From positions 1,440,001 to 1,504,000 of the forward strand of contig OZ219926.1 in assembly GCA_964291405.2 (NCBI GenBank): a DNA stretch of 64,000 nt. The letters run 5' to 3'. Below are positions 1-64,000 of this stretch, piece after piece (the first letter of the stretch is position 1; each line of letters begins with the position of its first letter). The stretch is from Thermodesulfobacteriota bacterium. GTDB lineage: Bacteria > Desulfobacterota > Binatia > Bin18. Made by a program: the position numbers and the translations under genes. The notes under the pieces were generated by a model. It was given only the letters and a program-made list of their open reading frames with translations, was not told where the DNA came from and ran no database searches.

Positions 1-94
1 ACGTACCGCCGCGAGCATAGGACTGCATTTCGTCGACATGTAGGGTTTCAACCGTAGGAGAAACGGGGTAGCGCGAATCTGCGTAAAGCGGCAT
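1..94 (-). CDS. 5' part of a gene running off the window; resembles alkylhydroperoxidase-related (AhpD-like) proteins
   Basis: ATG at 94 with AGGAGG about 10 nt upstream; reads MPLYADSRYPVSPTVETLHVDEMQSYARGGT.. with no stop to the edge. Family call from the N-terminal pattern only. Confidence 0.45.
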   Translation of the reverse strand, partial: MPLYADSRYPVSPTVETLHVDEMQSYARGGT

Positions 95-195
95 TGGAAT
101 GAACCCTCCTCTCTCGAAATTGTACTTCGCTTATCAGTCATTTCAATAAACGAGGAAATGCCGTCGTGCAAATGCGCTCGTGTTGGGTTTACCTC

Positions 196-223
196 TTGAC
201 AAGCCGCTCTACGGGTCGACAAT
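196..223 (+). promoter_or_regulatory. putative sigma70 promoter for the GST gene
   Basis: TTGACA-16 nt-GACAAT, bracketed by inverted repeat CCTCTTGA (192-199) / TCAAGAGG (229-236). Confidence 0.4.
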
Positions 224-274
224 GCCTCTCAAGAGGGCGAACCCCGACAACAACAGAGGACGGAGGAGCTTACC

Positions 275-1072
275 ATGAGCACAATCTTGCGTTACCTTCA
301 CCACCCCGCATCACAGCCGTGCCGCGCAGCGCATCAGTTCATGCTGGAGAACGACATTCCCTTTGAACTCGAGTTGGTCGATATCACCACCGATATCAAC
401 GAGCGGCCGGAGTTCCGGGACAAGTACAACCCGACGGGGCAGGTGCCGATTCTCGTGGATGGTGACTTTGTAATCTGGGAGAGTGCGGCCATTGCCTTCT
501 ACTTGAACGAGAAGTTTGAATGTCCCGCCCACTGGTTCGGGCGCGACACCCGGCAAAGAGGGCTTATTCAGCAGTTTCTGCAATGGTACGCCTACACGCT
601 CCGCCTCGGCGGAGGCGCGTTCCACTGGACGATCTTCGCCCCAATGATCTACGGCTATGATAAGGACTTTTCCGCGGAGATAAAGAAAGGGCGCTATATT
701 CTGTATGAGTCCCTTGACCTCCTAGAGACCTATTGGCTCAAAGACCGTGCTTATGTGTGCGGCGACGAGATCAGCTATGCGGACCTAGCCGCCTACCAGG
801 ACCTCGTTTCCCATGATGCCGGGAAGATCATTCCGGACGGGGTGTGGCAGGAGCACCCTAAGGTCAGGGCATGGTTCGAGACAGTGGCCGCACGTCCGCA
901 CGCAAAGACGGTAAGTGCGTGGCAATATGAGAACGTTGGAAAAATACTGAACGACGGTGTGAAATTTGAGTTTAGGCGGAAAACCGCGGTCTTAAAGGGA
1001 ACAGAGGTCCACAGCGGCCACAACCACGGCATTCTTTACGCCGGCCAGGACGATAGCTACTTAAAGGAGTAG
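275..1072 (+). CDS. glutathione S-transferase (theta-like)
   Basis: SQPCRA N-terminal motif, NPTGQVPIL..ESAAI, ISYADL; GGAGGAG RBS. Confidence 0.9.
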   Translation: MSTILRYLHHPASQPCRAAHQFMLENDIPFELELVDITTDINERPEFRDKYNPTGQVPILVDGDFVIWESAAIAFYLNEKFECPAHWFGRDTRQRGLIQQFLQWYAYTLRLGGGAFHWTIFAPMIYGYDKDFSAEIKKGRYILYESLDLLETYWLKDRAYVCGDEISYADLAAYQDLVSHDAGKIIPDGVWQEHPKVRAWFETVAARPHAKTVSAWQYENVGKILNDGVKFEFRRKTAVLKGTEVHSGHNHGILYAGQDDSYLKE

Positions 1073-1200
1073 GAGGCCACCGGAGGCACCACCTAGGAGT
1101 CCTGTGGTTGAGAGAGCGATAGAAAAATGTCTTGATGGTTATCGTAGCGACTTATGCCTCACTGAAACGGTGACATTGTTGCCATAACCCGGAGGATATA

Positions 1201-1866
1201 ATGGCGACAATCGATCTCTATGAAGCGATGCGGACCTTACGGGCCGTACGGCGGCTACGCCCGGACCCTATTCCAGAAGACGTGCTCTACCGGGTCCTAG
1301 AAGCCGCAACCTGGGCACCGACTGGCGGCAACCGCCAAGCTTGGCGGATCATTGTGGTCAAAGACCCTGCTCGCAAACAACGTCTCGGCGAATTATATAA
1401 GCAGGTCACACTTCCCTATCTCAAATCGTATATGGAGCGGTTGGACGGTGCCTCTGAGGAGGAACGGAGAAAAGCCGAGCGGACAATCCGCGCCAGTAAC
1501 TATCTGGTGGAACATTTTGGCGAGACGCCGGTGCTGCTGGTCGTGTGTTTTAACCCGGAAGGGCTTGCCGTCACCGATGCGAAGCTTGACAGACAGTCCG
1601 TTGTTGGCGGCGGCTCGATCTACCCGGCGGTAGAAAACCTCCTGCTTGCCTGCCGGGCCGAGGGTCTGGGGTGTGTGCTTACGACGCTGCTGTGTATGGA
1701 AGAACCGGCAGTTCGCGAACTCTTGGGGATTCCCGATCCCTGGGGAACGGCGGCTGTCGTGCCGATTGGCTATCCCGTCTTGCGAGGGCATGGGCCGATC
1801 TCGCGGCGGTCGGTAGAAGAATTGGCGTTTGCGGATGCCTGGGGAACCCCGTTTTTCCGGGAGTAG
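1201..1866 (+). CDS. nitroreductase family protein
   Basis: RAVRRLRPDPIP..AATWAPTGGNRQAW; NLLLACRAEGLG; VPIGYP. Confidence 0.9.
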   Translation: MATIDLYEAMRTLRAVRRLRPDPIPEDVLYRVLEAATWAPTGGNRQAWRIIVVKDPARKQRLGELYKQVTLPYLKSYMERLDGASEEERRKAERTIRASNYLVEHFGETPVLLVVCFNPEGLAVTDAKLDRQSVVGGGSIYPAVENLLLACRAEGLGCVLTTLLCMEEPAVRELLGIPDPWGTAAVVPIGYPVLRGHGPISRRSVEELAFADAWGTPFFRE

Positions 1867-1883
1867 CTCTCGCCCGCTCATGA

Positions 1884-2038
1884 CTCAGGAATAGAATGGC
1901 GTCTACGCGCTCAACGAGAGTGTGCCGCTCAATATGCTCTCAAAATGGATGGGACACTCTTCACGAGAAGTAACAGCGGTCTCTGCAAACGCATTGGGAG
2001 AAGAACGATGCTCTATTGCCGCCCTGATGTGGACGTAA
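1884..2038 (+). pseudogene. degenerate C-terminal remnant of a tyrosine recombinase/integrase
   Basis: 1898-2038 reads GVYALNESVPLNMLSKWMGHSSREVTAVSANALGEERCSIAALMWT*, matching the box II pattern (LRH..G....G.PL..LSKWMGH.....T..Y). Catalytic Tyr position reads Ser and the LRH box is eroded. Confidence 0.75.
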
Positions 2039-2045
2039 AGGCAAG

Positions 2046-2384
2046 TCACATGGATCTACCGAGTACGTCACGCTGCGGAGTGACCTGAAAGCGGACGCCC
2101 TCGTGTTTCTGTAATGCCGCTACAAGCTCAAAGAGGTTGCTGGCGGCTGGATTGCCCTTGGGGCCAAGCATACGCATTAAGCTCGTATCTTTCTTGCCCG
2201 TCACACGGGCGAGTTTCTGGAAGCCCATCGTCGCATTGATGTAGTCCCGCAGAAGAATCTTCCCCGTCGCAAGATCCCCCCTGAGAAAACACTCAATGGC
2301 TTCCGTCAACAATCCTTCGCGGAACTCCGGATCACGCTGCGCACGAGCCATGACCGTGTCTTTAAAATTACGAGTGAGTGCCAT
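2046..2384 (-). CDS. type II TA antitoxin (addiction module antidote, HTH)
   Basis: MALTRNFKDTVMARAQRDPEFR..LRDYINATMGFQKLA..SLMRMLGPKGNP; starts right after the toxin stop. Confidence 0.85.
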   Translation of the reverse strand: MALTRNFKDTVMARAQRDPEFREGLLTEAIECFLRGDLATGKILLRDYINATMGFQKLARVTGKKDTSLMRMLGPKGNPAASNLFELVAALQKHEGVRFQVTPQRDVLGRSM

Positions 2385-2385
2385 C

Positions 2386-2715
2386 TTATAAACCCTTTCT
2401 CTGACTCGCTTTATAAGCAGCCCAGAGCTTCTGAGCCGCAGCAATGTCTTGTCGTTGTCGTTTCTTCGTCCCTCCCCCTAGCAGGAGGATTACCTGCGTC
2501 CCTACCCTGCCGAAATAGACTCGGTAGCCTGGCCCGAAATCAATCCGGCATTCCGAAATGCCTCTACCAATACTTTTAGTATTGGAGAGGTTCCCTGCTT
2601 CCATTCGGGCAATAGCGGTCCGCACTTTCAGAGCAGCAGGAGCATGCAAACGATCGAACCAGCGCGTAAAAGGACTGATGCCATCGTCGGTCTGGTATTC
2701 CTGAATCTCAATCAC
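2386..2715 (-). CDS. type II TA toxin, RelE/ParE superfamily (addiction module killer type)
   Basis: SPFTRWFDRL..GNLSNTKSIGRGISECRIDFGPGYRVYFG..LLLGGGTKKRQRQDI; toxin-first order. Confidence 0.9.
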   Translation of the reverse strand: MIEIQEYQTDDGISPFTRWFDRLHAPAALKVRTAIARMEAGNLSNTKSIGRGISECRIDFGPGYRVYFGRVGTQVILLLGGGTKKRQRQDIAAAQKLWAAYKASQRKGL

Positions 2716-2719
2716 TTAA

Positions 2720-2750
2720 CTAACATAAATGTTAGCATTAGATCGGTCAA
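2720..2750 (-). promoter_or_regulatory. sigma70 promoter and overlapping palindromic operator of the TA operon (probably leaderless)
   Basis: Minus strand TTGACC-17 nt-TATGTT-6 nt-GTG start; perfect palindrome CTAACAT-AA-ATGTTAG at 2720-2735 covers the -10. Confidence 0.65.
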
Positions 2751-3148
2751 GAAAAATATCTATGCCGTGTCAACGCTTCCGGGACGAGATGACGATGTGA
2801 CAGACATGACCCCCTGCCCTTCAAGCTGCTTCATCCGAGTAATGGGGATGTGACTCAAACTGATTTTTTTGCACAGCCTCGGGTGATGGAGACTCCGTAG
2901 GAAGAGCCGTTTTGATGAAAACAGTACTCCACCTGACCAAAATCAGATACAGTGCCATATGCGTCGTGCTTGGGCCTTGGTGCATAGAAAGATGGCGAGC
3001 CGGACGAGCTTTGGCTGACGTGACGTGCTCCGTTCTCGACGATCTGGCAGCTCAATAGTTTTATCGGTATAAGCGAACACGAGTCGTCAGCCTCGAACCC
3101 GCATCAAGGCCGACAGTAACCGAATTGTTTATCCTTCGGGGAGGAGTG

Positions 3149-4423
3149 ATGCCGAACCAGACCAATTTAGACCCCTTCGTGCCTGAGGTGTTGGAAAATC
3201 CCTACGAGGTCTTCGCCGAACTGCGACGGCGGGGTGCCTATCAACTGCCCGACACCACTATGTTCATCATGACCCGCTTCCGCGATGTCGAGTATGTCCT
3301 GATGCATCCGGAGCTGTTCTCGGTTCACGGTCTCACGGAGGGGCTCACCCGCGATACCCCGGAGATTCGGGAGATCGAGGCCCAGGGCTGGCCGGACGTC
3401 AACGTCCTCAGCAAGGCCGACCCGCCCGAGCACACCGGCTATCGGAGTGTGGTCAACCGGCCCTTCTCGGCCCAGAGCGTGAAAACGCTTGAACCTCGCT
3501 TACAGGAGATCGCCAACCGCTTGATTGATGCCTGCCTGGAGAGCACCGAGATCGAGTTTGTCAGCCAGTTTGCCCAGCCCTTTCCGCTCTACGTTTTTGC
3601 CGAGTTGATGGGCTTGCCGGAGGAAGATATTCCCAGGGTGAAGCGGTGGTGTGACGCTCGGATCGAGCGCATGGGCGGGACCATGATCAGCCACGAGCGG
3701 GAGCTGGCCTGCGTACGTTTGGCGGTGGAGTTTCAGCACTATCTGTTTCATCAGATCGAAGCGCGCCGGGCAGCGCCCCGCGACGACCTGATCTCTCATA
3801 TGGTAACGGCCTCGGTGGAAAGATTCGGGGGTCGCTCGCTGACGACCGAAGAGTTGATCAGCATGATCGACATTATCCTGCTGGGGGGTAACGACACCAC
3901 GATCAATCTGCTGAGTAGCGGCCTGGCGCTGCTGCTCCAGCACCCGGAGCAACTGGCGCTGGTGACGGCAAACCCTTCCCTGATTCCCAACTTCGTTGAA
4001 GAAGCGATGCGGATTGAATCCCCGGTCCAGTGCCTGTTCCGGACGGTTAAAGAGGACACCCGAATGGACGGCGTCCGGCTGCCCAAAGGGTCCCGGGTGG
4101 CGGTCATGTATGGCGCGGCTAACCGGGACGCTGAGCAGTTCCCGGACCCGGACCGGTTTGACGTGCGGCGGCCGAACGCCAGAATGAGCGTGGCCTTTGG
4201 CGCGGGGGTGCATTTCTGTCTCGGCGCTTCGTTGGCGCGTCTGGAAGGGAAAGTCGCCTTTGAGGCTCTCCTGAACCGGCTGGGCACCCTACGTCTGGCC
4301 GAGGGCAAGAACGATTTCCGCTACGCCATTAACCCCGTGATCCGTGGTCTCAAAGAGCTGCATATCGAGTGCAACCCGCCTGCCGGTACGCTGGGCACTG
4401 AGCGGCCGAACCCTCGATTATGA
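3149..4423 (+). CDS. cytochrome P450
   Basis: DPPEH, GGNDTT (I helix), EEAMR, FGAGVHFCLG heme motif; GGAGGAG before ATG 3149. Confidence 0.95.
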   Translation: MPNQTNLDPFVPEVLENPYEVFAELRRRGAYQLPDTTMFIMTRFRDVEYVLMHPELFSVHGLTEGLTRDTPEIREIEAQGWPDVNVLSKADPPEHTGYRSVVNRPFSAQSVKTLEPRLQEIANRLIDACLESTEIEFVSQFAQPFPLYVFAELMGLPEEDIPRVKRWCDARIERMGGTMISHERELACVRLAVEFQHYLFHQIEARRAAPRDDLISHMVTASVERFGGRSLTTEELISMIDIILLGGNDTTINLLSSGLALLLQHPEQLALVTANPSLIPNFVEEAMRIESPVQCLFRTVKEDTRMDGVRLPKGSRVAVMYGAANRDAEQFPDPDRFDVRRPNARMSVAFGAGVHFCLGASLARLEGKVAFEALLNRLGTLRLAEGKNDFRYAINPVIRGLKELHIECNPPAGTLGTERPNPRL

Positions 4424-4494
4424 CAATCGAGTGAGAACAACTCCCGGAAGAGCTATCGAGGCCCCGTATTTCCGCTTGTTCTCTTGGCTGGAAT

Positions 4495-6003
4495 GTGCCA
4501 AGAACGGGGCGTATGGTCGAACATTTTCCAGAAGAGCCAACGCTTGGGCTTTTCTTGAATGCTCTTGATGTGGGGGTGCTCATCATTGACCAGACTGGGA
4601 CGGTGGTCTGGGCAAATGACAAGCTCTACCAGCTCGCAGACCTCACACCAGATCAGTTGGTCGGTCTCAAGACCAAAGAAATGGCAAAGCTGCCAGCCAT
4701 TCAAGCAAGTGTAAACCCGCAGTGGGTTCAGGACTCGTTCTGGGAGGCTGCCCGCGAGAGCGGATGCCTCGCAGATAGCACCCAACCACGCTATGGCTAC
4801 GCGCAGATGAAAAATGGAGTCCAACTCCTGTCCGCAGAGCACTATATCCGGAATGAAACGGAAGGGCTGCGCTACATCGTCCTTACCGTCCAGGCCTCAA
4901 CTGACCTGCTCACTGCCAGAGAAAAAATTGGTGAACTCGAACAGCGTACCGCTCTCTATCAAGAACAGCTGAGTGCCCTCCACACTCGCGTGTTAGGTCA
5001 GGATATTGTCTACCAGAGCGAGAGCCTGAGCCGGGTCTTTGAACGGGCGCTCCGACTGGCTCGTCTGGAGGGGAATATCTTCTTGACAGGCGAGACTGGT
5101 GTCGGCAAAAGCCTTTTAGCCCAGTACATCCATGCCATGAGCCCGCGCTCCAGCGCTCCCTTTATTCACGTCAATTGCGCCAGCCTGCCAGCCTCACTGA
5201 TTGAAGCCGAATTGTTTGGCTATACCGAAGGGGCCTTCACCGGGGCAAAACGAAAAGGCCGTCGTGGGGTCATTGAGATGGGTCAAGGCGGGACTGTTTT
5301 TTTGGATGAGATTGGCGACATGCCGGCCGAGATGCAGGCCAAGCTACTGACCGTTTTAGAGGACAAAGAGATACGTCGGCTTGGAGCAGAACAGACAGTA
5401 AAAATAGACGTTCGCTTCCTAGCCGCAACAAACAGACAGCCCGAGACATTGCTCCAAGAGCAGACCTTGCGCAACGACTTATATTACCGCTTAGCTATGA
5501 ACCGGATTGATTTGCCGCCACTACGTGAACACCCGGAGGATATTCCTGCCTTGATAAGCGCGACCATGGCCGAGTTCAACAAACAGAACACGACAGCCCT
5601 CACCCTGCATCCTGAGCTTGTAGAGCACGTCCAAACGCTCCCCTTCCCCGGCAACATCCGTGAACTCAAGAACGTCGTGTGGCAGATCGCATCAGAGAGC
5701 GGCCAGACCACTGGTGAGATCAGGCTCCAGATGCTTCCTCCAGAACTTATTCCAACCCTTCAAAATCCCCTGTCTGTCTCCTCGCAAGCAACGTCTCCCT
5801 TAGCTAGTACAGAGCCCGAGACTGAAGAGGCGCAATACTGGCGGAGATTTTGCGAGGAGCACCAAGGCGATGTGTATGCCATGGCAGATGCGCTCGGCGT
5901 TCACCGCACCACGATTATCCGCAAGTTAAAGAAATACGGTCTAACCTACGCTCGCAAGCCTCGGGCACAGCGTGTTATGCCGAAAGCGGCTGGTCCATCG
6001 TAA
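4495..6003 (+). CDS. sigma54-dependent enhancer-binding activator (PAS + AAA+ + Fis-type HTH)
   Basis: GETGVGKS, ELFG..GAFTGA, FLDEIG, DLYYRL, FPGNIREL, C-terminal MADALGVHRTTIIRKLKKYG. Confidence 0.95.
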   Translation: MPRTGRMVEHFPEEPTLGLFLNALDVGVLIIDQTGTVVWANDKLYQLADLTPDQLVGLKTKEMAKLPAIQASVNPQWVQDSFWEAARESGCLADSTQPRYGYAQMKNGVQLLSAEHYIRNETEGLRYIVLTVQASTDLLTAREKIGELEQRTALYQEQLSALHTRVLGQDIVYQSESLSRVFERALRLARLEGNIFLTGETGVGKSLLAQYIHAMSPRSSAPFIHVNCASLPASLIEAELFGYTEGAFTGAKRKGRRGVIEMGQGGTVFLDEIGDMPAEMQAKLLTVLEDKEIRRLGAEQTVKIDVRFLAATNRQPETLLQEQTLRNDLYYRLAMNRIDLPPLREHPEDIPALISATMAEFNKQNTTALTLHPELVEHVQTLPFPGNIRELKNVVWQIASESGQTTGEIRLQMLPPELIPTLQNPLSVSSQATSPLASTEPETEEAQYWRRFCEEHQGDVYAMADALGVHRTTIIRKLKKYGLTYARKPRAQRVMPKAAGPS

Positions 6004-6295
6004 GATCTACTCCATTGATTGTTGTATCTCTTTTTTCCTCGCCAAGATTACTGCGCTAATACACTCTCACGAACGTTCGCCTGAAATGAGTATTAACAAA
6101 GAGTGCTTGCAGGCCCGTATTTTCTGGGGTTTTTGGGGTGTTAAAAGTAGTGTTGAAAAAGTCTAATGATTCCAAAGCGCAGGTTTGACGAATAACGTCT
6201 TATCAGCCGTAAATTCCGCGCCTCTTAGCGTGTGTCAGAACAGTAATCTGCTTAGTACCCTTGGTAGCCTGACTCACGCAGAGCACGAAGGGGTG

Positions 6296-6414
6296 CTAGC
6301 GCACGGTCTCCATCGGCTTGGCGAGGTGATCGACATGCACCGCCGCGACATCTTCGCGTCGGCCTGCTCCTCCGTGTAGTGCTGCGCGCGCTCGAAGTTC
6401 TGCGCATTCGAGGT
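6296..6414 (-). pseudogene. possible orphan, frameshifted 3' fragment of an unidentified gene
   Basis: High-GC3 codons reading NAQNFERAQHYTEEQADA / EDVAAVHVDHLAKPMETVR* begin directly at the MOSC stop. Confidence 0.3.
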
Positions 6415-7209
6415 TCAGCCCATAAGGGCTTCGACCGTATCGCCTACCCGGACAATGCCGGGTTCAATAACTTGGGCATACACTGCAAGACCGGGAGCGG
6501 CATAGCCTGGCAATAGGCCATCGGGATGGATTACTTTCTCCCGATACCGCGTCAGAGTCCGCAGGACATTGAGATCGCGTGCACCTTCCCCGGGATTAAA
6601 CCCCGGGATGACGCAGCGGGGGACGGGCGTACGCACTTTCAGGAGAGCCTTTCCGACACGAAGAGTCCGATCACGCCACCCGTCTTCTTCGTGCTCGACT
6701 TCATTATTTAATACGAAGCTGGCTCTAAATCGTCTCGGGTCAACCGTGCCGCCGATTTCACGTTCTAATCGCCGAATGGAAGCGGTGGTGACTAAGGTTA
6801 TGGGAAGAATGTCGATTCCGCTACCCGTCGCGACACAGCGCACCAGACGGATTGGCCTTGCAGCAAACGACGATAAAATATCTTCCCACGGACCGTCTAC
6901 CGGGGTCACGAGAATATTGCGCATACCATAATAGTCAAAGGCAAACGAGGTGCCATTGCCTGCGGCGGGGCCCTCAACTATCCGACCATCAGGAAGAGAG
7001 AGCTTGAGCGCGTCCGAGCCGAAATCATAATCGAACATGAGGGGGAAAAACGTACCGTGATTGTTTGACGATATCGGCGCGCCGCTGCTCTCCAGCAGAA
7101 AAAAGTCCCGGTCGCCGCGTATGCCCGAGGCAAGCACTTCCACCGTCTCCGGATTCGTAAACCGTGTGGCTTTGACAAAGGTTCGCCCAATTTGGTGCAC
7201 AGTAATCAT
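6415..7209 (-). CDS. MOSC domain protein
   Basis: GIRGDRDF, VDPRRFRASFV, HEEDGW..LRVG, PRCVIP conserved Cys, PGIVRVGD. Confidence 0.85.
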   Translation of the reverse strand: MITVHQIGRTFVKATRFTNPETVEVLASGIRGDRDFFLLESSGAPISSNNHGTFFPLMFDYDFGSDALKLSLPDGRIVEGPAAGNGTSFAFDYYGMRNILVTPVDGPWEDILSSFAARPIRLVRCVATGSGIDILPITLVTTASIRRLEREIGGTVDPRRFRASFVLNNEVEHEEDGWRDRTLRVGKALLKVRTPVPRCVIPGFNPGEGARDLNVLRTLTRYREKVIHPDGLLPGYAAPGLAVYAQVIEPGIVRVGDTVEALMG

Positions 7210-7729
7210 ACTTCCCTCCTAGACAAAGCAAAGCGAATCAACCCGCTCGGCAAATCCGCTTATCTCCATATTGCGTTTCTTCCCAGTCCCACGCTCCAGA
7301 CCTCCCAAATCTTCCTGGCCCCCTCCCCTTAATCCATGCTATCTGACAATGCAAGATAACGCCTTTTATCTTGACCGAAACCGTCCCTCCCTCTCCCTGC
7401 AAACATAGCCGGAATCTTTTCTCACTCTACTTGGGCAGCGGCAACGATAAGAGGGAAAGTGGGCCATTTCGCACTCCCGCCGCTCCAGCGTGTTTCCCGG
7501 TGCGTCAGGGGCAGGACCGGAACGCGAACGAAGTACGCAAGATCGCAGGAGTTTTGGCGTAGGGGCCGAGAGATGACGCGGGACGGGCGCCGGGGGAAGG
7601 CGTGCGTCAGAGGGTATTCACACTAAGTGATATTCAGTGAGGTAACGACAGAATTATCCTTGACTTTGTCCTCCCACTGGCCCAGTTTCTCCATAATAGT
7701 TGCCGAGGACCATGTACGACCGGACTTCC

Positions 7730-8030
7730 TTAAACCATCGGTTGTCCCTCTAACTCCTGTCCGAGAAGCGGCTTACCATACGTCTCCAGCTTACCGTCTA
7801 GGTCAAAGAGATAGTGACAGGAGAGAGTATCGACATCCCGTTTCGCCCGTTGCAGCGGATTCTCTTGAAAATGCGCATGCGCGCCGCTGGCTTCGACCAC
7901 ATCGTTAATCATCTTTTTGCAACGATGAACCGCCAAGGCCAGGTGCATCGCCCAGCGAGCACGATCTTCGAGCGTTGCACTATTGCGTTTTGTACCTGCG
8001 TCACCAACAACCAATCTGAGACGCCGCTCT
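7730..8030 (-). pseudogene. orphan C-terminal fragment of an HsaA-like flavin-dependent monooxygenase (acyl-CoA dehydrogenase fold)
   Basis: ..EDRARWAMHLALAVHRCKKMINDVVEASGAHAHFQENPLQRAKRDVDTLSCHYLFD..YGKPLLG; about 95 aa with no 5' part or RBS. Confidence 0.7.
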
Positions 8031-8081
8031 CCTGGTCAGCCAGACTGGCCAGAGCAGCCTACGGAACGACTCTGGCGGTCA

Positions 8082-8843
8082 TCACTGCGCGACCATTCCT
8101 CCGTCAACCGACATGGGGATGCCAGTCACAAACGACGCCGCATCGGAACACAGCCACGCGACGGCTTCCCCGATTTCCGACGACTGACCAAAACGGCCAA
8201 CAGGTTCCATGGCGACGGCGAGTTCATCAAAACCGGGGATGGCTTGCGCGCTGCGCGCGATCATGGGCGTGTCAATCGCACCGGGACACACGGCATTGAC
8301 CCGAATGCCGGCCTTGGCGTATTCCAGCGCAGCCGTTTTCGTCAGACCAACAACCGCGTGTTTGCTGGCCACATAATCAGGCGCCGAGGGGATGCCAATC
8401 AGGCCCGCCGCTGAGGCAGTATTGACGATCGAACCACCGCCGTGGCTGAGCATGTGTTGAATTTCATATTTCATGCACAGCCACACGCCGGTCACGTTCA
8501 CCGCGATCGTGCGATCAAATTCTTCCTCGGTGCAATCAGTGGTGAACTTTGCTGCGCCTTCGATGCCTGCGTTGTTAAACGCGCAGTCGAGCTGCCCATA
8601 CGTTTCGACCGTCTTATGGACGAGTGCTTCAACCTCGACAGCTTTTGAGACATCGGTTTTGACAAAGGTCGCCTCTCCGCCGCCGGCTTGAATTTGCCGA
8701 ACGGTCTCTTCACCGCCTTCGACAGTGATGTCCGCAACTACAACTTTAGCGCCTTCGCGAGCAAAAATGAGTGCCGTTGCCTGGCCAATACCTGAGCCGC
8801 CACCGGTCACCAGGGCCACTTTGCCGTCTAATCGTCCTGCCAT
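8082..8843 (-). CDS. short-chain dehydrogenase/reductase
   Basis: TGGGSGIG, NNAGI, YVASK, NAVCPG; AAGGAAG RBS before MAGRLDGK. Confidence 0.95.
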   Translation of the reverse strand: MAGRLDGKVALVTGGGSGIGQATALIFAREGAKVVVADITVEGGEETVRQIQAGGGEATFVKTDVSKAVEVEALVHKTVETYGQLDCAFNNAGIEGAAKFTTDCTEEEFDRTIAVNVTGVWLCMKYEIQHMLSHGGGSIVNTASAAGLIGIPSAPDYVASKHAVVGLTKTAALEYAKAGIRVNAVCPGAIDTPMIARSAQAIPGFDELAVAMEPVGRFGQSSEIGEAVAWLCSDAASFVTGIPMSVDGGMVAQ

Positions 8844-9104
8844 ACTGTCTTCCTTTCCTTTCCTTTCCGTAGACAAGTTCATACCAGGAATGAACCTGTT
8901 TCTACAGTATGTGCGAAAGCCAGGCAGGGAGAAGTATTGTAGAGGCAGGTAACACTATTGGTGATCCTGTTCCAATCCGTGCAACACTATCCGTAGAAGT
9001 GTTGCATGAAACCTGACGGCCACTCCTGAATTTTCAGCACTTTTCCGGGGAGTAAGCCCTTAATTCCGAAAATCTTTCTTTCCGACGTATTTTAGATAAT
9101 GGTA

Positions 9105-9130
9105 CTGCACACCGTGCGCACAGTGTGCAG
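9105..9130. promoter_or_regulatory. putative upstream activator sequence (enhancer) for the sigma54 promoter
   Basis: 26-bp near-perfect palindrome CTGCACACCGTGCGCACAGTGTGCAG, about 120-140 bp upstream of the -24 element; more TGCA half-sites to 9152. Confidence 0.6.
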
Positions 9131-9193
9131 CGTGCAGGTATTTGCCGTGCACACTTCTATAGTCTCGCTCCGCTCATTTCCTCCTCCCCCATC

Positions 9194-9206
9194 TAAACAC
9201 CTGATT
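9194..9206 (-). promoter_or_regulatory. putative IHF site
   Basis: Minus strand AATCAG-GTGT-TTA fits WATCAR-N4-TTR and lies between the palindrome and the sigma54 promoter. Confidence 0.5.
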
Positions 9207-9245
9207 CCCCTAGAATTATTTCCTCGCTAATGCTCGCCGGATCGT

Positions 9246-9261
9246 TGGCACCGACATTGCT
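9246..9261 (+). promoter_or_regulatory. sigma54 (-24/-12) promoter
   Basis: TGGCAC-CGACA-TTGCT, exact GG-N10-GC spacing, 36 nt before ATG 9298. Confidence 0.85.
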
Positions 9262-9297
9262 CTGTTCCATGAGTATCAACCGGATAGGAGAGGAGCG

Positions 9298-9513
9298 ATG
9301 GCGCCAAAAGCCAATCACACGGACACCGCACGTTTTCGTCCTCGTACCAAAGTGTCTCTACAGAAAACCCTGCGTGCGCTTGGCGGGCGTGAGATCGGCG
9401 AGGATGAGTCTTTGCGCGAGGGTGAACATTACGGACTCAGCATTGAGGGGCGGCGGTTTGTGTTTCGTGACCCTACTGCGTTCAACCGTTTTAAGGAGGA
9501 GTTACGCGTATGA
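9298..9513 (+). CDS. small hypothetical protein (71 aa), Cys-less YHS-like C-terminus
   Basis: GGAGAGGAG RBS; ATGA overlap with the next gene; EGRRFVFRDPTAFNRF resembles the YHS pattern EG..YYFCS..C...F. Confidence 0.7.
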   Translation: MAPKANHTDTARFRPRTKVSLQKTLRALGGREIGEDESLREGEHYGLSIEGRRFVFRDPTAFNRFKEELRV

Positions 9514-10388
9514 ACGATAAAAAAACGGACAAGGGGATTTTGGTGCGGAAGGTGCAATTCGAGTTTCCCGAGGACTTCAAACCTTACTGGAACTCCACCA
9601 AACCGGTATTCAGTCAGTTGGCCAATGCTGCCTCAATGTTCTTACCGTACATGGAACCGTTTATTATTGATTCTATTCGGAAAGCGCTCCCCCACATCAC
9701 CGACCCCGCCCTGCGCGAAGAAGCCAAAGCCTGGATGGGCCAGGAAGCCCAGCACTTTAAACAACACCGGCAGTTTAACGAGGCGTTGATTGCCGCCGGC
9801 TATCCGCAGCTCCGCGAGCGGGAAAAACAGATAGAGCAGGAGTATCAAACACGCGGCAAACGCTCCCTCAAATACCAAGTCGCCTACACCGCCGGCTTTG
9901 AAGTCATGGCTCTGTCGATCGCGCATACGCTGCTCGAACAGCGTGAATATTTCTTTGGCGAAGCCGACCGGCCTGTAGCTTCTATGTGGCTCTGGCATTT
10001 GATCGAGGAAATCGAGCACAAGAATCTCGCCTTTGATGTGTATCAACATGTATATGGCGGGCACTGGTACCGCGCCTACGGCATTGTGTGTGCCCTTATC
10101 CATCAAGTGGGCATGATGCGGGGCACGTATATCGAGTTACTTAAAGCCGATGGACTATGGGGGAAGTGGAAGACGCACTGGGAAATTAAAAAGATTGCCT
10201 TCCGCTTATTCGTCTCCTTCCTCCCACGGACAATCCGTTACGCCATGCCGGGCCATCATCCGTCTCGTGTCGCCAATCCGGAATGGATGAAGGAGTGGGT
10301 CGCGCTCTTCGACAAAGGGGAAGTTGGGCTGACTAAGCTCGATACTACCAAGATGGGCTTGTCGCCAAAGGATATGTTGCCTGCGTGA
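9510..10388 (+). CDS. predicted metal-dependent hydrolase family protein (ferritin-like, ExxH x2)
   Basis: VRKVQFEF..W, LPYMEPFII, GQEAQH..QH..FN, WLWHLIEEIEHKNLAFDVY, PGHHP. Confidence 0.85.
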   Translation: MNDKKTDKGILVRKVQFEFPEDFKPYWNSTKPVFSQLANAASMFLPYMEPFIIDSIRKALPHITDPALREEAKAWMGQEAQHFKQHRQFNEALIAAGYPQLREREKQIEQEYQTRGKRSLKYQVAYTAGFEVMALSIAHTLLEQREYFFGEADRPVASMWLWHLIEEIEHKNLAFDVYQHVYGGHWYRAYGIVCALIHQVGMMRGTYIELLKADGLWGKWKTHWEIKKIAFRLFVSFLPRTIRYAMPGHHPSRVANPEWMKEWVALFDKGEVGLTKLDTTKMGLSPKDMLPA

Positions 10389-10489
10389 TGGATGGTCTGG
10401 CAGAAATCATTACCGCCCGAGGCGAAGGCTTCGAGCAGACCATGCAGCATACGAGCGCCTGGTTTCAGGAACATCTGCCGGTACGCTAA
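10388..10489 (+). pseudogene. probable orphan C-terminal fragment of an alpha/beta hydrolase (or a 33-aa ORF)
   Basis: MDGLAEIITARGEGFEQTMQHTSAWFQEHLPVR*; the tail fits the terminal helix of alpha/beta hydrolases (F......WF.EHL). Confidence 0.45.
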
Positions 10490-10582
10490 GGCGAACCATA
10501 CAGCTACGAGGTATCACACGGTGGGTTGGACGATGTTTCGATACTCTACCCGGACATGAAGGAAGAGAAAGGAAGCTGAGCA

Positions 10583-12328
10583 ATGCACGATCTTATCATT
10601 CAAGGTGGAACGATTGTTGATGGAACCGGACAGCCGAGTTTCACCGGCGATGTTGCAGTGACGGATGGCAAGGTTAGCGGGGTCGGCTCGGATTTGGGCC
10701 GAGCGAAACGGACATTAAAGGCGGACGGACTGATAGTGGCCCCTGGCTGGGTGGATGTGCATACCCATTACGATGGTCAGGTATCGTGGGACCCGCTGCT
10801 GACTCCATCTTTATGGCATGGAGTGTCGACGATCGTGATGGGCAACTGCGGCGTGGGCTTTGCACCGGTTGTACCCGAGCGTCGCGAAGAACTGATTGGC
10901 ATGATGGAGAGCGTTGAGGATATTCCGCGCCAATCCTTGACCGCTGGCATCGATTGGCAGTGGGAAACCTTCCCGGAATATCTGGACGCGCTCGACGCTA
11001 TTCCCCGCACGATTGATGTTGGCACGCAGATACCGCATATCCCCTTGCGTCTGTACGTCATGGGCGAGCGGGGAGCTGGCAAAGAACCAGCCACACCAGA
11101 AGATATCGAACAAATGGCGACCATGACTCGGGCGGCTATCGAAGCCGGTGCGCTAGGCTTCTCCACTTCTCGGACTATGGTGCATGCTACGCCGGAAGGC
11201 GTGCCCGTCCCCGGTACCTTTGCCAGTCCGGACGAGTTGTTGGGTATTGGTCGCGGGATTACCCAAACCGGACGCGGCCTCATGGAAGTCGTCTCAGATG
11301 CCGTACTTGGACAGAACATTGATAGCGAACTGGGCTGGATGCAGGAGTTGGCGGCAACTGGCTGCCCGGTGACATTTCTACTCGCACAGACGAATCCACA
11401 GCCTCATGTCTGGCGGGATATTTTGCAGCGCTGTGAAGCGGCCACGAACAGCGGGGCGCGGATTATTCCGCAGGTCTTTGCCCGACCGGTTACCATTCTG
11501 TTCAGTTTTCAAGGGGAAAACCCATTCCAATATTTGCCGAGCTATGCACCGCTCAAGGACCTCCCGCATGAAGAAAAAATGCAGGCCCTCCGCAACCCTG
11601 ATGTGCGGAGGCGTTTACTAGCTGAGGAGGACCCAAACACGGCTGGTATGTCTATCTTGTATCAACAGGAATCCACGTGGCAGATGACCTACCCCATAGG
11701 CCAGCCGCTCAACTACTTCCCCGATGGAGACAATAACGTCGCTGCCATAGCCGCCCAGCGCGGCTGCAATCCGCGCGAGGTTGTGTACGACCTGTTGTTA
11801 GAGGACAACGGGCGGGCCTTCCTCATGTATGCCATTGCCGGCTATGCCGAGCAGAGTCGTGACCCGTTGTACGAAATGCTGACCCATCCCCTGACCGTCA
11901 TGGGTGGGAGTGACTCGGGTGCTCATATGCGCACGATCTGCGATGCCAGTGTCCAGACCTTTATGCTGATCGACTGGGTACGGGACCGCACCGAAGACGA
12001 TCCGTACCATCTGCCGATTGAACTTGTGGTCAAGAAGCAGAGCCGCGATACAGCCCGGCTGTTCGGCATGCACGATCGGGGCACGTTAGAGCTCGGCATG
12101 AAGGCTGATTTGAACCTCATAGACCTGGGCGCGCTCCGCATTGAGAAGCCGGAAATGGTGCACGACCTGCCCGCCGATATGCCCCGCCTGATGCAGACGG
12201 CCCACGGTTACGTGGCCTCGTTGGTCAGTGGAGAGATTGTACAAGAAAACGGCAAAGCAGCCGGAGCCCGTCCGGGGAAAGTCGTCAGAAGCGGCACGTG
12301 TGCACAACAGCAGCGGGTGGCTGCTTGA
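10583..12328 (+). CDS. N-acyl-D-amino-acid deacylase-like amidohydrolase
   Basis: PGWVDVHTHYDGQ, MGNCGVGFAP, ALGFSTSR, SDSGAH. Confidence 0.9.
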   Translation: MHDLIIQGGTIVDGTGQPSFTGDVAVTDGKVSGVGSDLGRAKRTLKADGLIVAPGWVDVHTHYDGQVSWDPLLTPSLWHGVSTIVMGNCGVGFAPVVPERREELIGMMESVEDIPRQSLTAGIDWQWETFPEYLDALDAIPRTIDVGTQIPHIPLRLYVMGERGAGKEPATPEDIEQMATMTRAAIEAGALGFSTSRTMVHATPEGVPVPGTFASPDELLGIGRGITQTGRGLMEVVSDAVLGQNIDSELGWMQELAATGCPVTFLLAQTNPQPHVWRDILQRCEAATNSGARIIPQVFARPVTILFSFQGENPFQYLPSYAPLKDLPHEEKMQALRNPDVRRRLLAEEDPNTAGMSILYQQESTWQMTYPIGQPLNYFPDGDNNVAAIAAQRGCNPREVVYDLLLEDNGRAFLMYAIAGYAEQSRDPLYEMLTHPLTVMGGSDSGAHMRTICDASVQTFMLIDWVRDRTEDDPYHLPIELVVKKQSRDTARLFGMHDRGTLELGMKADLNLIDLGALRIEKPEMVHDLPADMPRLMQTAHGYVASLVSGEIVQENGKAAGARPGKVVRSGTCAQQQRVAA

Positions 12329-12387
12329 TGACGAGACTCAAAATAATCAATACGCACCAAAACAACAGGGAGAAAAAGGAGGACCCT

Positions 12388-13527
12388 ATGCAGTTCGGTA
12401 TGTTGTATGAGATGGAAACGCCTCGCCCGTGGAATAAACGGAGTAGCTATAACGTCTACCACGAAGCCTTGGCCCAGATTGAGCTGGCCGATAAACTTGG
12501 CTTCGACTATGTGTGGGAAGTTGAACACCACTTTCTGGAGGAATATTCACATAGTCCAGCTCCCGAAGTGTTCTATGGTGCGGTATCTCAGCGAACCAAA
12601 AATATCCGCATTGCCCACGGGGTACGTCTCCTGCCGCATCGCTTTAACCACCCCATTAAAATTGCTGAACAGGCTGCTGTGCTCGATATTCTGAGCAACG
12701 GCCGTATGGACCTGGGCACGGGCCGCTCAACCACGGCGCAGGAGCTTGACGGCTTTGGTGTGGATTATGATCGGACGCGACTGGAAGTCCGTGAGGCGTT
12801 GGATGTGATTGTCAAAGCCTGGACTGACGAGATTCTGGAATATAAAGGCGAGACTATTACTGTACCGCCACGCATGGTGGTGCCCAAACCCATTCAGGAG
12901 CCGCATCCACCGATGTGGATGGCCTGTGTAGCGCCGGACAGCTACGAGATGGCAGCCGACCGTGGACTCGGCGTCCTGAGCTTTAGTTTCAATTGGGACG
13001 GTGTGCAAGCCTCAATTGACGCCTATCGTCAAGCGTGTCCGAAGCGTTCGGATCAAGTTGTCAAAGTCGTGAATGAACGGTTCGCCGGTTTGGTTATTTG
13101 TCATGTGTCAGGAACCAAAGACGAAGAGACGACAGGTATCGAGGGCGCCCGCTGGTTTCTGCACAATATCGCGAAACTGTTTGAGCCGCTGATGGTAAAA
13201 AACCAGTTGTACTCCTACGAATACCTGCGCGCCCTGTTCGACCTAGGGGCGGACGCCAATGATCTCAGCGATGCTGAGATCAAGGCACATCCCATGGTCA
13301 TCGTAGGCAACCCTGATGAAGTCAATCGCAAGCTGGAAAAGTTTCATGCGTCGGGTCTCGACCAGATTATCTTCTTCAAGCAGGCGGGTCGTATTCCGCA
13401 CCAGAACATCATGCGCTCGATTCGCCGGATTGGAGAGTCTGTCATTCCATATTTCAATCCCAGCAAGGCGGTTGTGACTGAGGTTGACCCGCAGTGGGCC
13501 GAAGAAAAGGTCGCAGTCGGACAATAG
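12388..13527 (+). CDS. luciferase-like (LLM class) flavin-dependent oxidoreductase
   Basis: GFDYVWEVEHHF..YSHSPAPE, HPIKIAEQAAVLDILSNGR, PKPIQEPHPP; AGGAGG RBS. Confidence 0.9.
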   Translation: MQFGMLYEMETPRPWNKRSSYNVYHEALAQIELADKLGFDYVWEVEHHFLEEYSHSPAPEVFYGAVSQRTKNIRIAHGVRLLPHRFNHPIKIAEQAAVLDILSNGRMDLGTGRSTTAQELDGFGVDYDRTRLEVREALDVIVKAWTDEILEYKGETITVPPRMVVPKPIQEPHPPMWMACVAPDSYEMAADRGLGVLSFSFNWDGVQASIDAYRQACPKRSDQVVKVVNERFAGLVICHVSGTKDEETTGIEGARWFLHNIAKLFEPLMVKNQLYSYEYLRALFDLGADANDLSDAEIKAHPMVIVGNPDEVNRKLEKFHASGLDQIIFFKQAGRIPHQNIMRSIRRIGESVIPYFNPSKAVVTEVDPQWAEEKVAVGQ

Positions 13528-13640
13528 CAGCGCGCCAAGCGACCGGTCGGTTGGACGCCACACGGCCATCACACAGGTCTCCGCGTATTCTCTTTTGGAG
13601 CCGGTGTGGCCGTACTTGAGGTGACATACAGGAGAGAGAT

Positions 13641-14792
13641 ATGGCAAAGGCACAAAGCGGGCTGATTGTCGATGCAGACGGGCATGTCTTAGAGCCCTTG
13701 GATACATGGCAGAAGTATATTGACCCTCAATACCGAGACCGGGCCGTGCGTATGGAGCACGATGAGAACGGCTGGGAAGTATTGCTGTTCGATAACAAGC
13801 CGTGTGAAGTCGCCCGTGGCACGCTCGGCGCGATTGGCGGTGTGGGCTCAGATGCCGAAGAACTCGAAGCCTTTTTCACCCCAGGCAAGCGCACGTATGC
13901 GGATGGCGCGCCGCTGGGCAGTTACGACCCGAAGGCGCGTATCAAAGTCATGGATGAAGAGCAGATTGATGTTGCTCTACTGTATCCGACTATTGGGATC
14001 TTCTGGGAAGGCTGGATCACGGAAGCCAAGCTGGCCGCAGCGTATACGCGGGCGTATAACCGTTGGATTATAGACTTCTGCAGCGACCATCCCAAACGGC
14101 TCTTTCCGATCGCCCATATCTCTTTGCTCGATCCGGAAGGTGCGGCAGATGAAGTAAAGTGGGCCAAGGAGCAGGGCTGTGTCGGCGTGTACCTGTCCCC
14201 GGATATGCCTGCCCGAGGTGGAAAACATTTTGATGATTCGGCCTTTGTCCGTTTTTGGGAGACCGTGCAGGATTTAGACATGCCGGTCGGGTTTCATGTG
14301 ATAGTGCGCGATCAACCGTCATTTCAAGAATGGCTCAAGCCGGATGCGTCAGCCGGGTTGTTTACCTTTGCCTTCCTGGCCATTGATGTCATGGCCGCCT
14401 TCACCCAGATGATGTCGCTCGGCATGTTTGAGAAGTACCCACGTCTGAAATGTACTGTCCTCGAATCCGGTGCGAACTGGATCTCGGCCTGGCTTGACCG
14501 ACTCGACCATAAGTATCGCCCCATGGCCAGCCGGACCAATCTCAAAATGCCACCGAGTGAGTACTTCTATCGTCAATGCCTGGTGTCGGCAGATCCTGAT
14601 GAGACGCTGACCGCCAAGGTCATCGAACATATTGGTTCGGACTATTTTCTGTGGGCGTCAGACTATCCGCATATTGATGCCGACTTCGGTGTAGTCAAAG
14701 AACTCAAGGAGCGCATTGCGCCGTTGCCCGTGACAGATCAGCGCAAGGTGCTGGGCGAAAATGCAATCCGTTTCTATGGATTGAACGTGTGA
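13641..14792 (+). CDS. amidohydrolase_2 family protein
   Basis: VDADGHVLEP, RAYNRW, LESG, WASDYPH, LGENA. Confidence 0.9.
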   Translation: MAKAQSGLIVDADGHVLEPLDTWQKYIDPQYRDRAVRMEHDENGWEVLLFDNKPCEVARGTLGAIGGVGSDAEELEAFFTPGKRTYADGAPLGSYDPKARIKVMDEEQIDVALLYPTIGIFWEGWITEAKLAAAYTRAYNRWIIDFCSDHPKRLFPIAHISLLDPEGAADEVKWAKEQGCVGVYLSPDMPARGGKHFDDSAFVRFWETVQDLDMPVGFHVIVRDQPSFQEWLKPDASAGLFTFAFLAIDVMAAFTQMMSLGMFEKYPRLKCTVLESGANWISAWLDRLDHKYRPMASRTNLKMPPSEYFYRQCLVSADPDETLTAKVIEHIGSDYFLWASDYPHIDADFGVVKELKERIAPLPVTDQRKVLGENAIRFYGLNV

Positions 14793-14839
14793 GATAGGGA
14801 CATCCGGTTCGAATTCCTGACTGGCGAAGGAGGAGCAGC

Positions 14840-15262
14840 ATGGCTGGCCGATTAGCCGGAAAAGTAGCAGTGGTGACTGGCGGCAGTTCAGGTATAGGCC
14901 GGGCTACCGCGCAGATTTTTGCCCGTGAAGGGGCCAAGGTTGTTGTGGCCGATGTCGGAGTTGAGGGCGGCGCAGAAACCGTGCGCCTGATTACCGGCTC
15001 GGGTGGAGAAGCAACATTTGTCCAAACCGATGTCGGGCAAATGGAAATCCCGGTGCCGATGACTCAGGCATTAGCCACAGACGGCAAGCTGTATCGGGTC
15101 ACAGCAGACGGCCAACCCCATCTCGTGGCCGCAGGCTTTATCAATCCAACCGGCGTCCTGGTTGTTGATGACGCCGTGTGGGTCTCGGATATCAATGGGG
15201 ACTTTATTGCGGGTAAGCGTGAGCTGCCGGAAGGCTTTGTGGTGAAAGTGCAGGCGCAATAA
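14840..15262 (+). pseudogene. chimeric ORF: SDR N-terminus fused to the C-terminus of a beta-propeller-like protein
   Basis: First 65 aa are SDR (TGGSSGIG..FVQTDV) with no NNAG or YxxxK; after about 15034 it reads GKLYRVTADG..AAGFINPTGVLVVDDAVWVSD. Confidence 0.75.
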
Positions 15263-15324
15263 CACGACGAAACAGGGGGTTGAAAGGGTAAGGATGAGCG
15301 CCTTGTGAAAAGGAGGGCTTAGGT

Positions 15325-15657
15325 ATGTCAACGCGCGAAAAGGTGTATGCGGTTCTGGTTATCGTGGGAGTTCTCCTCCCCATGTACTACAACGTCCAGT
15401 ACATGGGCGCAGGTGGGAATCTTCTGGTTGATTTTTTCACCGTGCCGATGGAAAGCGCGGTGACAGCCTCGCTCCTGTTCGACCTGTTAGTCGCGTTTAT
15501 CGCGTATAACGTTTGGTTATTCTCCGAGGGACGAACGCTGGGGACGCGTAATTTTGTTATCTGCCTCGCGGTCTCATGGCTGGTGGCATTTTCCGCCGGT
15601 CTACCGTTATTCCTGTTGCTCCGTGAGCGGCAGAGACGGTTTGCTGAGAGCGCTTAG
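15325..15657 (+). CDS. DUF2834-like membrane protein
   Basis: 3 hydrophobic helices, DLL, and the SAGLPLFLLLRER ending. Confidence 0.75.
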   Translation: MSTREKVYAVLVIVGVLLPMYYNVQYMGAGGNLLVDFFTVPMESAVTASLLFDLLVAFIAYNVWLFSEGRTLGTRNFVICLAVSWLVAFSAGLPLFLLLRERQRRFAESA

Positions 15658-15680
15658 ACTCGTTAAGGAGGGGTTTCCGT

Positions 15681-16868
15681 ATGGACTTTAATCCACTCTC
15701 CCCGGAGGTAACTGCCAACCCGTATCCGTACTACACCGAGCTGAGGAACAAAGCCCCGGTCATTTGGCTTGAGACTTTTCAGTGCTGGGCGCTGAGTCGG
15801 TATGCTGATGTGGACTTTGCCCTGCGGAACCCGCAAATTTTCTCATCTTCGGTATTTACGGCTGAAGCCATGGGCGATCTGAATCCCGTCCCAGAGGTAC
15901 CGTGGATTCTCGATATGAATCCTCCCGACCATACCCGGCTGCGGAAGCTGGCGAATAAGGGCTTCGCACCGCGCCTGATCCGGGCACTGGAGCCGCGTGT
16001 GCGGGCGACTACCCAAGAACTGATCGGAGCCCTGCGCAGTCAGCCGGAGGGTGATCTCGTTGCAACCCTCTCCGGACCGCTCCCAACGACCGTGATCGCG
16101 GAAATGCTCGGTGTCGAGCCTGAACGGCGCGATGACTTTAAGGTCTGGTCGGATGACGTGGTCAGAGCAACAAGTCGTCCGACTGACGAGACCGAGCGGG
16201 CTCAGATTCGCAAGAGCGAAGCTGAACTCCGGGCCTATTTTGAGCAGATGATAGAGCGCCGACGAACGGAGCCTGGAGAGGACGTGATTACTGCTCTGGT
16301 GCAAGCCGAAGAGGAGCACGATATGCTGTCTTCAAAAGAGATTCTCGCTTTGGCCGTCTTACTGCTGTTAGCCGGGAATGAGACCACGACCAACTTAATT
16401 GGAAATGCAGTTCTTACCTTACTCGACCACCCTGATGAATTGGCAAAAGTTCGTGCGGATCGTTCGCTCGTGCCGGCGCTAGTCGAGGAAGTCCTGCGTT
16501 ATAATTCGCCCGTTCAGGTCATTTTTCGTCGGACGGCCCAGGATGTGGAGATGGAAGGCAGTAAGATTCCAGCCGGACAGAACGTCTTTTTACTATTGGG
16601 ATCGGCAAACCGCGATGAGCGTCAATTCCCCGAGCCAGATCGTTTTGACATCGCCCGCAATCCGCAGGATCACGTCGCCTTTGGCTATGGCATCCATTAT
16701 TGCTTGGGCGCACCGTTGGCTCGGCTGGAAGGCCGGAATGCGTTAGAAGCGCTGCTGTTTGACTGTCCCCCTTTTCGTCTTGCAGTTGAACGGGTCGATC
16801 CGATTGCGTCGCTCATTGTCCGGGGCCCACAGACTTTACCGCTCCGGTTTGATACAGCAGGAGCGTAG
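15681..16868 (+). CDS. cytochrome P450
   Basis: NPPDHTRLR, AGNETT, EEVLR, FGYGIHYCLG. Confidence 0.95.
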   Translation: MDFNPLSPEVTANPYPYYTELRNKAPVIWLETFQCWALSRYADVDFALRNPQIFSSSVFTAEAMGDLNPVPEVPWILDMNPPDHTRLRKLANKGFAPRLIRALEPRVRATTQELIGALRSQPEGDLVATLSGPLPTTVIAEMLGVEPERRDDFKVWSDDVVRATSRPTDETERAQIRKSEAELRAYFEQMIERRRTEPGEDVITALVQAEEEHDMLSSKEILALAVLLLLAGNETTTNLIGNAVLTLLDHPDELAKVRADRSLVPALVEEVLRYNSPVQVIFRRTAQDVEMEGSKIPAGQNVFLLLGSANRDERQFPEPDRFDIARNPQDHVAFGYGIHYCLGAPLARLEGRNALEALLFDCPPFRLAVERVDPIASLIVRGPQTLPLRFDTAGA

Positions 16869-16895
16869 AGTCTGAGCAAAAAAAGGAGGAATACC

Positions 16896-18104
16896 ATGGC
16901 AGTGCAGGGAACGTGCGATCAAAAGTTTCAGGAAGTACGGCAGGAGTTCGAGCGCAATTTTGCAGAGCGTGGTGAAGTTGGCGCCTCGGTGTGTGTGACC
17001 GTCGGCGGGCAAACCGTAGTTGACCTGTGGGGCGGGACGGCCAATACCGAGACCAATACGCCGTGGACGGATGAGACGGTCAGCATCGTCTTTTCCTCAA
17101 CAAAGGGGGCGACGGCTATCTGCGCTCACGTGCTGGCCTCGCGCGGCCAACTCGACCTCGACGCGCCGGTCGCCAGCTACTGGCCCGAGTTTGCCCAGGC
17201 CGGCAAAGAACATATCCAGGTAAAGATGCTGCTCAATCATCAGGCCGGCCTACCAGCCGTGCGCAAGGATCTGCCGCAAGGGGCCTATGCGGATTGGGAT
17301 TTGATGGTCGATGCTCTGGCCAAAGAAGAACCGTTTTGGGAGCCCGGCACCCGGAACGGCTACCATGCCCTCACCTATGGCTGGCTGATCGGCGAGGTGG
17401 TCCGACGCGTCTCCGGCAAGTCACTCGGCACCTTCTTTCGGGACGAGATCGCCCAGCCCCTGGGTCTGGACTTCTGGATCGGTTTACCCGAAGACAAAGA
17501 ATCCAGGGTCGCCCCCATGATTGCCGCCGAGCCCGACCTGAACAGCGCACTCTTTCAGGAAATGGCCATACCGGGCACGCTGGCGGCCTTGGCTATACTC
17601 AACGTCGGAGGTTATATGGGCGCCGTTCCCGAGTATGACACCCGGGCCGCGCACGCCGCGGAAATCGGCGGGGCGGGCGGGATCACCAATGCCCGTGGGC
17701 TAGCGGGCATGTATGAGCCACTCGCCCTGGGCGGCAAAAAAGGCGGCGTCGAACTGGTCAACTCCGAGACCCTGGCTCGGATGGGCCGCGTGTCGTCTTC
17801 AACCGGCAGAGACGCCGTGCTGGTCATGCCGACCCGGTTTGCCCTGGGCTTTATGAAAACCATGGACAACCGCCAGGAGCCGGCTGGCGTGCAGGATAGT
17901 GTCCTGTTCTCGGAGGAGGCGTTCGGGCATGTTGGCGCGGGCGGCTCGTTCGGTTTTGCCGACCCGAAAGCCGGCATGTCGTTTGGCTATACCATGAACC
18001 GGATGGGCTCAGGCGCATCCCTTAACGAGCGGGGACAGAGCTTGGTCGATGCCGTCTATCGCGCGCTCGGTTATCAGTCCAGTGAATCGGGTGCCTGGAG
18101 GTAA
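16896..18104 (+). CDS. beta-lactamase-family serine hydrolase/esterase (EstB-like)
   Basis: FSSTKG (SxxK), LLNHQAGL, PGTRNGYHA, FGHVGAGGS. Confidence 0.9.
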   Translation: MAVQGTCDQKFQEVRQEFERNFAERGEVGASVCVTVGGQTVVDLWGGTANTETNTPWTDETVSIVFSSTKGATAICAHVLASRGQLDLDAPVASYWPEFAQAGKEHIQVKMLLNHQAGLPAVRKDLPQGAYADWDLMVDALAKEEPFWEPGTRNGYHALTYGWLIGEVVRRVSGKSLGTFFRDEIAQPLGLDFWIGLPEDKESRVAPMIAAEPDLNSALFQEMAIPGTLAALAILNVGGYMGAVPEYDTRAAHAAEIGGAGGITNARGLAGMYEPLALGGKKGGVELVNSETLARMGRVSSSTGRDAVLVMPTRFALGFMKTMDNRQEPAGVQDSVLFSEEAFGHVGAGGSFGFADPKAGMSFGYTMNRMGSGASLNERGQSLVDAVYRALGYQSSESGAWR

Positions 18105-18127
18105 GCGCAGCGTTACAGGAGGGTTGA

Positions 18128-19309
18128 ATGCCACGCATCATCGAAGAACAGATTGATACACTCAACTTCCGGGGAGCGGTAGACGCAGACGGCCATATCC
18201 TTGAAGCCGCAGACCTGTGGGAAACGTATTGTGACCCCAAATATCGCTCAACGGCGATACGCTTAAAGGTTGACGATCAGGACATGGATTACTTGGAAAT
18301 CTGTGGGAAGCCTTCACGGGTCAACCGCGGCGGAGCATTCTCGAGTGTTGGGTCGATGGGCCAAGTGACGCGAGAAAAAGGTGAGGTTAATCTGCACCAA
18401 CATTATGGTGATGAGTTTTTACTCGGAGCAATGGATGCCAAGCAACGGATGCAACGCCTCGATTTAGAGGGACTCGATGCCGCGATTATTTACCCAAGCC
18501 TCGATCTGGTGTGGGAAACTGAATGTGAAGATGCCGACTATGCCCAGGCTATGTGCCGGGCGTATAACCGCTGGATCGTGGATTGGTGTTCTGACAGTGG
18601 CGGCCGCTTGATTCCAGTTGCCCATCTTTCGCTGGGCGACCCACACGCCGCGGCAGAAGAGTTGGAACGGGCCGTCAAAGCCGGCTGTAAAGGCGGGTGG
18701 GTCGTCCAGTTTGTCATGACCCGAAAACCGCATGCCCATCCAGACCATGATGTCTTGTTCGCCAAAGCCCAGGAGCTTGACGTCCCATTAGGGGTACATC
18801 CATCCCTCGAACCCCAGTGGGCACTGCCGGGCCGCTACGATCTGGAGTATGTCCGTAAGCAGAGCTTCTTTCTGAATGTCACAGCCTCGGACGCTGCCCG
18901 GCACGCGCTCGCGAGTTTTATGCAGTACGGTACGTTTGAGAAATTTCCAAAACTCAAACTCGTCATTCTCGAAGTTGGCGCAGGTTGGGCCAGTTATTGG
19001 CTCGACCGCATGGACGCCGTGTATGACAGCATCATTGGTCGTTCGTTACCGATCAAAGAGCGCCCCAGTGAATATTTCAAACGTAACGTGTGGATCTCCG
19101 CCGATCCGGACGAAAAAGCGCTCCCTGCTATGGTTGACCTGCTCGGAGCGGATCGTTTCTTCTGGGCATCCGACTTTCCTCATCCCGACCATACGGGAGA
19201 CTATATTAAAGAGTTGGAGAACCTCACGACAAAGATGCCGGAACAATCCCGGCTCCAGGTCTTAGGGGAAAACGTCCGGCGCGTCTACAATTGTCCAGTC
19301 GGGAGTTAG
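18128..19309 (+). CDS. amidohydrolase_2 family protein
   Basis: VDADGHILE, RAYNRW, WASDFPH; paralog of 13641-14792. Confidence 0.9.
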   Translation: MPRIIEEQIDTLNFRGAVDADGHILEAADLWETYCDPKYRSTAIRLKVDDQDMDYLEICGKPSRVNRGGAFSSVGSMGQVTREKGEVNLHQHYGDEFLLGAMDAKQRMQRLDLEGLDAAIIYPSLDLVWETECEDADYAQAMCRAYNRWIVDWCSDSGGRLIPVAHLSLGDPHAAAEELERAVKAGCKGGWVVQFVMTRKPHAHPDHDVLFAKAQELDVPLGVHPSLEPQWALPGRYDLEYVRKQSFFLNVTASDAARHALASFMQYGTFEKFPKLKLVILEVGAGWASYWLDRMDAVYDSIIGRSLPIKERPSEYFKRNVWISADPDEKALPAMVDLLGADRFFWASDFPHPDHTGDYIKELENLTTKMPEQSRLQVLGENVRRVYNCPVGS

Positions 19310-19327
19310 CGGAGAAAGGCAGAGGTC

Positions 19328-20506
19328 ATGCCCACAAAAGAGCCGTTTACCATTCAGATCGCGGACGCCGTCTTAACCGACCTCCGCGATCGTTTGATCC
19401 GAACCCGTTGGGCTCATGATTTTGCCAACGATGAGTGGGCGTATGGCACGAATGACGCGTATCTCAAGGAATTAGTCACGTACTGGATTGAGCAGTACGA
19501 CTGGCGCACACACGAAGCCGAGATGAATGCCTTCTCCCATTACAAGACCACGATTGAAGACATTCCCATCCACTTCATTCACGAGCCCGGCAAAGGCCCA
19601 AACCCGATGCCGCTCGTTTTGAACCACGGCTGGCCGTGGACGTTTTGGGATCTCAACAAAGTTATCCGGCCGTTGACCGATCCAGCCGCGTATGGCGGCG
19701 ATGCCGCTGATTCGTTTGATATTGTTGTTCCGTCTTTGCCCGGCTACGGCTTCTCGTCGCCAATCAACGTGCCTGGTATCAATTATTGGCGAACGGCTGA
19801 TTTGTGGGTGACCCTGATGCAGGACGTGTTGGGCTACGACAGGTTCGCCACGCAGGGCGGTGACTGGGGTGCCGCTATAGCCGCCCAACTCGGCCATAAG
19901 TATGCTGATCGCGTCATTGGGGTCCATACTCACCTCATGTTGCCGCTCAACGCCTTTGCCGGTCCGCTGACGAGCATGGTCAATCGCTCAATGTACGGGC
20001 CTGGCGAAGAAGGCTGGTTTGACCGCAGCATGCATTTTCTGACAGCGGAAACCGGCTATGTGGCCCTCCAGACAACCAAGCCACAAACCCTGGCCTATGG
20101 TCTGAATGATTCACCTGCCGGGCTGTGTGCCTGGATATTGGAGAAACGGCGGACCTGGAGCGACTGTAACGGCGACGTAGAAACACGCTTCACCAAAGAT
20201 GAACTGTTGACCACCATGACCTTATACTGGGTCACCCAGAGTTTTGGAGCGTCCGCCCGGTATTATTATGAGGCCGCGCACAATCTGTGGCAGGCGTCAC
20301 ATGACAAGAGCCCAGTGGTCACGGCACCGACGGGCATCGCGGTATTCCCCAAGGATGTGGTCCTCCTGCCTCGCAAGTGGGCAGAGACGTATTACAACCT
20401 TCAGCGCTGGACCGTTATGCCGTCAGGCGGACATTTTGCCTCAATGGAAGAGCCGGAACAATTAGTCGAAGAAATCCGGGCATTCTTTCGTCCGCTACGG
20501 AGTTAA
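19328..20506 (+). CDS. epoxide hydrolase (microsomal-type, EHN domain)
   Basis: HGWPW, QGGDWG nucleophile Asp, GGHFASME. Confidence 0.92.
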   Translation: MPTKEPFTIQIADAVLTDLRDRLIRTRWAHDFANDEWAYGTNDAYLKELVTYWIEQYDWRTHEAEMNAFSHYKTTIEDIPIHFIHEPGKGPNPMPLVLNHGWPWTFWDLNKVIRPLTDPAAYGGDAADSFDIVVPSLPGYGFSSPINVPGINYWRTADLWVTLMQDVLGYDRFATQGGDWGAAIAAQLGHKYADRVIGVHTHLMLPLNAFAGPLTSMVNRSMYGPGEEGWFDRSMHFLTAETGYVALQTTKPQTLAYGLNDSPAGLCAWILEKRRTWSDCNGDVETRFTKDELLTTMTLYWVTQSFGASARYYYEAAHNLWQASHDKSPVVTAPTGIAVFPKDVVLLPRKWAETYYNLQRWTVMPSGGHFASMEEPEQLVEEIRAFFRPLRS

Positions 20507-20545
20507 TCGAGTACACGTATTGCTGACAGAACAAGGAGGTCATAT

Positions 20546-21307
20546 ATGGCAGGACTCTTAGACGGAAAGGTCGCTTTAATCACGGGCGCGAGCACCGGCA
20601 TTGGCCGGGCGACTGCTCAGGTTTTTGCTCGCGAAGGCGCAAAAGTTGCGGTGGCTGATGTCAATGTCGAAGGCGCCGAAGAAACCGTGCGTTTGATCAA
20701 AGACGCTGGGGGCGAAGCGATCTTTATCCAGACTGATGTATCAAAAACGGCTGATACCGAGGCCATGGTCAAGCAAGTAGTTGAGACCTATGGCCGGCTG
20801 GACTGCGCCTTTAATAATGCCGGAATCGAAGGAGACTTCGTACCAACCCCGGACTATCCTGAGGCAACCTGGGATCGGGTGATCGGTATTAATCTCAAAG
20901 GTGTATGGTTGAGTATGAAGGCGGAAATCCAGCAGATGCTCAGCCAAGGTGGCGGCGCGATTGTGAATACGGCCTCTGTGGCAGGTTTACAAGGCATACC
21001 AGCTGGGTCTGCCTATGTCGCGGCCAAACACGGCGTGGTCGGACTCACTAAAACCGCAGCGCTTGAGTACGCCAAGGCCGGTATTCGGGTGAATGCGGTC
21101 TGTCCAGGCGCCGTGGAGACGCCAATGCTCAAACGCGCCTTTGAAAAGGTGCCCGAAATGGCAGAAGGGATTAACGCCGCAGAACCCGTTGGTCGTATGG
21201 CGCAACCGAGTGAGATCGGCGAAGCCGTCGCCTGGCTGTGTTCCGAAGCAGCCTCGTTTGTGACCGGCCATCCCATGGCGGTCGATGGCGGCTATGTAGC
21301 GCAGTAA
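20546..21307 (+). CDS. short-chain dehydrogenase/reductase
   Basis: TGASTGIG, NNAGI, YVAAK; close paralog of 8082-8843. Confidence 0.95.
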   Translation: MAGLLDGKVALITGASTGIGRATAQVFAREGAKVAVADVNVEGAEETVRLIKDAGGEAIFIQTDVSKTADTEAMVKQVVETYGRLDCAFNNAGIEGDFVPTPDYPEATWDRVIGINLKGVWLSMKAEIQQMLSQGGGAIVNTASVAGLQGIPAGSAYVAAKHGVVGLTKTAALEYAKAGIRVNAVCPGAVETPMLKRAFEKVPEMAEGINAAEPVGRMAQPSEIGEAVAWLCSEAASFVTGHPMAVDGGYVAQ

Positions 21308-21361
21308 ATAAGGCAGCAAGGGACGTGCAAGCCGGTTGTCGTTCACGATCTGGCTCACCGT

Positions 21362-21390
21362 TTGACTCTGGTCGGCAATGGCCCTACGCT
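21362..21390 (+). promoter_or_regulatory. putative sigma70 promoter for the aminotransferase
   Basis: TTGACT-17 nt-TACGCT, followed by the AAGGAGG RBS of 21437. Confidence 0.55.
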
Positions 21391-21436
21391 CTGCGTGACA
21401 TTCCCAACCCAGACTCAAGAACAAGGAGGGTAAGAT

Positions 21437-22855
21437 ATGAGTCAGCAGCAGGCCTACGCACAGCCGCCCGCTCCGCGTCCCTTTGAGCTGGACGTTGAGA
21501 AGTTACGAGACCTGGAACGCCAGAATAAGCTGCCGGTCTTTACGACCTTTCAGGATCATGCCGATGGAGATTTCACCGTTATTGTCGCGGGGAAAGGGGT
21601 CTATCTCTGGGATGCCGAGGGCAATCAGTATCTCGACGGCTGCTCCGGCATTGGCAATGTGGGCTTGGGCTACGACCAGACCGAGATTGCCGACGCGGTC
21701 CACGCGCAAATGAAGACTCTCCCGTTTCATTTAAGCGGCTGGAATTTCTCCACCCCACCCTCCATTGAACTGGCGACAAAGTTGACCCAGCATGCCCCGG
21801 ACGGGCTGAACCGGGTGATTTTTGTCTCGGGTGGTTCAGAAGCTAATGAGACGGTCATCAAGGTCAGTCGGCTCTATTTTCGGCTGCGGGGCTTTGAGAA
21901 GAAAACCACGGCGATTGCGCTGGACCGCAGCTATCATGGGGCGACGTATGGAGCCGCCAGCCTGACGGGCCTTCCGCATATGCACGAACACTTTGAGCCC
22001 ATGCTCTCAAAGGTTCGGCATATCCCTACTCCGTACCGCTATCGCTGTGAGCAGTGCGGGACGCAGCCGGCCTGCACATTGGCGTGTGCGGATATGCTGG
22101 AAAAAGTCATTCTCGAAGAAGGGCCGGAGACCGTAGCCTTCTTTATTGCCGAACCCGTCCTGGGAGGCGGGGGCGGTATTCCTCTTCCCCCGGAATATTT
22201 TCAACGTATCCGGGCGATCTGCGACAAATATGATGTGCTCATGGTGTCGGATGAGGTCATTACCGGGTTTGGACGGACGGGCAAGATGTTTGCCATCGAG
22301 CACGGGGGCGTCATCCCGGATATGATCAGCACGGCCAAGGGCATCAATAGCGGTTATCTGCCGCTCGGTGCGGTGCTTTTGCACGAGAAGATTTACGACA
22401 CCTTTCTGCAGGCTCCCGAAGGTGCCGGTTTCTCCCACGGCTATACCAACTCCGGTCATCCGGTGTGCTGCGCGGCCGGGCTGAAGACGCTTGAAATTAT
22501 GGAACGAGATCAGCTCGTCGACCATGCAGCCCAGATGGGGGCGCTTTTTCACGAGGGACTGGCCGAATTGCGCGCCTCGCCCATCGTCGGTGACGTGCGG
22601 GGTTTGGGCTTAATCGCGGCTCTGGAGTTTGTCTGCAATAAAGACACGCGCGAGCCTTTTCCGCCCGAGTACAATGTCGCGGACTACGTCCGTCGGGCGG
22701 CCCTGAAGCGCGGGCTCCTCGTACGGGAAATAGGACCTGATGTGATTTTTATGGCACCACCGCTGATCATTACCCAGCAGGAGGTCGGCCTGCTCCTCCA
22801 GCGTCTGAAAGACACACTGGCCGAAACCGAAGCCTGGCTCGCCGCCAAGGCGTAA
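21437..22855 (+). CDS. class III PLP aminotransferase
   Basis: SGGSEANE, SYHG, AEPV, DEVITGFGRTG, TAKG (PLP Lys), HGYT. Confidence 0.95.
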   Translation: MSQQQAYAQPPAPRPFELDVEKLRDLERQNKLPVFTTFQDHADGDFTVIVAGKGVYLWDAEGNQYLDGCSGIGNVGLGYDQTEIADAVHAQMKTLPFHLSGWNFSTPPSIELATKLTQHAPDGLNRVIFVSGGSEANETVIKVSRLYFRLRGFEKKTTAIALDRSYHGATYGAASLTGLPHMHEHFEPMLSKVRHIPTPYRYRCEQCGTQPACTLACADMLEKVILEEGPETVAFFIAEPVLGGGGGIPLPPEYFQRIRAICDKYDVLMVSDEVITGFGRTGKMFAIEHGGVIPDMISTAKGINSGYLPLGAVLLHEKIYDTFLQAPEGAGFSHGYTNSGHPVCCAAGLKTLEIMERDQLVDHAAQMGALFHEGLAELRASPIVGDVRGLGLIAALEFVCNKDTREPFPPEYNVADYVRRAALKRGLLVREIGPDVIFMAPPLIITQQEVGLLLQRLKDTLAETEAWLAAKA

Positions 22856-22861
22856 GATTAT
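22654..22861 (+). repeat. 208-bp direct repeat copy 1 (functional aminotransferase 3' end)
   Basis: Aligns without gaps to 24661-24868 with 9 mismatches by hand count. Confidence 0.95.
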
Positions 22862-22865
22862 TCAG

Positions 22866-23660
22866 ATGATCAAGAAAGCCTACGCCGACACTCCGAGTGG
22901 CCAGATGCACTACTACTACGGCGGACCGCAGAAAAAGCCGCCGATCATTTTTCTGCACCAGAACGTTAGCAGCGCAAAGGCCTTCGAACCCACCCTCCGA
23001 TTGCTGATTGACCAGTTTCACTGTATCGCCGTGGACCTGCCCGGCTTCGGAGGCTCCTTTGACCCGCCCGAATTCGATTCGATCAGTACGCTCACTGGCT
23101 ACACCATGGAGTTCCTCGACACGCTCGGTTTCGAGAAATTTCACCTCTGCGGCAGCCACACCGGAGCCGGGATGTCCGCGGAAATATCGTCGCTCTATCC
23201 CGACCGGGCGCTGTCCTGCATGATGATCGGTGCGTTGTTGTTTACCGAGGAACAATCCGCGCGGTTCCGGAAGGAGTTCAGCGGCTCCGCCGCCCCGGGC
23301 TTCGACACCGCCTACCTGAAAGAGACCTGGGACTACGTCTACGACATCGGCGGCAAGCTTGATCTAGACAATATGCACGACGAGTTCACCGGGGCGTTAC
23401 GCAACTGGAGGGTTCGCGACATGATCTTCCGCTGCGTTTGGGATTACCCCTTTGGCCAGTTCATCCCGAAGATCCAATGCCCAACTCTCTTGATTTGCGC
23501 CCCGGACGATGTTCTCTATCCGGGTCACCAGAACACTGCGGCGACGATGCCGCAGGCGAAGGCCATCGATGTCAAAGGTATGGACATGGAACCGAACCTC
23601 GATCCGGAAGGGGTGAGCCGGGGCATCATCGATTTTCTGACCGAGAACAACCTGAGCTGA
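22866..23660 (+). CDS. alpha/beta hydrolase fold protein with non-canonical active site
   Basis: FLHQ, DLPGFGGS, elbow GSHTG, PTLLI. Confidence 0.88.
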   Translation: MIKKAYADTPSGQMHYYYGGPQKKPPIIFLHQNVSSAKAFEPTLRLLIDQFHCIAVDLPGFGGSFDPPEFDSISTLTGYTMEFLDTLGFEKFHLCGSHTGAGMSAEISSLYPDRALSCMMIGALLFTEEQSARFRKEFSGSAAPGFDTAYLKETWDYVYDIGGKLDLDNMHDEFTGALRNWRVRDMIFRCVWDYPFGQFIPKIQCPTLLICAPDDVLYPGHQNTAATMPQAKAIDVKGMDMEPNLDPEGVSRGIIDFLTENNLS

Positions 23661-23710
23661 GCGCCGGCGGCGACCGGTCGGTACGCTCGGCCGTAGGGAG
23701 ACACGAATTG

Positions 23711-24505
23711 ATGATCAAGAAAGCCTACGCAGATACGCCTAGTGGTCAAATGCACTATTACCATGGTGGCCCGCAGGAAAAGCCGCCGATTGTGTTTCTG
23801 CACCAGAACGTCAGTGGCGCGAAGGGGTATGAACGCACGCTCGAGAAGTTGATCGACCGCTGTCATTGCATTGCGGTCGACCTGCCCGGCTTCGGTGGCT
23901 CCTTTGACCCGCCGGAGTTCCATTCGATCAGCACGCTCACCCAATACACGATGGACTTTCTCGATACGCTCGGTATCGAGAAGTTCCATGCCTTCGGCAA
24001 TCACACGGGTGCCGGCATGGCCGCCGAAATGGCGTCGCTCTATCCCGAGCGCGTGCTGTCTTGCATGATGGTCGGTGCACTGTTGCTGACCGAGGAACAG
24101 GCCGCGCCCTACCGCGACGAGTTCAGCGGCTCCGTCGGGCCGAGCCACGAAGCCGAATACCTCAAAATCACCTGGGACTACATCTACAACCTGGGCGGTA
24201 ATCGCGATCTAGACAACATGAACGACGAGTTCTCAGGAGCACTGCGGGCCTGGAAGGTTCGCGGCATGATCTATCGATGCGTGTGGGATTACCGCTTCGA
24301 CCTGTTCATTCAGGACATCAAGTGCCCGACCTTGTTGATGTGCGCTCCAGACGATGTGCTCTACCTCGGCCACCAAAACACCGCCGCCGCCATGCCAAAG
24401 GCGAAGGCCATCGATGTCAAAGGCACAAATTTCGAGCCATTCCTTGATCCGGAAGGAGTGAGCCAAGGCGTCATCGATTTCCTGACCGAGAACAACCTGA
24501 GCTAA
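23711..24505 (+). CDS. alpha/beta hydrolase fold protein, tandem paralog
   Basis: Same length and near-identical termini as 22866-23660; elbow GNHTG; GGGAG RBS before ATG 23711. Confidence 0.88.
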   Translation: MIKKAYADTPSGQMHYYHGGPQEKPPIVFLHQNVSGAKGYERTLEKLIDRCHCIAVDLPGFGGSFDPPEFHSISTLTQYTMDFLDTLGIEKFHAFGNHTGAGMAAEMASLYPERVLSCMMVGALLLTEEQAAPYRDEFSGSVGPSHEAEYLKITWDYIYNLGGNRDLDNMNDEFSGALRAWKVRGMIYRCVWDYRFDLFIQDIKCPTLLMCAPDDVLYLGHQNTAAAMPKAKAIDVKGTNFEPFLDPEGVSQGVIDFLTENNLS

Positions 24506-24654
24506 GGGTGCCCGGCCGCCTGGACGATTTCTCCTGTTCGGAATCTAGGCTGCCCAGCACTAGACAGGTTTGAGTTGATACCGAATCGGCAAGCTCTTCA
24601 GTCCCCCTACGAAGGGTGTCTTCAAGGCGAGTGCAGGGCCGGTGACTTCTAGCG

Positions 24655-24868
24655 ACGCGCGCCTTTTCCGCCCGAGTACAATGTCGCGGACTACGTCCGT
24701 CGGGCGGTCCTGAAGCGCGAGCTCCTCGTGCGGGAAATAGGGCCTGATGTGATTTTTATGGCACCACCACTGATCATTACCCAGCAGGAGGTCGGCCTGC
24801 TCCTCCAGCGTCTGAAAGACACGCTAGCTGAAACCGAAGCCTGGCTCGCTGCCAAGGCGTAAGATTAT
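24655..24868 (+). pseudogene. orphan duplicate of the aminotransferase 3' end (repeat copy 2)
   Basis: PFPPEYNVADYVRRAVLKRELLVREIGPD..AWLAAKA*; about 96% identical to 22654-22861. Confidence 0.95.
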
Positions 24869-24874
24869 AACGGG

Positions 24875-24896
24875 CCGGGTGCTGCGAGGCACCCGG
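24875..24896. terminator. hairpin between two convergent orphan gene ends
   Basis: CCGGGTGC-TGCGAG-GCACCCGG. Confidence 0.6.
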
Positions 24897-24900
24897 TGAC

Positions 24901-25031
24901 CTAACGAACGATCAGCCCCTCGAAATCACCCTGCGCACGCCAGGCGACGAGCATATCGTAAAAGGGCACTGCACCGTCGGGATATTGGGTCTCGATAAAG
25001 CCCTGCCCTCGTTTTTTCCCCCGCCGTTGTA
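24901..25031 (-). pseudogene. orphan duplicate of the BVMO (28170-29999) 3' end
   Basis: [35 protein letters not shown]; about 89% identical to 28170-28301, including the stop codon position. Confidence 0.92.
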
Positions 25032-25062
25032 CACGGGCCTCTGTCAGGACGGAGAGTCCCTG

Positions 25063-26046
25063 CTATTGTCCGTTCTCTTCTTTCGGCGAGATAGATGTTT
25101 CCCCCTCATCCAAGCCAAAGGCGTATTTGAAGGGGATCGGGTTAAAATACTCGCGGAAGAGCGTAATTTTTCCCTTTTTCACAAGGAACAGCCCACCATA
25201 CCTCTGATGATACATACGGCCCGTCGGGACGATCTCTACTTGGCCCTTGAACTCAGCAAAAATCCATTCTGGGTCCTGCAACGGGTGGAAGACCAAGTCT
25301 GAGGTAAAATCAGCTTTTCCACTATTCTCCGGCCAAGCAGCGTAATGCTGAATCAGGGCTGCTCTGCCGCTCACGCGTTCCGGGAAGCCTTTTGGCGCAT
25401 AGGGCATCTCCTGCACGGCATCCTCAGCCCATACGCCGGCAAACTTCTCCATGTCCTTCTGCTCTAAGGCCGTGAGGAAATCCCGCACCGCTTTTTTCGT
25501 CTGCTGCCGTTTGATGTACGACGCCGGGTTAGCGGCGGCACTCTTGCTGGCTGGGCCGAATACATCACGGGTCCCGCTTTCTTCACGCAGGTTAAAGGTA
25601 TGGCTGGTAACGTGCCATATCCCGTCGGTTTTTTGGAATTCATAGCGGTAATCACCCTGGACTTGCCAAAACAGGTCCCCCACATAATGGTCGGCGATAA
25701 CATTGGCCGTCGCTTCGGCCCCTGTCCCATCAAGTGTGACGGCAATATCTGAGATGGCATGTCGAGTCCGGTCGAAACCCGGTAAGACAGACGCCCACTG
25801 GGTCATCAGCGCTTGCGGGCTTATGCGTTCGACCTCACCACCCGTGAGAGAGGTATAATCCAGCTCGACTTCATCGGCATACAGCTTTTCGATTTCTTCA
25901 AAGTTGCCCTGGTCCGCTAAGATTCCAATACTTTCAATAGTCGTTTTAATAGCCGCCTCGTCTTGCGGATCACTCGCCGCGGGTACCGCGGGACTCGCCA
26001 CGGTCAGTACACTTATGAGCAATACTCCGGTGAGTATGTGATTCAT
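25063..26046 (-). CDS. exported protein with two SnoaL/NTF2-like domains
   Basis: N-terminal signal peptide; domain 1 (DYTSLTGG..TRHAIS), domain 2 (WAEDAVQEMPYAP..FREYFNP). Confidence 0.85.
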   Translation of the reverse strand: MNHILTGVLLISVLTVASPAVPAASDPQDEAAIKTTIESIGILADQGNFEEIEKLYADEVELDYTSLTGGEVERISPQALMTQWASVLPGFDRTRHAISDIAVTLDGTGAEATANVIADHYVGDLFWQVQGDYRYEFQKTDGIWHVTSHTFNLREESGTRDVFGPASKSAAANPASYIKRQQTKKAVRDFLTALEQKDMEKFAGVWAEDAVQEMPYAPKGFPERVSGRAALIQHYAAWPENSGKADFTSDLVFHPLQDPEWIFAEFKGQVEIVPTGRMYHQRYGGLFLVKKGKITLFREYFNPIPFKYAFGLDEGETSISPKEENGQ

Positions 26047-26059
26047 GCCTGCTCCCTCT

Positions 26060-27004
26060 CTATTTCAGGGTTGCGTTGAAATGCTCAGCTACCGCATCGC
26101 TTGCTGCTGTAATCGGACTCGGAGCGTCATAGAAGTCAAACTGGCTCACACCGTCCAGCCACAGTTCTGTGACGTTGGAGCCCATACGGCGGGCATATTC
26201 GTGCGCTCCTTGAGGAATGGCGGCCGCTTCGGAATGGACGAGCAAGGTTGGTTTTTTCAGTTGCTCTGCGGTCTGGAGCGCATCGTAGGTGAGCCAGCCT
26301 TCCCACGAGGCCGCGTTAAACTTGTTATCGTATGCTGAGATCAGGCCTCGGTCCGTTTCCGTGTAATACGGCGCTTGATACATCACGGCCTTGTCATTCG
26401 TCAGGCTGGCCGCTTCCAGGATAATCGGTTCAGGCGATTGTTCCGCCTCCCGGCTCATTTGGATAAGACTTTTGACCCCTTCTTCACCGCCGTAGACGAC
26501 TTTGACGATGTCCGCATTATGTAACCAGGGCGCTACGAGCGCCAGGGCTTTGATATGGCTATTGGCCAGCGTCGCATCGCTCATATAGCCGGACGAGGCG
26601 CAAATCCCCAAGCCGCCGATCCGGCTTGCCTCCACTTCGGGCCGCGTGGCCAAGTAATGCACAGCGGCATGGATGTCCTCGGTTTTCCGCTTCGGATTTT
26701 CCAAATACTGAATCGCGTCGAGCGATTGACCCCAGCCGCGAAAGTCGAAAGCCAAGGCGACATACCCCCGGTCGGCCATTTCGGCGGCATAGGTACCGGC
26801 CATTTGTTCTTTCACGGTCGTCCAGGCTCCGGTGACAACCACACCCGGGAGCTTCTGGTTGTCCGTATATCCCTCGGGTAAATACAAATTTCCAGCGAGG
26901 GTCTGCCCTTGGCTTTCAAACGTAACGGGCTTCAGCGTCGCAGCCGGTCCGTTTGTGGCAAGAAGGGTGAGGAGCAATGGAATGGTGAAGAGGAGTCTTT
27001 TCAT
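26060..27004 (-). CDS. exported alpha/beta hydrolase with Cys nucleophile (YcjY/DLH-like)
   Basis: Signal peptide MKRLLFTIPLLL; VKEQ, FDFRGWGQS, GICASSGY. Confidence 0.85.
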   Translation of the reverse strand: MKRLLFTIPLLLTLLATNGPAATLKPVTFESQGQTLAGNLYLPEGYTDNQKLPGVVVTGAWTTVKEQMAGTYAAEMADRGYVALAFDFRGWGQSLDAIQYLENPKRKTEDIHAAVHYLATRPEVEASRIGGLGICASSGYMSDATLANSHIKALALVAPWLHNADIVKVVYGGEEGVKSLIQMSREAEQSPEPIILEAASLTNDKAVMYQAPYYTETDRGLISAYDNKFNAASWEGWLTYDALQTAEQLKKPTLLVHSEAAAIPQGAHEYARRMGSNVTELWLDGVSQFDFYDAPSPITAASDAVAEHFNATLK

Positions 27005-27089
27005 CGTGTGCCATCCTTTCCTGTTGGCGTTTATCTCTGTGCTCTGAGCAGCATCATAAAGGCGCTTGAGAAATACCACAAATACTTTA

Positions 27090-27106
27090 TATCTATTTTA
27101 TTGATA
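27090..27106. promoter_or_regulatory. putative LysR box
   Basis: TATC-TATTTTATT-GATA (T-N11-A core) in the AT-rich divergent intergenic region. Confidence 0.5.
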
Positions 27107-27122
27107 CCTTTACAGCATACCT

Positions 27123-28025
27123 ATGGAACTCCGTCATCTTCGCTACTTTGTGGCTGTCGCTGAGGCCGAAAATATCCGGCGCGCGGCAGAACACTTACAT
27201 ATTGTCCAGCCCGCGCTGAGCCGGCAGATGCAGCAACTGGAAGAAGAGCTGGAATGTGTCCTGTTCGATCGCCTGCCGCGCGGTATCCGCCTGAATGCCG
27301 CCGGCAAAGCGTTCCTTGAGTCCGCGCGTGATATCCTCAGTCGTACCGATGAAGCAATGGCGCACGCACGTCGGGTGGCCCAGGGGGAAGCCGGTCATCT
27401 CCACATTGGATTCATAGAAAACGCTGCCTGGTTCGGGGCCTTTCCCAAGTCAATCCAGCAATACCGCGCGCGGTATCCGAATGTGGGTCTGGGTCTCCAT
27501 CCGATGTTCTCGACCGAGCAGTTTGCGGCTATCGTCGCCGGCCAGCTCGACGCTGGTTTTTGCTATACCTTCGAAGCCCTTCCCACAGGCTGCCAGGCCC
27601 TGCTGCTCCGAATGGACACGGTCGTGCTCGCAGTACCGAGACGCTATGGCTGGAAAAAGCGGGGCGAGGTGCGCCTGAAAGATCTGAAGACTGAGGCATT
27701 TGTGGGGCTCTCACGGTCCAGCGCCCCGGCCTATGTCGATCGCATCGTGTCAACGACCTATGCCGGCGGGTTGTCACCCAATATCGTGCAGGAAGCTATC
27801 GACGAAAAGACGCTGCTCAGTTTGGTTTCCGCCGGGATTGGTATCGGCTTTTGCAACTCAGCCAATGCAGGCCGCAAGCCGCCGCTTGTAGAGCTCGTGC
27901 CTGTGGTCGATTTCGACCTCAAGCTCCCGCTCTGCTTCGTATGGAACCAGTCGAACTCATCCGCAGCACTGAGCGCGTTCCGCTCGGTGGTGTCGCACCA
28001 TCAGGACAGGGGACGGCACACCTGA
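27123..28025 (+). CDS. LysR-family transcriptional regulator
   Basis: MELRHLRYFVAVAE..AAEHLHIVQPALSRQ..LEEEL..LFDR. Confidence 0.97.
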   Translation: MELRHLRYFVAVAEAENIRRAAEHLHIVQPALSRQMQQLEEELECVLFDRLPRGIRLNAAGKAFLESARDILSRTDEAMAHARRVAQGEAGHLHIGFIENAAWFGAFPKSIQQYRARYPNVGLGLHPMFSTEQFAAIVAGQLDAGFCYTFEALPTGCQALLLRMDTVVLAVPRRYGWKKRGEVRLKDLKTEAFVGLSRSSAPAYVDRIVSTTYAGGLSPNIVQEAIDEKTLLSLVSAGIGIGFCNSANAGRKPPLVELVPVVDFDLKLPLCFVWNQSNSSAALSAFRSVVSHHQDRGRHT

Positions 28026-28039
28026 GGAGGCTGAGAGGG

Positions 28040-28090
28040 CGGTATGGAGCTAACCCTCGGAGCGACCGCTCCAGGACCGGCTCCATACCG
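28040..28090. terminator. long hairpin between convergent lysR-type and BVMO genes
   Basis: CGGTATGGAGC / GCTCCATACCG outer stem with inner GGAGCG / CGCTCC stem. Confidence 0.55.
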
Positions 28091-28169
28091 GTAAGCGAGG
28101 CCTGTTTTGCTATTCTCCCACTCTGCCCTTTATTGCAAACGGGCTGGGTTCGGAGCTACTCGCTCAGAT

Positions 28170-29999
28170 CTACTTCACGATCAGCCCCTCGAAATCGCCC
28201 TGCGCGCGCCAGGCGGCGAGCATATCGTAAAAGGGCACTGCGCCGTCGGGATACTGGGTCTCGATGAAGCCATGCCCTTCGTTCTTCCCCTCGCCGTTGT
28301 AATAGCCCGGCGTACAGGTGTTCTGGTACTCGGTCATAAAGGTCGGGCCGGTCACCAGCTTCACCCACTCGTCCTCGTCCTCAAGGGTAGGCTCAATGGA
28401 CTTTGCGTCACGGGCTTCCACTTGACTAATGAGGTGGGCGATGTGCACGGCCTGCCCATTCAGCATATAGGTGAAGTTGGGCGCGAGGCCGGTCTGGGTG
28501 AGCCCCATGTGGAAGCAGTTCGGAAAGCCGTTGCTCAGAAAGCCGTGATAGGTCTTCATGCCGTCCGCCCAGTAATCGCTCAGCGACAGCCCATCGCGGC
28601 CGTACACCTCGAACTCGGCGCGCCGCGTGTACGCCGTCCCGACCTCGAAGCCGGTCGCGTAGATCAGGCAGTCTATTTCGTACTCGACGCCGTCCACGAC
28701 TACCGCGGTCTCGGTGACGCGCTCGACGCCCTTGCCTTTGGTGTCCACCAGCTTCACGTTGGGGCGGTTGAAGGTCGGCAGGTATTCGTCGTTAAAGGTC
28801 GGGCGCTTGCACCACTGGCCGTACCAGGGTTTGAGTGCCTCCGCGGTCTCAGGGTCGGTGACGGTCGAGGACACGCGCGCCCGAATCTCGTTCATCTTCT
28901 GGTAGTCGGCGATCTCCGACATGATCGCCATGCCTTCGTCGGAAAGATTAGAATCTTCCTTACCCGTGAGCAGTTCGGAAAGTTTCTTGAACAGGCTGGT
29001 CCACTTGTCGCCGACGAGGTCTTCCTCAACCGGAATCCCGGCCAGAATAGAGCAGAAGTTGGTGTTGCGGTAGTCCTGCCAGCCGGGCTTCAGCGTCCGT
29101 ACCCATTCCGGGTCGGTCGGCTTGTTGCCGCGTTCGTCCACCGAGGAGGGCGTGCGCTGGAACACGTAGAGCTGCTTGGCATGCTCGCCCAGGTGGGGTA
29201 CGGACTGGATCGCGGTGGCTCCGGTGCCGATGATACCCACACGCTTGTCTTTGAGTTTGTGCATGCCGCCGGTCGTATCTCCACCGGTGTAGTCGTAGTC
29301 CCAGCGGCTGGTGTGGAAGGTATGCCCTTTGAACTTTTCGATACCTGGAATCGCCGGTAGCTTGGGCCGGTTCAGGGGCCCGCTCGACATGATCACAAAG
29401 CGCGCCCGGAAGACATCGTCGCGGTCGGTGGTAATCGTCCAGTGCCCGTCCTCGTCGCTCCAGCGCGCCTCCCTGACCTGGGTCTGGAAGCAGGCCCGCT
29501 CGTAAAGGTTGAAGTGCTTGCCGATCCGCTGGGCGTGCTCAAAGATCTCCGGCGCAAAGGAGTATTTTTCCTTGGGCATATAGCCGGTCTCTTCGAGCAG
29601 GGGCAGATAGACATAGGATTCGATGTCACACTGCGCCCCAGGGTAGCGGTTCCAATACCAGGTCCCGCCGAAGTCTCCGGCCTTCTCGATGATGCGGATA
29701 TTGGTGACCCCTTCCTTCTGCAGTCGCGCTGCCGCAAGCAGGCCACCAAAGCCGCCGCCAATAATCACCGCGTCGAGTTCTTCTTGCAGCGCGGGGCGGG
29801 TGAAGCCCGGCTCCACATAGGGGTCGGTGTTATAGTGTTCGTGCTGGCCGGTGATTTCCTGATACTGATTGTTGCCGTCCGTGCGCAAACGCTTGGTCCG
29901 CTCCTCGGCGTACTTCTGACGCAGGTCAGCCGGGTCAAAGCCCAGTTCTTCGGGAGTTGGAATGCCGGTCGGTTGGGATGTCTCTACCGCCTCATTCAT
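28170..29999 (-). CDS. type I Baeyer-Villiger monooxygenase
   Basis: [29 protein letters not shown] fingerprint, GTGAT, CKRP, ATGF. Confidence 0.95.
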
Positions 30000-30123
30000 C
30001 TGTCAGCCCTCCTTATTGTCTCCTCGTTGGAGCGTTTCAATTTCTTCGTTAGCGCGGAGTTTGGCATATTGATAAAATTTTGACAATACAAACCCCACAA
30101 GCTGTGTTGATTCCCCCTCGCAA

Positions 30124-30155
30124 CTTCGCTACTGGAGTCCTACTCGATAGCGAAG
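30124..30155 (+). promoter_or_regulatory. stem-loop in the leader of the AhpD-like gene
   Basis: CTTCGCTA / TAGCGAAG outer stem, GAGT-CCT-ACTC inner stem. Confidence 0.4.
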
Positions 30156-30191
30156 CTTACGAGAATTTTCGCTGAGTAAAGGAGCAACGCT

Positions 30192-30773
30192 ATGTGTGCA
30201 ATGAAACGCCTCACCCGTGAGGAACTCCCGCCCGACTTGACCGCGCTGTACGACGAGTGTATGCGCGAGGCCGGGGACGCGCGGTTTGTCGCGGCTGGCG
30301 CCAACGCACCCGAACTGCTCGATTGGTACTTCAACAGCTTCTACAAGCGGGTGTTCTACGAGGGCCGCGTCGATGTGCGCACCAAGGAGCTGCTCCGCCT
30401 CAAACTCTCCAAGACCCACGGCTGCTTTTTATGAAACAGGGTCAACACCGTCTCGGCGAGACGGGCCGGCCTGACCACGGAACAGATTGATGCGCTTCCG
30501 GACGATATCGACAACGAGGTGTTTTCGCCACGCGACCGGGCGGTACTCAAGCTGTGCGAGCAGATGGTGCTCACCAACCTCCACGGGTATATGACCGAGG
30601 AGCTGCATCACGAACTGGCCGCGCATTTCAGCGATGGAGAGATCTTCGAGCTCGGGGTGACGATGGCCGTGCTGTGCGGGTTTGCGAAGTTCCTCTTTTG
30701 CTTTGATTTGGCGGACCGCGAAACCACATGTCCGATCCACCGCCCCGCCGAAGAAATGCGGAGCAGTCTGTGA
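30192..30773 (+). CDS. AhpD/carboxymuconolactone decarboxylase family protein, probable selenoprotein (CxxU; UGA at 30432-30434)
   Basis: ORFs 30192-30434 and 30519-30773 are in the same frame with an open linker; read-through gives KELLRLKLSKTHGC-F-L-U-NRVNTVSARRAGLTTEQIDAL..FSPRDRAVL..FSDGEIFEL, a complete 193-aa CMD-type protein. Confidence 0.88.
30435..30476 (+). promoter_or_regulatory. putative bacterial SECIS element
   Basis: CCGTCTC-GGC-GAGACGG perfect stem (30448-30464); G-starting loop 20 nt after the UGA; possible lower stem GGTCA/TGACC. Confidence 0.7.
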
Positions 30774-30835
30774 TCGATAGGGAAGGAGAGTTGTGACAGC
30801 CTCCCATTAGAAGCCCACACGAGCGAGGAGAGGAT

Positions 30836-31246
30836 ATGACAAAACAAGAGGCGATCGACACGGTGAACAAGTTTATGGGCCTCCTCCTGACGGACTTCCC
30901 CGAGTGCACCAAGCTGCTGGCCGACGATTTCGCATGGGAGAACTTTCTGCCGTCCCATATCCCTTTTGGCGGCCGCTACGAGGGTACGGCGGGGTTGCAA
31001 AAATATCTGGCGCAACTGGCAGAGACCTGGGTGATCGGCGAAGTCGTCTTCCACGATTTTATTTTCGACCCGGAGACGCGCAGGATGGCGGCGCCCGGCG
31101 TAGAAAAAAACGGCCAATCGGTCGTAACGGGGCGCGCCTGCGATATGGCGTTCGTTTGGGAATTCCGATTCGCGGAGGATGGCAAGCTCTCCTATCTGCG
31201 AGAATACAACGACACGGCTGCGATTGGTGGAACGTTCGATAGCTAG
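30836..31246 (+). CDS. SnoaL/NTF2-like protein
   Basis: LLADDFAW..IPFGGRYEG..TGR....FVWEFRF..GK....REYNDT. Confidence 0.85.
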   Translation: MTKQEAIDTVNKFMGLLLTDFPECTKLLADDFAWENFLPSHIPFGGRYEGTAGLQKYLAQLAETWVIGEVVFHDFIFDPETRRMAAPGVEKNGQSVVTGRACDMAFVWEFRFAEDGKLSYLREYNDTAAIGGTFDS

Positions 31247-31302
31247 CCGGACGCTTGCATGCGTGCTGGTTACTCAGAGCATTTGTAGCGGGGAATCCCA
31301 GC

Positions 31303-31953
31303 GTGAAATCAGACAGTGGACAATTGCAGACCGAATTGGCCACCCGAGGGCTTGAGCCGGGCGAGGCGGTCGGGGTCCGGCACCTGATTGAGGCCGCTGC
31401 GGATCGCGTCTGGCAGGTGATCTCTCAACCCGGTCAACTTCCCCGCTATCATCCCTTCTGTCAGGCAACCACGGTGCTCAAATGGCCCGGGGTTGGGGCA
31501 AAGGACACGGTCTCGTACTACAGTGGCGTGCATTACGAGCGCGATTTTGTGAGGTGGATCGAGGGGGTGGGATTTGACATTGAAGTCGGACCGCCCTCAC
31601 GCAAGACGGCCCGTGTGGAGTGGCGCATCACGGCGCAGGGTGAGCGGCAGAGCGAGTTGGCCATTACCGTGATTCCCTACCTGAAAGCGGACTTGTCCGC
31701 CCCTCGGAAGCGGGCCTATCAGCAACGGTTGTTTGGCGACACCATCGCCCAGTACCTCGACAGCGTCGTGCGCGGGGTCGGGTATGTGGCCGCCACGGGG
31801 CAGGCCGTGCAAAAAAATCAGTTCGGTTCGCATCCCCTGTACTCGGATAAGCAGCGCCCCCCAGGCGCCGCTTCCCCGCTGCGCTACGGCTCTGTTATAC
31901 TCGGCCAGTCTCAAGAACGACCAGTGTTGATGTACGGAGGACTATATATATGA
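31303..31953 (+). CDS. SRPBCC/START-like (polyketide cyclase) family protein; start uncertain
   Basis: IEAAADRVWQVISQPGQLPRYHPFC..W.EG.G; ATGA overlap with the BVMO. Confidence 0.7.
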   Translation: MKSDSGQLQTELATRGLEPGEAVGVRHLIEAAADRVWQVISQPGQLPRYHPFCQATTVLKWPGVGAKDTVSYYSGVHYERDFVRWIEGVGFDIEVGPPSRKTARVEWRITAQGERQSELAITVIPYLKADLSAPRKRAYQQRLFGDTIAQYLDSVVRGVGYVAATGQAVQKNQFGSHPLYSDKQRPPGAASPLRYGSVILGQSQERPVLMYGGLYI

Positions 31954-33743
31954 GTGAGACGCAGGAGAAGCCCCTGATTGGCAGCATGAATGGTCTCTCG
32001 AAATCCGGAAAATCGCAGGCGTATTACGATGCTATTAAGCAAAAATTCGCCGAGGAACGCGACTTGAGGCTGCACTACCGCCCGGAGGGCACGGCACAGT
32101 ATACATCCGACCTCTCCGGTTCTTTCGCCAAATACGAGACCGACCCCTACGGCGGGGAGATTATCCCCCGCAAGCCCATCAACGATACGGTCGAGTGCTT
32201 GTTTATCGGTGGAGGATTCTCGGCTCTGCTCACCTCGGCCCGGCTGCGGGAGTATGGCGTTGAGAGTATCCGCATTGTCGAGCGGGGAGCGGACGTCGGG
32301 GGGACCTGGTACTGGAATCGCTACCCCGGGGTGGCCTGCGACGTGGCTTATGATTACCTGCCGTTGCTTGATGAGATGGACTACGTCCCCAAAGACCATT
32401 ACGCCAAGGGACCGGAAATCCTGGCCCACTGCCAAGCCATTGCCAAAAAATACAATTTATACGAGCTGGCGGTTTTCCAGACCACGGTCACCTCAACTAT
32501 ATGGAACGAAGAAGAAGAGATGTGGTACCTCACCACGGACCGAGGTGACCACATGAAGGCCCGCTTCGTGATCTGCGCCAACGGCACGCTGTCCAAGCCC
32601 AAGCTGTCCAAAATTAAGGGGATGGAGTCCTTCAAAGGCCACTCCTTTCATACCTCGCGCTGGGACTATGAGTACACCAAGGAGGACTTGTCCGGCCTGG
32701 AGGATAAGGTCGTCGGCATTATCGGCACAGGGGCAACTGCGGTGCAGGCCATTCCCGGTCTTGGTGCTTCGTCCAAGGAACTGTACGTGTTTCAACGCAC
32801 GCCGTCGTCGATTGACATCCGAGACGACTGGCCGACCGATCCTAACTGGGCACGCAAACTGAAACCGGGCTGGCAGGCCAAGCGGCGCGAACGTGCCATG
32901 CGCGGACCGCGGCTGACCGAGGAGCAGAAGGCCGAACGGGCGACCATGTCTCGTGAGGAAAAAATCCGACGACAGGAGAACGCCAATATCGACTATATGA
33001 TGCGGATTCACAAACGCATTGACGAGGTCGTGAAAGACAAAGTCACTGCCGACGCACTCAAGCCCTGGTATATGTTTATGTGTAAGCGGCCCTGCTTTCA
33101 CAACGACTATCTGCCGACCTTCAACCGTCCCAACGTGCACCTGGTCGATACCCACGGGAAAGGCATCACCGAGATCACGGCGAAAGGACCGGTGTTTGAC
33201 GGGATACAGTACGAGCTCGATCTCCTGATCTATGCCACCGGCTTCGAGGTGCAGAAGACCGGGATTTACAATCAGATCAGAGGAGAAAACGGTCTGGACC
33301 TGAACGATAAATACAGCACCGGCATCCGTACCCTGCTCGGTATTCACTCGCAGAGCTATCCCAATCTGTTTATCATGGGGGGCTACCAGGCCTCATTTCA
33401 GTTTAATCTGACGGATATGCTGCAATCTCAGGGCGACCATATTGCGGCGTGTATCGACTATGTGCGGCGGCATGACTATCAGTCCATCGATGTGATGCCC
33501 GAGGCGGAGGAGTGGTGGGTACAGGAGGTGATCCATCATCGTGGCAAAACCACCCGCAACCAGGACTGTACGCCGGGCTATTACAATTTTGAGGGCGAAT
33601 TTCAGCGCCGTCAGGATGGTAATTATAACGGTGGCTTTCCCAAGTATGTGACGCACTTAAAAGAGGTCCGGGCACGGATGACAGAGAATTTTGTGTTTAC
33701 GAAAGAAAGAATAAATCAGGAGTGCAGCCACCAAAGAAAGTAA
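31950..33743 (+). CDS. type I Baeyer-Villiger monooxygenase
   Basis: [46 protein letters not shown]. Confidence 0.93.
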   Translation: MSETQEKPLIGSMNGLSKSGKSQAYYDAIKQKFAEERDLRLHYRPEGTAQYTSDLSGSFAKYETDPYGGEIIPRKPINDTVECLFIGGGFSALLTSARLREYGVESIRIVERGADVGGTWYWNRYPGVACDVAYDYLPLLDEMDYVPKDHYAKGPEILAHCQAIAKKYNLYELAVFQTTVTSTIWNEEEEMWYLTTDRGDHMKARFVICANGTLSKPKLSKIKGMESFKGHSFHTSRWDYEYTKEDLSGLEDKVVGIIGTGATAVQAIPGLGASSKELYVFQRTPSSIDIRDDWPTDPNWARKLKPGWQAKRRERAMRGPRLTEEQKAERATMSREEKIRRQENANIDYMMRIHKRIDEVVKDKVTADALKPWYMFMCKRPCFHNDYLPTFNRPNVHLVDTHGKGITEITAKGPVFDGIQYELDLLIYATGFEVQKTGIYNQIRGENGLDLNDKYSTGIRTLLGIHSQSYPNLFIMGGYQASFQFNLTDMLQSQGDHIAACIDYVRRHDYQSIDVMPEAEEWWVQEVIHHRGKTTRNQDCTPGYYNFEGEFQRRQDGNYNGGFPKYVTHLKEVRARMTENFVFTKERINQECSHQRK

Positions 33744-33779
33744 GGAACCAAAATCAAGAAAAGCAGGAGAACATTACAC

Positions 33780-34592
33780 ATGACCACAACATACGAAACA
33801 TTTACCCTCGAACGCTCCGGTCCTATTGTGACCGTCTCTTTCAATCGACCGGCAAAACTCAATCCCCTCAATGAGCAGGTGCTGCGCGAGTTTCTGGCCA
33901 TTACCTATGAGCTGCAAGAGGACGAGGACTCACGGGTTGTGGTCCTGACCGGCAAGGGCCGTTCGTTCAGTGTTGGTGCGGATATGAACGCCCTGTCCAA
34001 GAGCTCCAAACCGGAAACCCAGGCCGCACTCACCGATAGCGCCAGGCTGCGGATGGCAAAGCTCGGCTGGCGGGTGATGGACGAGTGGGAACGCCTGGAC
34101 CAGATCAGCATTGCCGCGGTCAATGGTTTTGCGGTGGGTGGCGGCGTGTCCTTGGCCATGGCGTGTGATTTTCGTATTGCCGCCAGCGGCGCCCGCATGT
34201 GGTTGCCCGAGGTGCGGCTGGGCGTACCGTATATGTGGGGCTCCATTACTCGCATGATTAACCTGATCGGCATGGCCAAGGCCAAAGAACTGGTGATGAC
34301 CTGTGATGAGCTAACCGCAGAAGAAGCCTGTGAGGTCGGCTTGGTCAATCAGGTCGTGCCGCTGGAGGAGTTGCACGACGCGGTCCACGCCTTTGCCCAG
34401 AAGCTGCTCAACAAGCCGCCCATGGCACTACGTCGCACAAAAGAATTTTTCAAAGCGCTGAGCACCAACAAGGCCGGCGATATTACCTATGCCGATGCCC
34501 ATCTGGGGCTGGCCTGCACGCTGGGAGAAGACATGCGCGAGGCCGTGGCCGCGTTCCAAGAGAAACGTGATCCGGTGTTTGTCAATCGCTAG
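33780..34592 (+). CDS. enoyl-CoA hydratase/isomerase (crotonase) family protein
   Basis: FNRPAKLN, FSVGADM, AVNGFAVGGG..ACDFR, PEVRLG; the first catalytic Glu position reads Ser. Confidence 0.92.
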   Translation: MTTTYETFTLERSGPIVTVSFNRPAKLNPLNEQVLREFLAITYELQEDEDSRVVVLTGKGRSFSVGADMNALSKSSKPETQAALTDSARLRMAKLGWRVMDEWERLDQISIAAVNGFAVGGGVSLAMACDFRIAASGARMWLPEVRLGVPYMWGSITRMINLIGMAKAKELVMTCDELTAEEACEVGLVNQVVPLEELHDAVHAFAQKLLNKPPMALRRTKEFFKALSTNKAGDITYADAHLGLACTLGEDMREAVAAFQEKRDPVFVNR

Positions 34593-34625
34593 GCAGAGTC
34601 AGAGAGTTGAGCCGGAGGGACCCGC

Positions 34626-35897
34626 ATGCAACAGACCGCCATTGATCCGGTCCAGTACGACACCCTTGTTCAAAACGAGCGGGTCCACAGGTCGCTGTAC
34701 ACCGACCCGCATATCTTTACCGATGAGTTGGAAAAGATTTTCTACCACGGCTGGGTGTTCATCGGGCACGACAGCGAAATCCCCCAGCCGGGGGACTTTA
34801 TTACCCGCCAGGTCGGTACCCAGTCGGTCATCCTGGTGCGTGGCACGGACCATAACATCTCGGCCCTCCTCAACCGCTGCGCGCATCGTGGCACGACCGT
34901 CTGCCCGGCGGAACGTGGTCACGCCCGCACGTTTACCTGTCCCTATCATGGCTGGAGCTATGACCTGAGTGGCGCCTTGCAGGGTGTCCCCTACCCGGCC
35001 GGATATGGGGAGTCTTTCGATAAAAAGGCGTATGGGCTGACACGTGTGCCGCGGCTGGAGAGCTATCGTGGCTTCGTGTTCGTCAGTCTGAGTCCGAACG
35101 GTATCTCGCTGGCCGACCATCTTGGCACGGCGGCGCAACTGATCGACCGGGCGTGTGATCTCTCGCCGGAAGGCGAGATAGAACTCAGCGCCGGTTGGAT
35201 CAAGCATCGCTATCCGTCCAACTGGAAAATGCTGCCCGAAAACGACACGGACGGCTATCATCTCGGCTTTGTACACCGCTCCATATTGAAAGCGGTCGGC
35301 TCGCAGTATCGGCGTTTTGTGGGTGAGGAAAAAAGCATCAAGTCCGTCCTGCGCGACTGGGGGAAGGGTCACACGGAAATCGATTTTGTGCCCGCCTACC
35401 AGCAGCCGTTCGAGTGGTTCGGCGGCGTCTCGGAGGGGCTGGCCGCATCCTATCTGGCGGCCATGGAGCGCAGCTATGGCAAAGAGGAAACCCAGCGCCG
35501 GGTTTTCGACGGCCCGCCGCACGCCTTTATTTTTCCCAACCTCTTTTTGGCCGAGATGAATATCGCCATCATGCAGCCCGTCAGCGTGGACGAATGCGTC
35601 CATTGGCACACGCCCCTATTTCTCAAGGGTGTGCCCGAATTCAACAAGCGCCTGTTGCGGCAGAGCGAAGCGGCAATGGGGCCGGGGTCGTTTCTGCTGC
35701 CCGAAGATGTGACGATTGCCAGTCGCAACCAAGTCGGATTAGTGACGCGAAACGCCGAGTGGCTGGAGTTGAGTCGTGGCCTGAACCGTGAGTATGTCGA
35801 TAGCCAACAGCAGCGCGTCGGGCATATGACCGATGAGACAACCAATCGGGCGTTTTGGTTGCACTATCGCAGCGTGATGCAAAACGGCCAGGCCTAG
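34626..35897 (+). CDS. Rieske aromatic ring-hydroxylating oxygenase alpha subunit
   Basis: CAHRG..CPYHGW Rieske motif; NWK..EN..DGYH...VH mononuclear Fe motif. Confidence 0.95.
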   Translation: MQQTAIDPVQYDTLVQNERVHRSLYTDPHIFTDELEKIFYHGWVFIGHDSEIPQPGDFITRQVGTQSVILVRGTDHNISALLNRCAHRGTTVCPAERGHARTFTCPYHGWSYDLSGALQGVPYPAGYGESFDKKAYGLTRVPRLESYRGFVFVSLSPNGISLADHLGTAAQLIDRACDLSPEGEIELSAGWIKHRYPSNWKMLPENDTDGYHLGFVHRSILKAVGSQYRRFVGEEKSIKSVLRDWGKGHTEIDFVPAYQQPFEWFGGVSEGLAASYLAAMERSYGKEETQRRVFDGPPHAFIFPNLFLAEMNIAIMQPVSVDECVHWHTPLFLKGVPEFNKRLLRQSEAAMGPGSFLLPEDVTIASRNQVGLVTRNAEWLELSRGLNREYVDSQQQRVGHMTDETTNRAFWLHYRSVMQNGQA

Positions 35898-35902
35898 CAG
35901 CT

Positions 35903-36394
35903 ATGGTGTCCGACGCCGAGTATAGAGCTGTTGAGGCATTCCTGTACAAAGAGGCGCGCTTCGCGGATGAGGCGCGCTATGCGGACTGGGAAGCCTTGTG
36001 GACGGACGAGGCCGTGTACTGGGTACCGGCGACAACCGACCCGGAGGCTGATCCCAACACCCAGATCTCGCACATCTACGACAACCGACAGCGGATTGCT
36101 ACGCGCATCAAACTCCTGCAAAGCGGCCATCGCTACAGCCAGGAGCCGGCCTCGTTCATGCGCCGGCTGATTTCCAATATCGAAGTCGAGAAAAACGGAC
36201 ACAATGAATTCGTTGTGGGCTCGAATTTTCTTTTGGTCGAACTCTCGGTTCAAGCCAAACATGAGACCCATCTATGGGCCGGACGCACGACGCATACCCT
36301 TCGGCGGATTGATGGTGAGCTTAAGATGAGCCGTAAAAAAGTCGTTTTGGTCAACGCCGCCGAGCCGCTGCCGAATATGTCGTTTCTGATATAG
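35903..36394 (+). CDS. ring-hydroxylating oxygenase beta subunit
   Basis: FLYKEARFAD..W..YWVP..SHIYDN..RLISN..KKVVLVN. Confidence 0.93.
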   Translation: MVSDAEYRAVEAFLYKEARFADEARYADWEALWTDEAVYWVPATTDPEADPNTQISHIYDNRQRIATRIKLLQSGHRYSQEPASFMRRLISNIEVEKNGHNEFVVGSNFLLVELSVQAKHETHLWAGRTTHTLRRIDGELKMSRKKVVLVNAAEPLPNMSFLI

Positions 36395-36432
36395 CCCAGC
36401 AACAACGCTGATACCCGCAGAACTGGCGGGGC

Positions 36433-38076
36433 TCAAGCTCCTTGTGTCGGCTCGATCACGGTCGCCAGCTTTTCAGCAGCTCTCGCCAACTCGGTCTGTA
36501 ATGTCGGGGTTCCATTTTTTCCGTACACGCCAAAGACTTGGCGGTCCGGTCGCAGGATGACGGCTTGGCCGCCACCTATGCGCTTGAACCACGCGGCAAG
36601 GTCACCGTCCGTATCGACAACGGTGGTCGTGTTTGAGGGCGCGCTGTCGCCGTGGGTTGCCTGGCTTGCGACCTGGATAAAGCGCGTCTTGAGTGTGGAA
36701 AATGTCTGGGCGGTTGCCTCGGTGATTGCATCCGCAGGGTTCATATTCAGTCCGAGCACGGCAAAGTCGCCACCCAGGGCCGTGTCCAGCGCTATCCGCT
36801 CGCCTGACCTCGTTGCGACGACGGGTTGATCAATTTGATGCCCATGGGCGGTCTTCGCACTCGGTGGCGTGGTCGTGTCGAACAGTCCGGGGCCGAGCGG
36901 CCAGGCCGGCTCCCATAGAAAGGGTTTTTGCAGGACAGGAAAAACGCTCGCCAAAGAGAAGAAGGAATCACGCAGCACGGCCGCGACAGGGTGCGTTGTT
37001 TGGATAACGCTTCCAGTACGGATGGCCTGTTCAATAATCGTGCGGGCATGAGGGATGCGCTCTGACGGATAGGTGTCCAGCAGCTTCGAAGCGTAGCGCC
37101 CGGTCAGAACACCTTCGAGTTTCCAACACAGATTATAAGCATCGCGGATACCGGCGCACATGCCTTGGCCGAGAAAAGGCGGGGTTTGATGGGCCGCATC
37201 GCCCAGCAGAAAAACGCGCCCTGCCCGCCACGACCGGGCAAGCAGTCCGTGAAAAGTATACACCTTCTTCCGAATAAGCGTGCACTGCTCCGGCTGAAGG
37301 TCGTCGTGGAGACGATGCAGATGGGGGGCCATCAGGGCAAGGACACGCTCTTCTCGTTCAAGCTCCTCAGGGTCATCGTCGGGCCGGAGCATAAACTCCC
37401 AACGGATGTGGCGACCTTCGCAGGGGACCAGCGTCGTTGGTCTGTGTCGGTCACAAACTTGATAGACCCGTTTGCGAAACGCGAAATCCCCCTCTAGCAG
37501 AATATCGCAGACCAACCACGGTTCATCGGTATTCAGCGTATCGAGCAGAATACCAACCAGCTCGCGGGCCGTACTCGTTGCCCCGTCACAGCCGAGGAGG
37601 TAGGGACTCCTGACCTCTTCGTGGCGGCCACTCTCCCGGTGTGAGAGGGTGACGTGCAGGCCGGTGTCATCCTGATCGAGCGTTTCCAGGGTCCAGCCGA
37701 GTCGGACCTCAACCGAGGGATAGCGTTCGACCCCACGGCGCAGATGCGCTTCCAGCGCTGGCTGGTTGAAGAAGTTCGCATTGGGCCAGCCGTGACGGAT
37801 GGGCATACCACCCAGGTCCAGGGCCATCAGCGTACGGCCTTTTCCGTTAACGAAGGCCACGTCGGTCGCCGGCTGTGAGACACTTTGGATTTCGTCTGCC
37901 AGCCCAAGGGACTGAAAGATCCGCATGGTCTCTCCGTCAAAGTGCACGGCCCGCGGAATATCGTAGATCTCGGTACTCTGCTCGACCACCAGCACCCGCA
38001 CTCCGCGCTGCCCGAGCAGGTTCGCGGCCACCGCCCCGGTCGGGCCGTAGCCACAGATCACAACATCGTAGTTCAC
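36433..38076 (-). CDS. MhpA-like FAD-dependent phenol hydroxylase
   Basis: GYGPTG, PRAVHFDGE, GCDGA, LLGDAAHQTPPFLGQGMCAGIRDA, LRPDR. Confidence 0.92.
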   Translation of the reverse strand: MNYDVVICGYGPTGAVAANLLGQRGVRVLVVEQSTEIYDIPRAVHFDGETMRIFQSLGLADEIQSVSQPATDVAFVNGKGRTLMALDLGGMPIRHGWPNANFFNQPALEAHLRRGVERYPSVEVRLGWTLETLDQDDTGLHVTLSHRESGRHEEVRSPYLLGCDGATSTARELVGILLDTLNTDEPWLVCDILLEGDFAFRKRVYQVCDRHRPTTLVPCEGRHIRWEFMLRPDDDPEELEREERVLALMAPHLHRLHDDLQPEQCTLIRKKVYTFHGLLARSWRAGRVFLLGDAAHQTPPFLGQGMCAGIRDAYNLCWKLEGVLTGRYASKLLDTYPSERIPHARTIIEQAIRTGSVIQTTHPVAAVLRDSFFSLASVFPVLQKPFLWEPAWPLGPGLFDTTTPPSAKTAHGHQIDQPVVATRSGERIALDTALGGDFAVLGLNMNPADAITEATAQTFSTLKTRFIQVASQATHGDSAPSNTTTVVDTDGDLAAWFKRIGGGQAVILRPDRQVFGVYGKNGTPTLQTELARAAEKLATVIEPTQGA

Positions 38077-38126
38077 GCTACGTTACCTTCCAGCGCCGAC
38101 AGACCGCGCCGGACGCCGAGAACCGT

Positions 38127-39056
38127 TTAGCCGTGGGCTTTGTTCCAGCCTTCGATAACGGCCGGCATGTCTGGAGGTTGGAAGAATACTTCGGGCTGAC
38201 GTGTTTCGCCCCAGAGCGACCAGGAATCCGCCATTGGCCAATCCTCTCGAATCTGCCACCCCTCGTCGTCAATAATACGATCCATGTCGGCGAAGTATTC
38301 AAAGAAGGTGCCGCTCGGGTCACACATATACCAGAACATATTGCCCCCGATGGGATGCCGTCCGGGACCGGCGATGTGCGCGCCTTCGTGCGCGCGCAGA
38401 TAGAGCGTGGCCGCACGGCACACGGAGTCGATGTCATCGTGTTCGATAGCGTAGTGGTTCAAATACGGCACCGGACCGGGGGCGAGCAATAAATTATGAT
38501 GATCGGGGGAGCACCGCATAAAAAATGCTATCCCGCCAACGATATCGGATACGCGATAGCCTATGCCCTCGGTATAAAACTGCAAACTCGCTGCAATATC
38601 GGGTGACCCAACGACAATATGCCCAAGCCGACGCGGCGGACGCGGTGTTGCTTCGATCAACAAGGAATGCCGAGCATCGAGCCGATTGCGCTCGCCCGGT
38701 CGATTCATGACGCGCTGTGGCTGAGTCGAGATGTCAGCCACTTCTGCCGGCTCGATCACGACATTCCACTTGTTGACCGGATCAGGAACGCGCAGCGTGC
38801 CATTGCTGCGTTGTGAGGCGATGCCCAGCCCCTCAAGGTTCTTGACAATCCCGTCCAGGTCTTCTTCGTTTTCACACCCAACACGCATCTCTCGTAATTG
38901 CCGAAACGGGGCTTCGTTGATTGTGATTTGGCCCGGCTGATCCGCCGGTCCCCAGCTCCGGGAGCCACCAGTAAAACCAATCTCTTGGTAAAACGTATCG
39001 AGCATAGCCGGGTCGGGCACGCCGATTTCCACTCCGAGCAGTCTGTGCAACGCCAT
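38127..39056 (-). CDS. VOC-family extradiol ring-cleavage dioxygenase-like protein
   Basis: RRLGHIVV, FMRCSPDHH, LNHYA, GRHPIGGNMFWY..DPSG..FEY (His/His/Glu triad); GAGGAGG RBS. Confidence 0.85.
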   Translation of the reverse strand: MALHRLLGVEIGVPDPAMLDTFYQEIGFTGGSRSWGPADQPGQITINEAPFRQLREMRVGCENEEDLDGIVKNLEGLGIASQRSNGTLRVPDPVNKWNVVIEPAEVADISTQPQRVMNRPGERNRLDARHSLLIEATPRPPRRLGHIVVGSPDIAASLQFYTEGIGYRVSDIVGGIAFFMRCSPDHHNLLLAPGPVPYLNHYAIEHDDIDSVCRAATLYLRAHEGAHIAGPGRHPIGGNMFWYMCDPSGTFFEYFADMDRIIDDEGWQIREDWPMADSWSLWGETRQPEVFFQPPDMPAVIEGWNKAHG

Positions 39057-39215
39057 AGTCTGTCCCCTCCTCTTTTGGGCATTGGTGTTGGTCTGGCTTG
39101 TCATATGCAAGGCGGGTGTCTACCATTCATTGAGTCACCTGCCTCAACACGAGACTGGGCATATCATGAAAGAGATTTTCATCAAGCGAGACAGAAGCAG
39201 TGCAGGGTTGTTGGC

Positions 39216-40220
39216 ATGGTGACGATGCTCCTTTTGCTGGGCGCGATTCCGTTTGTCTGGTACGTGTGGGAGCGGCGGCAGCGGAAAACGCAACCCATGC
39301 CGGGCGGCATGCACGAACTCATCACCCTTCCCCACGCTGAAGAGTGGGAGCTCTATCACAATGCCTTTTCACTCTGCTCAAAGAAAACTCGGGTGTGTCT
39401 GGCCGAGCTTGGCCTTCCGTATAAAAGCCATCACATCGACCTGATCGAGACCGGCGCCTACGAAAACATTTCACGCCATTTCCTCCAAGTGAACCCTGCT
39501 GCATTGGTTCCCGTCCTCGTCCATAACGGCCACCCGATCTACGAGTCCCACGAGCAGCTCGCCTACGCCGCCCAGCATGCCAGCCAGCCGGCTGCGCTTG
39601 TGCCTGAGAACAAAGAACAGCGCAACGTCATGGAGTATTGGGTTCACAAATCCTCGCTGGTCGGAGACGACCCCCTCGCCAGCATCGATGAAACCGCGGG
39701 GAACGCTGTCCCTGGGCTCACGATTCCCATCTTTGCCGCGATGATCGAGCACGTTCCGGTCTCGCGTATTGTGGAGGGGCTGTTGTTCCATCGCTTGAAA
39801 AAACGAGCTCTGTTCTTCTTGGTGCTGAAATTTCGAGGCGTCCGGCGTCTGTCGCGCTTGAAGCCGATTATGAAGATCCTCCGTAGTAGCCGGGCCGCGA
39901 TGCACACCCACCTGGATGAGTTGGAACACGCCCTCGACCAGAGCGACGGCCCGTGGATTCTTGGCGAGCAGTTCACGCTGGCCGATGTGGGGATGATGGT
40001 TATCCTGGAACGCCTGCGCGAAGTGGACTGGCTCGATGAGTTCCTGGGGGAGCGTAGACCCCACGTCAGTCGCTATTGGGAGGCGCTCCAAGCGCGACCT
40101 AGCTATCAGGCGGGAGTGACTGCATTTGCTCATCCCACCGTGACACAAGGCGCGGAAGAGATTGTCGCGCTCAAACAAACTGACCTCGCCTTTCGCGAGG
40201 CACTCGTCGGAGCACTGTAA
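39216..40220 (+). CDS. glutathione S-transferase with N-terminal membrane anchor
   Basis: Hydrophobic N-terminus; SLCSKKTR, VNPAALVPVLVHNG.PIYES, FTLADV, RPSY. Confidence 0.88.
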   Translation: MVTMLLLLGAIPFVWYVWERRQRKTQPMPGGMHELITLPHAEEWELYHNAFSLCSKKTRVCLAELGLPYKSHHIDLIETGAYENISRHFLQVNPAALVPVLVHNGHPIYESHEQLAYAAQHASQPAALVPENKEQRNVMEYWVHKSSLVGDDPLASIDETAGNAVPGLTIPIFAAMIEHVPVSRIVEGLLFHRLKKRALFFLVLKFRGVRRLSRLKPIMKILRSSRAAMHTHLDELEHALDQSDGPWILGEQFTLADVGMMVILERLREVDWLDEFLGERRPHVSRYWEALQARPSYQAGVTAFAHPTVTQGAEEIVALKQTDLAFREALVGAL

Positions 40221-40310
40221 GCGAACGGCAGAATCGACAACAGCCGACAGGGCAATCGTTTCGGGATCAGTCCTGCCTCTCACCAAGTCCCATACACCCG
40301 CGATGCCTTC

Positions 40311-41162
40311 TCATATCTCGGCCATTACCCCCGCCAGGGTATGACCCCGCAAACGTTGGAAGCTACCGTAGAGGCTCAAGATAAGGCCGGGTAATCCCGG
40401 AGCCGTAATCTCTTGGGCAAAAGACGGCCGCTTGAGGAGGCTTTCGTAGTGCGTCTTGAGTCGCGGGTGACGCTGGATGGGATAGCCGGCACACACCAGC
40501 CGATGGAGAGAGATAAACCAGGCGACCTCAAGCACAGAGATCCGTTGTCCGATCAGCCACGTATTCGCCCGTAACCATTGCTCAAGCGTCTCAAAGGCCG
40601 TAGCAAAGACATGGACCGAGGCCCGGGCCTGGTCCGGTCGCACTCCGTCCTGGGCAAAGGCGCGCCACCAGGCAACTTCTTTGTCTCGCTTGGTGTCCGG
40701 CGCACCGCTTTTTTCATAGGCCTCTAGCACCTTTGGTGGCTTTTTTGCCAGGACGTACGGCACCAAAAATCCCATGGTAATCGTTCGCAGGTCCATATGC
40801 AGCGAGTCTTCAAGCGCCAGGGATTCCCGAACTCTTGCGCGCTCAAGCGTATTCTGGGGGAAGAGCGATGGCGTCGGCGAGGGCAGCTCATCAAGGTATT
40901 CCATGATGTCATTGCTCTCGACATGGACAACACCATCATGGACCAGCACCGGGACAACGCCTCTGGGATTGATGCCGAGAAACCATGGCCTGGTATGCTC
41001 CTGACGGAGAAGATCGACCGGATGGGATTTCCACGCAACCCCCTTTTCCGCCAAGAAGATCCGGACTTTCTGTGAACACGAGGAGCCATGAAAGTGTAAG
41101 AGATGAATGCCCTGCCAACTCTTGACCTCTTGCGTGGTGATGGCTTCGTCAGAAAGCTGCAT
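40311..41162 (-). CDS. glutathione S-transferase
   Basis: SSCSQKVR, INPRGVVPVLVHDG..HVESND, RPSF. Confidence 0.88.
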   Translation of the reverse strand: MQLSDEAITTQEVKSWQGIHLLHFHGSSCSQKVRIFLAEKGVAWKSHPVDLLRQEHTRPWFLGINPRGVVPVLVHDGVVHVESNDIMEYLDELPSPTPSLFPQNTLERARVRESLALEDSLHMDLRTITMGFLVPYVLAKKPPKVLEAYEKSGAPDTKRDKEVAWWRAFAQDGVRPDQARASVHVFATAFETLEQWLRANTWLIGQRISVLEVAWFISLHRLVCAGYPIQRHPRLKTHYESLLKRPSFAQEITAPGLPGLILSLYGSFQRLRGHTLAGVMAEI

Positions 41163-41286
41163 CAGACCGCTCCTCGTTTATGATATGCGGGGAAAGATAG
41201 CGGCAGGGGGAACGCTAGTCTATACGGGCGGTGTGACCCCGCGTTGATACACTGGTAGACAGTAGCCCGGCCTCTCACCCATTGCC

Positions 41287-42759
41287 CTACGTCAACGTAC
41301 CCCCTCCTGCAGGCTGTATGCGCTCTCCCGCAGCCACAATGCCCCTGAGCATACCGGAAAAGACCAGTTGGTGAAGCGGGTAAACGCCATACCAGTAGAC
41401 AAGACCCAAGAGGCCGCGCGGGTCGAAGCTGGCGGTTTGGCGAATGGTGGCCTGATGCTCATCGCCTTCAACAACAAATTCCAACCAGGCCCGACCGGGA
41501 AGCTTCATCTCGGCCTGCAAGCGTAAAAGGCGGTCGGGCTCAATGGCCTCGACCCGCCAGCAGTCCAGCGTGTCGCCGACCTTGAGTTGGTCGGGATGAG
41601 GCCGACCGCGGCGCATGCCGACTCCACCGAGCAGCAGGTCGAGAAAGCCACGCAGTTGCCACAGCCAGTTACCATAATACCAACCAACCTCCCCACCAAT
41701 ACGGCGAATCGGGCGAAAAGCCACTGCCGGTGAGACGGGAACGCGGGTAGTCCGAGAGTCAATCAGGCGGTGACCAAACCGAACACCGCCCCACGTCCGT
41801 AGCGGACCGGCCATGGAGAGGGCGTCAGACCAGCGGGACTCGGCAAGCTCCCGGTCCTCGTTCCGGAGGGCCTGGGCAATGGCCTTATGCACCCCGACGG
41901 GACGAATGGCAAAATGCTGCAAGGCTGAGTCGTCCTGCACGATGGTTGGATGCCGCAAACTCTCGACCAGTTTGCGACCAACGCGGGCATAGAGCGGCGT
42001 GACCAAACCTAGCCATAAACTCGACAGACGTGGCGTCAGAACCGGAACGGAGAGCATCCAGCGCCGGACCCCCCGCTGCCGGGCATACTCCTGCATCAAT
42101 TCCCGATACGAGACCCGGTCGGCTCCTCCAATTTCAAAGATTTGGTTTCCCGCACAGCGCAACTCGAGCGCGTCTGTCAGATAGGCCAGTAAATCCGTAA
42201 TGGCAATCGGTTGGGCTTGAACAGATACCCAGCGCGGCGTGAGCATGACGGGTAAGCGTTCGATCAAGGCCCGGATCATTTCAAAAGACAGACTGCCAGA
42301 GCCGATGACAATAGAAGCGCGCAGTTCAATGGTCTGGACGCCTGAGGCGCGCAGGATGTGGCCGACTTCCTGTCTGCTCCGCAGGTGAGACGAGAGCGGG
42401 CCGGTGCTGTCGCCCAGACCGCCGAGGTAGATCAAGCGCCGGACTCCAGCTTGGCGCGCGGCCCGTCCGAAATTGTGGGCCGCCCGACGGTCCTGCGCCT
42501 CGAATGCTCCGGCCGATCCCATGGAGTGGACGAGGTAGTAGGCCGTATGCACGTTCTGGAGCGCAGCATCCAGAGAGGCCGGATTCAGGACATCGCCGGC
42601 GACCACTTCAGTATGCGGCCCAACCCGTGACCGTAGAAATGCGGGCTGACGCGCGAGACAGCGGACGATATAGCCCGTCCGTTCCAGGGCTTTGAGCAAA
42701 CGCCCACCAACATAGCCCGTCGCGCCGGTGAGCAAGATGCGTTGAGGAGACTCGCCCAC
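41287..42759 (-). CDS. atypical SDR/NAD(P)-binding protein with C-terminal DUF2867 (YbjT-like)
   Basis: TGATGYVGGRL, YLVHSM, HLRSR, GSGSLSFEM, RIGG..GWY, AEMKLPGRAWLEF. Confidence 0.9.
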   Translation of the reverse strand: MGESPQRILLTGATGYVGGRLLKALERTGYIVRCLARQPAFLRSRVGPHTEVVAGDVLNPASLDAALQNVHTAYYLVHSMGSAGAFEAQDRRAAHNFGRAARQAGVRRLIYLGGLGDSTGPLSSHLRSRQEVGHILRASGVQTIELRASIVIGSGSLSFEMIRALIERLPVMLTPRWVSVQAQPIAITDLLAYLTDALELRCAGNQIFEIGGADRVSYRELMQEYARQRGVRRWMLSVPVLTPRLSSLWLGLVTPLYARVGRKLVESLRHPTIVQDDSALQHFAIRPVGVHKAIAQALRNEDRELAESRWSDALSMAGPLRTWGGVRFGHRLIDSRTTRVPVSPAVAFRPIRRIGGEVGWYYGNWLWQLRGFLDLLLGGVGMRRGRPHPDQLKVGDTLDCWRVEAIEPDRLLRLQAEMKLPGRAWLEFVVEGDEHQATIRQTASFDPRGLLGLVYWYGVYPLHQLVFSGMLRGIVAAGERIQPAGGGTLT

Positions 42760-44136
42760 TTACCGCTGCGATTCAAAAAGATACACCCGCCCGACGTTGA
42801 CCTCACCCATGATGTGCTGGCCAGGGGTACTCATGGCGAACTCCGGAATGCCGTCCTGATTCAGATCGCCCGGCGAGAGTACGGTGTAACCGAATTTTGA
42901 CCCCTGGTGGCCCCACGGGTTATCGAGCGTCATGAGGTGCCGCCCGTCACGCCCATTATAGACAAACACCTCGCCTTGGATGTCGAACGCATCCACAGCC
43001 TGAAATGGAGCCCCAACTAAAATCTCAGGTATCTCGTCCGCGTTCACGTCCATGCTGGTGGCCAGCGCCCAGCCAAAGCCAGCATGCTTGCGCGGAAACG
43101 GATCTTTGAGGGCATAGATCACGGAGCCGTCTGTCCCGCTGATGGCGTAGGCAGCGCCCTGGCCCTGATAGGCACCCACGTCATGGTAGGGCGCGCCGAC
43201 CAGCAGATCGGGTGTCCCATCTTTATTCAGATCCCCGGCACTGACCACACGCCAGCCAAAGGTTGAGCCTTCTTTGGGCTCCGGGTTTTCGACCGTGAGC
43301 AATAGCTGGCCGTCTGCGCCGTTATAAATATACGCTCGCCCTTGGACACTCAGATTGCCGACCGTGGTGTAGGGCGCACCCACCGCGATCTCCTGGACGC
43401 CATCCTGATTGAGATCTCCGGCGGAGTTCACAAACCATCCAAACGCAGAGCCCCCCCGGTCGGTGGGCGGTCGAAGTGTATAGACGAGCGATCCATCCTG
43501 GCCGCTGTAGACAAACGCCCTGCCCTCTCCGTCCTGGTTATAGGCACCCACAACCAACTCGGGGATAGTATCACCAGTGACATCACCAATGCCGGTGACC
43601 GACCAGCCAAAGCCCGCGCCAGGCTGCGATTGCGGCGGTTTGAGCGTGAGCAAATACGCCCCGTCCGCGCCGCTGAAGACGTAGGCTTGGCCGCCTTTAT
43701 TCTGGCCAAAGGCACCGATCAATAAATCTGGTAGCCCGTCCCGGTCCACATCGCCAGCCGAGGCCACCGAGCAGGCAAACGCCGCGGCCTTTTGCGGAAA
43801 CGGATGATCGAGCGTATAGAGCAGTTTGGCCGTCTGCCCGTCGAAAACAAAGGCCCGGCCCTGGTGGTCCACGTTTTTCCCGGACTTTTCAGCACCGCCG
43901 AAGCCGACTTCCTTGCCGGTCATACCCTTCCTGGCATAGGGCTGGTCATACGCCCCAACCAGGTAATCCGGGATGCCATCGCCCGTTATATCGTCCAGCA
44001 TGGCCAGCGAGGTAGAAAAACTGGAAAAACGCATACGAATAGGATTATCCAGGATTTTTATATTCGGGCCGGCCCACGCAGAGGAACTCACCAGCAGAAG
44101 GACGGCGAGAGAGAGGCTCACCAGCGGAAACATCAC
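42760..44136 (-). CDS. secreted FG-GAP (integrin-alpha-like) repeat beta-propeller protein
   Basis: Signal peptide; about 7 repeats of FG....GD.N.DG.P....GAP. Confidence 0.9.
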   Translation of the reverse strand: MMFPLVSLSLAVLLLVSSSAWAGPNIKILDNPIRMRFSSFSTSLAMLDDITGDGIPDYLVGAYDQPYARKGMTGKEVGFGGAEKSGKNVDHQGRAFVFDGQTAKLLYTLDHPFPQKAAAFACSVASAGDVDRDGLPDLLIGAFGQNKGGQAYVFSGADGAYLLTLKPPQSQPGAGFGWSVTGIGDVTGDTIPELVVGAYNQDGEGRAFVYSGQDGSLVYTLRPPTDRGGSAFGWFVNSAGDLNQDGVQEIAVGAPYTTVGNLSVQGRAYIYNGADGQLLLTVENPEPKEGSTFGWRVVSAGDLNKDGTPDLLVGAPYHDVGAYQGQGAAYAISGTDGSVIYALKDPFPRKHAGFGWALATSMDVNADEIPEILVGAPFQAVDAFDIQGEVFVYNGRDGRHLMTLDNPWGHQGSKFGYTVLSPGDLNQDGIPEFAMSTPGQHIMGEVNVGRVYLFESQR

Positions 44137-44178
44137 AAAACTCCTTACTACAGTATGATAGCGGGGGCTCCGCCCTCA

Positions 44179-44204
44179 CTCCTCTCCCACTGGCGGGAGA
44201 GGAG
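44179..44204. repeat. REP-like or terminator hairpin
   Basis: CTCCTCTCCC-ACTGGC-GGGAGAGGAG preceded by CCCTCAC. Confidence 0.55.
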
Positions 44205-44211
44205 GCCAGAC

Positions 44212-45087
44212 TTATACTCCTTGAGCCGCTTCCACAATGGGCGCGACGGTGTCTAGGCAGGCCATGGCTTGGCCGGTCGCAATCGCTTTGGCAAAGGGCT
44301 GGGAGAAGAGCACGATCCGGCTTGCGCCAGCGTCACGATAGGCTTTCATCTCATCGGCTGAGAGGGCCCCGTCTTTGGGATCAATAAAAGCCGACATCTG
44401 CAAGGCGTCCGGGTCACGGCCAAACTCTCTGGCCATGGTACGAATCGATTCGACCTTGGTTTTATAGTCCTCAGGGTCAAACGCGAGCGGACACCAGCCA
44501 TCGTAGCTCCGGGCGACGCGCTCCAGCGCCTTTGGCACGTGGCCGCCCAAAAAGATAGGTGGACCGGCCTTTTGGACGGGCTTGGGATCGCAGAACACAG
44601 GCGGGAACTGGACCATTTCGCCTTGATAGCTGGGCTGTTCCTCGGTCCAGCAGAGGCGTAGCGCTTCGGTTGTTTCGCGCAGGCGTCGCCAGCGTAGTCG
44701 GAAGTTGGTGCCCATGACCTCGGTTTCTTCGCGCAGCCAGCCGGCACCGACGCCAATAATAGTCCGACCACCGGAATAGAGATCGAGGGTGGCAATCACT
44801 TTTGCGGTGATGAGCGGCTCGCGCTCCGGGAATAAACAAATACCGGTGGCCAGCTTGAGCGTGGTGGTGGCGGCCGCGGCCATAGTCAGCGCAATAAACG
44901 GGTCGGCCCAACGGTTGTAGTGCTCAGGCAGGGTCCCTCCCCCAGGCACCTCGGTTTTGAAGCCCACGGGAATCACCGGATGCTCGGGTATCCAGAGGGA
45001 CTCAAAGCCCAAGCCTTCGACCCGTTGCGCGATTCCAGTGATATTCTGCGTCTCTACTGTTGCCGGCACAAGGATACCAATATCCAT
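44212..45087 (-). CDS. LLM-class, probably F420-dependent oxidoreductase (Rv2161c-like)
   Basis: GFESLWIPEHPVIP, DPFIALTMAAAAT..LATG, GVGAGWLREE, PKPVQ. Confidence 0.88.
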   Translation of the reverse strand: MDIGILVPATVETQNITGIAQRVEGLGFESLWIPEHPVIPVGFKTEVPGGGTLPEHYNRWADPFIALTMAAAATTTLKLATGICLFPEREPLITAKVIATLDLYSGGRTIIGVGAGWLREETEVMGTNFRLRWRRLRETTEALRLCWTEEQPSYQGEMVQFPPVFCDPKPVQKAGPPIFLGGHVPKALERVARSYDGWCPLAFDPEDYKTKVESIRTMAREFGRDPDALQMSAFIDPKDGALSADEMKAYRDAGASRIVLFSQPFAKAIATGQAMACLDTVAPIVEAAQGV

Positions 45088-45196
45088 ACGTTGCCCTCCT
45101 TCTGATGCGTACGATTACAATGGGAATTATCGACTCTTAGGAAGGGAAGCGGGAGCAGGCAGCCTGCCCACTCCCATTATCTGAAAACAAGGCGTT

Positions 45197-46921
45197 TTAC
45201 GCACTGCGGACAACACGCCCCGGCCGGGCGCCCGTGTCTTTTCCGTTTTCCTGAACGACTTCACCGCTCACATAGGTTTTCTCATAGCCTTGAGCGGTCT
45301 GCATCAGACGCGGCATACCGGCCGGCAGATCGTAGACCATCTCGGGATGGCTGACGCTCAGATTGTCATAATCAATCAGGTTCACGTCCGCCTTGGCCCC
45401 TGGCTCAAGCGTACCGCGGTCCTGCATGCCAAAGAGACGCGCGCCGTCGTGGGTGAGTTTCTTGACCACAAACTCCAGCGGCAAGCGCTTGGGATCGTCC
45501 TCGGCTTTGTCCCGCGCCCAGTGGGTCAGGGCATAGGTGGGGACACTTGCGTCAATAATCTGACGCACGTGGGCGCCCGCGTCGCTGCCACCCATCACCG
45601 TAATGGGATCACAGATCAGCTGGTGGAGCGAGTCGGCGTTGCCATCCGCGTAGCCGGCGGCGGCATACATCAGAAAAGCCCGACCGTTTTGTTCGAGCAT
45701 CAGATCATAGATCACCTCGCGTGGACTGCGGCCTTCACGCTGGGCAAGCGTCGCAATGCTCCGGTCAGCGCTCGGCTCGTAGCTCAGCTCCTCACCCATG
45801 GGATAGGTGCGCTCCCAGACCCGCGCATTCTGATACAGCAGGGACATCCCGGTGGTGTGGGGGTCCTGTTCCGTGAGCAGCTTCTGGCGTAGCTCAGGTT
45901 TCCGCAGCTCGGCCATCTTTTCGTCGTGAGACAGTTTTTTCAGCGGTTGAAAACTCGGCAGATATTCAAACGGATTCTCCCCCTGGAAGCTGAACAGAAC
46001 ACAAACCGGGCGCACAAACACCATCGGCGTGATCGGCACGCCCCCTTCCACCGCGGCGGTACATTTCGCCATGACCTCGAGCCATTGGGTTGGATAGCTA
46101 TTGTTCTGAGGCAGGAGGAAGGTCAAGGGGCAGCCCGTCGCCCGGGAGACTCGGATCATCATATCCACTTCTTGCAGCAGGTCCGGGTCTTCGCCGGCAA
46201 TACCGCGCGGCACCATCTCCAGAATACCGCGTCCGGTTGAGCGCACGGCCCGGGCAATCCCGATCAACTCATCTTCATGGGCAAATGTGCCGGGGACCGG
46301 TTCGCCGTCATTGGCCGTATGCACCAGCGTCCGTGAACTCGAAAAGCCGAGTGCACCGGCGAGGACGGCGTCTTTGACAATAGCGGCCATCTTGGCGATG
46401 TCTTCTTCAGTCGCGGGTTCGTTCTTTGCTCCGCGCTCACCCATGACAAAGGCCCGCACCGCGCCGTGCGTAATCATACCACCCGCGTCCAGGGTGCGGG
46501 GCATACCATCCAGCACATCGAGATATTCGGCAAAACTTTGCCAGCCCCACGGCAGCCCGGCCGATAATGACGGAGCGGGAATGTCTTCAACACCTTCCAT
46601 GAGGCCGATCAGCCACTCGTGGCGATCTGGCGTGGCCGGCGCAAAGCCCACACCGCAGTTCCCCATGACCACGGTCGAGACACCGTGCCAGAGCGACGGC
46701 GTCATTTGTTCGTCCCAGGCCACCTGGCCGTCATAGTGGGTATGCGCATCGACCCAGGCCGGTGTGACCAACAGCCCGTCGGCATTCACCGTCTGCTTTG
46801 CGCTTCCCAGGTCTTTGCCGACAGCGACAACGCGCCCCTCGGCAATGGCCACGTCGCCAGTGAAAGCCGGCTTCCCCGTTCCGTCAACAATTTTTCCACC
46901 GCGAATAACTATCTCGTGCAT
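45197..46921 (-). CDS. N-acyl-D-amino-acid deacylase-like amidohydrolase
   Basis: WVDAHTHYDGQ, MGNCGVGFAP, SDAGAH; close paralog of 10583-12328. Confidence 0.9.
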   Translation of the reverse strand: MHEIVIRGGKIVDGTGKPAFTGDVAIAEGRVVAVGKDLGSAKQTVNADGLLVTPAWVDAHTHYDGQVAWDEQMTPSLWHGVSTVVMGNCGVGFAPATPDRHEWLIGLMEGVEDIPAPSLSAGLPWGWQSFAEYLDVLDGMPRTLDAGGMITHGAVRAFVMGERGAKNEPATEEDIAKMAAIVKDAVLAGALGFSSSRTLVHTANDGEPVPGTFAHEDELIGIARAVRSTGRGILEMVPRGIAGEDPDLLQEVDMMIRVSRATGCPLTFLLPQNNSYPTQWLEVMAKCTAAVEGGVPITPMVFVRPVCVLFSFQGENPFEYLPSFQPLKKLSHDEKMAELRKPELRQKLLTEQDPHTTGMSLLYQNARVWERTYPMGEELSYEPSADRSIATLAQREGRSPREVIYDLMLEQNGRAFLMYAAAGYADGNADSLHQLICDPITVMGGSDAGAHVRQIIDASVPTYALTHWARDKAEDDPKRLPLEFVVKKLTHDGARLFGMQDRGTLEPGAKADVNLIDYDNLSVSHPEMVYDLPAGMPRLMQTAQGYEKTYVSGEVVQENGKDTGARPGRVVRSA

Positions 46922-47123
46922 GCACAGACCTCCTTTGATGCGCTTCGTCTGATCGTTGGTATTGGCCTAGAACACCATATACCTATCTGGCAACCAGCCT
47001 GAGAGCAATATCAGGTAATCGTCGTCCTATACGGAGTACGCCGCGGGGTTGCGAGGTCAGCCCCTCGCGGCTAGGTAACAAGGAGGCAAGGGATTGGAGA
47101 AACCACAAACTAACAGGAGGAGA

Positions 47124-47558
47124 ATGATGAGTGAGAACACCTATAACGGGAGTTGTTTTTGTGGAGCCGTGCAGTTGACCGTCACCGGTCCCCCCGCGGC
47201 TATGGGCTACTGCCACTGTGAGTCATGCCGCCACTGGTCGGCGGGACCGGTCAACGCCTTTACCTTGTGGCCGCCCGATGCCGTGCAAGTCACCCAGGGG
47301 GCGGACAATATTGGGACTTATGCCAAGACCGATAATAGTCATCGCAAGTGGTGTAAGGCCTGCGGCGGTCATCTATTCACCGAGCATCCCGGCATGGGCC
47401 TGACCGATGTGTATGCGGCCGTGATCCCGGACCTTCCTTTTCAGCCTGGCGTGCACGTCTTTTACGAAGAAACCGTGCTGCGTATCCACGACGGCATTGT
47501 CAAACAGAAAGATGTGCCGGCCGAGATGGGCGGCTCCGGCGAAGTACTGCCGGAATAA
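47124..47558 (+). CDS. GFA (glutathione-dependent formaldehyde-activating)/CENP-V family Zn protein
   Basis: GSCFCGAV, CHCESCR, WCKACG; AGGAGG RBS. Confidence 0.92.
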   Translation: MMSENTYNGSCFCGAVQLTVTGPPAAMGYCHCESCRHWSAGPVNAFTLWPPDAVQVTQGADNIGTYAKTDNSHRKWCKACGGHLFTEHPGMGLTDVYAAVIPDLPFQPGVHVFYEETVLRIHDGIVKQKDVPAEMGGSGEVLPE

Positions 47559-47569
47559 TCTCCTCTCAG

Positions 47570-47593
47570 CAGCCCCACCTGAGGGTGGGGCTG
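47570..47593. terminator. hairpin between convergent genes
   Basis: CAGCCCCACC-TGAG-GGTGGGGCTG perfect 10-bp stem. Confidence 0.7.
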
Positions 47594-47643
47594 ACAATCG
47601 GGCCGGGGCAAAGAACCGCGGCCATCGATGTGGCGCGAGGGGT

Positions 47644-49038
47644 TCAGGCCGCCAGCAAGCCCTGGCGCGTGACCCAGTCCAGGGTCTCATTCAGCCCCTT
47701 TGTATAGCGTACGAAGATTTCGTCCACTTCATCCGCAGAGACGATGAGCGGCGGACACAGCGCCAGCGTGTCGCCGATGGCCCGGGAAATCAGGCCGTTG
47801 TCTTTCATGCGGGCCAGGCTGTATTTCCCGACTGCGGCATCTGGATCAAAGGCCTGACCGGTCGCCTTGTCCATCACCAGCTCGCACGCACCGACCAGGC
47901 CCTTGCCGCGTACCTCGCCGACTAGCGGGTGGTCGGCCAGCTGTTGCAGGTGGGCCTGAAACTGCTCACCGAGCCGGGCCGCCCGCTCGAAAATTCCGTC
48001 TCTTTCATAGATTTCGAGCACCTTGAGCCCCATAGCCGCCGAGACGGGATGGCCGCTATAGGTAAAGCCATGACCGAATATTCCCCATTCTTTGCTCACC
48101 TCGGCAACCGCCTGATAGATGAACTCGGGGATCATGACCGCGCTCAACGGCAGATAGGCCGAGGTCAGCGACTTGGCCAGGGAGATGGTGGCCGGCTGAA
48201 GATCAAAGGTCTGGGCAGCAAAAGGGTTGCCCGTCCGGCCAAAGCCGGTGATGACCTCGTCGTCGATGAACAGGACGTCGTATTTTTTCAGTACCCGCTG
48301 GATCTTCGGGAAATATGAATCCGGCGGTACCAGCACACCCCCAGCACCCATAATCGGTTCGGCAATAAACGCCGCGACCGTATCCGGATTTTCCGCCAGG
48401 ATGAGCCGCTCCAGATTATCGGCCAGTCGGGTGGTAAAGTCCTCTTCACTTTCGCCGGGCTCATGAAAGCGGTAGTAGTGCGGGCAGTCGGTATGCAGAA
48501 AACTCTCGACCGGCAGATCAAACCCCTGGTGAAAGGGAGCTAAACCGGTCGCACTGGCCGCGGCGAACGTTACGCCGTGGTAGGCTTTGTTCCGGGCAAT
48601 GATTTTTTTCTTCTCAGGTCGCCCGACAGCATTGTTGTAATAGCGCATGAGCTTGATCTGCGTATCGTTCGCGTCGGAACCCGAGAGACCGAAAAAGACT
48701 TTAGAAAATCCACCCGGCACAACCGTCTTGAGCTTTTCCGCGAGCTGCATGGCAGCGTCGTGGCTCTTGTCGGTGAAAAGATGGCCATAGGACAGCTTCT
48801 TGATCTGCTCGTAGGCCGTCTGGGCGAGCTCTTCGTTGCCATAGCCGAGTGACGTGCACCAAAGTCCGGCCAGCCCGTCAATATACTGCTTACCGTCTTC
48901 GTCCCAGACATAAATCCCTTCACCCCGCACGATCATCAGCGGCCCCTGTTCGTTCAGGGTGGCGATCTGACTCATGGGGTGAAACACGCTATCAAGGTCG
49001 CGCCTACCGAGCGGCGTTAGTGTTCCTGACTCGTTCAT
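47644..49038 (-). CDS. class III omega-amino acid aminotransferase
   Basis: GLWC..LGYG, SGSDAND, AYHG, AEPIMGAGG, DEVITGFGRTG, LAKSL, HGFTYSGHP. Confidence 0.95.
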   Translation of the reverse strand: MNESGTLTPLGRRDLDSVFHPMSQIATLNEQGPLMIVRGEGIYVWDEDGKQYIDGLAGLWCTSLGYGNEELAQTAYEQIKKLSYGHLFTDKSHDAAMQLAEKLKTVVPGGFSKVFFGLSGSDANDTQIKLMRYYNNAVGRPEKKKIIARNKAYHGVTFAAASATGLAPFHQGFDLPVESFLHTDCPHYYRFHEPGESEEDFTTRLADNLERLILAENPDTVAAFIAEPIMGAGGVLVPPDSYFPKIQRVLKKYDVLFIDDEVITGFGRTGNPFAAQTFDLQPATISLAKSLTSAYLPLSAVMIPEFIYQAVAEVSKEWGIFGHGFTYSGHPVSAAMGLKVLEIYERDGIFERAARLGEQFQAHLQQLADHPLVGEVRGKGLVGACELVMDKATGQAFDPDAAVGKYSLARMKDNGLISRAIGDTLALCPPLIVSADEVDEIFVRYTKGLNETLDWVTRQGLLAA

Positions 49039-49072
49039 GGTTCGCTCCTCCGTTGGTCTATATGCCCATTAG

Positions 49073-51052
49073 TCACACAGTTGCCTCATCCGCCCAGTAC
49101 GGCATACTCCGCGCCTTCATCATCTGGCGAAAGGCGCGGGTCGAGTTGGGCAATAACTCACCGGTCCCCCAGTCACAGATGACCCCATACTGGCGAATCA
49201 CATCGTACAGGTCGAGCTGGCCCGTGCGGAAGCGCTCGGCAACCTGCTGCGGATCCTCCTCCAGCCAGCGCTTGCGCTGCGCGGCGATCCGTCGGCGTTC
49301 TGCCCGGGTGGCGGTTGCATCGATTTCGTACTCCGCCAAGTCCTCGTCGATGACCTTGAGCACAACGCCGTAGTCTTTGCGTGCCCGCTCGACCGACACA
49401 TAGTCATCCACGACGTCTTCGAGCACTCTTTGCGGGTCGCGTTTAAGCGGATCACCATAGCCTCCGCCACCCGAGGTCCCCCGCCAGAAACGCGCTCCGG
49501 TATGCACGGGAACATTCGAGAACACCGCGCCCAGGAAGCGCGCCTCCTCACCCGGTGGTTCAAGCCAGAGCCCGTGCGGGCGCGCCGGGAGGCCGCCCTC
49601 AATACCCCACACGATCGACCGTTCACGGTCGCAGAAATAGGAGAACACGCAGTTTTCCACGTCCAGGATGGTGCCACCTTTGTCGAGCCCGACGCCACCC
49701 CGCCATTCTCCAGGGCCGGCGCTGTCGGTGACGATCTCAAAACGGTCGGTCCGAACCGGACACAACCGTTCCTGGCCTTCAACCGGCTGGATCATCAAGC
49801 CCACACCAAAGCACGAGGCCGTCACGCCGAGCCCGTCCCGGCCATTCCGGCCACCCCAGCCACCGGACAGCCAGTCGTACAGCATAAAGTAGGGACGGTC
49901 CTCTCCGCGGGCGTCATAGCCGCCGGTTTGCAGATACTCGATGTTAAAGGCGCACGCCATGGCCCGCTCCGGCATGAGAGCGGAGAAGAGCTCAAAGATC
50001 GCATTCATGATCTTCTCGAAGCCCATGACAAAGCCGGATACCGCCACCGGCCAGCGGGCACTGACGATGGTATCGTCAGGAACGATGACCTTGACGGTCC
50101 GATACAACCCGGCGTTCAGCGGGACATCTGGAAAAAACGTTTTCATACCGGACACAATGCCGGCAAAGGTCCCCCCGAAGGCACAGTTGTAGATGGAGCC
50201 TATCGTCGGGTGAGAACCACTGAGGTCGAATTCCGCCTCGTCACCCCTGATCGTCAGTTTGACCCGGATGGGGATCATCCCTTCTTGCCCGGCCGGATCC
50301 TGATCGACAAAATCGACCGTCTCCCACGACCCGTCAGGCAGTTCGCTCAGGCGGAGACGTATCGCGCGTTCGACATAATCCTGGACTTCTGCAAAGGCGG
50401 TGATGATGGTCTCAACGCCGTATTTGTCGCACAGGCGGAGAATTTCTCGCTCGGCAATACGCGTTGCCTGGGTCTGGGCGTCCATATCGCCGATGATGGC
50501 ATCGGGGTCGCGGGTGTTCTTGGCCACGAGGCGCGCCACATCGCTACAGTACTCGCCCCGCCGCCAGATCTTGACCGGTGGCACGCGGATGCCTTCCTTG
50601 AACATCTCGTGTGCACTGACATCAAACGACCCCGGTACGCTGCCACCCATATCCGCCCAGTGACCGTTTGCCTGGCTCCAGGCGATGAGCCGGCCGTCAA
50701 CAAAAATCGGCAACAGCACCCGGGTATCGTTGAAGTGCGTTCCGCCCACATACGGGTCATTGATCAGAAAGATATCCCCTGGATGGATATCGTCGCCAAA
50801 CTCGTCAATGACCGCTTTACAGGTGTAGTGCAGAGTCCCGACGTGGGCCGCCAGGTCCTGATTTCCCTGGGCCACGGTATTCCCTTCGGCATCGCATAGC
50901 GCGTTGGAGAAATCGCGGTTATAGACCACGAAGGAGTAACAGGTCCGACGCACCTGCTCTGCCATCTGATCCACGATATTCACGAAAGCGTTGCGCAACA
51001 CCTCGAAGGTAACCGGGTCGAGGGTCGTGCTGGGTGTGGGTAATTTGGTCAT
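49073..51052 (-). CDS. hydantoinase B/oxoprolinase-family subunit
   Basis: DPVTFEVL, NDPYVGGTHFND, GHWADMGGSVPGS, DSAGPGEWRGG, GGGGYGDP. Confidence 0.95.
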   Translation of the reverse strand: MTKLPTPSTTLDPVTFEVLRNAFVNIVDQMAEQVRRTCYSFVVYNRDFSNALCDAEGNTVAQGNQDLAAHVGTLHYTCKAVIDEFGDDIHPGDIFLINDPYVGGTHFNDTRVLLPIFVDGRLIAWSQANGHWADMGGSVPGSFDVSAHEMFKEGIRVPPVKIWRRGEYCSDVARLVAKNTRDPDAIIGDMDAQTQATRIAEREILRLCDKYGVETIITAFAEVQDYVERAIRLRLSELPDGSWETVDFVDQDPAGQEGMIPIRVKLTIRGDEAEFDLSGSHPTIGSIYNCAFGGTFAGIVSGMKTFFPDVPLNAGLYRTVKVIVPDDTIVSARWPVAVSGFVMGFEKIMNAIFELFSALMPERAMACAFNIEYLQTGGYDARGEDRPYFMLYDWLSGGWGGRNGRDGLGVTASCFGVGLMIQPVEGQERLCPVRTDRFEIVTDSAGPGEWRGGVGLDKGGTILDVENCVFSYFCDRERSIVWGIEGGLPARPHGLWLEPPGEEARFLGAVFSNVPVHTGARFWRGTSGGGGYGDPLKRDPQRVLEDVVDDYVSVERARKDYGVVLKVIDEDLAEYEIDATATRAERRRIAAQRKRWLEEDPQQVAERFRTGQLDLYDVIRQYGVICDWGTGELLPNSTRAFRQMMKARSMPYWADEATV

Positions 51053-51068
51053 GATCGCATCCTCACTC

Positions 51069-53087
51069 TCAGACCGTAATGATGAGATTCAACCACGGGT
51101 CAACCGTAACCGAAGCTCCCGGCGGCACGAGGGTGGTTGAGTCGAGCTGCTGGATCACAGCCGGCCCGGGCAGTTCCGCGCCACTCGACAAGTCGTCCCG
51201 CCAGTAAATCGGGGTCTCCAACGACTCTTCATCAAACCCGATCTTGCGCCAGGATCGCGGCTCGGGTCTGGCCGTATCAGCAACGTGCCTGGCCAGTTCG
51301 GCTTTGGGCGTCAGCCCGACTGCCGTCAGGTTCAGGCGAAAGATCTCGATGCCGGCGCCGGCACGCCGGTAGTTATATTCCCGCTCGTGCGCCGCGCCGA
51401 AAGCGTCAACGGCCTCCTGCACACTGATAAAGGGCGTCCCGACAGGTACGGCAAGCGACCGCCACTGGCCACTATAGCGCATGTCGATCGTCCGCTTGAG
51501 GATGATGTCCTTGTCTGCAACTCCCTCTTTGGTCAGCCGCGCGTGCGCCTCAGCCTCAAGCAGTCGAAACTCCGCTTCTATTGCCTGGGGGTCGGCTTGT
51601 GCCGTATCGACCAGATAGGTCGTCAGGAGATCGTGTTGGATGTCAACCAACAAACAGCCCATAGCAGAGGTCACCCCGGGGTGGGGTGGGACGATGACCG
51701 TCGGGATGGACAGCTCTGTGGCCAACGCGGCCCCGTGCAGCGGTCCAGCCCCACCGAAGGCAACCAGCGCGAAATCGCGGGGGTCGTAGCCGCGCATGAT
51801 AGACACCAGACGAATGGCGTCCGCCGTATTGGCGTTCGCAACATTGAGAATTGCCTTGGCAGCAGCCTTCACATCCATGCCGAGGGGACGCGCAATTTTT
51901 TGCTCAAGCGCCGCGGTCGCGCGAGCCAGGTCGAGGTCGAGGTTTCCGCCGACCAGGTCTCCACCCAAACGCCCCAGGACCAGGTTGGCATCGGTATTGG
52001 TGGGGTTCTCGCCGCCGCGGCCATAGCAGGCGGGACCTGGGATGGAGCCGGCCGACTGCGGGCCGTTACGGAGCGAGCCCGCCTCATCGATCCAGGCAAT
52101 CGAGCCACCCCCAGCTCCAATGGTCTTGATATCGATACTCGGGAAACAGATCGGATGTCCGTGCTCAATATGCCAGTCACGGGTCGTCAACATCTGCGAG
52201 TCCCACACGAGCGACACGTCGGTACTGGTGCCACCCATATCGAAGCCTATCGAATTGGGAAATCCGCACAGGTTGCCGATGTAGCGGTTTGCGATGGCGC
52301 CGGCGGCAATACCAGAACTCGCCAGGCGCGCGGCCTGCGAGCCGACGCCCTGGGGCGTCATCACCCCACCGCCGCTATGGAGGAGTAGCACATCGCTGGT
52401 ATAACCACCCTGTTTCAGCCGCTCTTGCAGACGCAGGGTATAAGCCCCGATCACCGGGTGCAGCACGGCGTTGACGACTGCGGTGGAAAACCGGTCGTGC
52501 TCAAAAATTTCGGGCAGGACCTCAGCCGACGTCGAGATGGCCACCCCCGGCAATTCTTCTTCGAGAATGGCCTTCAGCGCCTGCTCGTTCGCCATGTTTG
52601 CAAACGAGTTCATAAAGCAGATGGCCACGGCCTCGTATTTGCGTTTGCACAGTTTCGCCGCAAGCGCACGCGCCTCGGCAACATCAATCGGCTTCTCAAC
52701 CCTGCCCGAGGAATCGGTACGCTCCGCAATAGGCAGGCGATCCCGCCGGCGAATATACGGCGGGGGGTTATCACGGTAGGCGTCCCATAAGTCTTCTTTC
52801 GTGGACCGGCCAATTTCGATGACGTCGCGAAAGCCTTCGGTGACGACCATGGCGGTGTGGGGCAGGTTGCGCTCGATCAGCGCGTTGGTTGCAACCGTGG
52901 TGCCGTGCGCAAACAGCGTCACATCGGAGAGCGCAATACCGGCCTTGTCGAGCCCGTCCAGCGCGGCCTCAATGGGATCCTTGGAGGTAGGGACTTTTGC
53001 AATGTGCAGCGCATTCGTGGTTTCGTCGAGAACACAGACATCGGTAAAAGTACCGCCAATATCAACGGCAACACGGACGTTGGTCAT
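51069..53087 (-). CDS. hydantoinase A/oxoprolinase-family ATP-binding subunit
   Basis: DIGGTFTD, HGTTVATN, DMGGTSTD, GAGGGSIA, FGGAGPLH. Confidence 0.95.
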   Translation of the reverse strand: MTNVRVAVDIGGTFTDVCVLDETTNALHIAKVPTSKDPIEAALDGLDKAGIALSDVTLFAHGTTVATNALIERNLPHTAMVVTEGFRDVIEIGRSTKEDLWDAYRDNPPPYIRRRDRLPIAERTDSSGRVEKPIDVAEARALAAKLCKRKYEAVAICFMNSFANMANEQALKAILEEELPGVAISTSAEVLPEIFEHDRFSTAVVNAVLHPVIGAYTLRLQERLKQGGYTSDVLLLHSGGGVMTPQGVGSQAARLASSGIAAGAIANRYIGNLCGFPNSIGFDMGGTSTDVSLVWDSQMLTTRDWHIEHGHPICFPSIDIKTIGAGGGSIAWIDEAGSLRNGPQSAGSIPGPACYGRGGENPTNTDANLVLGRLGGDLVGGNLDLDLARATAALEQKIARPLGMDVKAAAKAILNVANANTADAIRLVSIMRGYDPRDFALVAFGGAGPLHGAALATELSIPTVIVPPHPGVTSAMGCLLVDIQHDLLTTYLVDTAQADPQAIEAEFRLLEAEAHARLTKEGVADKDIILKRTIDMRYSGQWRSLAVPVGTPFISVQEAVDAFGAAHEREYNYRRAGAGIEIFRLNLTAVGLTPKAELARHVADTARPEPRSWRKIGFDEESLETPIYWRDDLSSGAELPGPAVIQQLDSTTLVPPGASVTVDPWLNLIITV

Positions 53088-53183
53088 ACCTTATCCCTCA
53101 CGACAGGCAGGAAGAGTGGGAATCTCGGCCATCCCAGGGCCTCACCGTTTAGCGCTCTATCGAATATATACCATCTAGTGGCG

Positions 53184-53212
53184 GGTATACTCACTCGCAA
53201 CTTCCGCGTCAA
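53184..53212 (-). promoter_or_regulatory. putative sigma70 promoter for the hydantoinase-aminotransferase operon
   Basis: Minus strand TTGACG-17 nt-TATACC. Confidence 0.55.
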
Positions 53213-53429
53213 CAACTAAGTGCTACTCACGGAACAGCCGCTACCTATCCTCACACCAACGGGCGGGAAAAGCGGTCAGAGGCTCGGTGTAGGGCAAGCC
53301 TAAGAAGAACCGCTTGAGAATCTCGCCTCCAAGGCAAGAATCGTATTCAGGCCGGGCAGTTAATCCCGGACGGAATTTCCTAGTTTAAGGTCTTGGTCGG
53401 TCTTGACCGTCACGTTGGCTGCGGCTGGA

Positions 53430-54625
53430 TCAGACATCTGCCTTGGGCGTCACTCTGAGCGGCAGGCGGGTCAGACCGACCAGACGGTTGTTATTCGTCC
53501 ATTCGAGATCGCCGACAATCTCGAAGTCCGCGTAGTGGGCTAGCAGTTCTTCAAACACGACCCGGATTTCAAGCCGCGCCAGATTGGCTCCCAAACAGAA
53601 ATGGGTACCGAGCCCAAAGCCAATATGAAAATTGGGGCTGCGTCCGATATCGAACCGGAACGGGTCTGTGAACTCGTCTTCATCCCGGTTGGCCGACATC
53701 TCCCAGATGGTAACCTTTTGTCCCTGGCGAATGCGCTGTCCGCGCAGCTCGACATTGCGCGTCGTCGTGCGGCGCTTGTACACGGACGGCGAGGTCCAGC
53801 GCACGATTTCTTCGACCGCGCTCTTCATCAGGGTTGGATCGGTACGCAGTCGTTGCAGTTCGTGCGGGTTTTCAATCAGCGCCACCAGGCCGCCGGCAAT
53901 GGAGCTGCGCGTGGTCTCGGCCCCGGCCGGAAAGAGCAATGCAAAAAAGGCGCGCAACTCACGATTGTCGAGTTGCGGGGAGCCGTCCTCTAACCGGGCG
54001 TGAACAATAACGGACAGGATGTCGTCCGCGGGTCGCGGCGTTTCTGCTCCACGATCCTGATCCGCGTACGCGCCCAGACGTTTGATATGCTCCAGGGCCA
54101 GGGCTTCGCCCGTCCCGGCGCCTATGGCCAGGTCAACAATATGCCCCAGCTCTTCTCGATCTTCCTGCGGGATCCCGAGAATAATGCAGATAGCCTGCAG
54201 GGGCAGTTCGCGCGCCACGGTCGGCACGAAATCAAACGGCTCGCCGGGCGAAATGCCGTCAAGAATATGGCGGGTCCGTTCCCTGAGTTGGGCTTCCAGC
54301 CGGCCGATCATACGCGGCAGGAAGCCGGTATTGACCAATCGCGCAACCGGCGATGCTTGGGGTCATCCGTCTGGTTCAGTTGATAGCCGGCTCCCCTGCC
54401 GTCAAAAATCTGCGTCCCGCCCAGCTCGGAGGAAAACGTCTCGGCATCCTTAAAAACATTCACCACGTCAGCGTAGCGACTCACCACCCAGAACCCCTCA
54501 CCGCCCGGCGTATGCTCGGTCGGCGCATGCCACCAGACCGGGGCCTCACGCCGCAGGTGACAAAAAAATTCGTGCGGAAAGCCGTTGGCAAACGAACGGC
54601 CATACGACAGATCAACAGACTCCAT
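53430..54625 (-). pseudogene. cytochrome P450 with frameshifts (possibly consensus errors)
   Basis: N-part ..DDPKHRRLR shifts at about 54340 into LVNTGF..AGAETT..FGLGTHFCLG; a compensated +1/-1 pair at about 54030-54057 hides IVEQKRRDP. Confidence 0.85.
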
Positions 54626-54650
54626 AGCGCTCTCTCGTCAGTGGGCTTGT

Positions 54651-55148
54651 TTATATATGGTAGATATCCAACACACCCTCAATAACGTCGTTCAAGAGGG
54701 TGATCTTCTTTTTGGCGATCCGATAGCCCGCCGGCGTTCGCCGGAGCAGGTGCTCATAAAAGCCGTAATAGAGGAACGACCGCTGTTTCCCAGGCTTGTA
54801 GGCCTTCACCTGCCAGTGCGCCGCCACGGCCGGCCGGTCGGCGTCCTCATTTGTGAGACGGATATTGGTAATCAGGTGGCAGGTCCGGTCCAGGGGCTGA
54901 GAGGCCGGTGACAGGCCCGACTCGATCCGCCAGACCCGGTCTTCCAGTCCGGCCTTGCTGTTGTAGTAGATCAGCGACAGCTCGGTCTGCGGGTCGTTCG
55001 TGGGCCGCCTTCATCAGTCCAGGCCGGCACCCAGTATTCCGCATCGTCGGCGTACAGGGCCAGCCAGTCCGCCCAGCGGTGCTGGTCCAGGCAGGCGGCT
55101 TCGTCAAACAACACCTGGGTGCAGTCGCGCCAGCAGGTCAGCCGGCAT
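54651..55148 (-). pseudogene. ring-hydroxylating oxygenase beta subunit (BenB/AntB-like) with 3 frameshifts
   Basis: Frames join to MPADLL/CTQVLFDEAACLDQHRWADW..YWVPAW/DPQTELSLIYY..LEDRVWRI..RTCHLITN/..KKKITLLND..DIYHI*. Confidence 0.85.
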
Positions 55149-56554
55149 GGCCGTTTCCGTATGTAGCTCCCTGGCCCTGGCTCATGAGGGCCAGCCAGCG
55201 CCGGTACTGGCCCTGAAAAATGATCTCGTCCTGAAAGTTGCTGCTGCTGGCAACTGGTTGCAGGTCAACTGAGCGGGCTTCGGCATCGGCGCCCGAGACG
55301 GCTCCGGCCGGCGCCGCGCACATAGCCCTGCTGCCAGCGCACCTGGTAGCCGTTAAAGCCGCGCTGGCAGGCCTCGAACGCGGCCAGGTCGTCCGGGGTG
55401 CCAACCCCGCTGGCGTTGAAAAAGTCTTCGTACTGACGCAGCCGGTGAGCCCGCGTCTCGGGGGCCTCGCCCACCGGCGCAAGGCAATAGGTCGAGACCA
55501 GGGTCTTATCGACCGCCAGCGGGATGACGACCCGAATCTGCGCCGAGATCTGATCCATCAGAAACACGTTCGGGTAGAGCAACAGGTTGCGCAGCCGCTC
55601 GACCATCCAGCGCGCCTGCGCTTCCCCATATTGGGCGCACAGGGCCTCCCGCTGGGCGTACGAGGGCCGGACCTGCGGGTTGGGGTAGTCGGTCCACAGC
55701 AGGGTATGGCCGTTACCCAGGTCGTAACAGCCGGTCGCGTTGGTCGGGGCGTCCAGGCGTTCGGCGTCCAGGGATTGTACCTCGTCCGAGCCCGAGCGCG
55801 CGCGGCGCTGGACGACGCCCACAAAGGTGCGGTGGACCACATCGAAATGATAGCCGTCCACGCCGTTCTCCACCTGGAGTTTCCAGTTGCCGTGATAGGT
55901 ATAGTCCGCGCTGCCGGCGACCACCTCCCAGCCGTCCGGGGCCTGGTCGGCCAGCATGTCGATGGGCGGCAGGGCCGCGGCCAGGTGGTCTTCGAGGGCG
56001 GGCACGTCGGCATTGAGCGAACCGAACAGAAAGCCTTTGTAATTGGCCAGCCGGGCGATGGGCGTGAGACCGTGCGGCTGCTCCTCGAACGCGGCCGGAT
56101 AGGCACCGTTGGCATGGTCCTTGACGCTGATCAGCCCGCCGGCGGTATTGAACGACCAGCCGTGATACGGACAGGTCAGCACCCGCTGGTTGCCGCGTTT
56201 GAGCTGGCATACGGTGGCACCTCGGTGCGGACAGGCATTGATGAACGCGCCGATCTGGCCAGCCTTGTCGCGCATCAGGAGGACCGGCTGGCGGCCCATG
56301 CTGGTCGTAAAGAAATCGTGGGGCCGGGCAAGCTGGCTCTCATGCGCCAGGTAGATCCAACTGCCCTCGAAGATGTGCTGCATCTCCAGATCGAAGACGC
56401 GCGGGTCCCGGAATACGTCCCGGTCCACCGTAAACACGCCCTGCTCGGGGCGGTCTATGATGTAGTCGCGCACGTCCCGTTCAAGGTCTCCGACCGGTTG
56501 CCGGCCGTTCAGACCGGTGCCGGATGCAACTGAGCCAACAGTCTGGATGCTCAT
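55138..56554 (-). CDS. Rieske oxygenase alpha subunit (BenA/AntA-like), frameshift near the 3' end
   Basis: CPHRG..CPYHGW, ENGVDGYH...VH, RQYEDFFNASG.GTPDD; the true tail (DEIIFQGQYRRW..) continues in another frame after about 55303. Confidence 0.88.
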
Positions 56555-56582
56555 TACTGCAACTCCTCCCGAATCATTACGT

Positions 56583-56636
56583 TCCCGGTCACAGTCCCCT
56601 GTCAAACGTTGTGTCCCGGTTCGGACCGACTGTCAA
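56583..56636 (-). repeat. two 23-bp imperfect direct repeats (31-bp period) upstream of the Rieske gene
   Basis: TCCCGGTCACAGTCCCCTGTCAA and TCCCGGTTCGGACCGACTGTCAA; each starts TTGACAG on the minus strand. Confidence 0.6.
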
Positions 56637-56690
56637 CCATGGATGTTAAACCTAGGCGACGCAGGCGGCGCCCCACACAGCTCGTCCGCT

Positions 56691-58163
56691 CTAGACAACG
56701 TCATAGGCTTCGAGTCTGGGCGCGGCCATTTCGGCGTCGAAATGGGCCTGAGACCAGGGCCAGCTTGCCGGCACACCGTGCTTGTCCAGATACCAGCTAT
56801 TACAGCCCGTCGCCCAAATCGATTTCTTGGCGGCCTGCGCGCGGGACTGCTCATAGTCATCCGTGGCCGGGCGACTGGCACTGATTTCCCGGCACTCGCC
56901 CGTTCGTATTTTTTCCATGAGTTGCAGGATATAGCCCAGTTGCAGTTCGGCGATGCGGATCAAGGAAAAGTTGCCAACCGGACCGTTGGGGCCGTTCAGC
57001 ATAAAGAAGTTCGGAAACTCCGGGATGGAAATCGAGAGATAGGCAACCGGATGGTCCGCCCATACGTCGTCAAGATCGACACCGCCCCGGCCACGCACCA
57101 GGGTCGGTCGGATAAAACGGTCGGCCCGAAAGCCGGTCGCCAGCACCAGGACGTCCAGCTCGTGCAGTTTGCCGTCCTTGGTCCGGACGCCTTTGGGTTC
57201 GACGGTTTCAATACCGGAGACCACGAGTTCGGCGTTCGGATGCTGAATGGACTCATAGAAATTGGGCGACAAAATGAGACGCTTACACGCCGCCCGATAA
57301 CTTGGCCGGAGTTTCTCACGTAATTCCAGGTCTTTCACCGTGTCTTCAAGGTTGGCCAGGCAGACGGCTTCAATCTCCTTCATCTCGGGGGAATCAGAAT
57401 CAATGACCGCCTTACTAAAATTTTCAAAAAACTCTTTCTGTTCTTCGCGTAGCGCGTAGATTTTCTGTAGGTCGTTGGCAAACGCGGCTCGCTCGGCAGC
57501 CGCGTAGGCGTCGTTCTCCATTTTGAAGACCCACTGCGCGGTCCGCTGGAATAATGTGTAGCGGGCCACCCGCTCAACCAGGGCGGTGGTAATCTGGATT
57601 GCGGTCGAGCCGGTGCCGATCACGCCAACCCGCGCGCCGTCGAGCGGGACGCTGTGGTCCCACTCGGCACTGTGGAAGTGTGCGCCCTCGAAGGTGTCGA
57701 GACCGGGGATAGCCGCCCGATTGGGATGGTGCAGCACGCCGGTGGCGGCAATGATGATATCCGCCTGGTCTTCACGTCCCCTGCTGGTCCGAATCTGCCA
57801 GCGGCCGTCAATGAATTCGCAGGCCGTAATCTCTTCCTCAAAGCGGACGCGGTCTACAACGGCGTACTTTTGAGCAACATTCTCGAAATAAGCCCGAATC
57901 TCAGGGCCCGGAGCAAACACCTGACTCCAGTCCGGGTTGGGTTCAAAAGAATAGGTGTACGAATGCGCCGGCACGTCGCAGGCCAGCCCCGGATAGGTGT
58001 TCGCACGCCAGGTGCCGCCCAGGGCGTCTGACTTTTCATAGATGATGAAGTTGTCATAGCCGGCCTCACGAAACTTGATGGCAGACAGAATGCCGGCCAT
58101 GCCCGCGCCGATGATGACGATGCGCGGGTCTTGAGTGTTCAGATTAGGGGTGGGTTCAGTCAT
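56691..58163 (-). CDS. flavin-containing monooxygenase (BVMO-type fingerprint)
   Basis: GAGMAG, GGTWRANTYPG, FEGAHFHSAEWD, GTGST, ACKR, ATGF. Confidence 0.93.
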   Translation of the reverse strand: MTEPTPNLNTQDPRIVIIGAGMAGILSAIKFREAGYDNFIIYEKSDALGGTWRANTYPGLACDVPAHSYTYSFEPNPDWSQVFAPGPEIRAYFENVAQKYAVVDRVRFEEEITACEFIDGRWQIRTSRGREDQADIIIAATGVLHHPNRAAIPGLDTFEGAHFHSAEWDHSVPLDGARVGVIGTGSTAIQITTALVERVARYTLFQRTAQWVFKMENDAYAAAERAAFANDLQKIYALREEQKEFFENFSKAVIDSDSPEMKEIEAVCLANLEDTVKDLELREKLRPSYRAACKRLILSPNFYESIQHPNAELVVSGIETVEPKGVRTKDGKLHELDVLVLATGFRADRFIRPTLVRGRGGVDLDDVWADHPVAYLSISIPEFPNFFMLNGPNGPVGNFSLIRIAELQLGYILQLMEKIRTGECREISASRPATDDYEQSRAQAAKKSIWATGCNSWYLDKHGVPASWPWSQAHFDAEMAAPRLEAYDVV

Positions 58164-58200
58164 GCATCTTTCCTTTCTTACACGCTCCGTAGAATTACAT

Positions 58201-58213
58201 AGTGAGTCTCACT
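58201..58213. promoter_or_regulatory. palindromic operator candidate upstream of the monooxygenase
   Basis: AGTGAG-T-CTCACT, downstream of a minus-strand TTGACC. Confidence 0.4.
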
Positions 58214-58239
58214 CTGGTCGGTTCGGTCAATCGAGGTTT

Positions 58240-58494
58240 TTACCGGTAGACATCGCGTCTATGCCCAATGTGAAGGATCGTAATACGGCGCTGTGTATCA
58301 TCAATCTCGTAGATTATCCGATAGTTGCCGACCCGAAGACGCCACCCTTCCCGGCTACTCAACTTGGTGCAGCCAGCGGGTCGTGGGACGGCCCTCAAAC
58401 GGCGGAGCGCCTCACTCACACGGTTGTACGTGTCTGACGGCAGCCCGGCGAGTTCTTTCTGAGCACGTCTCAGGATAACGACGGAATAGGACAC
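58240..58494 (-). CDS. RelE/StbE-family toxin
   Basis: RAQKEL..LP..PRPAGCTKL..WRLRVGNYRIIYEIDD..IGHRRDVYR. Confidence 0.92.
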   Translation of the reverse strand: MSYSVVILRRAQKELAGLPSDTYNRVSEALRRLRAVPRPAGCTKLSSREGWRLRVGNYRIIYEIDDTQRRITILHIGHRRDVYR

Positions 58495-58694
58495 TACCGA
58501 GTCTTTTCGATTTCGGCGAGGGCCTGTTCGAGCGGGATGGCTTCATCCTGGGTTGATTTGGCCGCGTCATAGGCTTTGAGCGATTCCAGTTCTTCCAATT
58601 CCTGAAGCAACTTGGCGTACTCGTCCATACCCAATAACACGGCTATCCGCCTTCCATCCTTATCAGTCACAAAACGTTCATGGACGGCACTCAT
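58494..58694 (-). CDS. cognate antitoxin
   Basis: 66 aa, acidic; FVTDKDGRRIAVLL..EY..LLQELEELE; 1-nt overlap with the toxin start. Confidence 0.85.
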   Translation of the reverse strand: MSAVHERFVTDKDGRRIAVLLGMDEYAKLLQELEELESLKAYDAAKSTQDEAIPLEQALAEIEKTR

Positions 58695-58805
58695 ACCGAC
58701 TCCTTTCCCCGCGACCAGGAAACCGAAGTGGACTCTTTAGATCGCACCATACCACAACCTGACGGCGCTCCTAAAGACTCCGCCGGCTGCGGTACGGAAT
58801 GACAG

Positions 58806-60035
58806 TTACACAAAGCGCGGGCTGGTATACACGGGCAGACCAAAGGTACGCCGCCCGAGCAGGGCTTTGCCTTCCATACCGGCAAAGGGCTGATGGATAA
58901 CCGCGGCCCGCACGTCGCGGTACATCTGTTCCATGGGGTTCTTCTTGAACAGGGCCGCGCCACCGACCATGCGCATGGCTTTATCAACCACCTGAACGCA
59001 GGCTTCCATCACAAACTGAAAACACGAGATCAGATTAATGAGGTCTTCCTGGGTTCGCACTGTGACGTCGTCGTGGGCGGCAACGGCCTGATGCAGCATG
59101 GCCCGTGCCGAGCGCAGACCGATTTCCATGTCCGCGGCCAGGAGTTGATTGCTCGGATAGTGGGTCATGGGCTGGTCAAACGGCTCTTGTTTCCGTCCAG
59201 CAACCCAGTTCATGGCGTAATCGCGCGCCGCCTGGGCCAGGCCGATATAACACGCCGGGCCGGAGGCCACCCACCACGAGGCGGTGATGTCGGCGATGGC
59301 GTCCCAGCTTTGGGCCGGTCGTAACACTGCGGCATCGTCGGGAACAAAAACATTATTCCAGACGACATCATTACTCTGCGAGGAACGGATGCTCATCGTA
59401 TCCCAGTTGGTCTGAATTTCGACGCCCTCGGCCGTGGTCGGAAAGAAGCACAGCAGGCATTGCGGGCCGTTGTCCGGGTCCTCATAGCGTGCGGTCGTCA
59501 GCAGATAGTCGGCTCCCGCGGACATGGTGCCGAAGCCGCTTTTGCCGTTCAGCCGGTAGCCGCCGTCCACTCTGGTCGCCTGACGGGTGGTATCGTTGAT
59601 GCCGGCAAAGCCGACCGAGCTGTTCATTTTTGGATCGCTGACTGGTCCCCCGAAAATCAGGCCGTCGGTCACTGTCGCCCTGAGCATGGGCTCCAGGGCG
59701 TCCACCTGTGGCCCCTCGCCCTTCTGATTGAGCCGCCACAGGTCGGCCAGAATGGAGACCACGATGTGGTGCATATTAACGGCAATGGCCATGGGCAGGT
59801 CGCCGTAGGCCAGACGTTCCTGGGCCAGCGCAATATCCAGCGGTGTGGCGCCGGCGCCGCCCAGCTCTTCCGGGACGATGAGCGCGGTATAGCCCGAGGC
59901 CTTCATGGCCGCCACGTTTTCATGCGGAAAGCTGCTGTCCGCATCGTGCTCGGCCACCCGCGTTTGGAAATCGTCAGCATGCTTCGCGGCCATATCAATC
60001 AAGCGCTGCTGACGCTCGGTTGGATTCGTTGCCAT
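58806..60035 (-). CDS. acyl-CoA dehydrogenase-fold flavoprotein
   Basis: FPHEN..VPEELGGAG, NMH, GYRLNGKSGF, WDTMSIRSSQS, GGAA..PMEQMYRDVRA; AAGGAGG RBS. Confidence 0.9.
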   Translation of the reverse strand: MATNPTERQQRLIDMAAKHADDFQTRVAEHDADSSFPHENVAAMKASGYTALIVPEELGGAGATPLDIALAQERLAYGDLPMAIAVNMHHIVVSILADLWRLNQKGEGPQVDALEPMLRATVTDGLIFGGPVSDPKMNSSVGFAGINDTTRQATRVDGGYRLNGKSGFGTMSAGADYLLTTARYEDPDNGPQCLLCFFPTTAEGVEIQTNWDTMSIRSSQSNDVVWNNVFVPDDAAVLRPAQSWDAIADITASWWVASGPACYIGLAQAARDYAMNWVAGRKQEPFDQPMTHYPSNQLLAADMEIGLRSARAMLHQAVAAHDDVTVRTQEDLINLISCFQFVMEACVQVVDKAMRMVGGAALFKKNPMEQMYRDVRAAVIHQPFAGMEGKALLGRRTFGLPVYTSPRFV

Positions 60036-60071
60036 GTTTGAAACCTCCTTGCTTTCCATGCGCTCTGTTCT

Positions 60072-60118
60072 AACCGGACAGGCGTCAGGTTCGTATCAGA
60101 CAAACCGGACAAGCGTCA
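60072..60118. repeat. two 16-bp direct repeats (31-bp period) in the divergent promoter region
   Basis: AACCGGACAGGCGTCA (60072) and AACCGGACAAGCGTCA (60103), one mismatch. Confidence 0.75.
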
Positions 60119-60261
60119 AATTTTAGTCCATTAGCCGTCCCCGCATGACTGCTCACTCGGCTCGTGACACTTGTCGCCGCGTCCCGGTCCAGCCGTCCCA
60201 GGGCAGGTTCGAGTGGCCAGGCCACCAGGGCCGTGCTACACACACGACAGGAGGGCAGATT

Positions 60262-61065
60262 ATGACACAGCCATCAACTTCCACCGCTCACGAGCAGCCG
60301 AGCTACGACTGGCCCACGCTAATCGATGAACTCAACCGCCGTCTCCACCTGCGCGCCACGCCAATCGGCATGAAATGGTTTACCTCGGTCGAGGAAATGG
60401 AGGCGATTCCCCGGCTCCGGCGTCCCAAGAATATCCACACCGCCGACCAACTCGTCGCCCAGGCCGCCCGGCTCAACTGGACTGTCGGCCTGACGGCAAA
60501 AGACCTGGTCGGCAGCCAGTGCTCGGCCGTGTTGGGTCTCGCCCCCCAGGACGAGGAGTGGCGGTGCGGCAAAACCATGGCCGGAGTGTGGTTTGAGACT
60601 GAGCAGGACTCGGCCGCCCACCAACAGGCCATGGATGTCGTACCCTACGGCCGCTATCAGGCCCTGGCGGTCTCGCCGCTGGTGTCTGGTCGGCTCAATC
60701 CGCCGGATATCTGTCTGATTTACGCCACCCCGGCCCAGATGATCCTGCTGATCAACGGCCTGCAATGGACGGGCTATAGAAAAATGCAGTGGGGCAGCGT
60801 GGGCGAGTCGGCCTGCGCCGACTCCTGGGGACGGGCCAAGCTGACCGGGGAGCCGAGCGTCTCGATTCCGTGCTATGCCGAGCGGCGCTACGGGGGCGTG
60901 CTTGAGGATGAGCTGCTGATGGCCATGCCGCCCCACTACCTGCCGAAAGCCCTGGACGGCCTGGCCCGGTTGGCCAAGAACGGGCTATCCTACCCTATTC
61001 CCCAGTACGGCATCCAGAGCGATGCACGGGCGGGTCTGGGCTTCAGCTACAAAGACGTGAAGTAG
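60262..61065 (+). CDS. DUF169 family protein
   Basis: L.LRATPIGMK, PPDICLIYATPAQM, ESACAD, IPCYAERRYGG..DELL; AGGAGG RBS before ATG 60262. Confidence 0.85.
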   Translation: MTQPSTSTAHEQPSYDWPTLIDELNRRLHLRATPIGMKWFTSVEEMEAIPRLRRPKNIHTADQLVAQAARLNWTVGLTAKDLVGSQCSAVLGLAPQDEEWRCGKTMAGVWFETEQDSAAHQQAMDVVPYGRYQALAVSPLVSGRLNPPDICLIYATPAQMILLINGLQWTGYRKMQWGSVGESACADSWGRAKLTGEPSVSIPCYAERRYGGVLEDELLMAMPPHYLPKALDGLARLAKNGLSYPIPQYGIQSDARAGLGFSYKDVK

Positions 61066-61427
61066 GCAGGCCGACCCAGCTCACGAAGTTGAGACAAGCC
61101 GGACACCCGGCCCTGAGCCGGGCGAGCCCTCCCCAAGCTCTCGCCATTTATACTCACAATATGTTACCTCCGGCAACGGGGTCACGGTCGTCCCGCCCTG
61201 CTGCTCCTCAGTCGCCTTAAACCTTAGCTTTCCCTCTGCAACGACCGTCTTCTCTCTGTGCTACCTCGCCTGCCCTCCCTCTGCGCCATATTCTCTTGCT
61301 TATCTCTCTCCCTTCTGCCAATACTTTGACATGTACCCCATGTGGCTAGAAAATGGAGCAGGCAGCATGAAAAATATATCCAGAGGCATACTGATGACCT
61401 AATCCGGCTTCCGTAGGCGAACTTCCT

Positions 61428-62129
61428 ATGCCGATCCCCACACCGAAGTCCACAAACGACTCCGCCAGTGGCGGGGCTGGCCAGACAACGGCGATACTCA
61501 TCGAGGACCACCCGCTTTTTCGGGACGCGCTGCTACAAGTTCTGAATTCCTCACAAGAGTTCGTGGTGGTCGGCGCTTATGGCTCTGCAACCGCTCTCTG
61601 GGATTCCCCGCCAAAGTCACCTCCGCTGCTAGTGTTGGTGGACCTTCTTCTGCCAGACGGTGACGGGGTATTACTGGTGAAGGAGTTCGCACGTCGCTTT
61701 CCTGAGGCACGTGCGGTCATCTTGACTGCATACACGGACGAATGGAATCTTGAAAGGGCACGGAACGCCGGAGTTTGGGCGTTCATCGGGAAAACGACGG
61801 AGCCGGAGACGATCCTGTCGACTCTGCGGACCGTGGCCGGAGGCCAGAAAGTTTTTCCGCGACAGCGCTCAGTTTCGCCGAGCGCGCGCGGCGAGCTGCA
61901 GAATACCTCCCGATTTGCATCCCCGACCCGGATTTTTCAGCTCAGTGCCCGGGAACGCGAAGTCGCTCGCTTGCTAGCAGCCGGATGCTCGAATCAAGAT
62001 ATTGCCCATACGCTCTATATCAGTCACGGCACGGTCAAATTGCACGTTTCGAGCATTTACGAAAAACTCCAACTCCACGAACGCTCGCAGGCCATCGTAT
62101 ATTTGTTGGAGCATAAGAATCTTCTGTAA
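61428..62129 (+). CDS. NarL/LuxR-family response regulator
   Basis: EDHPLFR, DLLLPDGDG, LT, FIGK; LSAREREV..G.SNQDIA..TVKLHVSSIYEKL. Confidence 0.93.
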   Translation: MPIPTPKSTNDSASGGAGQTTAILIEDHPLFRDALLQVLNSSQEFVVVGAYGSATALWDSPPKSPPLLVLVDLLLPDGDGVLLVKEFARRFPEARAVILTAYTDEWNLERARNAGVWAFIGKTTEPETILSTLRTVAGGQKVFPRQRSVSPSARGELQNTSRFASPTRIFQLSAREREVARLLAAGCSNQDIAHTLYISHGTVKLHVSSIYEKLQLHERSQAIVYLLEHKNLL

Positions 62130-62146
62130 CGACGCAGGATCATCCC

Positions 62147-63733
62147 ATGAGCCAGCCGCCAGAAAAAGCCTGCTTCGCGTCAGCTGACAACGCCTCTTCC
62201 GAGCGAAAACAAACCGCGCAAATAGAAAGAAAGCGCAACGAGACCGGTTTGACAGGCAGCTTGTTGGGGCGAGCACTACTCAATGGGATTATCTGTTTGC
62301 TGCTCGTGATCGCAGCAACCCGTCTCGGGGATGTCCCATTGCACATCGGTAGCATCGTTATCGCAAGCCTCACGCTACTTAGTTTTCTGGTCATCGAATT
62401 GTCCCCTTATCACGTGTTTGCCTTCCCGGCCGGGGTAGCCGCGTGCCTGATGTTCCTCTTGTGGGGACCTGGCGTAGCCCCGCTTATTATCACCGGTTGG
62501 ACCCTATCGATTATTATCCAGTATGCACTCTGGCAACGGCGGCGGTGGTCCTTTTCGCCTCATTCCCTGGAAGCGCTAGAACACGCCACGTTCCCCTTCA
62601 CCCTCATACACCTCATCCAGAGGCGGGTTCCCCCCATGGTGGACTGGATCACCGCCATGATCGTCAGCACCCCCTTCTATCACTTCAGTGGTGGCCAATT
62701 TCCCACACGAATGGAAACCTGGGCCGAGCTGGGTACGGTCACCGGGTTTCTTTTGAGCGTTAACCTTGTCTGGCTGGGGATCTGCGAAGTGCGCGCGAGA
62801 CTGTGGAGGATAGGGTCTCACCTAAGCCAACCGGAGAGTTTTCGGCTGTTTACGCGCACGTTGCTCGCGGTGTTTGTGCCCCTGCCCGGCACAGTCCTGA
62901 TTCTGTTTGCCCTCAGTCAATATTCCGACAAGGGGGCAATGATATTGATCCTGAGCACAGGGGCGAGCGTACCGCTCCATTACGCGCTCAAGTCGTTTCT
63001 CACCGCAAACGTTTCCTACCTCAAAGTCCAACAAGAACAGGATAGGCATCGGCAAGCGGTCATGTTGGCCAGCCATACGTCTCTGATTGTCCACGAAGTT
63101 TTACACGAAGTCGGTACGCTGAATCTGCTCCTTCACCTCTCGGAGCAAACACTTCGTAAGGATGGCACAAGTCAGATGAGCCTGAGATCCACACTGGCAG
63201 ATATGCGACAAGTTGTGCAGCAACTTGAGCGAGCTATTGAGCAGTTCCGAGTGTATCTACGGCAACAAGGAGGGCAATACGAGCCGTTGTCTATCCAGGA
63301 GGTAGTACGAGAGGCGATTGAAACGTTACGCATTCGATCAGAGCATATCTTTCGTGTCCACACGGATGGCATTAGTAACGCAGACCTCGTGTTGGGAGAC
63401 ACGCTTTTAGTCGAGAATGCCGTGCAGAATGTCTTGCGGAATGCGTTGGAAGCCTCGCCGCCTGCTGGACCGATTGGGCTTGAATTGACCAAAGACGAAA
63501 TCGGGCGAAACATTCAAATTAGTATAGTAGATAGAGGGTCTGGTATGACCCCGGAAGGAGTGGAAGAGGCGTTTAACCCCTACCATACGACTAAAACAAA
63601 AGGACTTGGGTTAGGGCTCTACCTCGCACGTGAGATTATTGAAGCTCATGGTGGGTACGTCAAGATTACCTCGCAGCTGCATAAGGGAACGACAGTCCTT
63701 CTCTCGCTGCCTCTGCTGGAGCGTACCCCTTAG
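62147..63733 (+). CDS. membrane-bound sensor histidine kinase
   Basis: Multiple TM helices; HE box, NVLRNALEA, DRGSGM, FNPYHTTK, GLGLGL. Confidence 0.9.
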   Translation: MSQPPEKACFASADNASSERKQTAQIERKRNETGLTGSLLGRALLNGIICLLLVIAATRLGDVPLHIGSIVIASLTLLSFLVIELSPYHVFAFPAGVAACLMFLLWGPGVAPLIITGWTLSIIIQYALWQRRRWSFSPHSLEALEHATFPFTLIHLIQRRVPPMVDWITAMIVSTPFYHFSGGQFPTRMETWAELGTVTGFLLSVNLVWLGICEVRARLWRIGSHLSQPESFRLFTRTLLAVFVPLPGTVLILFALSQYSDKGAMILILSTGASVPLHYALKSFLTANVSYLKVQQEQDRHRQAVMLASHTSLIVHEVLHEVGTLNLLLHLSEQTLRKDGTSQMSLRSTLADMRQVVQQLERAIEQFRVYLRQQGGQYEPLSIQEVVREAIETLRIRSEHIFRVHTDGISNADLVLGDTLLVENAVQNVLRNALEASPPAGPIGLELTKDEIGRNIQISIVDRGSGMTPEGVEEAFNPYHTTKTKGLGLGLYLAREIIEAHGGYVKITSQLHKGTTVLLSLPLLERTP

Positions 63734-63902
63734 CAATTCTCCCTTATACTCCGCTCTTCTCACTCCTCAGCCGTTGATCTGGACCAGCCTGCGATGCTGA
63801 TCCACCAACCCACAAAAAATATATCTACAGCCATATTCTGCTCTCGAAACGAAACCTGGTAAGTTTTCGTACCGGGTTAAGATGAGTGAAAGAAGGAGTA
63901 AT

Positions 63903-64000
63903 ATGACACTTCACCTAAATGCCTTTACCCAATGCTCTCCCTGTCCCCAGTCGAAGGGGCAATGGAAACATCCTCACGACCGCTCGTCGTGGGGCTACCG
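63903..64000 (+). CDS. 5' end of an NtaA/DszA-type FMN-dependent monooxygenase (partial)
   Basis: AAGGAG RBS; MTLHLNAFTQCSPCPQSKGQWKHPHDRS.. fits the HLNAF..G.W.HP N-terminus. Confidence 0.7.
   Translation, partial: MTLHLNAFTQCSPCPQSKGQWKHPHDRSSWGY

Follow-up and report, generated by a model that had tools for sequence, protein, structure and literature searches.

An AhpD/CMD-fold gene of Candidatus Binatia with a conserved in-frame UGA very probably encodes a CxxU selenoprotein

Selenoproteins with an AhpD-like or CMD domain, in which selenocysteine (Sec, U) is the second residue of a CxxU motif, have been described repeatedly. A Sargasso Sea study from 2005 reports 27 AhpD-like (COG2128) and 4 CMD-domain selenoproteins, both of the CxxU form (PMC1088965), and the GOS study from 2008 reports 299 "AhpD-like 1" (COG2128) and 70 "AhpD-like 2" (pfam02627) proteins, again CxxU in both cases, and places "AhpD-like 1" among the most abundant selenoprotein families (PMC2398784). 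A 2026 review lists AhpD-like (TIGR01926), CMD-like (PF02627) and AhpD-related (NF041238) proteins, a distant AhpD homolog (NF041047) and ArsM/AhpD fusions, all with CxxU (PMC13188914), and BSepDB includes a page for an "AhpD-like protein family" (PMC13326102). The kind is therefore well known, and since 2005-2008 its members have counted among the most abundant selenoprotein families of prokaryotes. A literature search, with supplements and database listings lying outside its range, found nothing published that connects selenoproteins to Binatia or Binatota, its sole match being a citation in a reference list.

Here we analysed a 64-kb stretch of DNA (the window), in which a sequence-only reading had pointed to a hidden selenoprotein of this kind. 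Positions 30192-30773 on the plus strand hold a single, complete frame of 193 codons, Sec81 included, closed by a TGA terminator at 30771-30773, and both the sequence and the ORF list show that its sole internal stop is a TGA at 30432-30434. ORF calling cuts this frame into two ORFs of the same phase, 30192-30434 (80 aa) and 30519-30773 (84 aa, with a GTG start). The earlier claims that nothing but this TGA parts two ORFs of one frame, and that standard pipelines would divide the gene in two, were both correct. A Shine-Dalgarno-like AGGAG, read directly from the sequence at 30180-30184 (plus strand), lies 7 nt 5′ of the ATG, and aggag is likewise found 5′ of the ATG in the Binatia orthologues that have that ATG as their first listed start. 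When the frame is read through, the local context of the TGA is H76-G77-C78-F79-L80-TGA-N82-R83-V84-N85 (THGCFL-U-NRVN). We conclude, with a probability of roughly 0.88, that 30192-30773 encodes one 193-residue AhpD/CMD-fold selenoprotein, with the UGA at 30432-30434 decoded as Sec via a SECIS element at 30439-30472.

We scanned a genome collection (species representatives of 185,579 genomes) with six peptide patterns, which returned 20 loci. Thirteen full-length copies belong to MAGs of Candidatus Binatia/Binatota and are 90-94% identical to the window protein. Six further copies, at 68-74% identity, come from Actinomycetes (L014, L019), Gaiellaceae (L015), Thermoleophilia (L018) and Myxococcota (L016, L017), and the remaining locus, L020, is a partial match, also from Binatia. 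The genes that flank the frame in the window share 85-100% protein identity with those of the Binatia loci, which makes a Binatia bacterium the very probable source of the window. TGA stands at the identical column in 19/19 full-length relatives (20/20 with the window), and no other stop or frameshift interrupts any of them. A single-base sequencing or assembly error in the window, a general possibility for any sequence, has a negligible chance of explaining a TGA that recurs in 19 independent assemblies, long-read chromosome-level MAGs among them; the sequence-only reading had named such an error as one way in which it could fail.

One of the six search patterns, KTHGCFLC, coded the Cys form, and therefore the search was not skewed to TGA. 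Despite this pattern, the scan of the genome collection returned no Cys-form orthologue, so the pairing of Sec with Cys rests on homologs that are at most 37% identical. These were drawn from a plasmid collection, which held 33 distant homologs (~24-37% identity); 14 were sampled and 13 gave alignments that span the motif. At the Sec column 10 of the 13 have Cys and one has Thr, and in two both redox residues are lost. The sequence-only reading had expected homologs with Cys or TGA at this column, and this agrees with what was found in the close relatives (TGA, 19/19) and in the distant ones (Cys, 10/13).

Coding constraint extends across the TGA. For the 14 Binatia sequences dN/dS was 0.127 before the TGA (76 codons) and 0.100 after it (104 codons), and over all 20 sequences the corresponding values were 0.150 and 0.177, with a dS of 0.85-1.5 between the window and the six distant relatives. 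Variable columns at codon positions 1, 2 and 3 number 38, 28 and 67 upstream of the TGA and 54, 44 and 93 downstream. By these measures both halves are under purifying selection of equal strength.

The gene could be imagined as an ordinary CxxC AhpD-like gene that began to decay when its Cys codon (TGC or TGT) mutated to TGA, which takes one base change, and most of the gene has indeed been lost in one related genome (L020). We consider such a pseudogene highly improbable, given a TGA shared by 20/20 sequences across three phyla without other stops or frameshifts, dN/dS values past the TGA (0.10-0.18) that are as low as those upstream, and a conserved, covarying hairpin 3′ of the TGA. It is also very unlikely that this is a genuinely split CMD gene, made up of an 80-aa fragment and an 84-aa protein that restarts at GTG 30519. 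Split genes occur and both ORFs exist mechanically, but 5 of the 20 sequences have a codon at the GTG site that cannot serve as a start, and in the 28 codons from the TGA to the GTG the third position is the most variable (variable columns at positions 1, 2 and 3: 13, 14 and 22). Those codons encode the conserved N82 and N85 and helix 79-91 of the modelled fold, and a split here would sever the active-site motif right at the catalytic residue. Together with the conserved TGA, the coding-constraint data therefore make all three of these readings (pseudogene, split gene, sequencing error) untenable.

The read-through protein belongs to the CMD family by Pfam (PF02627, residues 43-121, 45.5 bits against a gathering cut-off of 23). 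In a phmmer search of the PDB its best match was PA0269/AhpD of P. aeruginosa (2ijc, 2o4d, 7xw1; E 1.9e-10), and Atu0492 (2gmy) was matched as well. The alignments to both structures place the TGA at the second Cys, and N85 at the His, of the GCxxCxxxH motif, which bears out the earlier assignment of the TGA to the second Cys of the AhpD CxxC. An AlphaFold model built from the 20 orthologues (mean pLDDT 72, pTM 0.64), with low confidence at residues 28-42 and from residue 171 on (the last blocks have mean pLDDT values of 59, 46 and 42), has the all-helical AhpD/CMD fold. Foldseek returned 21 matches to this model at E ≤ 0.001, headed by 7xw1 (TM to target 0.84, rmsd 2.2 Å), 2ijc, 2gmy and 6k40, and including other AhpD and "peroxidase-related" structures as well as the CMD-fold debrominase Bmp8.

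The top NCBIfam match was NF053654, YciW-related (seleno)protein, with an E of 1.7e-10 and 40.9 bits, which does not reach its cut-off of 310. TIGR01926, peroxidase-related enzyme, scored 35.7 bits, under its curated cut-off of 81.8, with residues 7-160 aligned to positions 6-160 of the 178-position profile. The other NCBIfam models for AhpD-type selenoproteins all scored far below cut-off (NF041047, 18.4 against 110; NF041537, 19.8 against 510; NF045649, 16.3 against 380). Judging by profile scores, the protein is a member of none of NF053654, NF041047, NF041537 and NF045649.

The residues around the UGA, all encoded on the plus strand, are strongly conserved. The active-site motif H76-G77-C78-F79-L80-U81 (CxxU; 30417-30434) aligns with the GCxxC of PA0269 and Atu0492, and H76, G77, C78 and the TGA column (the Sec codon of residue 81, 30432-30434) are the same in 20/20. 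Glu66 (30387-30389), the acidic residue that AhpD/CMD active sites have in common, lies 12 residues N-terminal of C78 and is present in 20/20 sequences and in 13/13 distant homologs. Immediately after the Sec codon, N82-R83-V84-N85 (30435-30446) brings N85 to the place of the motif His, with N82 and N85 both invariant (20/20). Near the C terminus, Cys170 (within FCFDL, 30699-30701) and Cys180-Pro181 (30729-30734) are also invariant in 20/20, and C162 is Ser in one sequence of the 20. The C-terminal TCP Cys singled out in the sequence-only reading is there, as T179-C180-P181, and Cys180 is a candidate third redox Cys.

The catalytic AhpD type is marked by CxxCxxxH with an upstream Glu. The protein has the spacing of the CxxC and the Glu, and it lacks the His four residues after the second Cys. 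M. tuberculosis AhpD has the arrangement Cys130-x-x-Cys133-x-x-x-His137 with Glu118, a Glu 12 residues before the first Cys, and uses the second Cys of its CxxC dithiol as the nucleophile. At the column of the motif His the 13 distant homologs have His in nine cases and Arg in four, and Asn in none; Asn85, found in 20/20 members, is thus characteristic of the clade. The sequence-only reading had noted the Asn (CFLU-NRVN) and had called the enzyme mechanistically distinct. The peculiarity of Asn85 stood, and the claim of a distinct mechanism went too far, with Arg in 4/13 homologs and the Glu retained in 13/13: other family members also do without the His, and lacking it is by itself no proof that the mechanism differs. 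A selenol is mostly ionised at neutral pH, so the motif His could plausibly be lost with the mechanism unchanged, and the general base may simply be dispensable with a Sec nucleophile.

We next turn to the RNA 3′ of the UGA. The bacterial SECIS element at 30439-30472 (plus strand; -16.6 kcal/mol) comprises an outer 5-bp helix (30439-30443 with 30468-30472), a perfect 7-bp upper stem (30448-30454 with 30458-30464) and a 3-nt apical loop, GGC, at 30455-30457. The perfect 7-bp stem and G-starting loop that had been described 3′ of the TGA are thus present, with the correction that the 20 nt given for them is the spacing to the loop, the stem beginning at 13 nt. Counting as comparable any hairpin with a perfectly paired stem of 7 bp or more, a loop of 3-14 nt, a G in the first two loop positions and a spacing of 16-37 nt, we found that such hairpins follow 14 of the window's 1986 TGA trinucleotides (both strands counted), the focal TGA being one of the 14. 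The 34-nt element has a z of -2.0, with 7 of 200 shuffles as stable, and the fold of a 60-nt stretch is unremarkable (z -0.72, with 39 of 200 shuffles equalling it). Rfam gave no SECIS match, either for the whole window at the gathering threshold or for 30380-30560 at E ≤ 10; the only hits were two chance ones to lncRNAs. Bacterial SECIS elements are poorly covered by Rfam, and we regard this null as uninformative. Judged from the window sequence, then, the hairpin is suggestive, and it is the comparative data that decide.

For bacterial SECIS (bSECIS) elements, the 2026 review gives an apical loop of 3-9 nt on an upper stem of 4-16 bp, a G at the first or second loop position with, in most cases, G or U next to it, a distance of 16-37 nt from the UGA to the loop, and an MFE of -7.5 kcal/mol or lower (PMC13188914). 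All four features, as worded there, are present in 20/20 sequences. Across the 20, every loop reads GGC except that of L019 (GTC), the loop starts 20 nt past the UGA and the MFE ranges from -11.3 to -18.3 kcal/mol. Contiguous stem pairs number 5-8, with at least 7 in 18/20; the two sequences with 5 pairs, L007 and L011, have a C-A mismatch, an intermediate, in the stem.

The 20 sequences were aligned with MAFFT without gaps and without fitting to structure (alignment A1), and RNAalifold, to which no structure was supplied, recovered both helices. In the upper stem 98.4% of cells are paired, as against just 26-50% in slid controls. Of its seven pairs, three are invariant and one varies in a single partner; in the other three both partners change, through C-G to U-A in 7 distinct sequences (Binatia, Myxococcota), U-A to C-G in L016 and U-A to G-C in L015. 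The covariation score of the structure as a whole, 0.180 where shuffles average 0.098, is reached by 0/500 shuffles, with 11 cells changed on both sides where 3.8 are expected (0/500 shuffles) and 4 pairs changed on both sides where 1.4 are expected (3/500 shuffles); these figures come from related sequences and concern a structure first read from the window sequence, the RNAalifold finding being independent of that. In the commonest covarying pair, a silent change at the third position of a Thr codon goes with a change at the second position of an Arg codon that turns Arg into Gln. Covariation of the hairpin among TGA-bearing homologs had been proposed as a check, and it is evident in the doubly changed pairs (3/7) and in the shuffles. 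With a TGA in 20/20 sequences across three phyla, purifying selection on both halves and a covarying hairpin, the central claim of the sequence-only reading, a CxxU AhpD/CMD selenoprotein with a SECIS element, is strongly supported.

A tRNA scan of the 64-kb window and the 20 genome loci found no tRNA at all, and hence no tRNA-Sec, and none of the 53 window ORFs scanned had a recognised Pfam match for SelA, SelB or SelD. Bearing on 64 kb and flanks only, this null neither supports nor refutes the selenoprotein reading. It does leave room for read-through of the UGA with a standard amino acid, either by near-cognate Trp or Cys insertion or by a lineage-specific reassignment of TGA, in that no Sec machinery (tRNA) was seen in the window and the loci. 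We nevertheless give such read-through little chance. TGA serves as an ordinary stop for 20 of the 58 large ORFs of the window, and therefore the codon is not reassigned. The column in question is that of the redox Cys of the family, CxxU is the documented form of the family's selenoproteins, and the hairpin fits the bSECIS spacing, loop and stem in 20/20. A pseudogene, a sequencing error, a split gene and TGA recoding are effectively excluded.

The gene lies in a cluster of catabolic appearance. Upstream, on the minus strand, is a divergent gene for a Baeyer-Villiger-type flavin monooxygenase (28170-29999), which is upstream on the opposite strand in L001-L004, L006, L008-L011 and L020 as well. 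Downstream, on the plus strand, a SnoaL-like neighbour of 136 aa (30836-31246; a weak SnoaL_2 match of 26.1 bits against a cut-off of 27) is probably co-transcribed, and a SnoaL-like homologue adjoins the gene or its remnant in 14/20 loci, including the Myxococcota locus L016 (76% identity). Short gaps separate the next plus-strand genes, an SRPBCC/polyketide-cyclase-like gene and a Baeyer-Villiger-type monooxygenase (31255-33743), which are found downstream in 12/20 loci (L001-L011, L020). The order of the Binatia cluster is divergent monooxygenase, Sec gene, SnoaL-like, SRPBCC, second Baeyer-Villiger-type monooxygenase, enoyl-CoA hydratase and Rieske oxygenase. In L014, L015 and L019 the gene is located between a 588-aa double alpha/beta-hydrolase and an amidase, and in L018 and L019 it is followed by xanthine-dehydrogenase-type genes. 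The theme that the loci share is an oxygenase- and hydrolase-rich catabolic setting.

Between 29900 and 31400 a scan for promoters and terminators yielded nothing that resembles a promoter and, on the minus strand, a single terminator-like site at chance level, and therefore we read the operon structure from strand and spacing only. L020 carries a clean deletion corresponding to window positions 30178-30680, by which the RBS, start codon, UGA and SECIS are gone and the rest of the cluster is kept; at least one lineage can therefore keep the cluster without the gene. None of the genes in the 64-kb window was recognised as coding for AhpC or a peroxiredoxin. As a separate observation on the window, a mechanical scan for further in-frame TGA read-through produced a long list, mostly of spurious open frames (58% G+C), within which only the focal site resembled a redox motif when judged by eye.

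We propose the following course of events for the gene product. The UGA at 30432-30434 would be read as Sec because the mRNA downstream of it forms the SECIS hairpin, whose GGC apical loop, 20 nt past the UGA, would recruit SelB carrying Sec-tRNA(Sec). Sec81 would then take the place of the second Cys of the CxxC and, by analogy with M. tuberculosis AhpD, would be the nucleophile. With Sec81 in that place, our proposal is that the enzyme cycles through a Cys78-Sec81 selenenylsulfide, a cycle that could reduce a peroxide, sulfenic acid or disulfide substrate. The most likely role, which we infer from this chemistry and setting, would be to clear peroxide or oxidised by-products in an oxygenase-rich catabolic operon.

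A more far-reaching reading takes several of these points together. It would have the copies form a distinct, obligately Sec clade with an invariant residue set of its own (H76, C78, U81, N82, N85, C170 and C180-P181), spread horizontally among Binatia, Actinomycetota and Myxococcota and found always in oxygenase- or hydrolase-rich clusters, not beside AhpC. Its members may then carry out a substrate-specific reductive step, on an organic peroxide or as a Bmp8-like reductive elimination on a small molecule, and not generic peroxiredoxin recycling. As a whole we hold this combination to be speculative and rather unlikely.

The selenoprotein reading corrects an annotation: in Binatia, and in several MAGs of Actinomycetota and Myxococcota, what would otherwise be annotated as a pseudogene or a pair of fragments becomes one 193-residue selenoenzyme. 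It implies that Binatia and these Actinomycetota and Myxococcota lineages decode Sec. The gene also offers a clean natural case of a SECIS inside a coding sequence, with a silent site and an amino-acid replacement tied together by base pairing in the RNA, and the clade is a natural test of whether the proton-relay His of AhpD is dispensable with a Sec nucleophile. The general picture of bacterial selenoproteomes is unchanged.

Among known systems, the AhpD-like selenoproteins (COG2128/TIGR01926, the "AhpD-like 1" of Zhang and Gladyshev) share with this protein the CxxU motif with Sec second, the fold, a length of ~180-190 aa and a bSECIS just 3′ of the UGA. The present clade differs in having Asn for the motif His, an invariant H76 and N82, and an invariant C-terminal Cys-Pro, a contrast drawn with the family as described and not with the sequences of its published members. 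The protein also fits the broad definition of the CMD-like selenoproteins ("CMD domain-containing protein" in 2005, "AhpD-like 2" in 2008), that is PF02627 with CxxU, in the wording of the review (PMC13188914).

The best matches in sequence and fold are PA0269 (7xw1, 2ijc, 2o4d) and Atu0492 (2gmy), with TM to target of 0.77-0.84 and rmsd of 2.1-2.4 Å, in which Glu66 and the first Cys align. They differ from the present protein in being ~145 aa long without the N-terminal extension of ~60 residues, in having Cys and not Sec and His and not Asn, and in sharing 22-27% identity with it. When set against M. tuberculosis AhpD, the mechanistic template, E66 likewise lies 12 residues before C78, whereas the proton-relay His is here Asn, the nucleophile is Sec, and the window has no gene for an AhpC partner. 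The debrominase Bmp8 (6ohi, 6ohj), a thiol-dependent reductive dehalogenase of the CMD fold, has the same fold (Foldseek E 3.7e-4) and resembles the present case in its secondary-metabolite or catabolic context, not beside AhpC. It differs in that the sequence similarity is insignificant (E 0.53, 17% identity) and that none of the window's genes could be recognised as coding for a halogenase or as otherwise related to halogens. The gene is a new member, and possibly represents a new subfamily, of a long-known class.

We found orthologues of the Sec gene (window 30192-30773), which encodes the AhpD/CMD-family selenoprotein, in MAGs of Actinomycetes, Thermoleophilia/Gaiellaceae and Myxococcota (L014-L019 of the genome-collection scan), with 68-74% identity to the window gene. 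This identity between phyla is far closer than vertical descent would predict, and suggests that the Sec gene and its SECIS, the predicted hairpin just 3′ of the Sec-UGA, were transferred horizontally as one unit.

The Sec gene was also found to be largely missing from one Binatia locus, L020:9723-10605, where ~503 bp equivalent to window 30178-30680 are cleanly deleted. The ribosome-binding site, start codon, Sec-UGA, SECIS and first ~163 codons have been lost with this deletion, while the final 31 codons and the entire surrounding operon are still in place. L020 captures a selenoprotein-loss event in a close relative.

The window as a whole (1-64000) carries oxidative and hydrolytic catabolic genes at unusually high density. 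Its oxygenases include three P450s, three flavin monooxygenases of the Baeyer-Villiger/FMO type, two Rieske oxygenase alpha subunits and two luciferase-like monooxygenases, accompanied by four GST-like proteins, several amidohydrolases and alpha/beta-hydrolases, one epoxide hydrolase and one hydantoinase A/B pair. A cytochrome P450 ORF of 302 aa (53430-54338, minus strand) looks N-terminally truncated or frameshifted, since its match is limited to profile positions 240-433 of 462 and its own frame contains many stops upstream. Additionally, a 140-aa short-chain dehydrogenase ORF (14840-15262, plus strand) has a profile match confined to positions 1-62 of 195 and is possibly a gene fragment.

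Downstream of the Sec gene lies a 136-aa SnoaL-like protein (30836-31246, plus strand), which scores slightly under the Pfam cut-off and occurs alongside the Sec gene in 14 of the 20 loci; it could be a functional partner. Its homologue in Myxococcota locus L016 (about 9569-9980) is 76% identical and lies upstream of the Sec gene, whereas the window copy is downstream.

The neighbourhoods of the L014-L019 orthologues differ from that in Binatia. In the Actinomycetes loci L014 (2584-4350) and L019 (2056-3822) the Sec gene comes directly after the gene for a 588-aa protein that carries two alpha/beta-hydrolase domains; in Gaiellaceae locus L015 (7337-9103) this gene also comes first, but an extra 271-aa hydrolase ORF intervenes. 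An amidase gene follows the Sec gene in all three. The three-gene order of hydrolase, Sec gene and amidase is conserved among these loci and differs from that of the Binatia operon.
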